In this document: piece by piece, positions 1-41,877 of the stretch | Layout of the letters: every line of letters starts with the position of its first letter | How positions within the stretch are numbered: the stretch's first letter is position 1 | Assembly (NCBI GenBank): GCA_047629275.1 | Contig: JBLHWR010000003.1 | Span: 1 to 41,877, forward strand | DNA length: 41,877 bases | DNA from: Gammaproteobacteria bacterium | GTDB lineage: Bacteria; Pseudomonadota; Gammaproteobacteria; GCA-001735895 | Reading direction: 5' to 3' | Notes under the pieces: model-generated | Told to the model about the DNA's origin: nothing | The model's input: only the letters and a program-made list of their open reading frames with translations | Databases searched by the model: none | Translations under genes and position numbers: made by a program

Positions 1-96
1 TTAATGTGTCATTCTCTAAACCATTTTCAACGTTCTTTTAACTTACGCTAATTAACTTCTCAACCCAGCTTTTTCTGCCTGACTGCTTCATAGCGA

Positions 97-155
97 GGGC
101 GCATTATAGGCAGTTTTGATATCTCGTCAACGCCTATTTTGATTTTATTTAAAAC
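97..155 (-). promoter_or_regulatory. sigma70 promoter of rRNA/tRNA (stringent) type, firing leftward out of the window
   Basis: Minus strand reads TTGACG (130-125), 16 bp spacer, TATAAT (108-103), GC-rich discriminator GCGCCC (102-97), with an A-tract UP-like element at 131-155. This matches rrn P1 architecture. Confidence 0.75.
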
Positions 156-216
156 TACTGTTGAAACGCTTTTTTTGATAAATAATGAACACTCAGATAT
201 TTCAATTTTTTTTAGA

Positions 217-690
217 TTAAAGGTCTTTGCCATGGCATTTTTTATATTTTTTTGTGCTATTGCAAAAACAACTATCGTTTCGACTGAGTTTTACTGCTGG
301 GAGCAAGTCTCCATCTGTATAGAGCCATTGGCCTGCCAATTGTTTGAATCGTGATAATTCGTGTAACTGTTCAAATGGTTGGGCAGCATAGAATGCAACA
401 AACTCTACTGTGGCTTCTTCAATACCCGGCTTATGCGTCATTAGCTTTAAACCTAACCACTTAGTTTGTTGAATCGTATTCTGCAATTCAGTCTTATCAT
501 CGTCTCTTTTATAACTTGGATGGAGCGTGGTTAATAAGTAACTAGTATCACCCACACAAAAAGCACTGTACCTTGATCGCATTAGCTGTTCAGCACTACT
601 CGCAGTTAAGCAGTTATTATGTAGAGGTTGACAGCAAACTTTATAAGGCAATGAGCTACAACATGGACACTTATTAATGTCAGACTTCAA
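217..690 (-). CDS. ychJ: YchJ family protein with SEC-C motifs
   Basis: N-terminal CPCCS..Y..CC, AEQLMRSRYSAF, W.Y.DG, and C-terminal SEC-C RND.CFC.S.KKYKKCHG. Confidence 0.88.
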   Translation of the reverse strand: MKSDINKCPCCSSLPYKVCCQPLHNNCLTASSAEQLMRSRYSAFCVGDTSYLLTTLHPSYKRDDDKTELQNTIQQTKWLGLKLMTHKPGIEEATVEFVAFYAAQPFEQLHELSRFKQLAGQWLYTDGDLLPAVKLSRNDSCFCNSTKKYKKCHGKDL

Positions 691-1483
691 ATGCTATCTG
701 CTCACTTTGAGAGACTAACTTCATCAGATCGTCATATATAAACTCATAATTTAACACCCGCTTTACCTTTTGATTACTAACAATCTTAAACTCGAGTTTA
801 TTTGACATTACAAAATTGGGTAGTGGCTCACCTAAACATTGTTTTGCCTGCCCATAGAATTCTCGTTTCGTTGGGTGACTGCCAGCACAAGCATTAAATA
901 TCTCACCCCAGACTTTTTGTTCTATTATTTGGCTAAGAATATTGACACAGTCCGTTTGATGAATCAGATTTACCGGACTTTCTGATTGCTCTACTGATTT
1001 GCCATTCTTAAAAAAACGTCCTGGATGCCGAGCTGGTCCAATTAATCCCGCAAAACGAACAATTGTCGTTTGAAAATGGGGACTACTCATAAATTGTTTT
1101 TCTATTTGATAAAGAGGACTATTGATATTTTCAACGCCGTCTGATTCTTTGGCAATATCATTGGTATTCTGATAGACAGAACTTGAACTCACAAACAATA
1201 CTCGACGTGCTGTTGACGCCTTTATGTTAATAATCAGTTCTGAATAGCTTAGAATATTTTTTGAAGTAATATTCACAATCAACACGTCACAGTCCAAAAA
1301 GGCTTGAATGTCACCTGATTGATTATCTATATCAATTAGGTAAGGTATTGTTCCGGCTTCTTTTAACTGACTTAAACGATTTGGGGTGCGTGTTGATGCT
1401 TTTACTTGGCATGATTGTCGCTGAAAATGACGGTTTAAGGCCAGACCAAGCCAACCACTGCCTAATAAACTGATCGTTTTCAT
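680..1483 (-). CDS. NAD(P)-dependent epimerase/dehydratase-like protein (YeeZ-like atypical SDR)
   Basis: Rossmann motif LLGSGWLG, FVSSSSVY, RFAGLIGP.RHPGRF, PVNLIH..D. Confidence 0.8.
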   Translation of the reverse strand: MKTISLLGSGWLGLALNRHFQRQSCQVKASTRTPNRLSQLKEAGTIPYLIDIDNQSGDIQAFLDCDVLIVNITSKNILSYSELIINIKASTARRVLFVSSSSVYQNTNDIAKESDGVENINSPLYQIEKQFMSSPHFQTTIVRFAGLIGPARHPGRFFKNGKSVEQSESPVNLIHQTDCVNILSQIIEQKVWGEIFNACAGSHPTKREFYGQAKQCLGEPLPNFVMSNKLEFKIVSNQKVKRVLNYEFIYDDLMKLVSQSEQIAFEV

Positions 1484-1611
1484 TAGTTATTGCTACGGGA
1501 ATATCAATACTAACCATTTTAGCACAGGACATTGAGATAACTATGATCGGATGAAACATCATTAGTTATAGAATACACTCTAAATAATTTACACAGTCTG
1601 CCTTTAAAACA

Positions 1612-2076
1612 ATGCAAAATACTTCAGACATAATAATACTAGGGTGGCGAGAGTGGATTTCATTACCTCAACTCAATTTACCCGCTGTTAAAGCCAAAAT
1701 TGATACCGGTGCAAAAACCTCTGCATTACATGCGTTTTATGTTAAGCCGTATCAAAAAGAAAGCGTTGATATGGTTAAATTTTTAATCCATCCAATTCAG
1801 GCGAACGCTAACTTTCCAGTTGAATGTCATGCCGCCGTAATTGATCAACGTAAGATTGCTGACTCTGGTGGTCATAAAGAAATGCGTTATGTTATCGAAA
1901 GTATGATAACAATTGGTGACAGAAGTTGGCCAATTGAACTAAGCTTAACTAATCGAGATACTATGCGATTTCGAATGTTACTGGGTCGCCGCGCTATGGG
2001 ATCTAGTGCTCTGGTTGAGCCCGGCGCCTCTTATTTACACGGCAAGTTAAATCCTCAAACACTCTACAATTTATAG
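1612..2076 (+). CDS. RimK-associated retropepsin-like protease (RimB / 'ATP-dependent zinc protease' family)
   Basis: GWREW, AKIDTGAKTSALHA, LTNRDTMRFRMLLGR; directly upstream of rimK. Confidence 0.88.
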   Translation: MQNTSDIIILGWREWISLPQLNLPAVKAKIDTGAKTSALHAFYVKPYQKESVDMVKFLIHPIQANANFPVECHAAVIDQRKIADSGGHKEMRYVIESMITIGDRSWPIELSLTNRDTMRFRMLLGRRAMGSSALVEPGASYLHGKLNPQTLYNL

Positions 2077-2091
2077 GCTGGAAACGCGCAT

Positions 2092-2997
2092 ATGAAAATC
2101 GCCTTATTAACTCGAAATAAAAAGCTCTATTCGTCTAAAAGAATTATTGAAGCGGCTGAGGAGCGCGGGCATGAAATCGTCGTTATTGACGTTTTAAGGG
2201 CCTATATGAACATCGCCTCACATAAGCCCTCAATTCACTATAAAGGCGAAACACTCGATGGCTTTGATGCGGTTATCCCTCGTATCGGTGCATCAGTTAC
2301 CAGTTATGGTTCTGCGGTTCTTCGCCAGTTCGAAATGATGGATGTTTCGCCACTGAACGAGTCAGTTGCTATTACGCGATCTCGTGATAAATTACGATCA
2401 CTGCAATTGTTATCTAGGAAAGGTATCGGTATGCCACTAACAGGTTATGCGAACAAGCCAGATGACATCAAAGATGTCATAAAAATGGTTGGCGGCGCAC
2501 CGCTTGTTGTCAAACTATTACAAGGCACTCAAGGCATTGGTGTTGTTTTGGCAGAAACACAACAGGCTGCTGAAAGCGTTATCGAAGGTTTTATGGGCGT
2601 TAAAGCCGACATTCTGGTGCAAGAATTCATTAAAGAAGCGGGTGGTTCTGATATTCGTTGCTTTGTTATTGATGGGAAGGTTGTTGCATCAATGAAAAGA
2701 CAAGCACCTATCGGTGAATTTCGATCCAACCTGCATCGTGGTGGCACATCCAGCCTAATTAAGATTACACCAGAAGAACGATCGACCGCAGTAAGAGCCG
2801 CCAAAATTATGGGGCTTAACGTTGCCGGTGTTGACTTGTTAAGGTCCAATCATGGCCCTGTCGTTATGGAAGTGAACTCAAGCCCCGGATTAGAAGGCAT
2901 CGAAGGCGCAACAGGTAAAGATGTTGCAGGTATGATTATCAGCTACATGGAGCGAAGCTGTACACCAGGAAAAACAAAAACTCGTGGCAAGGGTTAG
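2092..2997 (+). CDS. rimK: Ribosomal protein S6--L-glutamate ligase (ATP-grasp)
   Basis: 301 aa; [55 protein letters not shown]. Confidence 0.96.
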
Positions 2998-4060
2998 CGC
3001 CATTTTATCGTCTAAGCGTAATCCATTAACCATTGCTGGTGTAACGGTTCAACCCGGCTCTCGCCAAACAATTGATATCCCATTACCGAGTTTTTATACT
3101 CAAAGTAGCGCCTGCATGCCCGTGCAGATCGTCCATGGTAGAAAGTCAGGACCCTGTTTATTAGTTTGTGCCGCCATTCATGGGGATGAAATTAATGGTG
3201 TCGAAATTGTTCGACGCATTCTCGCACATAAGTTATTGGATCGAATCCAAGGTACATTAATAGCAATACCGGTTGTTAATGTGTTTGGTTTTGTTTCTAA
3301 ATCTCGTTATCTGCCTGACCGCAGAGATTTGAACCGCTCTTTCCCTGGCTCAGAGACTGGATCAATGGCTTCGCGTCTTGCGAACATTTTGATGACTGAA
3401 ATTATCCCCCATTGCACTCAAGTAATTGACTTGCATACAGGTGCCGTAAATCGGGAAAACTTGCCTCAAATTCGGGCCAAAATAATAGGTGAGCCCGATA
3501 TAGAAGAGATGGCCAGAGCTTTTGGTGTACCCGTTATACTCAACTCTGAATTAATCGATGGTTCTTTTCGAATGGCTGCGCGTGATCACGAGATCCCAGT
3601 GTTGCTTTATGAAGCAGGAGAAGCCTTAAGGTTTAATGAAGTGGCTATTCGCGCTGGCGTAAAAGGTATAATGGGTGTTATGTCTCATTTAGGTATGCGC
3701 AAAAAAAGCACCCGTCATCGCAATAGCGACACATTAATTGCGACTTCAAGCCAATGGCTTCGCGCCAGCCAAAGTGGCATTCTGAGGTCAATAGTCGCTA
3801 TTGGATCAAAGGTTGAATCAGGTGAAATTTTGGCTTATATCAATGACCCCATGGGTGAAAATGGTGAAGCTATTGTCAGTCCAATATCAGGTATTGTAAT
3901 TGGTAGAACTAATCTCCCACTGGTCTTTGAAGGCGAAGCAGTATTTCACATCGCTAATTACAAAAAAGCAGGCGCTGTGTCTGACAGTATAGAAGCCTAT
4001 CAAGATGAACTAGATCCACTCAGCGATAGCGTTGAAAGCGACGAACCCCCTTTAATGTAG
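2984..4060 (+). CDS. Succinylglutamate desuccinylase/aspartoacylase family (M14-like) deacylase
   Basis: [31 protein letters not shown]; C-terminal biotinyl-like barrel; overlaps the rimK stop. Confidence 0.88.
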
Positions 4061-4109
4061 AAAAATATCTACTATGAGTATTGATAACCTCACCAGAATA
4101 ATTAAAGAT

Positions 4110-4595
4110 ATGAAAATAAAAATTCTCGCCACTGGCGGCACCTTCGACAAAGTTTACTATGATGCGAAAAACCAATTTCATATTGGTGAACCTATGGCGA
4201 GTGCAATTCTCGAAGAAGCCAATGTTACTTACGACTATGATGTCGAATCAATTCTGAAGAAGGATAGCCTTGATATTAACAACGAAGATCGGGCGATGAT
4301 TAGACAAAAGGTAGAACAGGATTCTCATGACAAAATTATTATTATCCACGGCACCGATACCATGGTCAAAACCGCGATGGAACTATTGGGCATTGAAGGC
4401 AAAACAATCGTCATAACTGGAGCCATGCAACCTGCCCGTATGCGGGTCAGTGATTCCAGTTACAACATGGGCGTCGCTGCAACCGCAGTACAATTGTTAC
4501 CAGTGGGCGTCTATGTGGCAATGAATGGTTTGGTTTTTGATCCGAGGACAACAGTCAAAAATATTGATTTGAATCGATTTGAATCCATTAGTTAA
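4110..4595 (+). CDS. Single-domain asparaginase/glutaminase-like protein
   Basis: ATGGTFDK, HGTDTM, ITGAMQP motifs; N-terminal catalytic domain only. Start more likely ATG 4110 than 4074. Confidence 0.82.
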   Translation: MKIKILATGGTFDKVYYDAKNQFHIGEPMASAILEEANVTYDYDVESILKKDSLDINNEDRAMIRQKVEQDSHDKIIIIHGTDTMVKTAMELLGIEGKTIVITGAMQPARMRVSDSSYNMGVAATAVQLLPVGVYVAMNGLVFDPRTTVKNIDLNRFESIS

Positions 4596-4641
4596 CCAAA
4601 GATCCTTCAGACTATTGGACCGAAAATTAACCAAGCAGTTA

Positions 4642-5262
4642 TTAATCAAACATATCTCTCCCAGCTAAAAAAGGATATATACGCACCGCTTCCCTAAGGC
4701 TTTTCCTTGCTAAATCGTGATTTCCTTGCTCCCACAACATAACCGCTAAGCCTGATAACGCACCGAAATGGCGTGGTTCAAGTTTCAATGTTTGAGCAAC
4801 GTCGAGCACCGAAGCCTCGAAATTTCCCATCAGATAATAAATTGTTGCTCGCTGATTCCAACCTTCACTATAATTGGGATATCGAGAAATCAAATCATCT
4901 AATAAGTTTATCGCCTTTCCATAATCACCAGATTGGCGTATCGCCATAATTACTTGCATCATTTGGTTGACAACACGATTATCTGAATTCATCCATAGGT
5001 GCCAAATAGACTGCTCAATTTTACGAGCATTCTGTTCACTTTTGACGACCTTCAAATTAGCAAACATAATGTCGAGTTTTTTAGCGCGCAATATATCGCC
5101 CTGATTACTCTGTATTATCGGCTTTACTTCACTGGGTAATTGGCTGCTGAAGCTAGCCTGTACGCTATGGTTGAAAGCAAGCAAACTCAAAATTAGCAAG
5201 ACCCGAGAGCTTTTAATATTAAAAGTATTATATTGATTCATTGAAGCACCCAACGTTAACAT
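4642..5262 (-). CDS. Exported tetratricopeptide-repeat protein
   Basis: Signal-peptide-like LLILSLLAFNHSVQA; TPR motifs EGWNQRATIYY and LEPRHFGALSGL. Start may be ATG 5241. Confidence 0.78.
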   Translation of the reverse strand: MLTLGASMNQYNTFNIKSSRVLLILSLLAFNHSVQASFSSQLPSEVKPIIQSNQGDILRAKKLDIMFANLKVVKSEQNARKIEQSIWHLWMNSDNRVVNQMMQVIMAIRQSGDYGKAINLLDDLISRYPNYSEGWNQRATIYYLMGNFEASVLDVAQTLKLEPRHFGALSGLAVMLWEQGNHDLARKSLREAVRIYPFLAGRDMFD

Positions 5263-5561
5263 ACAGTATTATTCTATAGTTTTATGACAGCCAACATTTA
5301 AAAAAAGTTCTCGCCCACTTAATATAAAAAAATACAGACTAATTTATATTGCACAGAATTAATCGATATATTTGAATAATGTGAGAAAAACCAACGATTC
5401 TATAATTCAACTTATGGCCTGCAACATTCCAAATGAGATAATTAATTGAATTTTGATGTATTGCGTTCGCAACTTAAATGAAGTCAAATTGACTAACCAT
5501 ATCACTAAGAAGACTTGATTATTAGACATCAAGAAACCCGTTAACTTAAATATCTTTAACT

Positions 5562-6800
5562 ATGCGTTCTCGTTCAATTTTAAAATTTATTTTACCTATT
5601 CTAGTGATTGCAGTTGCATTCGGTTCATTCCAGATTTTAAAGGCGAGCAAACCCGAACGTGATAAGCCTGAAGTCAAAGAAAAAGTCTGGCAGGTCGATA
5701 TCATGCTTGCAAACAAGCAGAATGTTTCACCCGAGCTAACTCTTTATGGTCGTGTCGAATCACCTCAACTATTGAATGCCGCAGCGCCAGGCAGTGGGGT
5801 CATCAGTCAGGTGCTGGTTCAAGATGGAACACAAGTTAAACAGGGCGATATTTTGGTGAGCATGGACCAACGTGACTTTGCATCAGTCATGATTCAGGCT
5901 CGGTCTGATTTAAATAGTATTAAAAATCAAATCATTGAGCTTGGAATTCGACACCGTTCAAATCAAGCTGCACTAGCAACTGAACATGAACTGCTAAACC
6001 TAGCTAATGCAAATGTGCAGCGCATGCTTAAGTTGAAGCTGAAAAATTTAGGGACAGAATCGGCATTAAATGATGCTCGTAGCACATTGGGTCGACAGCA
6101 ACTCTCGGTGATATCACGAGAACTTGAAGTCCAAAGTTTTAATGTTAAAAAGAATAATCTGGAAACAGAGCGCGATAGTCAGGTCGCTCGCGTTGATGAC
6201 GCACAGTTAATGTTTGAACGTAGCGAAGTTGTCGCACCCTTCGATGCCATTGTTAGTTCAATGCCAGTATCTATTGGCGACAGAGTTTCGACTGGCCAAA
6301 CTCTAGTATCACTTTATCCCGTTGATGGTCTTGAAATTCGCGCACATGTACCTGCTCGTTATATTGACAGCATTCAACAAGCTATTACAGAGGGTGAACA
6401 ACACCATGCTCTAGTTTCTACTGCGTCTGGAATTCTAAAATTACAATTGATTCGACTTGCTGGCAAAGCTCAGGCATCGGGTATTGATGCTTATTTCCGA
6501 TCTGGCATTGCCAGCCATGATCTCCGTCCTGGTAGCTTACTGTCCCTTAATTTTGGGTTACCAGAACAATCATCACTTATAGCAATCCCTTATCAAGCAA
6601 TTTATGGAAATTCCAGAATTTATTTACTTAAACAAGACCGTCTGGTCGCAGTGAACGTTGAATCAATTGGTCAATATCTCCAACCTGATGGTTCTGCAGC
6701 GCTTCTTATACGTAGTGCCAAAATAAATCAAAACGATCAAATTGTAATTACCCATTTACCGAATGCGGTTGATGGCCTCAAGGTGAGCCTTTTTAAATGA
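5562..6800 (+). CDS. RND efflux periplasmic adaptor (membrane fusion protein)
   Basis: N-terminal anchor, lipoyl half-motifs (G.QVKQGDILV; APFDAIV...GDRVSTGQ), coiled-coil hairpin; ATGA overlap with next gene. Confidence 0.88.
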   Translation: MRSRSILKFILPILVIAVAFGSFQILKASKPERDKPEVKEKVWQVDIMLANKQNVSPELTLYGRVESPQLLNAAAPGSGVISQVLVQDGTQVKQGDILVSMDQRDFASVMIQARSDLNSIKNQIIELGIRHRSNQAALATEHELLNLANANVQRMLKLKLKNLGTESALNDARSTLGRQQLSVISRELEVQSFNVKKNNLETERDSQVARVDDAQLMFERSEVVAPFDAIVSSMPVSIGDRVSTGQTLVSLYPVDGLEIRAHVPARYIDSIQQAITEGEQHHALVSTASGILKLQLIRLAGKAQASGIDAYFRSGIASHDLRPGSLLSLNFGLPEQSSLIAIPYQAIYGNSRIYLLKQDRLVAVNVESIGQYLQPDGSAALLIRSAKINQNDQIVITHLPNAVDGLKVSLFK

Positions 6801-9800
6801 GCTCGCAAATGGAGCCTCAAGTAAGCTCAAAATCAAAGCATCAAAATGATTTGCTTGGCTTGTTTGCCAATCACAAAGTCGCGCCAAACCTGTTGATGAT
6901 AATGATGATTATCGCTGGCATCATCGCACTCACCAAACTCAATGTTCAATTTTTCCCCACTTTCGAACTCGATACCATTTCAATTTCGACGACTTGGACT
7001 GGTGCCAGTGCCGAAGATATCGAAACTGGCATTACCAATCCGCTCGAGCAGCGTCTAAGGAGTCTCGATGAGTTAAAAGAAATGAGTTCGACCTCGGCGT
7101 CGGGCTTGTCGGGCATTACCCTTGAATTTAATGAAGGCTCCGACCTATCGCTAGCCTTGGATAATGTCAAAAAACAAATTGATAGCTTTACTAGTTTACC
7201 TGAGGACGCTGAATTACCACGAGTGTCACAGGTTGTTTACTATGAATCGGTAGCCAGATTGCTCATTAGTGGCCCCAAAAATTTAAACGAATTACGCACT
7301 ATTGCCCGTCGATTTGAACTTGAACTATTGTCACGGGGTGTGGACAAAATCGATATCTATGGGCTACCCAAGCAAAGCATACAAATCGAAGTAGCGGCCG
7401 AACAAATTCAAAGCCTCGGCTTAGGCCTTGATGACCTCGCTCAACGAATCAAAAATGCGAGTCAGGATTTACCGGCTGGATTAATCGGTGAGAATGATGG
7501 TGCACGCGAAATTCGTAGCCAAAATCAACGCCGAAGTGCACTTGAGTTTAATGATCTGAGCATTGTTAGCACACAAGACAAACGAATCAATCTTGGTGAT
7601 ATCGCCACTATAGAAAACAAATCAATTGCGGGTTCATCGACCATTACTATTGGAGATAGCAAAGCCGTGGTGATGGTATTACGTCGCAGCGAGTCGGGTG
7701 ACTCTTTGAAATCGGCTGAAGTATTGCAAGGCTGGCTCGACGATACACTTCCCACACTCTCCCCTAGTGTTAAGGTTCAGGTATTCAACGAGCGCTGGGA
7801 ACTAATCAAGGGTCGCATTATGCTATTAGTAGAGAATGGCATAGGTGGCCTCGCACTAGTGCTACTCATTTTATATGCCTTCCTCTCAACTCGTGTTGCG
7901 TTCTGGGTTGCTGTTGGTATACCTGTCTCGTTCATGGCCACACTGGCCGCGCTCTATCTATTCGGAGGCAGTATTAATATGATCAGCTTATTCGCACTGA
8001 TCATGGCGTTGGGCATTATTGTTGATGATGCCATCGTAGTCGGTGAAGATGCCCAAGCTCATTATGATGAGGGCGAAGACCCACTCAAGGCTTCAGAAGG
8101 CGGTGCACGCCGTATGCTGACACCAGTATTGGCATCGTCATTAACGACCATTGCGGCCTTCCTTCCTCTAATGATGGTTGGTGGACGCATGGGCAATATC
8201 ATGATCGCCATTCCAATAGTCATTATATGCGTCATTATTGCCTCCCTAATCGAAAGTTTTTTAATATTACCAGGTCATCTTCGAACTGCTTTCTCGGGCC
8301 AAGATAGACAAAAAGAGTCAAAAATTCGTGTAAAGCTGACTAATGGTTTCAATCGATTCAGGGATCACTTGTTCCGTCCCTTAGTTCACGCCGCCATCGA
8401 GTTTCGTTGGACAACAATTGCTTTTGCCTTTAGTTTCTTAATCTTTGCGGTCGGGTTATTTGTTGGTGGGAAAATTGGCTGGCAATTCTTCCCCTCACCC
8501 GAATCAACCACGGTTTATGCCAATGTTCGGTTTGTTGCTGGCACATCCAATGCAGTAGTGGATAAATTTCTACTTCACACAGAAAATGAACTAAAAAACA
8601 CAATAGAATCTTACGATGAAACTGTCGTCAAAACCTATTACACGTCACATGCAAAAACATCTGGTCAAGGTCGAGCTATTACCGGTGAGCGAGTAGGCTC
8701 AGTCTATGTGGAACTTGTTAGCTCAGAAAACAGACAAACCGAAAATGTCGATTTCATTCAGAACTGGCGCAAAAGAGTCGCTTTGCCCTCCGGCATTGAA
8801 AGCTTTACCATTTCGTCTCGCCGTGTTGGGCCTGTTAGTCGCGACCTGAATATTCGACTGACTGACGCTACCCCAGAGAGGCTTAAATCAGCCTCGTTAG
8901 ATTTACAGGAAGCACTCGCCAGCATTCCCGGCGTTAGCGCCATCGATGACGATTTACCCTATGGCCGCGAGCAACTGATTTACTCACTTAGCCCCGCGGG
9001 TGAGGCACTCGGCTTATCTATTACCGACCTTGGCCGGCAATTAAGAGCGGCTTATGATGGCATTGTCTTGCAACGATTCCAGCAAGGTGCCGATGAAGTC
9101 GACGTCCGCTTACAATTGCCTAGTACTGAACAACGTAACCTCAAGAGCTTACTTCAATTGCCCATTAAACTTCCCAGTGGCAATTTTGTTCCACTCGAAA
9201 GTGTTGCCGAATGGAGCTCAAATCAGGGCTTCGAATCGCTACGTCATTTCAATGGCAAGTTGTCAGCCGCCGTTACAGCTGATGTCAACGAGTCGGTCAT
9301 TAGTATTGTCGATATCTCGACCGATTTACGGACGTCAATACTACCCATACTGGCGAGTCAGTATGGCGTCAACTTCAGCATTGAAGGCAGTTCAGCTAGC
9401 CAAAGAGATACTTTTTCTGACATGAAGTTCGGGGCCATCATGGCGTTAATGATGATGTATCTGGTTCTGGCCTGGGTGTTTTCATCCTATGGCTGGCCTC
9501 TTTTAGTGATGATTACTATCCCTCTGGGCTTGACGGGCGCTGTGCTCGGACACTGGATGATGGATATGGACATGACCATTCTGTCACTGTTTGGTTTTTT
9601 CGGGTTATCAGGCATTGTTGTCAACGACTCCATAATACTCGTCATGTTTTACCAACAAATCAGAAGCAAAGGCGTTCCAATTTATCAAGCCTTAGAAGAA
9701 GCCGCCTGTCAAAGACTGCGCGCCGTATTACTCACATCACTCACCACCATTGCCGGTCTGACACCCTTGTTATTCGAGACCTCACGTCAGGCACAGTTTC

Positions 9801-9949
9801 TAATTCCCATGGCAGTGTCAATAGCATTTGGCCTTGCCTTCGCCACAGTGTTAATCTTACTAGTGATACCAGCCATGTTGTCGATTTATGAAGATGTACA
9901 TAGCTGGCTATCCTCTGATGCACAAAACAAAGCCATAGAACCGTCATAA
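6797..9949 (+). CDS. RND efflux permease, AcrB/AcrD/AcrF family
   Basis: 1050 aa; GIIVDDAIVVGE, GIVVNDSII, RLRAVLLTSLTTIAGLTPL. Confidence 0.93.
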   Translation: MSSQMEPQVSSKSKHQNDLLGLFANHKVAPNLLMIMMIIAGIIALTKLNVQFFPTFELDTISISTTWTGASAEDIETGITNPLEQRLRSLDELKEMSSTSASGLSGITLEFNEGSDLSLALDNVKKQIDSFTSLPEDAELPRVSQVVYYESVARLLISGPKNLNELRTIARRFELELLSRGVDKIDIYGLPKQSIQIEVAAEQIQSLGLGLDDLAQRIKNASQDLPAGLIGENDGAREIRSQNQRRSALEFNDLSIVSTQDKRINLGDIATIENKSIAGSSTITIGDSKAVVMVLRRSESGDSLKSAEVLQGWLDDTLPTLSPSVKVQVFNERWELIKGRIMLLVENGIGGLALVLLILYAFLSTRVAFWVAVGIPVSFMATLAALYLFGGSINMISLFALIMALGIIVDDAIVVGEDAQAHYDEGEDPLKASEGGARRMLTPVLASSLTTIAAFLPLMMVGGRMGNIMIAIPIVIICVIIASLIESFLILPGHLRTAFSGQDRQKESKIRVKLTNGFNRFRDHLFRPLVHAAIEFRWTTIAFAFSFLIFAVGLFVGGKIGWQFFPSPESTTVYANVRFVAGTSNAVVDKFLLHTENELKNTIESYDETVVKTYYTSHAKTSGQGRAITGERVGSVYVELVSSENRQTENVDFIQNWRKRVALPSGIESFTISSRRVGPVSRDLNIRLTDATPERLKSASLDLQEALASIPGVSAIDDDLPYGREQLIYSLSPAGEALGLSITDLGRQLRAAYDGIVLQRFQQGADEVDVRLQLPSTEQRNLKSLLQLPIKLPSGNFVPLESVAEWSSNQGFESLRHFNGKLSAAVTADVNESVISIVDISTDLRTSILPILASQYGVNFSIEGSSASQRDTFSDMKFGAIMALMMMYLVLAWVFSSYGWPLLVMITIPLGLTGAVLGHWMMDMDMTILSLFGFFGLSGIVVNDSIILVMFYQQIRSKGVPIYQALEEAACQRLRAVLLTSLTTIAGLTPLLFETSRQAQFLIPMAVSIAFGLAFATVLILLVIPAMLSIYEDVHSWLSSDAQNKAIEPS

Positions 9950-9969
9950 ACCTTAACTTACAGAAGAAT

Positions 9970-10323
9970 ATGCCAAAGCCAAATGAACTTGAAAAAGAAC
10001 AATTAAAATCCGTCGCCCTACCGATTTGGAAAAATATTATCGAATCCTCACGAAACCAGGATTACGCTCGATTTTCACGCGGTTTTTCCAGTGATTTACG
10101 AGGCAAGTTATCGGAAGAGCATTTTCGCCAAAGCTGTATTGACTTCCCATTAATTACACACATTGCCGATGACTATGAGTTTATTGATTCAATCCACCGT
10201 GAAAATGGCATTAGTATTCTATGGCGAGTAACCAGCACTAAATACGCAGGCGATTTTTTAGGCATTTTAACTTTGCATAATGGAGAGTCGGGCGTTGAAA
10301 TTACAGGGGTTTCTGTTAACTAA
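9970..10323 (+). CDS. Small hypothetical protein (possibly NTF2-like/DUF3887-like)
   Basis: 117-aa ORF 20 bp after the RND gene; DY..FS..FS..L pattern. Family call is tentative. Confidence 0.6.
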   Translation: MPKPNELEKEQLKSVALPIWKNIIESSRNQDYARFSRGFSSDLRGKLSEEHFRQSCIDFPLITHIADDYEFIDSIHRENGISILWRVTSTKYAGDFLGILTLHNGESGVEITGVSVN

Positions 10324-10446
10324 GGCAGGCTTATTAATTGCTGAATTGTTATAGAAAGTAGTTAGGCCTAATACTGTATGATGCCTATTGTCATGTGTTG
10401 CTATATAGTTGCTTTAGCTATTAAAACTTTTTCATTCTCTTGGCAA

Positions 10447-10474
10447 TGATCCATCTTACAGATTTATCCGTAAT
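10447..10474 (+). promoter_or_regulatory. ECF11 (RpoE-ChrR) type promoter
   Basis: TGATCC (10447-10452), 16 bp spacer, CGTAAT (10469-10474), about 90 bp upstream of hemH. Confidence 0.7.
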
Positions 10475-10563
10475 TACTATATAAATCTATGCCTTCTCTT
10501 TAATATAGTCTCAACATAACTAGCCCATTCACTAAACCTGTACCCAACTGGCTCTCCCTACTA

Positions 10564-11574
10564 ATGAAAAATAAAACTGGTGTACTACTCATAAATTTGG
10601 GCACTCCAGACAGTCCGTCCACGTCTGACGTAAGGTCTTATCTATTTCAATTCCTGAATGATCCGCGAGTGATAGATTTACCTTGGCTTTTGCGTAAGAT
10701 TTTAGTGAATCTTATTATAGTACCATTCCGAGCGCCCAAATCGGCCAAACTTTACCAACAGCTTTGGACTGAAAATGGATCACCGCTGCTTCATAACAGC
10801 AAAATAGTCAGCCAAATGCTAGACGATGCTCTGGGTGAGGATTACACAGTACACTTGGCGATGCGTTATAAAAACCCAGGCATTCCCGATGTGCTAGCCC
10901 AGATGAAAAAGCTCAATTACTCCCGTATCGTGGTATTGCCCATGTTCCCACAGTATGCCTCGGCTTCAACCGGCTCGGCGCTAGAAATGGTGATGAATGA
11001 GATTAGTAAATGGTGGGCAATTCCAGAACTTAAATTTATCAGCCAATACTATGACCACCCTGATTTAATTGATGCCATTATTGACCGTGCTAGCCAATAC
11101 AACTTAGGCGATTATGATCATGTGCTGTTTTCATATCACGGCCTGCCCACCCGCCATGTCGATAAAGTTTATGAAGAGGGCCTGTGTACAGATCGGGATT
11201 GTCACAATGAAATCACCGCAGAGAATCAGTATTGCTATAAAGCCAGTTGTTTTGCGACTACTCGACTATTGGCAGACAAACTCGGCTTAACTGAATCTGA
11301 TTACACCGTATGTTTTCAGTCCCGACTCGACAAAAATTGGTTAGAACCCTTTTCTGACAAAGTCGTAGAGTCATGGGCGAAGAAAGGTGCGAAAAAATTA
11401 CTTGTGTTCTCACCAGCCTTTACCTCGGATTGCCTCGAAACAGTGATCGAAATAGGCGATGAATATCAAGAGATTTTTATTGAGCATGGTGGCGAAAAAA
11501 TCCAGTTGGTTGAAAGTCTGAACGATCACCCTTTATGGGTTAGTTGTTTAAAAAAGCTGGTCCAGGCCACCTGA
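10564..11574 (+). CDS. hemH: Ferrochelatase
   Basis: GVLLINLGTP, GSPL, AMRY, PMFPQY, FSYHGLP, FQSR, DCLET..EI. Confidence 0.96.
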   Translation: MKNKTGVLLINLGTPDSPSTSDVRSYLFQFLNDPRVIDLPWLLRKILVNLIIVPFRAPKSAKLYQQLWTENGSPLLHNSKIVSQMLDDALGEDYTVHLAMRYKNPGIPDVLAQMKKLNYSRIVVLPMFPQYASASTGSALEMVMNEISKWWAIPELKFISQYYDHPDLIDAIIDRASQYNLGDYDHVLFSYHGLPTRHVDKVYEEGLCTDRDCHNEITAENQYCYKASCFATTRLLADKLGLTESDYTVCFQSRLDKNWLEPFSDKVVESWAKKGAKKLLVFSPAFTSDCLETVIEIGDEYQEIFIEHGGEKIQLVESLNDHPLWVSCLKKLVQAT

Positions 11575-11628
11575 TTAGGCTGCTACTGATTATAATTACA
11601 GCGTAATTACTACTTGAGGAATTTCTAA

Positions 11629-12027
11629 ATGACTGAACTGACGATATTTTATGATGGAGGCTGCCCACTCTGTGTCTCTGAAATGAAACATTTGTCGCGA
11701 CTCGACAAAGAGCAAAAAATCTCATTACAAGATATTCTCTCAGAGGGGTTTTCAGAACGATTTCCTCATATTGACCCTGTTCGTGCCGACCAAATGCTTC
11801 ATGGGCAGCTAGCGAATGGTGAAATGATTTATGCCTTAGACGTAACTTATACAGCATGGGCTCTAGTAGGTAAGCGTCATTGGGTTGCAGCGCTACGCTG
11901 GCCAGTGATTAAACCGGTCTCTCACTGGGTCTACTTGTTTTTTGCCAAGCACCGCTCACGGATATCTAAGTTATTAACTGGCAGTGTTCGTTGCGAAGTC
12001 TGCGAGATCAAACGTGAGAACAGATAA
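11629..12027 (+). CDS. DCC family thiol-disulfide oxidoreductase (DUF393)
   Basis: FYDGGCPLC (DxxCxxC), Y.FFAKHR..IS, C-terminal CEVC. Confidence 0.88.
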   Translation: MTELTIFYDGGCPLCVSEMKHLSRLDKEQKISLQDILSEGFSERFPHIDPVRADQMLHGQLANGEMIYALDVTYTAWALVGKRHWVAALRWPVIKPVSHWVYLFFAKHRSRISKLLTGSVRCEVCEIKRENR

Positions 12028-12048
12028 ATAAAGTTAGTATGTTACTGG

Positions 12049-12077
12049 CATCAGTATTAACATCAGTATTAACATCA
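12049..12077. repeat. 12-bp tandem repeat, ~2.4 copies
   Basis: CATCAGTATTAA-CATCAGTATTAA-CATCA. Confidence 0.85.
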
Positions 12078-12079
12078 TT

Positions 12080-12124
12080 TTTAGGATCAAATCCTGAAAC
12101 GTTTACTTAGGGCTTGATCCTAAA
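12080..12124. terminator. Inverted repeat, probable terminator between convergent DCC and ppiC
   Basis: TTTAGGATCAA ... TTGATCCTAAA 11-bp perfect arms with further inner pairing. Confidence 0.6.
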
Positions 12125-12133
12125 GTATCTTAG

Positions 12134-12415
12134 TTATTCGCTACGTGATGTAATTTCAATCAGATGATAGCCAAACTGCGTTTTAACGGGTCCATGAACC
12201 TCACCAACCGCATCGTTAAAAACGACGGTGTCGAATTCTGCAACCATTTGGCCTGGGCCGAAAGATCCCAAATCACCACCCTGCTTCCCAGAAGGACAGC
12301 TAGAATGTTCAGCTGCAATCGCAGTGAAATCTGCACCATTAATAATTTGGGTTTTTAAATCATTGCACTGATCTTCAGTTGAAACCAGTATGTGACGGGC
12401 GTTTGCTTGTGCCAT
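12134..12415 (-). CDS. ppiC: Parvulin peptidyl-prolyl isomerase
   Basis: 93 aa; ARHILV, HSSCPSGKQGGDLG.FGPGQMV.EFD, GPVKTQFGYHLI. Confidence 0.95.
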   Translation of the reverse strand: MAQANARHILVSTEDQCNDLKTQIINGADFTAIAAEHSSCPSGKQGGDLGSFGPGQMVAEFDTVVFNDAVGEVHGPVKTQFGYHLIEITSRSE

Positions 12416-12711
12416 TTTGTATCCCTAGTAGTTAATAAAATTGTTAGATTGTAAGGTGACTCGACTTGATATAGCCGACATGTTGATTGAATTTAGCCTA
12501 GATACAGCTTACTTTCAAGCATCAGGCTTTCTATTTCCTTTTACAACGAAGGCCTTGGAGGTTGAATCCACTATATTCACAACACATAAAATGTTTTTTC
12601 ACTTATCTGGGCGTTTGGACACAACAGATATTCCTGAGCTGAATTAGCTTCATGGACAATTTTTTGCCGTAAAACTCGGGCTAATAAACGTCATTTATAT
12701 ATGATTCGCTT

Positions 12712-14157
12712 TTAACCATCGGTGCCACCCACTGTAATCCCATCTATTTTCAAACTTGGCTGACCAACACCAACGGGCAATGACTGACCTTCTTTGCCAC
12801 AAACGCCAACACCCCGATCGAGTCCAAGGTCATTACCAACCATAGATATTTTACACATTACTTCAGGACCTGAACCGATAAGTGTTGCACCTTTGACGGC
12901 TGCTCCAATTTTTCCATTTTCAATCAAATAGGCTTCTGACAACGAAAATACAAAACGACCAGAAGTAATATCAACTTGTCCACCGCCAAAATTGACTGCA
13001 TATAGGCCTTTTTCGACTGAGCTGATAATATCCTCTGGGTCACTTTTGCCCGCTAACATATAGGTATTAGTCATGCGTGGCATTGGCAAATGGGCAAAGG
13101 ATTCACGCCGGCCGTTGGAAGTAGAGCTGACACCCATTAGTCGCGCATTCATCTTGTCTTGCATATAACCCTTGAGGACACCATTTTCAATTAAGGTGGT
13201 ACACTCTGCTGGAACACCTTCGTCATCAACACTGAGTGACCCGCGCCTGTTTTCCAGTGTGCCATCGTCAACTATAGTGCAAAGTGATGAAGCTACCTTT
13301 TCTCCAATTCGATTACTAAAAGCCGAGGTTCCTTTACGGTTAAAGTCACCTTCAAGTCCGTGCCCAACTGCTTCGTGAAGTAATACACCCGGCCAGCCTG
13401 GCCCTAACACTACAGGCATGCTGCCTGCCGGTGTTGCGACTGACTCTAGATTGACCGATGCCTGGCGCACCGCGTCTCTTGCAAATTCGTAAGCGACCTC
13501 AAGGTCAAAAAACTTATCATAACTATGTCTACCACCACCACCAGATGAGCCCTGTTCGCGCCGACCGTTATCTTGCAGTAATACAGTAACATTGAGACGA
13601 ACTAAAGGCCGTATATCAGCAGCTAAAGTATTGTCTGTTGCTGCAATGAGAATGTGCTCTATGCCGCCAGATAAAGAAATAATCACCTGTTCTATTCGAC
13701 TATCGAGTGATCGTGTATAAATATCGAGTTTTTTAAGTAATTCAACTTTATCGTCAGCATGGCGTCCATCAACTGGATTAGCACTCAGGTAGAGCTCATT
13801 AAAAGTATTCGAGTTTAATGCTACCTGTGTCTCTCGGTTTTGGCCATGGCTAGCAATAGCACGGGCGTTTTTAACGGCTTGCTCGATAGCGTTGAATTGT
13901 AAATCGTCGCAATACGCAAAACCTGTTTTTTCACCTGACATTGCCCGGATTCCAACACCCTTTTCTATATTGAATGAACCTTCGCGAATAATGCCACCGT
14001 CCATTACCCATGATTCTTGTTGGCTAGTTTGGAAATATAAATCGCCAGCATCGATATGCTGACTTTGTAAACCGTCAAGAAAACCATTGAGTTGATTAAT
14101 AGTTAAACCCGTTGGTTCGAGTATTTGGTTCGTTACCTGTTGAAGGATTGACGACAT
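12712..14157 (-). CDS. tldD: Metalloprotease TldD
   Basis: [47 protein letters not shown]. Confidence 0.96.
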
Positions 14158-14183
14158 AGAATTGCCTCTTTGATGCCTAAATT

Positions 14184-14537
14184 TTATTTCAGTTCGTCGC
14201 GCTGACCGACAATCAATTTGATTTCATCTGCAGCCTGACTGCCAGCAACTAACAATAGATAGTCAGAGGGAATTCCTAAAGAAATTATCCAGTCTCGTAA
14301 CTCGGTCGCCCAAATCTCTCCACTATCCTCACCTGGGTAGCGGATCAATATAGCCGAATCAATCCCTTTCTCCCAGTAACTAATGGCTGAACGAACCACA
14401 CTAAACTGCGTAACCGCTTCACCTGAGCGCGGCTGCGCCCATTCGTCAGCACTTAGAGTGAATATGCGCAGAGTGTTCGCAAAAGATAACAGAGGTACGA
14501 GTAAGAGTAATATCAGTAGAGCGGTTCTATTTATCAT
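14184..14537 (-). CDS. Small exported hypothetical protein
   Basis: Signal peptide ending LLSFA; overlaps the yhdP 3' end by 11 nt. Confidence 0.7.
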
Positions 14538-17500
14538 TCTTTATTGTATCCAGTTCAGTTTTAGATTTTTTGACTAAAACAATGTTGGGGTCTTCCCAAG
14601 TTCCGTTTATTGTATATTCTATTGTGACTGTTTTATCGATAGCCTTTTCAAATATTTTTTCAAAAAGCAATAGCCCCCAGCCTACAGCACCACCTGCAAT
14701 CAGACCTCCTAATACTGGCAAAGTTTGCCCGACGTTGGGGGTGATAAACATCTTCTGATCATAGGTTTTACTTTTCAACCCAGTTACACCTGTCACCAGT
14801 ACTTCAGCCGACGCGCTATCCATCTTTGTATCACTGGTGATTATTTTTTCACCATTAATGATGTAGTTGCCTGATATTTTATTGAACTCCAAGCCATTTC
14901 CCACTACATCACTAAAGCCAAGCAATAACCGCCTAGGTAGAGCGTTCAAGCTGAGCAACCCAATCAAACGTCCTGAGCCAGGCTCAACATCTTTTAAAAC
15001 TCCGTCTTTTAAAACAAAATTGGCATTACCAGTCAAACTGTCCCACTCAAAATTGAGTAAGCTATTTGGCCAAGTTAAGTGACTGTTGAATTCAATTTCC
15101 CCACCACCAATAGCATCCCCAAAGTCAAGATTAGCCATGGCTTGTCCAAACTCTGAACCTTTAAGCTCCAAATTTAAACTGGTTATATTTTTTTTGTTAG
15201 CTGGATCATATTCCCAGAGGCCCTTTCCGTTCAAAAAGACCTTATCACGTTGAAAATTAAATTTTTGAATAACGAGCTGATGATTATTCAGACGTGTTTC
15301 TATTTCTAGGTTATCAACCGTATGATCGTTGTAGGTCGCTACCTTACTAAAAACGTTTAGATTGTAAAAATCATTGGGCAGAAGAGTGGAATCAGTTGAA
15401 GGATCAGATGATTCTAAAGATTGAAATTTTATGTACTCGAGGTCGGCAATAATCGGGGTTTTTGGAGACTGCTTTTTAGGTATTGTAAGATGCCCAGTAA
15501 GAAGAGAAGATTTAATATCGACCCAGAACTCTGCAACTTCCTGAGTTAGGAAAAAATCAACGTCAGTGAATTGTCGACGCTCAATAACAACTGATTGAAG
15601 CTGTACATCTATAGATTGAATGAAATCCCATGAATTTTCACTCGAAGCCTTTTTATCACTAGTGTCGCGTTGACCCATTTCAGCCTGATACCACTCTAAC
15701 CAGTCATCAACTGGTAAGAGTGGTAACGTACCATATAGCCTAAAACCAGGCTTTGCATTATTTGGCTTAAGTGGTTTTGACAGGGCCAGATCCATCGACT
15801 TTAATTGGTATTTAGCACTACCTTCTATTGTTTCAAGGTCGCCTTTTAGCCTTATATCTGGCCCATGGCGGACATTAAAATCGATCATGTCATTGGCGTA
15901 AATAGCGACCTCTATCGCTGTCTTTCGTAGAGTCTCTGATGATTTAAATAACGGTATGGGTAGTTCAACTTTTGTATTCTTGAGGCTACTGAGTCCCTTA
16001 ATTTTTAATATAGGCTCATCGGCTTTAGTCTGTTTGTTATTGATAGCCAACTGGACTTGCCAATCACTTTTACCCGTCACGCTTTTTGACATGTATTCAG
16101 GTAATAAACTCATCATTTTTTGGGTGTCTAACAGACCCGCAGCCTGTATCAATGTTTTACTATTCTCTTGATCCGTATTGACGTTAATTGTTATTGGGTC
16201 ATTAAAGTAATGTGCCTTAATATCTTTGCCCAAAACTTCATCTTGAGTGACCAGCAAGTGGCCGTTTAACTGCTGCAATTCAATATCCCAGTCGGGTGCA
16301 TTGACGCCAGCATTTTTAAATTCCAGGCCAACATTCACTGTACTGTTTGAAGTTTTTGATGAGGTTAGGGCAATGTTGGTCTCAATCTGCACTTGCCCAC
16401 TGGCATTTTTAAAATGACTCCCAACGTTTCGGAAATTCTTCGAAGTTGGCATTGCTAACCAAGTTGATAATGCTTTATTAGTTTCAGCATTAGCATGAAG
16501 ATTTAAGTTGATTGTCAACATAGACAGATCAGCTATCGATACTTGCCCGTGCACATTATCAATCTGGTCAAAACTAGCACTTGATACATCGGCCAAAAAG
16601 CTAACGTTATCGAATGTAATCATGCTTTTGGCGTTACGCACTGTTGACCATTCGGGGTCAAACATTATGGCCGCGTTGTTTATCTGAAAATCAACATAGA
16701 GCCCACCTGACTTTTCATCCTCTAGTTCTCGAATACTCTTTAGTCGTCCGTGGTACAACAAATTGCCCTGTGAAATTTCAGCATATTCTATAGCATTGTC
16801 AATCCATGCAAGCGAACTGGCTGAGAGAAGCTTTATCGGTAGATATTTAGATTTGTTAGCCGCATTAGCCTTGTCAAAACTGGCCCTCAGATACATAAAC
16901 GGTGTATTCGTCTGATCAAAATCTAACAACAACCGACCTGCCAGACTAATATCGCTATTACTCACTTCGAATTGAGGAACAGCTATATGCAAACCATTCT
17001 TATTAAGACTAGCATTAGCCTCTAAGCTGTAGCTGTCTATTTCAATAGGTGCCCTAAACTTATCAGCAAAGTCTAACGTTAGTTGCTTGCCTGTCGATTT
17101 AAGCTTTAGGTTTTGATTGCCTATCAGCAATGATGCCGATACGTCATTAAACCCGGGTATTTCTGAAACAGGGCTAGTGGTTTGATTACTGGTTAGGTGA
17201 TTAGTCAGATGATGGAGTTGTGTCATTAATGATAAACTTTTGATATTAGTAGGGTCCACATCGAACCAAACATTATTCAGTTGACCTGATATATCGCTAG
17301 TCAATAATTTTTCTGCAACGGCATCAGGTAATATTTGATTATCGAGTGCAGCCAGTATCGATAGGTCGACACTTTTTATCCAACCTGACAGGTTTTTTTT
17401 GTCTCCAAGTTGGGGCAGATTTAGTTGGGTTTCAATTTTGGGGATTTTCTTGCCGTTCAGAACTAGTTGATCGAGATGACCAATGATTGACCAATCTTGC

Positions 17501-18423
17501 TTGAGCTTTTGAATACTGACTTGTGAATTAAAAGAGAACGGTAGTGAAGTGACAGCCCCCTCTACCTGTGGCTGTGCTTTGTCGACAGTAAAATCAGCTC
17601 GAAGAACGGGTGGCTTTTCAGCATCAAGATTTAACCATACATTGGCGTTGGTGAGTTTGGTAGGCTCCAGCATGACAATGTCAATATCAATCAGGTTGGC
17701 CAACTCAGAACTTAACTCGAGTTCGTTTAGCTCTGTGAATAACACGCCTTTCTGTTTGCTAAAAAGGCCTTGAACACTCAGCTCCCCGCCCAGACTATCT
17801 AGGTTTGTATTAAATTTTACCCGCACTACACCCTGATGACGTTGCATTTCAAATAGGCTGTTATTTATTTGATGCTGCTGTCCACTAAGAATGTCATCAA
17901 TGGTGAGATTCTCGATTTCTATCTTTATGACTTCCGGAGCTAGCCCAATAATTTCAAAAAAATCCGACCAAAGTTGATCTTTTTCAAAGGAATTAGCTTT
18001 ATTATCGGGGGGTATCAAGTCAATCAGTGAAATACCGTTTAGCCACCACTGTTTGTTTAAGTCTTTGCGGATCACCAATGATTCTGCCACTGCATTGACT
18101 TCGTCTATTACGGGTGTTTGAGCCAGCAGGCTTCTCCACAAACTAATTTTAAAACTAAGTGTCTCAACAACAATCGGTATTGTGGTATTTGGGGGTGTTA
18201 GTTTGACATGTTGTAAATGAATCAGTTGATCGAAATCACGCCACTCCAGTTCAATAGAACTAAAACTTAAATCTGGCAGTACAGATTGTCTCAATAAGTT
18301 TTCAATATCACTTTTGAAGTATTGGATGTGTGGAGCAGCTAACCTCAAAATACCAATCATCACTGCAGACACAATCAGCATCCAGTAGAGTATTTTAATA
18401 ATTGGACGGATCATTGGTTGCAT
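14527..18423 (-). CDS. yhdP: YhdP, AsmA-like phospholipid transport protein
   Basis: 1298 aa, N-terminal TM, beta-rich; GRLIGLLSL.ALPRRL.L.FSD and Y.I.GTWEDP; rng-yhdP-tldD synteny. Confidence 0.9.
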   Translation of the reverse strand: MQPMIRPIIKILYWMLIVSAVMIGILRLAAPHIQYFKSDIENLLRQSVLPDLSFSSIELEWRDFDQLIHLQHVKLTPPNTTIPIVVETLSFKISLWRSLLAQTPVIDEVNAVAESLVIRKDLNKQWWLNGISLIDLIPPDNKANSFEKDQLWSDFFEIIGLAPEVIKIEIENLTIDDILSGQQHQINNSLFEMQRHQGVVRVKFNTNLDSLGGELSVQGLFSKQKGVLFTELNELELSSELANLIDIDIVMLEPTKLTNANVWLNLDAEKPPVLRADFTVDKAQPQVEGAVTSLPFSFNSQVSIQKLKQDWSIIGHLDQLVLNGKKIPKIETQLNLPQLGDKKNLSGWIKSVDLSILAALDNQILPDAVAEKLLTSDISGQLNNVWFDVDPTNIKSLSLMTQLHHLTNHLTSNQTTSPVSEIPGFNDVSASLLIGNQNLKLKSTGKQLTLDFADKFRAPIEIDSYSLEANASLNKNGLHIAVPQFEVSNSDISLAGRLLLDFDQTNTPFMYLRASFDKANAANKSKYLPIKLLSASSLAWIDNAIEYAEISQGNLLYHGRLKSIRELEDEKSGGLYVDFQINNAAIMFDPEWSTVRNAKSMITFDNVSFLADVSSASFDQIDNVHGQVSIADLSMLTINLNLHANAETNKALSTWLAMPTSKNFRNVGSHFKNASGQVQIETNIALTSSKTSNSTVNVGLEFKNAGVNAPDWDIELQQLNGHLLVTQDEVLGKDIKAHYFNDPITINVNTDQENSKTLIQAAGLLDTQKMMSLLPEYMSKSVTGKSDWQVQLAINNKQTKADEPILKIKGLSSLKNTKVELPIPLFKSSETLRKTAIEVAIYANDMIDFNVRHGPDIRLKGDLETIEGSAKYQLKSMDLALSKPLKPNNAKPGFRLYGTLPLLPVDDWLEWYQAEMGQRDTSDKKASSENSWDFIQSIDVQLQSVVIERRQFTDVDFFLTQEVAEFWVDIKSSLLTGHLTIPKKQSPKTPIIADLEYIKFQSLESSDPSTDSTLLPNDFYNLNVFSKVATYNDHTVDNLEIETRLNNHQLVIQKFNFQRDKVFLNGKGLWEYDPANKKNITSLNLELKGSEFGQAMANLDFGDAIGGGEIEFNSHLTWPNSLLNFEWDSLTGNANFVLKDGVLKDVEPGSGRLIGLLSLNALPRRLLLGFSDVVGNGLEFNKISGNYIINGEKIITSDTKMDSASAEVLVTGVTGLKSKTYDQKMFITPNVGQTLPVLGGLIAGGAVGWGLLLFEKIFEKAIDKTVTIEYTINGTWEDPNIVLVKKSKTELDTIKNDK

Positions 18424-18478
18424 TATTACTAATATGAATTGTATTGGTTAGTGATTGTTGATCGTTATTGATTATGAA

Positions 18479-19948
18479 TTATACTGGCACGACATCATAG
18501 GTTTCCTGAGAAAAGTGACTCTCAACTTGGAGCTTAACGGGTATTTTCACAAAGGTTTCAAGTTCTGCCAGACTTGCCGCTTCTTCATCTAATAAACGGT
18601 CTATAACATCTTGATTGGCCATGACTAAAAGCTGTTGAGCCTCATCATAAATTCTAGCTTCACGTAGAATTTCTCGAAGTATTTCGTGACAAACCGTCTC
18701 TGTCGTCTTATGCGAGCCACGCCCGTGACAGGTTTGACAAGTTTCGCACAATACGTGCTCCAGACTTTCACGTGTGCGCTTTCGAGTCATTTCGACTAGA
18801 CCGAGTGGTGAAACATCGAATACCTGAGTTTTAGCGTGATCCTTGGCTAAGTATTTTTCGAGCGATTTCAATACTTGCCTTTGGTGATCCTCAGACTCCA
18901 TATCAATAAAGTCTATAATGATAATGCCGCCCAAGTTGCGTAGCCTAAGCTGTCTGGCTATTGCTTGAGAAGCTTCCATATTGGTTTTGAAAATAGTCTC
19001 TTCGAGATTATGATGCCCGACAAATGCACCGGTGTTAACGTCAACAGTGGTCATCGCTTCGGTTTGATCGATAATTAAATAACCACCCGACTTTAATCCT
19101 ACCTGTCGCCCCAAAGCCCGCTGAATTTCATCGTCGATGTTATGAAGATCAAACAGTGGGCGCTCACCAGGGTAATGCTCTATTTTTGCAGGTAGATCAG
19201 GAATATAACGTCCAGCAAACTTAATCATTTTTTGATAGGTTTCTCTTGAGTCAACCTTAACGGCACTGGTGTCTTTTCCCACCATGTCACGGAGAGTACG
19301 AATACATAATGGAAGATCTTCATGTACCAAAGTACCCGGTTTCACTGATCGAGCAGATTCAGAAATTTCATCCCAAAGTTTATTCAAAAAATTAATATCG
19401 CGGTGCAGTTCTTCTTCATCCACACCAACTGCGGCGGTGCGCACAATGCAACCACCCTTTCGGTTGTCATTTAAAAACTCACCCAACAAAGCTCTTAAGC
19501 GTTCACGCTCAGCTTCCTCTTCAATCTTCACAGAGATACCAATCATTGATGAGTTTGGCATGTAGACCAAGTATCGTGATGGCACTGAAATACTGGTCGT
19601 CAAACGTGCACCCTTGGTACCCATCGGATTCTTAACAACTTGTACCATTAAAGTCTGACCTTCACGTAATAATTCGTTGATTGCCGGTTGAGGTGTATCT
19701 GCATCCACCTCGGCCTTACTATGAATATCTGAGACATGCAAAAAACCAGCCTTATCTAGGCCAATATCAACAAACGCAGCTTCCATTCCTGGCAATACGC
19801 GATTGACCTTGCCATTATAAATATTACCAACAATGCCTCGGTTGCCTTCCCTCTCAATACACATTTCTTGCAAAACACCGTTTTCGACTATCGCAACACG
19901 GGTTTCTTGAGGCGTAATATTGATCAGTATTTCTTCACTAATGATCAT
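18479..19948 (-). CDS. rng: Ribonuclease G
   Basis: EILINITPQETRVA, S1 domain GNIY.GKV.RVLPGMEAAFVDIG, DVNTG, RLRNLGGIIIIDFIDM. ATG 19948 preferred over TTG 20011. Confidence 0.95.
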   Translation of the reverse strand: MIISEEILINITPQETRVAIVENGVLQEMCIEREGNRGIVGNIYNGKVNRVLPGMEAAFVDIGLDKAGFLHVSDIHSKAEVDADTPQPAINELLREGQTLMVQVVKNPMGTKGARLTTSISVPSRYLVYMPNSSMIGISVKIEEEAERERLRALLGEFLNDNRKGGCIVRTAAVGVDEEELHRDINFLNKLWDEISESARSVKPGTLVHEDLPLCIRTLRDMVGKDTSAVKVDSRETYQKMIKFAGRYIPDLPAKIEHYPGERPLFDLHNIDDEIQRALGRQVGLKSGGYLIIDQTEAMTTVDVNTGAFVGHHNLEETIFKTNMEASQAIARQLRLRNLGGIIIIDFIDMESEDHQRQVLKSLEKYLAKDHAKTQVFDVSPLGLVEMTRKRTRESLEHVLCETCQTCHGRGSHKTTETVCHEILREILREARIYDEAQQLLVMANQDVIDRLLDEEAASLAELETFVKIPVKLQVESHFSQETYDVVPV

Positions 19949-19964
19949 GCTTATTCTTCCATTC

Positions 19965-20534
19965 TTAAATAACCGTAATGCCGGCTTGTTGCAAAATCTT
20001 GGCTGTCTCAAATAAGGGCAAGCCCATGACAGATGAATAGCTTCCTTCTAACTTTTCAACAAAAATAGCGGCCTTGCCCTGAATTGCGTAAGCACCTGCT
20101 TTATCCAATGGCTCCTTGCTCGAACAATAAATGGCTATTTCAGTCTCTTCTATTACCCGAAAGCGAACCTGATTCACCGATAATGTGAGTTGAGTTTCGC
20201 CCTTAAAACGAAAGGCTAAACAAGTGAGCACTTGGTGCGTCCTGCCTGACAACTTTGATAGTATACATTTGCAGTGCGCAGAATTTTGCGGTTTGCCAAC
20301 AATCTCATCATCAATCGAGATAATGGTGTCTGCGGCTAGTATTGGAATACACTCTCCATCCATAGCATGGCTTGCGGCATTCACTTTGGCTTTAGCAACC
20401 CGATGCACATACTGTTCGGGTGTTTCTAACGCAAACGGAGCCTCGTCAACATCGACTGCGAGCACTTTAAATTCGACACCTATCTGGTGTAATAATTCAG
20501 CGCGACGTGGGGAACTGGAAGCAAGATATATCAT
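19965..20534 (-). CDS. maf: Maf/YhdE nucleotide pyrophosphatase
   Basis: LASSSPRR.ELL, ADT, GKP, EP.DKAGAYAIQG, GSYSSVMGLPL. Confidence 0.95.
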   Translation of the reverse strand: MIYLASSSPRRAELLHQIGVEFKVLAVDVDEAPFALETPEQYVHRVAKAKVNAASHAMDGECIPILAADTIISIDDEIVGKPQNSAHCKCILSKLSGRTHQVLTCLAFRFKGETQLTLSVNQVRFRVIEETEIAIYCSSKEPLDKAGAYAIQGKAAIFVEKLEGSYSSVMGLPLFETAKILQQAGITVI

Positions 20535-20814
20535 TAAACATATTATCGATCAATTAAGCTATAAAAGACAGATAACAACTGAAGAGCAACTCGAATAACA
20601 CACTTTTCGCTATGGCTGCCTCAGGCCAAGGCGGCAACTCTTTGTAGCTGCATTATCGAATAGCAAAAATAGCTAAATCTCGGGCACAGTTCCTTAAGAT
20701 GAAATTTTTTTACTTAGTGGTTTTTAGCAATTGCGCTTCTTCCTGCATCCATGCAGGGCTTTCTAATGTTAACAAAAACATTATTTTTAAGCCTAGCTTA
20801 ACAAGTAAATCGCT

Positions 20815-21285
20815 CTATTCACGATGATATGGATGTCCTTGGAGCAGAGTCCAAGCCCGATAAAGCTGCTCAACTAGTACCACCCGTACTAAAGCATGTG
20901 GCATGGTCATCCTACCCAGCGCAATGGTTTGAGCACAAGCTGCACGACAGTCTTCGGCTAGCCCGTCTGGACCTCCAATGACTAAATTGACACGTGGATA
21001 CTCAAACATCCAATGTTCGAGTTGTTGCGACCATTCAATACTTGACCACTGCTTGCCATGCTCATCGAGTGCAATATTTAAACTACCAGGCACTAGCTTT
21101 TTTAATATTTGCTGCGACTCCTGTTGCTTAGGTCGCTTTGAGACGTCATTGTTCTTACGGTGCGCTAAAGGAATCGAGGTTATTTGAATAGGCAGTTCAC
21201 GTGGCATACGCTTAATATAATCGGCGCAAACTGTATCAACCCAGGCTGGCATCTTCTGGCCTACAGAGACAATTTGGATCTGCAT
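20815..21285 (-). CDS. rlmH: 23S rRNA m3Psi1915 methyltransferase
   Basis: VGQKMPAWV, IGGPDGL, T.PHALVRVVLVEQLYRAW...GHPYHRE. Confidence 0.96.
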   Translation of the reverse strand: MQIQIVSVGQKMPAWVDTVCADYIKRMPRELPIQITSIPLAHRKNNDVSKRPKQQESQQILKKLVPGSLNIALDEHGKQWSSIEWSQQLEHWMFEYPRVNLVIGGPDGLAEDCRAACAQTIALGRMTMPHALVRVVLVEQLYRAWTLLQGHPYHRE

Positions 21286-21335
21286 TTAATTATTAATCTG
21301 TTTTTTAGCCTACTGCTATCAGTTATAACTGAAGA

Positions 21336-21731
21336 CTAATCACCGATGTCTTCAGATAAGTCTAGATCAGCCATTTCTTCACCCCAAAGCTTTTCAAGCT
21401 CATAATATTCTCGTGTAGCGGGCAACATGACATGAACAACAACATCACCCAGATCGACTAGTACCCAGTCACCGACATCCAGACCTTCGACGCCCAATGC
21501 TGGCGAGTTTAGTTTTTTAGCCGCATCGATCACCGACCCAGCAATTGAACTAACGTGGCGACTTGAGGTGCCGCTGGCAAATACCATATAGTCAGTAAAA
21601 CTGGCATAAGAGCTCACGTCCAGCACAACAACATCATTGGCTTTTATTTCCTCTAATGCGGTTAATACCATTGCCTTTGCTTCTTTGGGTTGCATTGGCT
21701 TCTTGGTTGAACTGGGTGTTGAGTCGTTCAC
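21336..21731 (-). CDS. rsfS: Ribosome silencing factor
   Basis: TDYMVFASGTSSRHV, WVLVDLGDVVVHVM...REYYELEKLW. Start uncertain. Confidence 0.95.
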   Translation of the reverse strand: MNDSTPSSTKKPMQPKEAKAMVLTALEEIKANDVVVLDVSSYASFTDYMVFASGTSSRHVSSIAGSVIDAAKKLNSPALGVEGLDVGDWVLVDLGDVVVHVMLPATREYYELEKLWGEEMADLDLSEDIGD

Positions 21732-21732
21732 A

Positions 21733-22359
21733 TTATGTCTCGTAAAGATGATTATTAACTATATATTCAAGCACTGTTTTTGGCAGACATGAAATAACTG
21801 ATTCTGATGTTGGTACCGATACTGCCAATTGTTGCCGAATTTCGGTTGAAGAACAACTGCTTTGCTTAATTGCCAATGGTAATACATGGCCAAATTTTTC
21901 ACCCTGTAACCTGTCCACTGACTCTACCCAACATTCGTTAAAAATATTTCGATTTAACATGATTTCTGGCCGCTGACAAACAATCAGGTGAGCTAACTCC
22001 AAAATTTTGGTTGGCTGCTTCCAGCTCAATATGTCATTAAAAGTATCTGCTCCAAGCAGCAACCCAATAGATTCATTTGGATGTAGTTCACGCACTTCTC
22101 GCAAGGTATCAATCATAAATGATGCCCCACCTCGATCCAGCTCTAATGTATTGACAACAAATTGATCTTCATTAGCGATTGAAAGCTTGATCATATTGAG
22201 TCGATCATGGCTATTGACCTTTGGCGCACCTCGATGAACTGGATTAGCACAAGGTAAGAAGTGTACATGGTCTAAAGCTAGGCGATCTAACGCTTGTTTT
22301 GCCAGCTGAAGATGGCCATTGTGAATCGGATTAAAGGTACCACCAAAAATACCAATCAT
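21733..22359 (-). CDS. nadD: Nicotinate-nucleotide adenylyltransferase
   Basis: GIFGGTFNPIHNGH, LLGAD, SSTEIR. Confidence 0.95.
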   Translation of the reverse strand: MIGIFGGTFNPIHNGHLQLAKQALDRLALDHVHFLPCANPVHRGAPKVNSHDRLNMIKLSIANEDQFVVNTLELDRGGASFMIDTLREVRELHPNESIGLLLGADTFNDILSWKQPTKILELAHLIVCQRPEIMLNRNIFNECWVESVDRLQGEKFGHVLPLAIKQSSCSSTEIRQQLAVSVPTSESVISCLPKTVLEYIVNNHLYET

Positions 22360-22361
22360 AT

Positions 22362-23672
22362 TTAAGCCCGTATGTGACCATCTCCAAACACGATGTATTT
22401 TTGTGACGTCAAACCTTTCAATCCAACGGGGCCTCTGGCGTGAAGTTTATCGGTACTAATGCCAATTTCAGCACCAAGACCATATTCAAAACCATCTGCA
22501 AAAGCGGTAGATGCATTCACCATAACGGAGCTTGAGTCGACTCGACGTAGAAAAGACCTCGCCTTAGTATAATCTTCAGTAACGATGGCGTCCGTATGAT
22601 GAGACCCATGACGCTGAATATGTTCTATTGCCTCATCCATACCATGTACTATTTTAATCGATAATATAGGTGCAAGATACTCTGTATCCCAATCTTCATC
22701 GCTTGCGGCAGTCATTTTGTCAGGGCCTAATAAAATAGATCTATCGCAGCCTCTGAGCTGGACGCCTTTTCCAACATAGGCATCAATCAAGTCCGGCAGA
22801 ATACTGTCTGCGATCGACGCTGCGACTAAAAGCGTTTCCATCGCATTACAAACACCATAACGTCGTGTTTTAGCATTCAACGCAATATCAAAGGCCTTAG
22901 TTTTATCGGCTTTATCATCGATATAAACATGACAAATACCATCAAGATGCTTGATGACGGGAATCGAAGATTCACTCGATATACGTTGAATTAAAGATTT
23001 ACCACCGCGTGGAATAATAACATCGATTGATTCGCTCATGTTAAGCATGACACCAACAGCCGCTCGGTCAGCTGTATTAACAACCTGAACCGCATCTTCG
23101 CTGAGCCCCGCTTGCATCAAGCCCTTTTTGATACAGCTATAAATAGCTTGGTTTGAATTCAAGGCTTCTTTACCACCGCGAAGAATACAAGCATTACCCG
23201 ACTTGATACAAAGAGCAGCGGCATCGATGGTAACATTTGGCCTTGATTCGTAAATAATACCAATTACGCCCAATGGCACCCGCATCTTACCTATTTGAAC
23301 CCCACTAGGCCTAAATTCCATCTCAGTGATTTCTCCAACAGGGTCTTGCAGTGTTGCAACTTGTCGCAATCCTTCAATCATGGCATCGATCCTATCATCG
23401 CGGAGCAATAAACGATCAAGCATAGCAGCGTCCAGACCATCAGATTTTGCTTGGGTCATATCTTTCAGGTTAGCAGATTTGATCCTGTCACGTTGGTTGT
23501 CGATTACGTTGGCAATCTCATGCAATGAGTGATTTTTGATGTAAGGGCTAGCCTGAGCAAGCTCATCTGCAGCCATTCGAGCATTCGTGCCTAGTTGCTT
23601 CATGTATTGATTAACGTCAACACATTTAGAAGATTCAGGATGGGAAATAGGGTTATCTGGAGTAATGCTCAT
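22362..23672 (-). CDS. proA: Gamma-glutamyl phosphate reductase
   Basis: [52 protein letters not shown]. Confidence 0.96.
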
Positions 23673-24704
23673 TTAAGATTCCTGCTCAAGCTGAGAGACC
23701 GACTTAAGGCCACAAAAACAACATACGATTGTTTTTAAAAGAAGCCAGTCACGATCGGGGAAATCATCCTCTTGCTGACCTTTATTGATGCGGTCTAATG
23801 TAGCACAGCTTTGCAATAAACGCTCAAGTTGATCAAACTTCAAACGCTTTAAAGCCGACTCAAAAAGACGTTGTTTCGAACTCCAAATACGCAATTCCTG
23901 CCAGACTTTAGGGCTCATTCGACCCATATTTTGTGCCTGCTGCAAGGCCATCAATTGTTCGACTGCGGATTGTAACGACCACCGTAGTTGCACTGTAAGT
24001 TGTCCCTCATCCTTCAGGCTATCTAAAATTTTAATAGCACGTTGTACTTTCCCATCTAGACAAGCATCGACCAATACAAAATTGTTGTATCGAGAGCTTT
24101 GTGCAACAGTTTGTTCGACTTCATCAAAAGACACCGAGTTTCGATCGCAAAATCGAAGTGATAGCTTATCTAACTCTTGGTCAGCTGCCAGTAGGTTACC
24201 CTCGGTGCATTCCGCTAAAAAAACGGCTGATTGGCGATCAATAATGAGAGACTTAGCCCCTGCTCTTTGAACGATCCAGTCAACCAGCTGATGATTTCCT
24301 GGCGTTTTAAGCTCACTGACCTCACCAACTTGCTGTATGCGCTTGAACCAACTCGAGTTCTTAGTTGGCCGATCTAGTGATGGTATGACAAAAATGAAAA
24401 CCATGTCCTCAGGTAGTTGATCGCATATTGCTTGAATTGCTTTACTGCCTTGCTGACCTGGCTTCCCACTATTGATCATAATCACACGGCACTTCTTCAC
24501 CGAAAAAAGTGACAAAAGATGCGACTCTTCAATTAGGCTATTCCAGTCAAAACCTGATTCCGTAGTAACGGTTTGAATGTCTTCAAAGTCGTTTTTTCGT
24601 AAAGCTAGACGTGCTTGATCAAGCCAATCACGCACAAGCAAAGGTTCATTGCTTGATAGCAAATAGAGAGTCGATGGAATTTTGCTAAGACTTGCCGGTA
24701 ACAT
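23673..24704 (-). CDS. holA: DNA polymerase III delta subunit
   Basis: YLL.S.EPLL, SLFS, EGNLLAA.QE.DKL, D...KG; synteny with leuS/lptE/nadD. Confidence 0.9.
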   Translation of the reverse strand: MLPASLSKIPSTLYLLSSNEPLLVRDWLDQARLALRKNDFEDIQTVTTESGFDWNSLIEESHLLSLFSVKKCRVIMINSGKPGQQGSKAIQAICDQLPEDMVFIFVIPSLDRPTKNSSWFKRIQQVGEVSELKTPGNHQLVDWIVQRAGAKSLIIDRQSAVFLAECTEGNLLAADQELDKLSLRFCDRNSVSFDEVEQTVAQSSRYNNFVLVDACLDGKVQRAIKILDSLKDEGQLTVQLRWSLQSAVEQLMALQQAQNMGRMSPKVWQELRIWSSKQRLFESALKRLKFDQLERLLQSCATLDRINKGQQEDDFPDRDWLLLKTIVCCFCGLKSVSQLEQES

Positions 24705-24928
24705 GGTGCTATTTTAAGCCGAATTAGGATCAAAGCGCATGCTATATAACAACACCCAACTCTTCAACCTAGAAACATCTAGAAATGCCAGTTTCCGGTG
24801 ATTAATCGTTATAGACACGATAATACCAGTACAATTTACAATTCAGCATTGTGACAGGAATATAGATAGACAAAGCCATCGCAGCACATTTGTCTAAAAG
24901 ACTGTAACACTCCCTTAAATGTAGGCAT

Positions 24929-24962
24929 AAAAAAACCCTCATGCCGGGCAGACATGAGGGTT
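24929..24962 (-). terminator. Rho-independent terminator
   Basis: AACCCUCAUGU-CUGCCCG-GCAUGAGGGUU followed by a U run (7 U in total). Confidence 0.9.
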
Positions 24963-25069
24963 AAGAGACTACTGTATTATTCCATCTAACTGCATCCTGC
25001 TAGGCATCCGGCTCATGATACATTTAAGTATCTAATCCATATTTCCTTTGCTCAAATCCATATGAACAT
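24929..25069 (-). ncRNA. CsrB/RsmX/Y/Z-like CsrA-sequestering small RNA (~140 nt)
   Basis: Six GGA motifs in 79 nt (AUGGA x3, AAGGA, CAGGAUG, CCGGAUG), several in small hairpin loops; perfect TATAAT at 25081-25076; strong terminator; no ORF in the track. Confidence 0.78.
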
Positions 25070-25124
25070 ATTAACATTATAGCGACAAAAAATCGAATGG
25101 CTATAGCCTCTAACTAACAGGAAA

Positions 25125-25164
25125 CGTAAGAAAAATCGCTTTGTAAAGCAGGATTTATCCTACG
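25125..25164. promoter_or_regulatory. Candidate tandem GacA/UvrY-type boxes (imperfect 40-bp palindrome)
   Basis: CGTAAGAAAAATCGCTTT-GT-AAAGCAGGATTTATCCTACG; half-sites resemble TGTAAG-N6-CTTACA; about -56 to -95 from the predicted sRNA start. Confidence 0.45.
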
Positions 25165-26376
25165 TTATATTTCTCTAAGCCCATCTGACGGCTCAATTTT
25201 GGCTGCTCGAAAACCTCCCAGAATAGCAGCTAGTATGGCTGTTACCATAGTTAGTCCTAACGCCCAGAAGAAATGCTCAGATAACAAAAAACATAAGGTT
25301 TGATCAAGATTCAATCTTGGCGCTAAAAAACGGTTGATCAACTGTTCGAATACAAGATAGATCAGTACTGCACATAACCATCCCAATAATCCAGTGAGAC
25401 AAGATTGCACAAGAGGAAACAACACAACCCGACTGCTCCTAAATCCGAGCAATCTGAGTATACTCAATTCTTTCTTTTTGCGATCTACATTTGCCCACAG
25501 GCTTGCCCCTAAAGAAAAGGCAAAACCAACGGCCCCAACACAGGCGATAATCCAGAAAATGACCGATAGGTTTTGATCGATCGATTGCACCGTATAAATC
25601 TCAGCCGTGTTGGCCTTGACTCGAATGCCTTGCTTTTCAAGATCAGTTACCAGATGATTAACATCATAAATTGATTTTGCATACAACCGAAAAGATGGAT
25701 ATTGACGCGCCTCAAATTTCTCTGTGTCGCCTAACCAGCCAAGTTCAGGAACTGCTCGTCCATCTTTAAATTGCTCCGTTGCAAGAAGCAGATCCAGATT
25801 AACGAAGGCAATATTGCGACTACTAACAGCTGCTTCAGCTATTTCGATTACTTTCAGTGTCAAATGAACCCGTTCACGTTTGCCTTCGAATTGCCTTGCC
25901 AAACTGGCATCAATTAATTGGCCCTTTTTTGCCTTTAGCTTTATCGATGCTTCTTTGCTTAGAATAACTTCAAAATAACCTTTAGGAACACTACTTAATT
26001 CTTTTAATAACGGGTCACCCAGCGCTGTTGCCATCATTTCTGTTGAAAGAATATGATTGGCAGTTTTGCTTTTTAGCTGAATGGTAGCAGCCAACGCACG
26101 AGTTTTAGGAATGATAAATTCCACTTCTGGACGTAATCTAAATTGTTCAACCCACTGTTCACTATAATGCCCGCTGCTGATGGGGCGGATCTCTCGATTG
26201 ACTGGATTATCTACCAACCCCGATATCATTGAACTGACGATTCCAAATTTTAATCCAAACAATATCATCATCGGTGCGAGCACGGATGCAAGTGCAAATA
26301 CAAAGCAACCCGACATACGCCATTCGTGGCTATAGTCGCGGAAACTCAATCGGAGAATGTTATTAAGTTGGCTCAT
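25165..26376 (-). CDS. TagS-like ABC transporter permease (FtsX/MacB/LolE type)
   Basis: DY..E....C...AL..VLAP...LFGLKFG...DNP.NREI, RLYA.SI.DV, ANVDRKKKELS.LRLLG, IEPSDGLREI; recalled similarity to P. aeruginosa TagS. Confidence 0.82.
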   Translation of the reverse strand: MSQLNNILRLSFRDYSHEWRMSGCFVFALASVLAPMMILFGLKFGIVSSMISGLVDNPVNREIRPISSGHYSEQWVEQFRLRPEVEFIIPKTRALAATIQLKSKTANHILSTEMMATALGDPLLKELSSVPKGYFEVILSKEASIKLKAKKGQLIDASLARQFEGKRERVHLTLKVIEIAEAAVSSRNIAFVNLDLLLATEQFKDGRAVPELGWLGDTEKFEARQYPSFRLYAKSIYDVNHLVTDLEKQGIRVKANTAEIYTVQSIDQNLSVIFWIIACVGAVGFAFSLGASLWANVDRKKKELSILRLLGFRSSRVVLFPLVQSCLTGLLGWLCAVLIYLVFEQLINRFLAPRLNLDQTLCFLLSEHFFWALGLTMVTAILAAILGGFRAAKIEPSDGLREI

Positions 26377-26406
26377 AGTGATTAATTCAAAGTCCTAAGT
26401 TGAGCT

Positions 26407-27132
26407 CTAGTCTCGAAAAAGTGATTGGTAAACGCGACCATTCTCTACTACTCCCGCTTCTTGATAAAGCGTGCGTAAATCCATTTTATAAACATGTGCC
26501 CAGTCATGACTTGAGGTGATAAGGGTTATTTTAAGCCCTTTGATTAGCTCCATTACCACCGCCATAATCTTACGCGCAGTGATCGGGTCTAAGGCAGCGG
26601 TTGGTTCGTCGGCGAGTAGTATCGATGGCCGATGTGACAATGCTCGTGCGAAAGCGACTCTTTGCCTTTCACCGGCAGATAACAACCCTGGCAACTTATC
26701 GAGTTGGCGCTGGATACCCAGCACTTTTGAAATTGAATTAATCGAATCATCATCCGCTAGTTTCAACAGCCGGCGAGGCAGCTCGATGTTTTCACGCACG
26801 GTGAGATAAGGCAATAAACCGCCCGATTGCATTACGTACCCAATATTAAGACGTCGAATTTCGGAGAGTTGATCACGCTTTTTCTTTTGCCAAAGTTGGT
26901 CGATACTGTTTGTCTCTCCATCATTAGTTACAAGACTAAATTGTTTAGCATGATCAGGATGCAGTATCAGTGCAAGCATATCAAGCAGTGTGCTCTTACC
27001 ACAGCCACTGTGCCCTATGAGGGCTATGTTTTCACCTTTAGATATCTCTAGGTTTGGAACGAGTAATCGAAAACCAGCGTTCTCGATCATGCGTTCTTTT
27101 ACGACGTTTTTCAGACTATAGATGATTGACAC
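26407..27132 (-). CDS. TagT-like ABC transporter ATPase (LolD-like)
   Basis: Walker A GHSGCGKST, Q.GGLLPYLTVRENI, LSAGERQR, LADEPTAALDP, SHDW. Confidence 0.86.
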   Translation of the reverse strand: MSIIYSLKNVVKERMIENAGFRLLVPNLEISKGENIALIGHSGCGKSTLLDMLALILHPDHAKQFSLVTNDGETNSIDQLWQKKKRDQLSEIRRLNIGYVMQSGGLLPYLTVRENIELPRRLLKLADDDSINSISKVLGIQRQLDKLPGLLSAGERQRVAFARALSHRPSILLADEPTAALDPITARKIMAVVMELIKGLKITLITSSHDWAHVYKMDLRTLYQEAGVVENGRVYQSLFRD

Positions 27133-27197
27133 TTTGAATTAAAACTCGTTAGGTATTGTTTCTTAGTATGAAAGTTATTATGAAAGGCAATGAGAAA

Positions 27198-27232
27198 TAA
27201 AGAACATGGTGCTCATTACGACATGTTCTTTA
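27198..27232 (-). terminator. Intra-operon hairpin after the vWA gene
   Basis: TAAAGAACATG-N13-CATGTTCTTTA perfect 11-bp arms followed by TTTCT on the minus strand. Confidence 0.5.
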
Positions 27233-27254
27233 AGACATTTTTTTTGACAAAATA

Positions 27255-29216
27255 TCAAGGTAAAAGATCGAGCGACACTGGAAAGACAGAGTTTCCATTA
27301 ACAGGCCCTCCACCAGGTGTCACCCAAAGATCAGTATGGTCGTGCAATGCCTGATAGTAAGTGATTTTACTTTCCAATCGGTGCATAAATTCTATTTGCA
27401 CTTTGGCTGACCATGCTTCCCAACTTTCCAGCGTAAGGTTCATCACTTCACCGGTGTAAGGTAAGTCTTCAATATATTCACGCATATAACCCATATCAGC
27501 CAAATTCGCACCTGAACCCGATGTACTGCTAGCAACAGCTGATGGATCGAGGCTAACTGTCGCCGCTAAACTCTTTAAGTCTTCTATAAAGCTTTTAGGG
27601 CTAAGGACCCCCTCTTCGGCTAACTCTAAAACCTGCTGCATGACACTTTTTAAATCACTCAATTGATCTCTAGTAAGTAGCACACGAACATCGACTGTAG
27701 AACGCTCAGGATTTTCAAAATCTTTATCAATCATCCACGCATTAAATACCGTAGGCAATGGTTTACCTGATTCTTTTTGTAGATAACGCATGCGCAAGGC
27801 ATTGCCTAACTTTGCAACACGGTTTTGCAATTGGGATAGCTGAGAGGGTGTTTCATCAGCGTTAGCGTTAGCTTCAGTTTCATCATGCAACGGAAATGGT
27901 GGTACACCATTGGTCGTGGCAAGCACTTGTTGTGTTAGTTGATTGGCTAGCAACTCTAATACGGTGCCAAATTCATCCACTTCTGCGAGCCTAACGCCAT
28001 AATAAAAGTCACCGATACCAGGATAATAAGAAAGCTCTTTATAAAGTCTTTCTGTCTTTTCATGGTTTGCGACCGAAGACTGAGCACGCAAATGTAAAAC
28101 CCAAATCGAAACACCCTTGTCATAAGCCAACTGCCTTAAAGCTTGCGCGCTAAGACGGGTAGAGCCCAAAGAATCATGACTTTCTCGTGGCCCTGCATCA
28201 GTAATTAATATCACGTAACGGGCATCAAATTCATTCCAGTCAGTGCTTTCGATGGCTGACTTTATTCCTGCATAGGCGTCTTCTCTAAAGTCTCGGCTAG
28301 ACACCTCAGATGGACTAAGTTCATTGACATGGTTAAAGAATTGTTTAACGTCAGTACCTTGTTTAAGACTGACATAAGGCCGAACCAAATATTTTAATTC
28401 CGGTACCTGATCGATATTGTCTCGATAGGCCGTTAAACCAAAGCTCACTTGGTTGTTTAAGCCTTGCTTCTCTATTGCTGAATAAACTTTGGCAACCGCC
28501 TCACGAGTACGATCAATGTAAGGTCCCATCGACGCCGTGGAGTCAATCACAAAATGAATGCCGCTTCTATAACTTCGAGATTTCTGGCTAACTGCGATAG
28601 AATTCGCACGACTAGCCTCATCTTGCAGCGGTACACTGGCTATCTCGAGTAATCTGGCCTGCTCGTTTCCTAGATAAACATCTTCATGCTGCTTGATTGG
28701 CACAAGATAAAAATCTTGCAGGATGTCTATGTGCGCTTCTGGTTGAATGGCAATTACGGGGAAATCATCACCCACATCACCTTTAACTGCTGAATTATAG
28801 AGCGCCTGATAGGCCTCTTTATCGTAATCATTAACCAGCCGTTGTAAATTCTCTTTTTTATCAAACAGCATCACCCGTTGAGTATCCTGTGGGTCTTTAA
28901 ATGATACAGTCAACGCCTGATTCCAGATTATGGTTTTTGTCTGCTTAACCCAACCAGCCGTATCTCCAAAATTGCCATGACCTACCTTGATCCAGCCCTG
29001 TTTTTTTTGATAAACATAAAGAACACTAAATGGCACAATTTCGCTGGATGGCGCTGATTGCTCTGGTGACTCGTAAAGTCGAGCATCAGGCGTGCTAAGC
29101 ACTCGTTGATAGAGAGTTTTTTTGCCCTCCATTAGTAAAGGCAGTTCATTAGCCAGTGCAATATTGGTATGAAGAGAAACTAGTCCGACGAACAAAATTT
29201 TTATTAAATTTCTCAT
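27255..29216 (-). CDS. Secreted vWA-domain protein homologous to the periplasmic region of PpkA, without kinase domain
   Basis: Signal peptide ending IALA; PLLMEGKKTLYQRVLS, PFSVLYVYQ, MIDAS-like FVIDSTASMGPYI, AYRD, LITDAG, VLLTRDQLSDL, EY.EDLPY, V.LD.LP. Confidence 0.85.
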   Translation of the reverse strand: MRNLIKILFVGLVSLHTNIALANELPLLMEGKKTLYQRVLSTPDARLYESPEQSAPSSEIVPFSVLYVYQKKQGWIKVGHGNFGDTAGWVKQTKTIIWNQALTVSFKDPQDTQRVMLFDKKENLQRLVNDYDKEAYQALYNSAVKGDVGDDFPVIAIQPEAHIDILQDFYLVPIKQHEDVYLGNEQARLLEIASVPLQDEASRANSIAVSQKSRSYRSGIHFVIDSTASMGPYIDRTREAVAKVYSAIEKQGLNNQVSFGLTAYRDNIDQVPELKYLVRPYVSLKQGTDVKQFFNHVNELSPSEVSSRDFREDAYAGIKSAIESTDWNEFDARYVILITDAGPRESHDSLGSTRLSAQALRQLAYDKGVSIWVLHLRAQSSVANHEKTERLYKELSYYPGIGDFYYGVRLAEVDEFGTVLELLANQLTQQVLATTNGVPPFPLHDETEANANADETPSQLSQLQNRVAKLGNALRMRYLQKESGKPLPTVFNAWMIDKDFENPERSTVDVRVLLTRDQLSDLKSVMQQVLELAEEGVLSPKSFIEDLKSLAATVSLDPSAVASSTSGSGANLADMGYMREYIEDLPYTGEVMNLTLESWEAWSAKVQIEFMHRLESKITYYQALHDHTDLWVTPGGGPVNGNSVFPVSLDLLP

Positions 29217-29242
29217 TAAATCACCTTAATATCTGATGGCTA

Positions 29243-29875
29243 TTATTTTAAATTTAAGAGTAATTGGCGAGCAAAAGGATTGCCTGCTTTAGACTCGTCC
29301 AAAGCCCACTGCCGCAAGTTTTGTATGCTATCGATGGCAGGTTGGTAACCGGTCAACGCTGCTTTTTGATACCATTTATAGGATTGAACAGGGTCTGCCT
29401 GATCAAGTAAGCTAATGTCTGCTCGAAACTGAGTCGGATCAGACATGATTGCCATTTGCATAATTGAGTCGAGGTGACCTTCTCTGGCGCTAAAAAAATA
29501 AAGTAGGTGCGCGTCAGCCAAACTGCCTTCTTCCTGGTAAATTTTCGCTTGATTAAAAATCTCAGACAAGTCATATGACTTGCCGACCTTTCGAATTTTT
29601 TGTATTATTTTCCTCGCTGCCATGCCCGGTGGAGTGGGTAGATTACGATCTATGGCACCATTGTTTTCTAATGAAGTTGACGATGAAAACAACGATTGTT
29701 CGGATCCAACTACTTTTTGATCTTCAGCCGGCTCTAAACTACTCATGCCAGAGTCAGAGTGCTCAGAACCCAATCCATTAGGACCATTTCTGTCAGAACC
29801 AAAAAAGATAAACAATATTAATCCGGCAACGGCCAGTCCGGTCCAGAATAATGGGTTGCGCTGCGGTGCTGTCAA
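29243..29875 (-). CDS. Membrane-anchored SEL1-like repeat protein
   Basis: N-terminal TM FWTGLAVAGLILFIFFG, Ser-rich linker, A..GH..S...MA...DP and A...SYKWYQKAA..G...A. Confidence 0.75.
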   Translation of the reverse strand: MTAPQRNPLFWTGLAVAGLILFIFFGSDRNGPNGLGSEHSDSGMSSLEPAEDQKVVGSEQSLFSSSTSLENNGAIDRNLPTPPGMAARKIIQKIRKVGKSYDLSEIFNQAKIYQEEGSLADAHLLYFFSAREGHLDSIMQMAIMSDPTQFRADISLLDQADPVQSYKWYQKAALTGYQPAIDSIQNLRQWALDESKAGNPFARQLLLNLK

Positions 29876-30025
29876 GATGGGTTCGCCCGAAGTAGATATT
29901 TGTATTTTAAAGTTTATTACTCAACTAGTTGAGCAATTGAGCCGTCGGCCAATCTAAGTTACTAACCTCAGTATAAACCTTTGTGATGACAGGGTAAATT
30001 TTGAATACGCTGTTTTTACGTTATT

Positions 30026-30514
30026 TCACAATCTTTTCAGCTGAAAAATTAACTGACTAAACAATGTTTGATCTAATGTCCTTTCAGCACTCGTCTTCTC
30101 TAATTCAGTTCCCAGCAAATTATTACTGTCTTGCTCTATATTAATTTGACGCTCTATTATTTTTATCTGCAATAGTGAGACATCTTCTGACCTTTTTACG
30201 CTATAACTGAGCCGTTTAGAAATCTGTACAATTGTTGTACCCGTTCCTGCACTGTCGGCAAGGTTACGGTCAGACAAACTAGTCATTTTAACCTTGAGTT
30301 GCACTGGGTCATTGGCGTCACTTAGCTGTAACTTTGCACCCGCTTTGACAAGCATCTGACTTAGTAGTCTGATTTGATCCGCATTAAGGCCGTCATCAAC
30401 CAATTGTAATTGAGTCATCGTCTCAGGTAAGCTAGATACTCCGCGTAGCTGAAAACCACAGGCAGAAACGAAGCCAACTAAGATCAGTATTGCAATAAAC
30501 TGAAGTTTTTTCAT
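30026..30514 (-). CDS. lptE: LPS assembly lipoprotein LptE
   Basis: Lipobox VSACGFQLRG; directly after leuS. Confidence 0.9.
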   Translation of the reverse strand: MKKLQFIAILILVGFVSACGFQLRGVSSLPETMTQLQLVDDGLNADQIRLLSQMLVKAGAKLQLSDANDPVQLKVKMTSLSDRNLADSAGTGTTIVQISKRLSYSVKRSEDVSLLQIKIIERQINIEQDSNNLLGTELEKTSAERTLDQTLFSQLIFQLKRL

Positions 30515-30539
30515 GTCACCCCCTAGGTCGTGCTTTGTC

Positions 30540-33005
30540 TCATATCACTATATTGACTAGTTTATTCGGTACAACTATCACTTTTCTAATGGCTTGGTCT
30601 CCAATGAACTTTCTAATTTGCTCATTGCCAACTGCCATCGCTTCACAACTGACTTTATCGGTGTCAGCGCTAACTTGAATTTTGGCACGAAGCTTACCAT
30701 TCACCTGAACCACCATTTCAATGCTTTCCTGGACCAGTGCTGTCTCATCTAGCTGTGGCCAGACTGCATCGAGGATAATGTCCTCATGTCCTAGCTCTTG
30801 CCATAGTTGATGGCATAAGTGTGGGATAATCGGGGCCAGCATCAATACCATATTATCATAAACTTCCTGTTTAATGTTATGGCCTATTAACGAGTCATCG
30901 TTAAATTTAACCACTGTATTAAGAAGCTCCATATTGGCAGCAATTGCGGTATTGAATGTCAATCGACGGCCATAGTCATCGCTGACTTTTTTTATAGTTT
31001 CGTGCAGTTTATACCGCATAGCCTTCTGAGCTTCGTTCAAGTCGGCACTTACCATCTTAATTAACTCTGCTTTATGTTCAGTGTGCTCGTAAATACCAGC
31101 CCATAAACGCTTTAAGAATCGGTGCGCACCTTCTACGCCAGCATCGGCCCATTCTAAAGATTGCTCAGGGGGTGCGGCGAACATGATAAACAAGCGCACT
31201 GTATCCGCACCAAATCGGTCAATTAATGCCTGTGGATCAACCGTATTTCCTTTCGACTTAGACATTTTACTGCCATCTTTTAATACCATGCCTTGTGTTA
31301 GTAATCGTTTAAAAGGCTCGTCCGAGTTGATTAATCCTTCGTCGCGCATCAACTTGTGGTAAAAACGAGCGTATAACAAATGTAGAATAGCGTGTTCGAT
31401 ACCGCCGATATAATAGTCAACCGGTGCCCAGTAATCAGCGCGAGCGTCGAGCATAGTTTGATCTTGACCAGGACAGGCATAGCGACTGTAATACCAAGAC
31501 GACTCCATAAAGGTATCAAAGGTATCAGTTTCACGCTCAGCAGGTTTTCCGCAACGAGGACAGGTTGTTTTTTTGAAGGAGTCCATCGATTTGATCGGTG
31601 ACCCTATACCCTGGAATTCGATATCTTCCGGTAACACGACTGGTAAATCTTTCTCTGGCACTGGTACGGGGCCGCAATCATTGCAGTTGATAATGGGTAT
31701 CGGTGTACCCCAGTAACGTTGGCGGGAGACGCCCCAGTCACGCAGTCGAAAGTTAACCTGACGCTTTCCTTTATTTTGTTGTTCTAGCTGATCGGCAATT
31801 TTATCAAATGCGGCTTTAAAATCGAGCCCGTCTAATTCACCCGAATTGCAGCAAACGCCTTCTTTGGTAATAAATGCTTCATGCTCAAGATCTACTTCAG
31901 CACTACCGGTTGACGTTCCATCGATAGGTGCAATGACTTGTTTGATTTCAATATTATATTTTCGAGCAAATTCCCAATCACGTTGATCGTGTGCGGGCAC
32001 AGACATAATCGCACCCGTGCCATAACCCATGAGCACAAAATTGGCGATCCATATCGGCATGGAGTCACCATTAACGGGATTAATCGCAATAATATCGAGA
32101 GCAATACCACGCTTTTCCATTTTTTCAAGTGCAGCTTCCGCTGTGTTGGTTGTTTTGCAATCAATGACAAACTCAGCAATATCAGCGTTTGTCTCAGCAG
32201 CTTTTAACGCCAACGGGTGCTCCGCTGCAATGGCCATGAAAGTCGCACCATGTAGAGTATCGGGCCGCGTGGTGTAAACGCTTAGCGCCTCGTGACCTGG
32301 CACCTCAAATTCAATTTCCATGCCTTCAGATCGACCAATCCAATTTCGTTGCATGGTCTTGACTTGTTCCGGCCAATCAACCGTATCCAAATCATCCAGA
32401 AGTTGGTCTGCATAATCAGTTATTTTTAAAAACCATTGCGATAGTTCGCGTCGCTCTACGGGCGTATCACAACGCCAGCAGCATCCATCAACTACCTGCT
32501 CATTAGCGAGTACAGTTTGGTCATGCGGACACCAATTGACTGGTGCCGTTTTTTTATAAGCGATACCTTTTTCCATTAGCCGTGTAAAAAACCATTGCTC
32601 CCAACGATAGTAGTCTGGCTTACAAGTCGCTAGCTCACGACTCCAGTCATAACCGAATCCAAGTCGCTTTAACTGGCTGCGCATGTAATCAATATTTTCG
32701 TAAGTCCACTTTGCCGGTGGAACATTGTTTTTTATCGCTGCGTTTTCTGCGGGTAGACCAAACGCATCCCAACCCATGGGTTGTAATACATTTTTTCCTA
32801 ACATGCGTTGGTAGCGAGAAATGACATCGCCTATGGTGTAGTTGCGGACATGCCCCATGTGGAGCTTTCCACTCGGATAGGGAAACATCGACAAGCAGTA
32901 GTAACTTTCTTTAGCAGGGTCTTCGTGCACTTCGAACTGACCTTCGTCAGACCATAATTTTTGAGCCTTTGCTTCGAGTAACTTGGGGTCGTATTGCTGA
33001 TCCAT
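30540..33005 (-). CDS. leuS: Leucine--tRNA ligase
   Basis: [13 protein letters not shown], editing-domain [20 protein letters not shown]. Confidence 0.98.
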
Positions 33006-33100
33006 AAGGGTATTTTCGTTGGGTACTTTTAGAGTAGGGTCTTTGAATATTCGTTTATTAAAACAGGGATAGGATACCTGACCGCACGGTTAACTGGAAC

Positions 33101-34654
33101 CTATATAGCGGTTTTTTCATGACGCGTTTTAAACCAACCGGCCGACAGAATGATCAATATTAAACCCGCAATCCAACCCTGTACTTTAGCAAAGTAATAG
33201 AAGGGCGTTATGCCAGTTCGACCGTTCATTGTTTGGGTTATTGATAGAGTTTTGAATTGCTCTGTCTGCTGGATAATTCGGCCCTTGAAATCGATAAATG
33301 CACTGACACCCGTGTTGGTTGATCGCACCATCGCCCTGCCCGTTTCAAGCGATCTCATTTGTGCCATTTGTAGATGTTGATGTGGCGCCAGTGAATCACC
33401 AAACCAGGCATCATTACTGGCATTCACCAAAAGGTTAGCCTGTGGGATCGACAACATAATGTCGCGGCTAAAAGCGTCTTCAAAACAAATAGAAATGCCT
33501 AAAAACAAGCCTTTCACCTTCATTAATGGTTGCTCGTCTGGGCCTGGCTGGAGATCAGAATATGGGATATTGATCAACTGACTCATCAAGTCCAGTAACC
33601 AGCGCATGGGATAGTATTCGCCAAACAAAACTAGGTGGCGTTTGTGATAAACCCCTTCATTTTCGCCCAAGTCGCCTCCCAAAATCATCATACTATTATG
33701 GAATTTTCGGTTGGCCTTGTCCGACATCAGCAGCCCTGTCAGGATATAACTATCTTTCGCTGCCGCTTCTTTTGAAAGGAAACTTAGAGTGTTTTGCTTA
33801 ACATTTTCAAATTGACCTGGAAGGGCCGTCTCTGGCCAGACTATGAGGTCACTGTTCCAATGTTTGTCTGTTTCATTCCAATAGGTATTGAAAATATTCT
33901 GGCGTTGAGCGGATTGCCACTTCATTTCCTGAGGTATGTTGCCCTGCACTATCGTGACATCGAGGGATTTTGACTGTTGCTCGGTCCATTCTACATGCTG
34001 CAAGCCAGAGCCAAGCGAATACACCAGCAACAGCACGACAAGAGAAACCAAACGATACGATTTGTAGTGAACCAGCTGGATCAAAGCGACCGAGACCAAT
34101 ATACCGATGGCGCTCAAACCGTAAACGCCGATTAATGGCGCGAATCCTGCCAGCGGGGATTCACCCAATGCAAAACCTAGACTTAACCAAGGCATACCCG
34201 TTAAGAACCAGCCACGAAACCATTCGAAGGCGAACCAAAGGATGGGCACTAACCAGATCGACTGATGACCTATTCTACGTTGTATCGATTGCCAAGAGAG
34301 CAGTGTTAACGCTGGGAAAACAGACAGCGTTACGACCATCAATGCAGTAATGGCGCCTGCGACAATAGGTGGTGCCATTCCAAAGTCATGCAGGCTGTTA
34401 TATATCCAATAAACGCCAAAACCAAAGTAGCCTAAACCGAAACCAAATCCAGTCAGAAATACCTGCTTATTGGTATCCCTCGAGTTGGCCAACACAAGCA
34501 AAACTGCGGGCAAGATAATGACCAAAGGCCAAATTGCAAAAGGGGCAAAGGCCAATGGCAAAAAAGCGCCCAGTAAGACACAAAACAAGAGCAACAATGG
34601 AAAAGGCAGACTCGTCAGAAAAACAGACAATCGGGTGCTAGCTACGGTCATCAA
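33101..34654 (-). CDS. lnt: Apolipoprotein N-acyltransferase
   Basis: QGNIPQ, VWPETA, YHKRHLVLFGEY, ICFE, NDAWFG, RSTNTGVS. Confidence 0.95.
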   Translation of the reverse strand: MMTVASTRLSVFLTSLPFPLLLLFCVLLGAFLPLAFAPFAIWPLVIILPAVLLVLANSRDTNKQVFLTGFGFGLGYFGFGVYWIYNSLHDFGMAPPIVAGAITALMVVTLSVFPALTLLSWQSIQRRIGHQSIWLVPILWFAFEWFRGWFLTGMPWLSLGFALGESPLAGFAPLIGVYGLSAIGILVSVALIQLVHYKSYRLVSLVVLLLVYSLGSGLQHVEWTEQQSKSLDVTIVQGNIPQEMKWQSAQRQNIFNTYWNETDKHWNSDLIVWPETALPGQFENVKQNTLSFLSKEAAAKDSYILTGLLMSDKANRKFHNSMMILGGDLGENEGVYHKRHLVLFGEYYPMRWLLDLMSQLINIPYSDLQPGPDEQPLMKVKGLFLGISICFEDAFSRDIMLSIPQANLLVNASNDAWFGDSLAPHQHLQMAQMRSLETGRAMVRSTNTGVSAFIDFKGRIIQQTEQFKTLSITQTMNGRTGITPFYYFAKVQGWIAGLILIILSAGWFKTRHEKTAI

Positions 34655-35477
34655 TGACCTGATATAAATGCACCTGGCGGCTATCAGCCTCTAACACTTT
34701 AAAGGTAAACTGATCGAGTGTAATCACCTCGCCTCTATCAGGTAAATGTCCGATATGACCGAGTAGGTAACCACCCAGAGTTTCGACATCCTCATTCACA
34801 AACTCAGTTTTGAAATAAGCGTTGAAATCAGCTAATGGCGTTAAGGCCCTGACGCTATATCGATGTGCTCCGTGAGGCTGAATATCAAGCTCATCATCGT
34901 CATCATCATGCTCATCGTCAATTTTCCCAACGATTCGCTCCAATACATCTTCGATAGTCACGAGTCCAGAAACACCGCCATACTCATCGACTATCATAGC
35001 CATATGACTCCGATTGACGCGAAATTCTTTGAGCAAAACATTTAAACGCTTACTTTCAGGGATAAATGACGCTGAACGAATATAGTCATTAATTTCGAAT
35101 TGCTCTGGCTTTTCAACCGAGAGTTGTAGTAAGTCTTTAGCGAGTAAAATGCCAACCACATCATCTTTGTCATCATCGATAACAGGAAAGCGGGAGTGGC
35201 CAGATTCTGTTATTTTTTCGATAATAGTAGCAAACGAATCATCATGGTCGAGGACAACCATCTGACCTCGGGGAATCATGATATCTCGAGCTTGCATGTC
35301 TGAAACCTGTAAAACACCTTCAATCATGAATAGTTCTTCAGCACCAATTAATTGATCAGCCTGCAGATTTTTTAACAGATCCAGTAACTGTTTTTGAGTT
35401 TGGGGTTCACTGGTAAATGCATTCGAAATGCGTTCCAGCCAACCCTTAGTCGACCCGCTGTTATCAGCGCCTGTCAT
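34638..35477 (-). CDS. corC: CBS/CorC-HlyC domain Mg/Co efflux protein (YbeX)
   Basis: RDIMIPRGQM, HSRFPV, GILLAKDLL, VDEYGGVSGLVTIED. Confidence 0.93.
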   Translation of the reverse strand: MTGADNSGSTKGWLERISNAFTSEPQTQKQLLDLLKNLQADQLIGAEELFMIEGVLQVSDMQARDIMIPRGQMVVLDHDDSFATIIEKITESGHSRFPVIDDDKDDVVGILLAKDLLQLSVEKPEQFEINDYIRSASFIPESKRLNVLLKEFRVNRSHMAMIVDEYGGVSGLVTIEDVLERIVGKIDDEHDDDDDELDIQPHGAHRYSVRALTPLADFNAYFKTEFVNEDVETLGGYLLGHIGHLPDRGEVITLDQFTFKVLEADSRQVHLYQVIDDRS

Positions 35478-35500
35478 TACGGCTCCTAAAGAAGTAAAAC

Positions 35501-35968
35501 TTACAATTCATTGTAAGGACTATTATAACCTAGAGTAGATAAAATTTTAATTTCTAATGCTTCCATTTCGTGAGCTTCGTCATCATGTTGATGGTCAAAC
35601 CCCTGTAAATGGAGCATACCGTGAACCACCATATGAGCCCAATGAGCATCACAAGCTTTACCTTGCAACAAGGCCTCAGACTCAACCACTGCTACACAAA
35701 TCACCAGGTCACCCAGACAATTGTATTCAAGATAGTCGTCGTCTGATGGAAAAGAAAGCACATTAGTCGATTTATCCTTACTTCGAAACTGTCTATTTAG
35801 TTCCTGACTCTCTGATTCAGAAACAACGCGTATGGTTTGCTCTAAGTTTGCAAATGGCTGCAGAAGAGATGACTCAACCCACTGCAGGAACTGATCAATA
35901 GAGGGTATAGATTCAAACTTGTCATCATTTTGTAGATCGACATTAACCATGGTTTTCGAGCGTATCAA
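35501..35968 (-). CDS. ybeY: rRNA maturation RNase YbeY
   Basis: LN..FR.KDK.TNVLSFP, HMVVHGMLHLQGFDH. Start may be ATG 35950. Confidence 0.95.
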   Translation of the reverse strand: MIRSKTMVNVDLQNDDKFESIPSIDQFLQWVESSLLQPFANLEQTIRVVSESESQELNRQFRSKDKSTNVLSFPSDDDYLEYNCLGDLVICVAVVESEALLQGKACDAHWAHMVVHGMLHLQGFDHQHDDEAHEMEALEIKILSTLGYNSPYNEL

Positions 35969-35974
35969 TCGACA

Positions 35975-36910
35975 CTATTTTTCGTAATCATCATAAGCTT
36001 CGACAATATTTTGCACCAGTGGGTGACGAACCACATCACCTGAAGTGAAATTGACGATGCCAATTGCTTCAATTTTTTTCAAAATATTAAGGCTGTGGCT
36101 TAAACCAGAACTTTGATTGGCCGGTAAATCAATTTGCGTAATATCACCAGTGACAACCGCCTTGGTTCCAAAACCAATTCGAGTCAGGAACATCTTCATT
36201 TGCATTGGTGTTGTATTTTGCGCTTCATCCAAAATTACAAAGGCATTATTCAAGGTTCGCCCTCGCATATAAGCCAGCGGAGCAACTTCGATTATATGAC
36301 GAGATATTAACTTTTCGACCTTGTCGAATCCGAGCATTTCATAAAGTGCGTCATAAACAGGGCGCAGATAGGGGTCGACTTTTTGTGACAAATCACCAGG
36401 TAAAAAACCTAGTTTTTCGCCAGCTTCCACAGCTGGTCGAGTTAAAATTAACCGAGCAACCTCTTCATTTTCTAGGGCCTGAACGGCTTTGGCAACTGCT
36501 AAATAAGTCTTTCCTGTACCGGCTGGACCGACACCAAAGTTAATCACTTTTTTCGAAATGCTCTCCATATACTGACTTTGAAGCTCAGTTTTAGGTCGGA
36601 TGAACTTTTTCTTTAATTTGACTGTTTGCGCATCAAAATTTTCAAGCTCTTCTTGATTCGGTGCATTTAAAACACTATCAATTTCATCGATTGACAACGC
36701 ATGATCGACGGTCATTGCAATTAACTGTTCTATTGATTTAATTGCACGCGGTAAAATAGCTTCTTTTGAGCTTACCGAAAGCTTTCCATCCTTAACACTT
36801 AACTTAAGATAAAGCTGAGCTTCAATGCGCTTTAGGTTTTGATTCAAGGGACCACAAAAGTTAACGAGCTGAGTGGTTTCAAGAAAACTAAAATTGATTA
36901 CTTTTTTTAT
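35975..36910 (-). CDS. phoH: PhoH-like ATPase (YbeZ)
   Basis: GPAGTGKTYLAV, RPAVEAGEKLGFLPGD, AYMRGRT, DEAQN, VVRHPLV. Homology extends upstream of TTG 36847; start placed at ATA 36910 by inference. Confidence 0.92.
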   Translation of the reverse strand: MKKVINFSFLETTQLVNFCGPLNQNLKRIEAQLYLKLSVKDGKLSVSSKEAILPRAIKSIEQLIAMTVDHALSIDEIDSVLNAPNQEELENFDAQTVKLKKKFIRPKTELQSQYMESISKKVINFGVGPAGTGKTYLAVAKAVQALENEEVARLILTRPAVEAGEKLGFLPGDLSQKVDPYLRPVYDALYEMLGFDKVEKLISRHIIEVAPLAYMRGRTLNNAFVILDEAQNTTPMQMKMFLTRIGFGTKAVVTGDITQIDLPANQSSGLSHSLNILKKIEAIGIVNFTSGDVVRHPLVQNIVEAYDDYEK

Positions 36911-37908
36911 TGTTTGGCCTTTTCTGCTAGACGTTCGATTACTTTGGCGCGGAACATTGCAATTAAGGTAAAAGCAAAGGCAAGAAATAATGACAATAAT
37001 ATGACGATAAAATAGAGCACGCTCTTAGATCGATTAATGGGTTCACGTGAGACTTCCGACTGAGTGATAATATTTGACAATTCATTCTGAAATTTGTCCT
37101 TAAGTTCCAGAAGTGTTCTCTCGCCCTTTTCACTTTTTGCCATATACTGATTGTAGTAAACAGTCACACTTTTCACTAAAGATATTTTCTGATCAATTAA
37201 GATCCCAGCTTCCTGATTAATTAACATCATTCGTGCCAACGCTTCCGGATCAGTTTTAGACTGCTCCTGAACTTTTTTATCAGTCAGACTTTTAATTGTA
37301 TTGTCCAGTTGGTTAATACTAGTCGTTAATTCAGAATGAAATTTCTTCATATATGCGTCAAGAGCAAGAGGCTCAAGGCTAAATTTCTCTTCTATTACTA
37401 TTTGTTTTCGTAAATCCGAATTGCGTTTAAACAAAAGGTCCTGATGCGCATTAATGATTCTAGCACCAAGTCTGGAGTGAAAATCACTATATACGTCTAC
37501 TTGATTTTTAAGTACTTTACTCTCGATTACAATCAAGTTTGTCCCTTTAGGATTTGAAACATCAGCCTTAAAACTTGCCCGAATGTTAGCCTTTAACGCA
37601 GCTCTTGCCATCTCAGGGAGAATCAAAGAGTTAATTCTGCTTATAACCAACTCGGGAGATTCAATTGGAGTAAGATTATAGTCCGCTATTTTCAACGTAG
37701 TAGTCATCGTATATTTTGGCGTACTGAGCAATGTTACTGCAGATATCCCCACCATTATTGAAAAAATGAATGACCATAAGTACACTTTTTTAAATTTGAG
37801 CAATGCAATCCACAAATCTACCAAACTGATTTCATCCTGTTGCTCATAGGTATTAATATATTGTGGATATATTGCTTGCACATCTTTTGTCCCGCTTTCC
37901 TGATTCAT
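36907..37908 (-). CDS. Wzz/FepE-type polysaccharide chain-length determinant
   Basis: [12 protein letters not shown]1, P.Y...T.L, central coiled coil, C-terminal TM. Confidence 0.78.
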
Positions 37909-39233
37909 GCAGCTATTATTTCACCTCGTAACGAATTGTTGAGTGCAGCCGTTATCGTGACATCAATAAATTGGCCTGGTTTGATTTCTGTACCGGCAAA
38001 GTTTACCACCCGATTATTTTCAGTTCGTCCTTGCATCTCTTCCTCACTTTTACGAGAAGTACCCTCTACCAATATTCTTTGCCGCGTTCCAACCATCTTT
38101 CTCGATATCTGACTTGCCTGCATTAATATTCTATCCTGCAATGCTTTTAACCGCGTTTTCTTTATGTCCATTGTAATATCGTCTGGAAGAAAAGCGGCAG
38201 GGGTACCGGGCCTTTGACTATAAATAAAGCTAAACGAAGTATCAAATCCTACGTCATCAATTAGTTTCATTGTCGCTTGAAAATCAGCTTCAGTTTCACC
38301 CGGAAAACCAATAATAAAGTCAGATGACAAACTTAAACTAGGCCTGATTTCACGTAACTTACGGATTTTATGCTTGTACTCCATCGCAGTGTGACCTCTC
38401 TTCATCATCATTAATACTCGATCAGAGCCACTCTGTATTGGCAAATGGAGATGACTCACCAGTTCAGGCACTGTCGCATAAGCTTCAATCAGGCTGTCTG
38501 AGAATTCAACCGGATGTGAGGTAGTAAAACGAATTCGTTCTATACCATCGATAGCGGCAACATAATGAATTAACAACGCCAAATCAGAATATTCGCCATC
38601 ATCCATCAACCCACGATAGGCATTGACGTTTTGACCTAATAAATTCACTTCTCTGACGCCTTGAGCAGCTAAAGCTGAAATCTCAACCAAAACACCTTCA
38701 AGCGGCCGACTAATTTCTTCTCCTCGGGTATAAGGCACAACACAAAAGGAGCAGTATTTACTGCAACCTTCCATAATGGAAACAAAAGCTTTAACACCAT
38801 CTGACTTTGGCGTGGGCAAATGATCAAACTTTTCAATTTCAGGAAAGCTAACGTCAACTTGAGGTTTTCCGGATGAGCGCGATTCAGCCAGCATTGACGG
38901 CAGCCGATGTAATGTTTGTGGGCCAAAAACCAAATCAACGAATGGTGCGCGGGTTCTTATCGCAGCGCCTTCCTGACTGGCAACACAACCACCAACGCCA
39001 ATAACAATATTAGGGTTTTTATCCTTTAATTTGCGCCATCGACCCAATTGTGAAAACACCTTTTCTTGTGCCTTTTCACGAATAGAGCAGGTATTAAGTA
39101 ACAATACCTCAGCATCGTTCTCGTTATCAGTAACAGAAAGTTGGCAATCACGACCAAGCACATCCAGCATTTTAGCTGAATCATACTCATTCATCTGACA
39201 ACCGTGAGTTTTGATGAAGACTTTTCCGCCCAT
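37905..39233 (-). CDS. miaB: tRNA-2-methylthio-N6-dimethylallyladenosine synthase
   Basis: [18 protein letters not shown], radical [15 protein letters not shown] domain. Confidence 0.98.
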
Positions 39234-39369
39234 ACCACGCCTTGATTACAAAAAGAATCGCAAGATACACTGTAAGAATGATTTGTTCCAGACTTACAAC
39301 CACTATTAAAATTAAGCCTTCATCATAATGATAAAATTAATCAATTTCATCCAGTCTAGGATAGAAACC

Positions 39370-39990
39370 CTAAGGTCCTCTAAACTGTTCAATAAAGGAA
39401 ACTATTTTCGTACTTTCGATACCCTGTAAATTGAAAATAACATCGGTTATTACCCATCTTAGGCCATCAAAGGTAAACACAAATTTATATTCACGCCCGT
39501 CTTGATCATAACTCATCGTCTCGATCGAATTAAAAGACACAAAACGCCAATGTCTAAAGTTGATGAATTGTTCTGACTGCAGCTGAGTCAGATATTTTTT
39601 GGTCTTTGATATCTTGCTATTTTCATTGTTATCTTGAGCCAGCAACTGGAACAGTTTAGAAGTTCCTTCTCTGGTGATATAAGAATCAATATAGTCTTCT
39701 ATTATTTTAATCGCTAGCGTCATTTCCAAAAAACCTACCGGCTTTTCATTCCCACTTTCACCTTGATAAGTGTTTGCCTCACTCAGTATTTCAATCTTTA
39801 ACTGCTGTTTAATACTAGATTGTACTGCTTCATAATCAATATACTGATCAAGTTTATCAATGCTTTTTTGTTGAACAGCATGCTTAAAAGCCTCTGCCGA
39901 TGCACCCGTTGAATATAAAAAATAAGTAAGGTAAACCAGCAATAGATAAAAAAATCCACCGAGTGTTAGCGCACGTCTCATATCTGACAC
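39370..39990 (-). CDS. DUF2939-like membrane-anchored protein
   Basis: N-terminal TM, then A....D.L..YIDY..VQ.SIKQQL and C-terminal F...GLRW.ITD. Confidence 0.7.
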   Translation of the reverse strand: MSDMRRALTLGGFFYLLLVYLTYFLYSTGASAEAFKHAVQQKSIDKLDQYIDYEAVQSSIKQQLKIEILSEANTYQGESGNEKPVGFLEMTLAIKIIEDYIDSYITREGTSKLFQLLAQDNNENSKISKTKKYLTQLQSEQFINFRHWRFVSFNSIETMSYDQDGREYKFVFTFDGLRWVITDVIFNLQGIESTKIVSFIEQFRGP

Positions 39991-40057
39991 TCACAACAAG
40001 ACCTGGTTTGAGTAGACAAAGTACTATCCAAAAGCACACCCTGAGGTAAGTAATTAA

Positions 40058-41877
40058 TCATACGATATTTACGACATTAAAGGGTTTAGACTTTTCAGCG
40101 TGCACCAGCGTTAATTCATCTACCACATCACATTGGGGGCTGTAACCTGATACTGCCGTAAAAAAAACATCTCTCATTAATTGAAAATCACCCTTATCGC
40201 AAGCAGCCTCCAATTGCATGATCAACTGCTGCAAATCACGCCAGGCAATCACATTCTCTTGGGCTCTCATAATTTTATCGTGTGCAGTAGCTTGAACGTT
40301 ATCGCCAATCAATAATTCCTCGTACAGTTTTTCACCCGGCCTTAACCCGGTATACACTATCTCGATTTCACCACCGGAGGAATCTTCGTCCTTAACCGTA
40401 TAACCGCTCAGCCGTATCATTTTCTTGGCTAGATCGACAATATGCACCGGGTCGCCCATGTCTAACACAAACACGTCACCGCCTAGTCCCATTGCACCCG
40501 CCTGTATTACCAATTCCGCTGCCTCGGGAATTGTCATAAAATAGCGAACAATATTTTTATCCGTAACAGTAACTGGCCCACCCTGGGCAATTTGCTCTCG
40601 AAACAAGGGAACTACTGATCCCGATGATCCCAGCACATTACCAAACCGAACCATCGTAAAACGTGTATTAACTGAAATTTTATCGTCATTCAATGCCTGC
40701 AAAATCAGCTCAGCAAAGCGCTTGGTCGCCCCCATGGTATTGGTAGGTCGCACTGCCTTATCAGTTGAGATCAATACGAATGTCTCCACCTTCGCATCAA
40801 TCGCAGCCAAAGCCGCGTTTAAGGTACCCATTATATTATTGCGTAACCCTTCACTAGGATTGCTTTCAACCAGCGGTACATGTTTGTACGCAGCCGCATG
40901 ATAGATAGTTTGCACACCAAATGTCTGGCAAACGTCTGTGAGTCGCTTTTTATCGACGACCGAGCCCAAAATGGGGTGAATATCACATTCAACACCTAAC
41001 TTTCGTAGTTCTCTTTCAATGGCATACAGTTGAAATTCACCCCATTCAAACAAAATCAACCGGCAGGGCTCAAGCGCCACTATTTGGCGACAAAGCTCAG
41101 AGCCTATTGATCCACCAGCACCGGTCACCAACACCGTTTTTTGTTTGATATTAGCATTCAACAATTCTATATTAGGTTCGACCAATCCACGCCCAAGCAA
41201 CCCGGCAATATCAATTTCCTGAATATCGTCAGCATTAATCTTACCTTGAGCCAAGTGAGCGACTCCAGGGATGCTGCGCACATGCACTGCAAAAGGTTCC
41301 AACAGGCTAATAATTTGATTTCGACGATTTCTAGTGGCACTAGGCAAAGCCAATAACACTTCAGAAACTTGCTTAGACGCAATCAATTGAGCTAAGCCGG
41401 AAAACGGATAAACCCTTAAACCATGCACATTCATACCATGAAGTGCACTTTCATCATCAATGAAAGCTACCGGCTTTAATTCGCGGCTAAGGCTGAGAGC
41501 ATAGGCCAGTTGTCGACCCGCAGATCCCGCACCGTAAATAAGCACATTCTTAGCTATAGTTGAATCAATGGAAGGTTTAACTGGGAGATATCCACTAAAA
41601 ATCCAACGCGCGATCAACCGACTGCCACCAATGGAAAAAACTGCCAGCAGCGCGTTTAAAATATAAATGGAGCGTGGCACATCGTCAACGTGAGCCATAA
41701 ACACCAGCAGTGACCATATAAAGCTATACAAAAGTACAGCCTTGACAACAGCCCACATGGCGTTAAAACCTATGAATCGCAATATAGCATGATAAAGGCC
41801 AAAGCGAATAAAGATTGGGATTGCAATCAAAGATGTCGCTGGAAAAATCCAAAGCTGCTGTAAAGGAGGCCAGTAAA
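40058..41877 (-). CDS. Polysaccharide biosynthesis nucleotide-sugar 4,6-dehydratase (CapD/WbpM/PglF family), 5'-truncated by window edge
   Basis: IYGAG.AG, VTGAGGSIGSELCRQ, HAAAYKHVP, ISTDKAVRPTN.MGATKR, RFGNVLGSSGSV, GLRPGEKLYEEL; frame is open to the window end. Confidence 0.93.
   Translation of the reverse strand, partial: YWPPLQQLWIFPATSLIAIPIFIRFGLYHAILRFIGFNAMWAVVKAVLLYSFIWSLLVFMAHVDDVPRSIYILNALLAVFSIGGSRLIARWIFSGYLPVKPSIDSTIAKNVLIYGAGSAGRQLAYALSLSRELKPVAFIDDESALHGMNVHGLRVYPFSGLAQLIASKQVSEVLLALPSATRNRRNQIISLLEPFAVHVRSIPGVAHLAQGKINADDIQEIDIAGLLGRGLVEPNIELLNANIKQKTVLVTGAGGSIGSELCRQIVALEPCRLILFEWGEFQLYAIERELRKLGVECDIHPILGSVVDKKRLTDVCQTFGVQTIYHAAAYKHVPLVESNPSEGLRNNIMGTLNAALAAIDAKVETFVLISTDKAVRPTNTMGATKRFAELILQALNDDKISVNTRFTMVRFGNVLGSSGSVVPLFREQIAQGGPVTVTDKNIVRYFMTIPEAAELVIQAGAMGLGGDVFVLDMGDPVHIVDLAKKMIRLSGYTVKDEDSSGGEIEIVYTGLRPGEKLYEELLIGDNVQATAHDKIMRAQENVIAWRDLQQLIMQLEAACDKGDFQLMRDVFFTAVSGYSPQCDVVDELTLVHAEKSKPFNVVNIV

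Follow-up and report, generated by a model that had tools for sequence, protein, structure and literature searches.

The window, the whole stretch of 41,877 nucleotides analyzed here, contains a 460-nt intergenic gap between the open reading frames at 25165-26376 and 23673-24704, both on the minus strand, and a small RNA (sRNA) gene is predicted within this gap. Sequence inspection and a terminator scan of the minus strand from 25081 to 24929 revealed a TATAAT box, six GGA triplets and a terminator. The features of the locus, with the GGA triplets numbered from the 5' end, are as follows:

25165..26376, minus strand: FtsX-type ABC permease, the upstream neighbor and last gene of a cassette
25148..25163, minus strand: palindrome GTAGGATAAATCCTGC, candidate GacA/UvrY box, start 94 nt upstream of the sRNA's predicted 5' end
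25126..25130, minus strand: extra half-site CTTAC, 18 nt downstream of the palindrome, a conserved block in the 19-sequence flank alignment
25076..25103, minus strand: predicted sigma-70-type promoter (promoter scan), TAGCCA (25103-25098), 16-nt spacer, TATAAT (25081-25076)
24929..25069, minus strand: predicted sRNA of ~141 nt, 5' end placed from the -10 box, 3' end from the U-run
25050..25067, minus strand: hairpin H1 (covariation), 5 bp, with GGA 1 (25059-25057) in an 8-nt loop
25044..25046, minus strand: GGA 2 (AAGGA), linker joining H1 to H2, alignment columns shared by 44 of 47 homologues
25018..25042, minus strand: hairpin H2 (covariation) with a variable loop, GGA 3 (25038-25036) here at its 5' edge
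25002..25014, minus strand: hairpin H3 (RNAalifold and covariation) around GGA 4 (25009-25007)
24992..25000, minus strand: hairpin H4 (covariation), GCA-GGA-UGC, with GGA 5 (24997-24995)
24981..24983, minus strand: GGA 6, loop of a GUUA/UAAU hairpin in the H5 region (sequence and fold)
24929..24962, minus strand: intrinsic terminator (terminator scan and alignments), 12-bp stem, 5-nt loop, U7
23673..24704, minus strand: holA, DNA polymerase III delta, the downstream neighbor (TIGR01128, 223 bits)

The permease closes a cassette that encodes a 210-aa protein, a VWA protein, an ABC ATPase and the permease itself. A stretch of ~95 nt separates the sRNA from the stop codon of the permease, which is read from the same strand, and holA begins 224 nt beyond the terminator. 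An earlier sequence-only reading of this DNA had placed the sRNA immediately downstream of a Tag-like cassette; the adjacency holds, while the designation Tag-like finds no support in Pfam, which assigns the cassette proteins to FtsX, ABC_tran and VWA and leaves one protein without a family. Both TssC genes of the type VI secretion system (T6SS) are located on other contigs. GGA-rich leaders of the cassette genes, which would hint at CsrA feedback, were not seen at 29850-30040 or 27100-27270.

The six GGA triplets start at 25059, 25046, 25038, 25009, 24997 and 24983 and fall within 79 nt. These coordinates and that of the TATAAT box had been given exactly in the sequence-only reading, and the hairpins it drew, GUUCA-UAUGGAUU-UGAGC, GC(A)-GGA-(U)GC and GUUA-GAUGGAA-UAAU, can all be formed as described. 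The strict AGGA/ARGGA motif is present at only two of the six triplets (GGA 2 and GGA 5); the remaining ones comprise three AUGGA and one CCGGA, so that A(N)GGA or AGGA fits five of the six. Relatives more often show AAGGA or CAGGA at these sites. A density of at least six GGA per 90 nt is reached in 1.7e-4 of all segments of that size in the 2.1-Mb assembly, forming 26 clusters, of which 23 are spanned by an open frame and three, including a microsatellite, are not. The cluster on contig C107 was set aside as a (TTAAGGA)x8 microsatellite, and GGA-dense clusters are also found on contigs C144 and C96. Because other clusters of such density occur in the assembly, GGA density by itself is suggestive but not unique. 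Conservation, unlike density alone, carries the locus beyond chance.

A covariance model of the sRNA, R1, was built from 19 homologues and matches 24929-25069 on the minus strand with 121.8 bits (E = 1.2e-30), the sole credible match in the assembly. A weak match on another contig (C137:683-820, E = 1.2) lies within a pilin-like coding region and was discarded as noise. R1 finds one copy in 55 of the order's other 77 genomes, with all four genera represented (42/59, 2/2, 9/14 and 2/2), as compared to 17 of the 59 other genomes of the genus in which the locus was found by BLAST. The 22 genomes of the order missed by R1 are incomplete metagenome-assembled genomes (MAGs), to which strict search filters were applied. 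Among 150 other genomes of the class only two weak matches, of 28.6 and 21.2 bits, were obtained. Tandem duplicated copies of the sRNA occur in one sister genus (loci L108, L110, L111 and L112), and one record that carries the sRNA bears the title of a gutless-worm endosymbiont. Among the open-access papers searched, no paper linking Olavius algarvensis with CsrA was found, nor a relevant one on GacA of Olavius symbionts, nor one that joins RsmY/RsmZ, uncultured or metagenome-assembled genomes and covariance models.

The gene neighborhood is conserved along with the RNA. The permease immediately precedes the sRNA in 27 of 29 loci of the genus and, among the other three genera, in 11 of 12, and the linkage of cassette and sRNA holds throughout the order, in all four genera. 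On the downstream side, the next gene is holA at 25 of 29 and 10 of 12 loci, respectively. The only full-length locus without holA is L051, where the sRNA still adjoins the permease. An alignment of the flanks shows that sequence conservation starts at the predicted 5' end of the sRNA. The RNA body contains no open reading frame of at least 20 aa, and a reading as a small protein was rejected on this ground; a reading as a repeat element was rejected as well, the locus being present in a single copy in the assembly. Judged by its sequence and distribution, the locus is a real, conserved gene.

Two alignments, A1 with 19 and A2 with 47 sequences, were used to assess the proposed helices. In A1 89.9% of the cells pair, compared to 81.4% in shuffles, none of 500 being as high, and 32-45% with slid partners, and both sides change in 20 of the 33 proposed pairs. 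In A2, which leans towards the proposed structure because it was fitted to the model, 91.2% of the cells pair, compared to 75.8% in shuffles, and both sides change in 30 of 33 pairs. Compensatory changes (A1 and A2, respectively) affect 4/5 and 5/5 pairs of H1, 3/6 and 6/6 pairs of H2, and 10/12 and 11/12 pairs of the terminator stem, and the closing A-U pair of H4 becomes U-A in 6 of 19 and 7 of 47 sequences. An independent fold by RNAalifold recovered H1, H3, H4 and the terminator, with compensatory changes in 11 of 19 pairs. The terminator had been described as an 11-bp stem with a U-run; the terminator itself stands, and its stem length is corrected to 12 bp by the scan (24962-24934, 12 pairs, 6 of them G-C, with the T7 run ending at 24929). 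From geometry only, it is plausible that this terminator uncouples holA from transcription upstream.

The sRNA of the window has a minimum free energy (MFE) of -38.4 kcal/mol (z = -2.13), and 4 of 200 shuffled sequences fold at least as well; the single sequence thus folds better than shuffles, though modestly. Since H3 and H5 are degenerate in this copy, the consensus structure of the family reaches only -14.8 kcal/mol on the window sRNA, compared to -38.4 kcal/mol for the MFE structure. H3 is weak here, with one A-C mismatch, and strong in relatives (AGGC-nGGAn-GCCU).

Conservation of the GGA triplets in orthologous intergenic regions, on which the sequence-only reading had made its case depend, was found for four of them: among the 47 homologues, GGA 1 and GGA 2 each hold their unpaired columns in 44, GGA 4 in 40 and GGA 5 in 41. 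GGA 3 keeps its columns in only 3 of 47, the relatives usually having a GGA elsewhere in the H2 loop. GGA 6 keeps its columns in 11 of 47, and in 30 of 47 a GGA is no more than six columns away. In the ensemble of the window RNA itself the probability of being unpaired is 0.98 for GGA 1 and 0.82 for GGA 6; GGA 2 (0.28) and GGA 3 (0.38) are mostly paired.

The predicted promoter agrees with the sigma-70 consensus at 10 of 12 positions and is the sole promoter-like site on the minus strand of 24300-25600. All but one of the 47 homologues have a TAnnnT hexamer at -11 to -13. Further upstream, 40 of the 47 show GTAGG-N6-CCTAC (with at most two mismatches) beginning at -93 to -96; several relatives have a canonical CTTAC half, and one has the fully canonical GTAAG-N6-CTTAC. 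The UvrY/GacA box consensus is TGTAAGN6CTTACA (PMC3171408), and by comparison with this sequence the palindrome of the sRNA family is a variant in which one symmetric position differs. The box of the window is the most degenerate of the family, with one core mismatch (CCTGC) and with flanks C and T, versus T and A in most relatives. The palindrome is not unique because the assembly holds twelve sites with at most one mismatch. A third perfect palindrome, on another contig (C49:5581-5596), was rejected as a candidate, having neither a GGA-rich RNA nor a clear open reading frame downstream. The extra CTTAC half-site reads GACTACA or CCTAC in relatives and is putatively functional. It is unlikely that the shifted box (GTAGG/CCTAC) and the extra half-site reflect a DNA specificity that is altered or serves two regulators in this order.

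The genome encodes putative partners of such a box. As the sequence-only reading had proposed to confirm, a uvrY/gacA gene is present: a 215-aa response regulator has NF007018 (UvrY/SirA/GacA) as its best family with 258.6 bits, the next family scoring 150.9, and this orthologue, on contig C78, immediately precedes uvrC. A full-length BarA-like kinase is represented by a 922-aa open frame, which matches positions 2-918 of 920 of the BarA model with 540.7 bits. A csrA gene, whose absence from the genome the sequence-only reading had named as a refutation, was not found in the assembly searched, a MAG that is 68.9% complete. Of the 77 other genomes of the order 67 carry csrA, and all 38 of high quality do. 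The lysC-csrA-tRNA neighborhood of a relative has no match anywhere in the window's assembly. Because this neighborhood is missing too and csrA is present in all 38 high-quality genomes, the gap looks like missing assembly, and because the assembly is only 68.9% complete, the absence of csrA is weak evidence against a decoy role.

A second RNA, sRNA-2, was detected on contig C16 of the same assembly (7606-7734). Its upstream box reads GTAAG-N6-CCTAC; four CAAGGA motifs are conserved in the RNA, which has a terminator. This RNA was found in 37 of 77 genomes of the order, is unrelated in sequence to the window sRNA, and has the same promoter architecture in a different gene context. A search of sRNA-2 against Rfam matched no Csr/Rsm family. 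sRNA-2 probably acts redundantly with the window sRNA, as RsmY and RsmZ do.

Rfam 15 at gathering thresholds gave no match to any family over the whole window. Over 24600-25300 at E <= 10 three noise matches to unrelated families were returned and none to CsrB, CsrC, RsmX, RsmY or RsmZ; at E <= 1 over the loci of 12 relatives there were two unrelated matches only and no Csr/Rsm family. The noise matches were to an L10 leader (through the terminator), snoRNAs and the like.

On these grounds we consider it very likely that 25069-24929 on the minus strand is an independently transcribed sRNA of ~141 nt that serves as a decoy for CsrA/RsmA. In the proposed mechanism the BarA/GacS-like kinase would phosphorylate the GacA/UvrY orthologue, which would bind the palindrome centered ~87 nt upstream and so activate the TATAAT promoter. 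The transcript, starting at or near the predicted 5' end, would expose its GGA triplets, six in the window copy of which four are strongly conserved, on the loops of short hairpins and on linkers. CsrA dimers would bind these GGA sites and thereby be withdrawn from their mRNA targets. The strong terminator would end the sRNA and also halt read-through from the ABC operon towards holA.

Three other explanations of the locus were weighed. A conserved sRNA with another action, such as base-pairing to mRNA or binding to another protein, in which the GGAs are structural or incidental, would accommodate the scarcity of the strict A(R)GGA motif, the mostly paired state of GGA 2 and GGA 3 in the window's ensemble, the missing csrA and the silence of the Rfam Csr/Rsm models. 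It is nevertheless quite unlikely. Four GGAs stay unpaired in 40 to 44 of 47 homologues while the stems co-vary, and constant unpaired GGAs amid covarying stems are a pattern that marks selection acting on the loop triplets themselves; moreover, a GacA/UvrY-type box is found at a fixed upstream distance, the unrelated second RNA shares this box and has four CAAGGA loops, and CsrA is encoded in all 38 high-quality genomes of the order.

The two remaining alternatives tie the RNA to one of its neighbors. We regard it as very unlikely that the RNA is a structured 3' UTR or terminator of the ABC-permease operon, possibly released as a processed 3'-derived RNA, with a fortuitous TATAAT: the -10 hexamer (46/47) and the palindrome (40/47) are kept between the stop codon and the RNA, conservation sets in at the predicted 5' end, and sRNA-2 has the same promoter architecture in another gene context. 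The proximity to the permease stop codon on the same strand, the linkage in 27/29 and 11/12 loci and the persistence of the RNA beside the permease at L051 are the observations that speak for such a 3' UTR. A cis-acting leader or attenuator for holA and the downstream proA-nadD-rsfS-rlmH genes draws on the same strand and the position upstream of holA, on holA being the next gene in 25/29 and 10/12 loci, and on a scan that found no promoter-like site from the terminator to holA; the 12-bp, U7 terminator followed by 224 nt more before holA, the failure of RNAalifold to find a conserved alternative anti-terminator pairing, the survival of the RNA without an adjacent holA at L051 and a GacA-type box typical of sRNA genes render it extremely improbable.

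For the CsrA/RsmA decoy, the core claim of the sequence-only reading, namely an unannotated, lineage-specific sRNA of the Csr/Rsm type unseen by Rfam, was supported by every proposed computational test that was run. It is unlikely that the VWA/ABC-export cassette upstream works together with the sRNA gene as a single conserved module. If it were so, transporter expression would be wired directly to CsrA titration, read-through transcripts of the cassette would add a GacA-independent route to GGA-rich RNA, and the shared terminator would shield holA, a replication gene.

In Gammaproteobacteria the Gac/BarA-UvrY pathway, whose output is the Csr/Rsm decoy RNAs, acts as a switch for lifestyle, secretion systems, motility and carbon storage. 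These RNAs diverge fast, and each lineage needs its own model. The present analysis yields two RNA families with covariation support, R1 and R2, in an order that is uncultured and represented almost entirely by MAGs; R1 is a candidate for a new Rfam family, and the Gac-Csr circuit of the order can now be annotated and traced in metatranscriptomes. The understanding of the Csr/Rsm system itself is unchanged by the new family.

RsmY and RsmZ of Pseudomonas are small RNAs of roughly 110-140 nt. The window sRNA resembles them in its small size, in having several GGAs in hairpin loops and linkers, in its rho-independent terminator, in the palindromic, putative GacA activating sequence upstream, and in the presence of at least two sequence-divergent, probably redundant sRNAs per genome, here the window sRNA and sRNA-2. 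It differs in that no similarity to them is detectable by sequence or by the Rfam covariance models, in that the box of most members is GTAGG-N6-CCTAC and not GTAAG-N6-CTTAC, followed by the extra half-site, and in that the position between the ABC permease and holA is fixed across the whole order. The RsmY/RsmZ pair of Legionella pneumophila, reportedly described by Sahr et al. in 2009, is said to be small, GGA-rich and controlled by LetA, a regulator of the GacA family. The RNAs of the present order likewise form a GGA-rich pair in a gammaproteobacterium that is neither an enteric nor a pseudomonad; they probably belong to a different sequence family.

Kulkarni et al. proposed five sequence criteria for CsrA-regulating sRNAs in 2006, and the window sRNA clearly shows four of these (PMC1488887). 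For the motif criterion (ii) it offers only a looser form, with the strict motif at two of its six GGAs. It is intergenic, in the 460-nt gap (criterion i), and ends in a Rho-independent terminator with a 12-bp stem, U7 and covarying pairs (iii). At the family level GGAs lie in loops or free regions (iv), with GGA 1, GGA 4 and GGA 5 in the loops of H1, H3 and H4 and GGA 2 in a linker, and in the window copy alone their probability of being unpaired ranges from 0.28 to 0.98. An upstream UvrY/GacA-type site (v) is present in 40 of 47 homologues, with canonical halves in some. The CsrB-type RNA of V. fischeri is given there as about 420 nt long with 21 motifs, and unlike such RNAs, which are much longer, the window sRNA has 141 nt and 6 GGAs and matches none of their covariance models. 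With CsrB/CsrC of the Enterobacteriaceae and CsrB1/CsrB2 of Vibrio and Shewanella it shares the predicted functional class, to which the same five sequence criteria apply (PMC1488887), and a UvrY/GacA-type box upstream (PMC3171408); the tandem copies in one sister genus resemble those reported for csrB1/csrB2 of Shewanella.

The minus-strand gap of 460 nt between an FtsX-type ABC permease gene and holA very likely harbors a real, conserved decoy sRNA gene of the Csr/Rsm type, with all sRNA features lying inside this gap. The promoter, six GGA triplets and terminator claimed in the sequence-only reading are all present on the minus strand; GGA conservation is given for the 47 matches of R1, the covariance model of the family.

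25165-26376, minus strand: FtsX-type ABC permease gene, upstream neighbor of the sRNA
25081-25076, minus strand: -10 box TATAAT, with TAGCCA 16 nt upstream (10/12 match)
25059, minus strand: GGA #1; same columns in 44/47 matches, within 6 columns in 45/47
25046, minus strand: GGA #2; same columns 44/47, within 6 columns 46/47
25038, minus strand: GGA #3; same columns 3/47, within 6 columns 11/47
25009, minus strand: GGA #4; same columns 40/47, within 6 columns 40/47
24997, minus strand: GGA #5; same columns 41/47, within 6 columns 45/47
24983, minus strand: GGA #6; same columns 11/47, within 6 columns 30/47
24962-24929, minus strand: terminator, 12-bp stem and U7 tail
23673-24704, minus strand: holA, downstream neighbor of the sRNA

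TATAAT/TAGCCA is the sole promoter-like site found by a scan of the minus strand from 24300 to 25600, and no ORF of at least 20 aa lies within the sRNA body. At least six GGAs per 90 nt occur in 1.7e-4 of such windows of the 2.1-Mb assembly, in 26 clusters, only three of which are without any open frame. One of these three is a heptamer microsatellite, (TTAAGGA)x8, at about 2265-2320 of contig C107, with eight potential CsrA-type motifs. The single-sequence fold of the sRNA is only mildly better than its shuffles (z = -2.13). Taken alone, the features in the window are suggestive rather than conclusive. A 12-nt direct repeat (25031-25042 and 25052-25063, 11/12 identical) spans GGA #3 and GGA #1 and suggests that binding sites may arise through local duplication.

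BLAST with the sRNA region delivered homologues in 17 of the 59 other genomes of the genus. In the aligned loci the GGAs and the -10 box are kept and the flanking stems change; further upstream follow a palindrome and, beyond it, the end of the permease gene. R1 has a single credible match in the own assembly (24929-25069, minus strand, 121.8 bits; E-values are from a shortened calibration) and matches in 55 of the 77 other genomes of the order (by genus 42/59, 2/2, 9/14 and 2/2, the own genus first), whereas 150 other genomes drawn from the class gave just two weak matches (28.6 and 21.2 bits). The prediction of an unannotated, lineage-specific Csr sRNA is supported, and the sRNA belongs to no Rfam 15 family, as had been expected. 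Conservation of the GGAs in relatives was likewise confirmed for #1, #2, #4 and #5, found in the same columns in 40-44 of the 47 matches; #3 lies in a variable loop, where relatives mostly carry a GGA elsewhere. The permease gene is directly upstream in 27/29 loci of the genus and holA downstream in 25/29; five of the six misses are short, contig-cut loci, and one locus (L051) is full length without holA. The corresponding counts in the other three genera are 11/12 and 10/12.

The named structure comprises six helices, hairpins H1 to H5 and the terminator. RNAalifold recovered four helices from 19 sequences, with compensatory changes in 11/19 pairs. Across the alignment of these 19 homologues, pairing holds in 89.9% of cells; column shuffles give 81.4% (0/500 come as high as the real alignment), and sliding the partners gives 32-45%. 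Changes on both sides are seen in 20/33 pairs. The alignment of the 47 R1 matches, which is biased towards the structure by being aligned to the model, gives 91.2% against 75.8% in shuffles, with both-side changes in 30/33 pairs. Because the relatives are not independent, the shuffle tests make the result look more significant than it is; the slid-partner controls and the number of double-change pairs are more trustworthy. The window copy has degenerate H3 and H5 helices (consensus structure -14.8 vs. MFE -38.4 kcal/mol), and its ensemble mostly keeps GGAs #2 and #3 paired.

One sister genus carries a tandem second copy (L108, L110, L111 and L112), about 120 nt from the first; in L108 the copies lie at 1315-1463 and 1587-1750. 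In three of the four, the upstream copy is poorer in GGAs (3) and has no palindrome. Scanning the named genome collection with a degenerate motif delivered 29 loci, of which R1 confirmed 19, each with at least 104 bits; the remaining ten are chance matches in unrelated taxa. Confirmed loci are mostly titled 'Gammaproteobacteria bacterium' or 'Proteobacteria bacterium' MAG, and one (L090) 'Olavius algarvensis Gamma 3 endosymbiont'. MAGs titled Polaribacter, Urechidicola and Acidimicrobiia (L073, L078, L092) carry the sRNA at 120-141 bits, likely through mis-binned contigs or wrong labels. DNA near-identical to 24300-25700 (at least half of sampled words) occurs in 17 sequencing runs, 16 of them labelled 'ice metagenome', from as many coded studies; one of these may be the sample of origin. 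No RNA run containing the locus was found.

A palindrome GTAGG-N6-CCTAC (up to two mismatches allowed) starts 93-96 nt ahead of model position 1 in 40/47 matches, two of the seven misses being cut by contig ends; a TAnnnT hexamer is found at -11 to -13 in 46/47. Compared with the published UvrY/GacA box TGTAAGN6CTTACA (PMC3171408), it deviates at one symmetric position. The CTTAC half is canonical in several family members, and in one the whole box is; on these grounds the palindrome is read as a putative GacA/UvrY box. A further half-site (CTTAC or CTACA) lies 18 nt beyond it. The window copy, GTAGGATAAATCCTGC, is the most degenerate box of the family. Genome-wide, 12 palindrome sites with at most one mismatch were found. 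One of them, at 5581-5596 of contig C49 (L030), is perfect, GTAGGATGCATCCTAC, with a CTAC half-site nearby; no GGA-rich RNA and no obvious ORF were found downstream, and the site may be a further target of the same regulator.

The genome had been expected to encode csrA and uvrY/gacA, and the expectation held for the latter. Among NCBIfam families, NF007018 (UvrY/SirA/GacA) scores highest for a 215-aa response regulator, with 258.6 bits against a curated cut-off of 280; the next family gives 150.9 bits. The gene of this regulator sits directly ahead of uvrC, where uvrY/gacA is classically found. The BarA model is matched end to end by a 922-aa frame (540.7 bits; the equivalog cut-off of 890 is not reached). 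CsrA (PF02599) has no match in the own assembly, which is 68.9% complete. This family is present in 21/24 relatives of the genus, in 67/77 other genomes of the order and in 38/38 order genomes with at least 90% completeness and at most 5% contamination. In the genus relative L002 csrA adjoins an aspartokinase-like (lysC-like) gene and a tRNA-like stretch; this neighborhood, too, has no tblastn match in the incomplete own assembly, which makes it most likely that the csrA locus is unassembled, not absent.

A second sRNA was found on contig C16:

C16:7606-7734, plus strand: second sRNA, about 129 nt, intergenic, behind a palindrome site with at most one mismatch
C16:7504-7739 (= L029:2005-2240): second sRNA region, upstream box GTAAGGCTTTTCCTAC

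It has a TATAGT -10 box, a terminator and four CAAGGA motifs, one within the invariant hairpin GAUGCGC-AAGGAA-GCGCAUC, and its homologues keep the GGAs and the same upstream box. Its covariance model, R2, has matches in 37/77 other order genomes, mainly in the own genus (35/59). R1 does not detect this RNA, and an Rfam search gave no match.

Upstream of the window sRNA lies the gene group named 'Tag-like' in the sequence-only reading:

25165-29875, minus strand: cassette of a 210-aa protein, a 653-aa VWA-domain protein, an ABC ATPase and the FtsX permease

Nothing was found in support of this name: the 210-aa protein has no Pfam or NCBIfam family, the other genes are VWA, ABC ATPase and FtsX, and both T6SS TssC genes of the assembly lie elsewhere, on contigs C72 and C103. 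No GGA-rich leaders were found ahead of the cassette genes inspected. The cassette forms an insert with lptE-like/leuS-like ORFs on one side and holA on the other. The sRNA terminator, which separates the ABC operon from holA on their common strand, should block read-through towards holA; the scan found no promoter-like site from the terminator to holA.

Kulkarni et al. 2006 (PMC1488887) give five sequence criteria, called defining for CsrA-regulating sRNAs; four are clearly seen at the window locus, and the motif criterion only if GGA or A(N)GGA is accepted as a looser form. Transcription of the sRNA, its 5' end, its dependence on GacA and its binding of CsrA are predicted from sequence. No Csr sRNAs of this lineage were found in the open-access literature searched. 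Together with the absence from Rfam 15 and the likeness to RsmY/RsmZ, this makes the sRNA a new sequence family within a well-known class; its main interest is that an uncultured order gains a new RNA family. As a candidate decoy it would work in the same way as RsmY and RsmZ, which the genome also resembles in having two unrelated GGA-rich RNAs, each behind the same box.

Follow-up and report, generated by a model that had tools for sequence, protein, structure and literature searches.

The closest described system to the locus analysed here is the TagQ-TagR-TagS-TagT-PpkA pathway of threonine phosphorylation in the Pseudomonas aeruginosa H1-T6SS, with Fha1 and PppA. According to PMC5532429, TagST forms an ABC complex in the inner membrane and has ATPase activity, and the TagQRST-PpkA pathway responds to envelope perturbation, for example by polymyxin B; the C-terminal domain of PpkA is described in PMC3224232 as the target on which TagR acts. 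Related genes form an accessory cassette adjacent to srfABC, for which PMC3608642 and a preprint (10.64898/2026.09.18.752743) give a Lol-like ABC pair, a vWA protein and a SUMF1/FGE enzyme.

Here we analyse four co-oriented genes from a gammaproteobacterial genome that encode a kinase-less and srf-less relative of these modules. In the literature outside subscription journals we found no paper describing such a stand-alone four-gene form. To our knowledge, neither the way in which TagQRST and PpkA of Pseudomonas detect damage to the envelope nor the role of the TagTS pair is understood, and the four-gene form may reveal what the core of such an envelope-damage sensor does alone.

Results

Four genes between lptE and holA

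The window, a stretch of 41,877 nucleotides on contig C3 of the source genome (G000, a MAG that is 69% complete), carries the locus on its minus strand. On that strand the gene order is lnt, leuS, a 162-aa lipoprotein gene (lptE), p210, vWA, ABC, FtsX, holA, proA and nadD (Table 1). The ORF calls, together with Pfam and NCBIfam matches, confirm the proposal of the initial annotation that four co-oriented genes, p210-vWA-ABC-FtsX, occupy the interval between lptE and holA. We take the order in E. coli to be leuS-lptE-holA-nadD, with lptE and holA presumably adjacent in most genomes. A single-sequence Pfam search of the 162-aa lipoprotein returned no match; its gene is nevertheless confirmed as lptE, because a profile of 11 orthologues fits solved LptE chains (8h1r_B, E 1.5e-14). 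The window had also been said to lack any tss, tagQ, tagR, fha, pppA, kinase or srf gene, and profile searches with VipB, Pkinase, FHA, FGE-sulfatase and SrfB indeed found no match on its contig. A search with Rfam at the gathering threshold gave no match on the window or on loci L058, L063 and L067. Among the sequencing runs listed for the cassette there was none of RNA.

Table 1. Positions of the four cassette genes and their neighbours in the window
Feature	Position	Strand	Assignment	Evidence
lnt	33101-34654	-	flank	
leuS	30540-33005	-	flank	
lptE (162-aa lipoprotein)	30026-30514	-	upstream flank	lipobox in sequence; profile match to LptE
p210	29243-29875	-	probable bitopic inner-membrane protein, putative Sel1-like periplasmic domain	ORF, 21-homologue alignment, AF2 model
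vWA	27255-29216	-	probably secreted 653-aa PpkA-ectodomain homologue	Pfam VWA, AF2 model, fold matches
ABC	26407-27132	-	TagT-type ABC ATPase	ABC_tran E 9e-28
FtsX	25165-26376	-	TagS-type FtsX/MacB/Lol-type (type VII ABC) permease	FtsX E 3.7e-9
holA	23673-24704	-	downstream flank	TIGR01128 E 4.2e-66

Relationship to TagT, TagS, PpkA and srf-linked genes

The reference for comparison was a T6SS locus (L046) with the order tssM-tagF-pppA-ppkA-tagT-tagS-tagR, the products of which show TssM, TagF_N and PP2C domains, a Pkinase protein with an ectodomain, and ABC, FtsX and FGE-sulfatase domains. Over residues 22-653, the vWA protein of the cassette is 32% identical to the PpkA ectodomain of this locus (E 9e-103; E 9e-105 in the reverse search), while the ABC protein is 42% identical to the TagT-like protein and the FtsX protein 37% identical to the TagS-like protein. 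When L046 is compared with the source genome, the cassette proteins are the reciprocal best or only matches: the TagT-like query finds the cassette ABC first at E 9e-46, with the next match at 1e-22, and the cassette FtsX is the sole match of the TagS-like query. These values bear out the suggested homology to TagT, TagS and the PpkA ectodomain.

The further suggestion that similar genes lie beside srfABC also holds, as srf-type loci carry a Sel1 protein, vWA, ABC and FtsX; identities between the cassette and the srf-type copies are 34-37% for vWA, 43-50% for ABC and 30-37% for FtsX. In a quick tree, which included 21 rows of the four-gene type, this type forms one clade (SH-aLRT 100) that is distinct from those of the srf (97) and T6SS (100) sequences.

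The vWA protein and its predicted contact with p210

The 653-aa vWA protein begins with a signal-peptide-like segment, followed by a beta-rich N-domain (about residues 30-200), the vWA domain (about 218-410; Pfam VWA, 28.2 bits with a cut-off of 23.8) and a C-terminal helical domain (about 413-653); no kinase domain was found by a Pfam search for Pkinase. Its AF2 model (pLDDT 74) matches integrin I-domain folds at E of about 1e-7 and a target-normalised TM-score of about 0.7. A sequence search of the PDB returned nothing meaningful, with one match at E 0.65. The vWA domain contains a MIDAS-type motif, D225-x-T227-x-S229 (DxTxS), which we regard as a putative metal site. In 31 sequences drawn from the three contexts, T6SS, srf and four-gene, D225, S229 and D340 never vary, and conservation of T227 is at least 90%.

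The first gene of the unit encodes a protein with a short positive N-terminus and a single N-terminal hydrophobic helix (TM at about residues 8-26). A disordered, acidic linker connects this helix to a Sel1-like helical-repeat domain (80-210). From the charge distribution, p210 is probably bitopic with its Sel1-like domain in the periplasm, and the alignment of homologues leaves a cytoplasmic part of only about 7-30 residues. The match of the window protein to Pfam Sel1 is weak (13.9 bits; cut-off 30.7), and a Sel1 match at E<=1 is found in 16 of 21 homologues, the best at 3.4e-5. The leading Foldseek matches of its AlphaFold2 model (pLDDT 84) are Sel1-repeat proteins, with a probability of 1.0 and weak E values of at least 0.018. 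BLASTP detected no similarity between p210 and three TagR-like FGE proteins. By profile search, a p210-type Sel1 domain is encoded directly upstream of the free vWA gene in all four assessable srf-type loci and in locus L047; L047 is also the only locus where such a domain was found at the C-terminus of an FGE protein. The same search detected none in the kinase-fused T6SS locus L046.

A complex prediction for p210 (residues 78-210) with the vWA protein (23-653) gave a score of 0.64, against 0.00 for the best of three controls. In the calibration of this score, 58 of 80 solved complexes attained the mark, as did 2 of 110 mismatched pairs; these counts hold only roughly for the p210-vWA pair because custom alignments were supplied. 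The runs share at least 88% of contacts, and the partner pLDDT is at least 85. In the predicted complex p210 would clasp the vWA protein at its C-terminal helical domain, with contacts that include R88, L124, F127, R131, D161, Q164 and K167 of p210 and residues 534-541 and 603-627 of the vWA protein. Among the p210 contact residues, 10 of 22 are invariant or at least 90% conserved, compared with 17 of the 111 remaining positions in the domain. In the vWA protein, none of the residues predicted to make contact falls in a column that is conserved in T6SS, srf and four-gene sequences alike. The putative Sel1-like nature of p210, its predicted contact with the vWA helical domain and the presence of p210-like genes ahead of the free vWA genes in srfABC loci are the new elements of this work.

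Distribution and conservation of the unit

The order p210-vWA-ABC-FtsX is found in 53 of 58 loci of other lineages and in all 10 genus loci examined. The loci taken by record title partly repeat genomes that were also taken by handle (for example L077, L084, L106 and L133), and these two sets are therefore not independent. The five incomplete or rearranged loci comprise two without an adjacent ABC/FtsX pair (L109 and L133), one in which the pair is inverted (L132), one without a p210 match (L145) and one cut by a contig end (L130). By record titles, the four-gene form is widespread in uncultured or symbiotic sulfur-oxidising, methanotrophic and sediment Gammaproteobacteria.

The position beside lnt and lptE had been offered as a clue to function, a view that we abandon: the lptE-holA site is fixed in the source genus only, and in none of the 58 loci of other lineages does lptE, holA or leuS lie within 8 kb of the unit. 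A survey of neighbours in these 58 loci found no conserved flanking gene, the largest cluster occurring in 10 loci. The commonest neighbours, each in at most 10 of the 58, encode a HAD hydrolase, an NMT1-like binding protein, MetH, a GGDEF-EAL protein and endonuclease I.

Within the source genus, identity to the window proteins is 74-77% for vWA, 73-77% for ABC and 69-74% for FtsX, and the same comparison gives 69-81% for leuS, 53-59% for holA and 25-43% for lptE; the cassette is conserved there like a tRNA synthetase. Seven of 60 genus genomes were scored as having no vWA gene. In three of these (G436, G437 and G001) the contig ends at holA, one (G452) keeps FtsX beside holA, and in another (G429) the sequence breaks off after p210 and residue 104 of vWA; the remaining two, G440 and G445, could not be placed in any of these groups. 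An intact lptE-holA junction free of the cassette was seen in none of the genus genomes that had no vWA match.

Linkage to T6SS and to kinases

The initial annotation described the cassette as being without a T6SS. This is correct for the window but not for the genome, as G000 carries two partial tss clusters on contigs C72 and C103. Across genomes, the cassette is independent of T6SS. Among 28 high-quality genus genomes the cassette is present in 27 and TssC in 8, and 19 of the 27 carriers have no TssC match. The same applies to 13 of the 19 carriers from other families in a class sample of 400 genomes (12 of 18 when the unpublished G063 is left out); TssC was found in 88 of the 400, a count that includes the unpublished G286, and G243 was not scorable. 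It is in this statistical sense that the proposed stand-alone character of the unit is upheld.

Genomes without TssC weigh against a rival reading, in which a T6SS or Ser/Thr-kinase pathway has been split and the cassette, as its sensor half, signals in trans to one of the many Hanks kinases of the genome, which controls T6SS or another FHA-dependent process. Its closest characterised relative is a kinase sensor, the source genome has its two tss clusters, and potential partners are plentiful in the genus, where four near-complete genomes searched gave 9-14 Pkinase matches each and many FHA proteins, and where a kinase of about 890 aa and an FHA protein form a conserved pair. Yet a query with the PpkA kinase domain found no kinase, FHA or PP2C-type match within 8 kb of the unit in any of the 58 loci, and the short cytoplasmic part of p210 offers little for such signalling. 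The T6SS sheath contigs of G000, G012 and G014, which are short, carry no Pkinase or FHA match, and gave no sign of the split H1-type system that had been named as a counter-explanation. We therefore regard signalling to a kinase in trans as unlikely. The sole Pkinase match of G000 is on contig C6, and its sole FGE match is a protein with DinB_2, FGE and methyltransferase domains on contig C124, an architecture which we take to be OvoA-like. No FGE match lies within 8 kb of the unit in the 58 loci of other lineages.

Relationship to ABC exporters, srfABC and the Lol system

The ABC protein has intact Walker A, signature, Walker B (with D-E) and H-loop motifs. In the FtsX permease, a periplasmic domain of roughly 225 aa separates TM1 from three TM helices at the C-terminus; the nearest solved chains are LolF (E 6e-5) and LolC, matched in the TM region only, and no sequence match to solved structures was detectable for the periplasmic domain.

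These affinities, and the best NCBIfam matches of the ATPase, which are exporter ATPases (bacteriocin export, LolD and DevA, at about 1e-36), would suit a true transporter, that is, a MacB- or Lol-like exporter or extractor of a lipid, lipoprotein or peptide for which the vWA protein and p210 serve as periplasmic adaptors or substrate receivers; in its available part, the preprint (10.64898/2026.09.18.752743) likewise reads the srf-linked pair as a specialised Lol-like module. All ATPase and permease scores, however, fall far below the curated family cut-offs, and no gene for a lipoprotein, membrane-fusion protein or outer-membrane channel is part of the unit or conserved beside it. The source genome moreover has a separate, canonical single-permease lolCE gene with an adjacent ATPase on contig C8 (500 bits). 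A transporter in this sense seems to us improbable.

Much less still speaks for a leftover of a srfABC locus, in which a toxin-accessory cassette was kept after srfABC had been lost. The order Sel1-like repeat protein-vWA-ABC-FtsX is shared with srf-type loci, which add an FGE gene, but the four-gene type is a separate, well-supported clade with strong sequence conservation, and at least 222 clusters (50% identity) of p210-type proteins at E<=1e-30 would be an odd legacy of a decaying remnant. In line with the earlier claim that no srf gene accompanies the unit, searches for SrfB (PF07520) gave no match in 5 genus genomes and none in the 19 carriers of other families, while 7 of 400 genomes score above the cut-off, which shows that the search works, and tblastn with SrfA, SrfB and SrfC (PF10139) gave no match in any of the 58 loci of other lineages. 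We consider such an origin very improbable.

The idea that the cassette is the housekeeping Lol lipoprotein-release transporter of the lineage, and for this reason lies beside lnt and lptE, would agree with its location near lnt, leuS and lptE and with a degree of conservation typical of housekeeping genes, but it is hardly credible, because its permease scores only about 31 bits (30.7-32) on the lolCE model (TIGR02212, cut-off 362) whereas each of five genus genomes has its own lolCE-type gene above the cut-off (491-514 bits), scores that refute it unless the C8 gene proves not to be Lol, and because the unit is not near lnt or lptE in other lineages.

Discussion

We propose that the cassette is a self-contained type VII ABC mechanotransduction module, a reading to which we assign a probability of roughly 0.6 and whose mechanism is drawn from related machines. 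The four genes would constitute one old operon, the kinase-less, srf-less form of a TagT/TagS/PpkA-ectodomain module. In it, the TagT-like ATPase and the TagS-like FtsX permease would build an inner-membrane type VII ABC machine, and the vWA protein, corresponding to the whole periplasmic half of PpkA, would be secreted and work with that machine. According to the structural model, p210 may hold the vWA protein at the inner membrane, its Sel1-like domain clasping the helical domain of its partner. By analogy with FtsEX-EnvC, MacB and LolCDE, ATP hydrolysis in the cytoplasm would move the periplasmic domain of the permease, and these movements could be transmitted to, or controlled by, the tethered vWA protein, whose metal-dependent site might bind an envelope ligand. 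The mechanotransmission step itself is modelled on FtsEX, MacB and Lol. Since the operon itself encodes neither a kinase nor any other cytoplasmic signalling domain, the output would be periplasmic work or envelope surveillance and not threonine phosphorylation, and T6SS and SrfABC would use related copies of the module as a sensor or an accessory part.

A bolder version of the proposal, which we find doubtful though worth stating, holds that the unit is ancestrally a complete periplasmic machine in envelope upkeep, later tapped as a damage sensor by T6SS through fusion to a kinase and by SrfABC through a longer cytoplasmic part of the Sel1 protein. The kinase-less operon would then represent the primary function, near-indispensable in this lineage, which would explain a retention as strict as that of leuS; if this is true, its job might be the ATP-powered, metal-dependent probing or repair of the interface between outer membrane and periplasm.

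Whatever its task, the minimal natural form, which consists of the ABC pair, the ectodomain and a tether and has no kinase, TagR, T6SS or Srf, sets the periplasmic core apart from the signalling layer. As this form is widespread and, in the source genus, strongly conserved, the function of the core should be testable without T6SS read-outs.

Compared with the H1-T6SS system, the cassette keeps the ABC and FtsX pair and a full-length homologue of the PpkA ectodomain with its MIDAS-type residues. In contrast to that system, however, it has no Hanks kinase domain or TM fusion, the ectodomain being a free secreted protein; it has no FGE-sulfatase/TagR, PppA, Fha or TagF nearby; it adds the Sel1-like membrane protein; and it occurs mostly in genomes without TssC. 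With the srfABC accessory cassette it shares the order of Sel1-domain membrane protein, free vWA, ABC and FtsX, but it lacks SrfA, SrfB, SrfC and the FGE gene and belongs to a separate clade; the Sel1 proteins of the srf type also have a long cytoplasmic N-terminal part (349 to about 520 aa), which p210 does not. A feature-based look-alike of the vWA protein in the ESM Atlas (score 0.96), to be taken as a lead only, is TssR of the Bacteroidota T6SS(iii). A distant relative at locus L048 matches PF20782 TssR_VWA at E 2.8e-4. Finally, the permease has the four-TM FtsX-type fold, the large periplasmic domain and the separate ATPase of FtsEX-EnvC, MacAB, LolCDE/LolDF and BceAB, whereas the partners differ, being a vWA protein and a Sel1 tether here and EnvC, MacA or LolA in these type VII ABC mechanotransmitters.

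Gene content of the locus

The source MAG comprises 2.1 Mb in 175 contigs and is 68.9% complete; the window is its contig C3. The minus-strand gene order is lnt, leuS, a 162-aa lipoprotein gene (lptE), p210, vWA, ABC, FtsX, holA, proA and nadD. Gaps inside the cassette (p210 to FtsX) measure 26, 122 and 30 nt; lptE and p210 lie 150 nt apart, FtsX and holA 460 nt. The lipoprotein has no Pfam match, and solved LptE chains are hit by a profile built from 11 of its orthologues (E 1.5e-14). The ORFs and this match thus confirm the initial annotation in placing four co-oriented genes between lptE and holA.

Cassette genes and neighbouring elements in the window
Feature	Coordinates	Strand	Remark
p210	29243-29875	minus	cassette gene 1
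vWA protein, 653 aa	27255-29216	minus	cassette gene 2
ABC ATPase	26407-27132	minus	cassette gene 3
FtsX-type permease	25165-26376	minus	cassette gene 4
Palindrome TGTAGGA-n3/4-TCCTACA, then A-run	~25125-25145	minus	directly past FtsX stop
Candidate small RNA, ~150 nt	24922-25077	minus	FtsX-holA interval
-10-like box TATAAT of candidate small RNA	25081-25076		precedes core
Stem-loop with T-run in 3' part of candidate small RNA	24962-24934		downstream of core

Of 11 genus loci, 10 share the core of the candidate small RNA. The RNAalifold consensus contains 34 pairs, with compensatory changes in 18, and the RNA has no Rfam family at gathering score. The palindrome, which could serve as an operator or form a hairpin, is conserved in the aligned genus loci, with an imperfect copy in the window.

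In the ATPase, the Walker A, signature, Walker B and H-loop motifs are all intact. Its partner is a four-TM permease of the FtsX type, whose closest solved chains are LolF and LolC, with the match restricted to the TM region. A housekeeping Lol role was ruled out because all five genus genomes examined encode a distinct lolCE gene that passes the curated cut-off of 362 bits, of which the cassette permease reaches 30.7. In the model of the vWA protein (pLDDT 74), an integrin-I-like vWA domain is flanked by a beta-rich domain on the N-terminal side and a helical one on the C-terminal side; residues D225, S229 and D340 are invariant in all contexts. Genus orthologues share 74-77% (vWA), 73-77% (ABC), 69-74% (FtsX) and 42-54% (p210) identity with the window, and the neighbours share 69-81% (leuS), 53-59% (holA) and 25-43% (lptE).

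Independence of T6SS, Srf and genomic position

The initial annotation had described the cassette as lacking a T6SS, which fails for the source MAG: contig C72 carries tssA, tssB, tssC, hcp, tssJ, tssK and tssL, and contig C103 carries tssM, a fused tssB-tssC, hcp, tssE and tssF. The fused sheath subunit is a single 566-aa protein with VipA (TssB) and VipB (TssC) domains (L056:3364-5064). Among 60 genus genomes, a clear vWA orthologue is present in 53 and TssC in 15; seven apparently lack the cassette, and all five of these that were checked have assembly breaks at the locus. In the 28 high-quality genomes (≥90% complete, ≤5% contaminated), the cassette is present in 27 and TssC in 8; therefore 19 of the 27 carriers have no sheath gene, and the unit does occur in genomes without TssC; the initial annotation had proposed looking for it in T6SS-negative genomes. 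A sample of 400 Gammaproteobacteria yielded 19 carriers (full-length vWA orthologue, ≥49% identity) inside or outside the genus, including the unpublished genome G063. TssC is found in 6 and SrfB in none of these 19, against backgrounds of 88/400 and 7/400. The cassette is independent of T6SS and Srf.

No Pkinase or FHA match was found on the T6SS sheath contigs of the source MAG and two genus genomes (G012 and G014). Hanks-type kinases are unusually abundant in the genus, with 9-14 Pkinase matches in each of G012, G014, G023 and G152 (for example, loci L068-L071), and so are FHA proteins; a ~890-aa kinase and a ~250-aa FHA protein form a conserved pair that is also found in T6SS-less genus genomes. 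The sole FGE-sulfatase match in the source MAG, on contig C124 (L057:3955-5997), combines DinB_2, FGE-sulfatase and methyltransferase domains, the architecture of the ovothiol synthase OvoA, and is not a TagR.

The order leuS-lptE-p210-vWA-ABC-FtsX-holA-proA-nadD is the same in all 10 genus loci fetched. In 19 named loci of the same lineage, lptE precedes p210 in 12 and holA follows FtsX in 11, the remainder being cut by contig ends. In other lineages (Candidatus Thiodiazotropha, Sedimenticolaceae, Chromatiales, Methylococcales, Woeseiaceae and others, by record name), the four genes stand in order at 53 of 58 loci with varying flanking genes; none of the 58 has lptE, holA or leuS within 8 kb, or Srf, FGE or kinase matches. 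The location beside lptE is therefore a lineage trait and no clue to function, and the functional hint that had been drawn from proximity to lnt and lptE does not hold. Contigs labelled Flavobacteriia in public records (locus L074 and proteins P0015 and P0017; Urechidicola sp., Polaribacter sp.) show the gammaproteobacterial lptE-cassette-holA synteny, which suggests mis-binning.

A predicted membrane tether

In the p210 protein, a short basic N-terminus precedes one TM helix, after which come a disordered acidic linker and a ~130-aa helical-repeat domain that is weakly Sel1-like. Its family forms at least 222 clusters at 50% identity (E≤1e-30), with members mostly of 170-300 aa. Complex prediction of p210 (residues 78-210) with the mature vWA protein gave a score of 0.64 (best control 0.00), with at least 88% contact agreement between runs and partner pLDDT of at least 85; in calibration, 58 of 80 solved complexes and 2 of 110 mismatched pairs pass the mark for such scores, counts that are approximate here owing to custom alignments. 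The predicted interface sets the concave face of p210 against vWA residues 534-541 and 603-627, and 10 of the 22 p210 residues that make contact vary little or not at all. The prediction supports binding rather than demonstrating it.

The p210-domain profile also matches the ORF immediately 5' of the free vWA gene in all four assessable srf-type loci (L041, L043, L044 and L151) and in L047, a distant cassette relative from genome G136, each with a longer N-terminal part than p210; the kinase-fused locus L046 gave no match. In these few loci, the p210 domain accompanies free vWA genes, consistent with p210 anchoring TM-less ectodomains to the membrane. At L047, besides the separate p210-like gene upstream of vWA, a TagR-like FGE protein (L047:4524-6173) ends in a C-terminal p210-type Sel1 domain (E 1.2e-14); this domain may be a general docking piece for the ectodomain.

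Relationship to known systems

Relatives of the vWA protein number in the thousands, and many bear the automatic name 'PpkA'. Among 20 loci fetched from other families, one (L046) is a true threonine-phosphorylation locus of a T6SS: besides TssM, TagF_N and a PP2C phosphatase, it encodes a 992-aa kinase whose Pkinase domain spans residues 8-249, together with an ABC ATPase, an FtsX permease and a protein of the FGE-sulfatase family. Residues 22-653 of the window vWA protein align to the non-kinase part of this kinase (32%, E 9e-103), and the ATPase and permease share 42% and 37% identity with their L046 counterparts. Searching the source MAG with the three L046 proteins returned the window genes as best or sole matches, so the earlier naming as TagT/TagS plus PpkA ectodomain is right as homology. 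Its remark on similar genes at srfABC loci is likewise upheld by loci at 34-37% identity, ordered srfA-like, SrfB, SrfC, small ORF, vWA, ABC, FtsX and FGE; such a neighbourhood is described in PMC3608642 and preprint 10.64898/2026.09.18.752743.

A quick maximum-likelihood tree of 31 ectodomains places the four-gene type in a single clade (21 rows, support 100) that includes the genus as a nested group; separate clades hold the srf rows (97) and the T6SS rows L045 and L046 (100). Feature-based look-alikes of the window vWA protein include clusters of TssR, the vWA protein found in Bacteroidota T6SS, and a distant relative (L048:8545-10878) matches PF20782 TssR_VWA (E 2.8e-4); PpkA ectodomains and TssR may be deeply linked.

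The gene set, its homology, its intact motifs and its independence of T6SS and Srf are established, and the tether is supported at the level of a model. By analogy with other type VII ABC systems, the ABC pair would convert ATP hydrolysis into a movement in the periplasm that works on the tethered vWA protein, and the output would be periplasmic rather than phosphorylation. A link to envelope stress would follow from the published TagQRST-PpkA work (PMC5532429, PMC3224232). The cassette locus has no kinase, TagR, PppA, Fha or T6SS linkage, and the cassette, a homologue of TagTS-PpkA, is not a member of the threonine-phosphorylation pathway.
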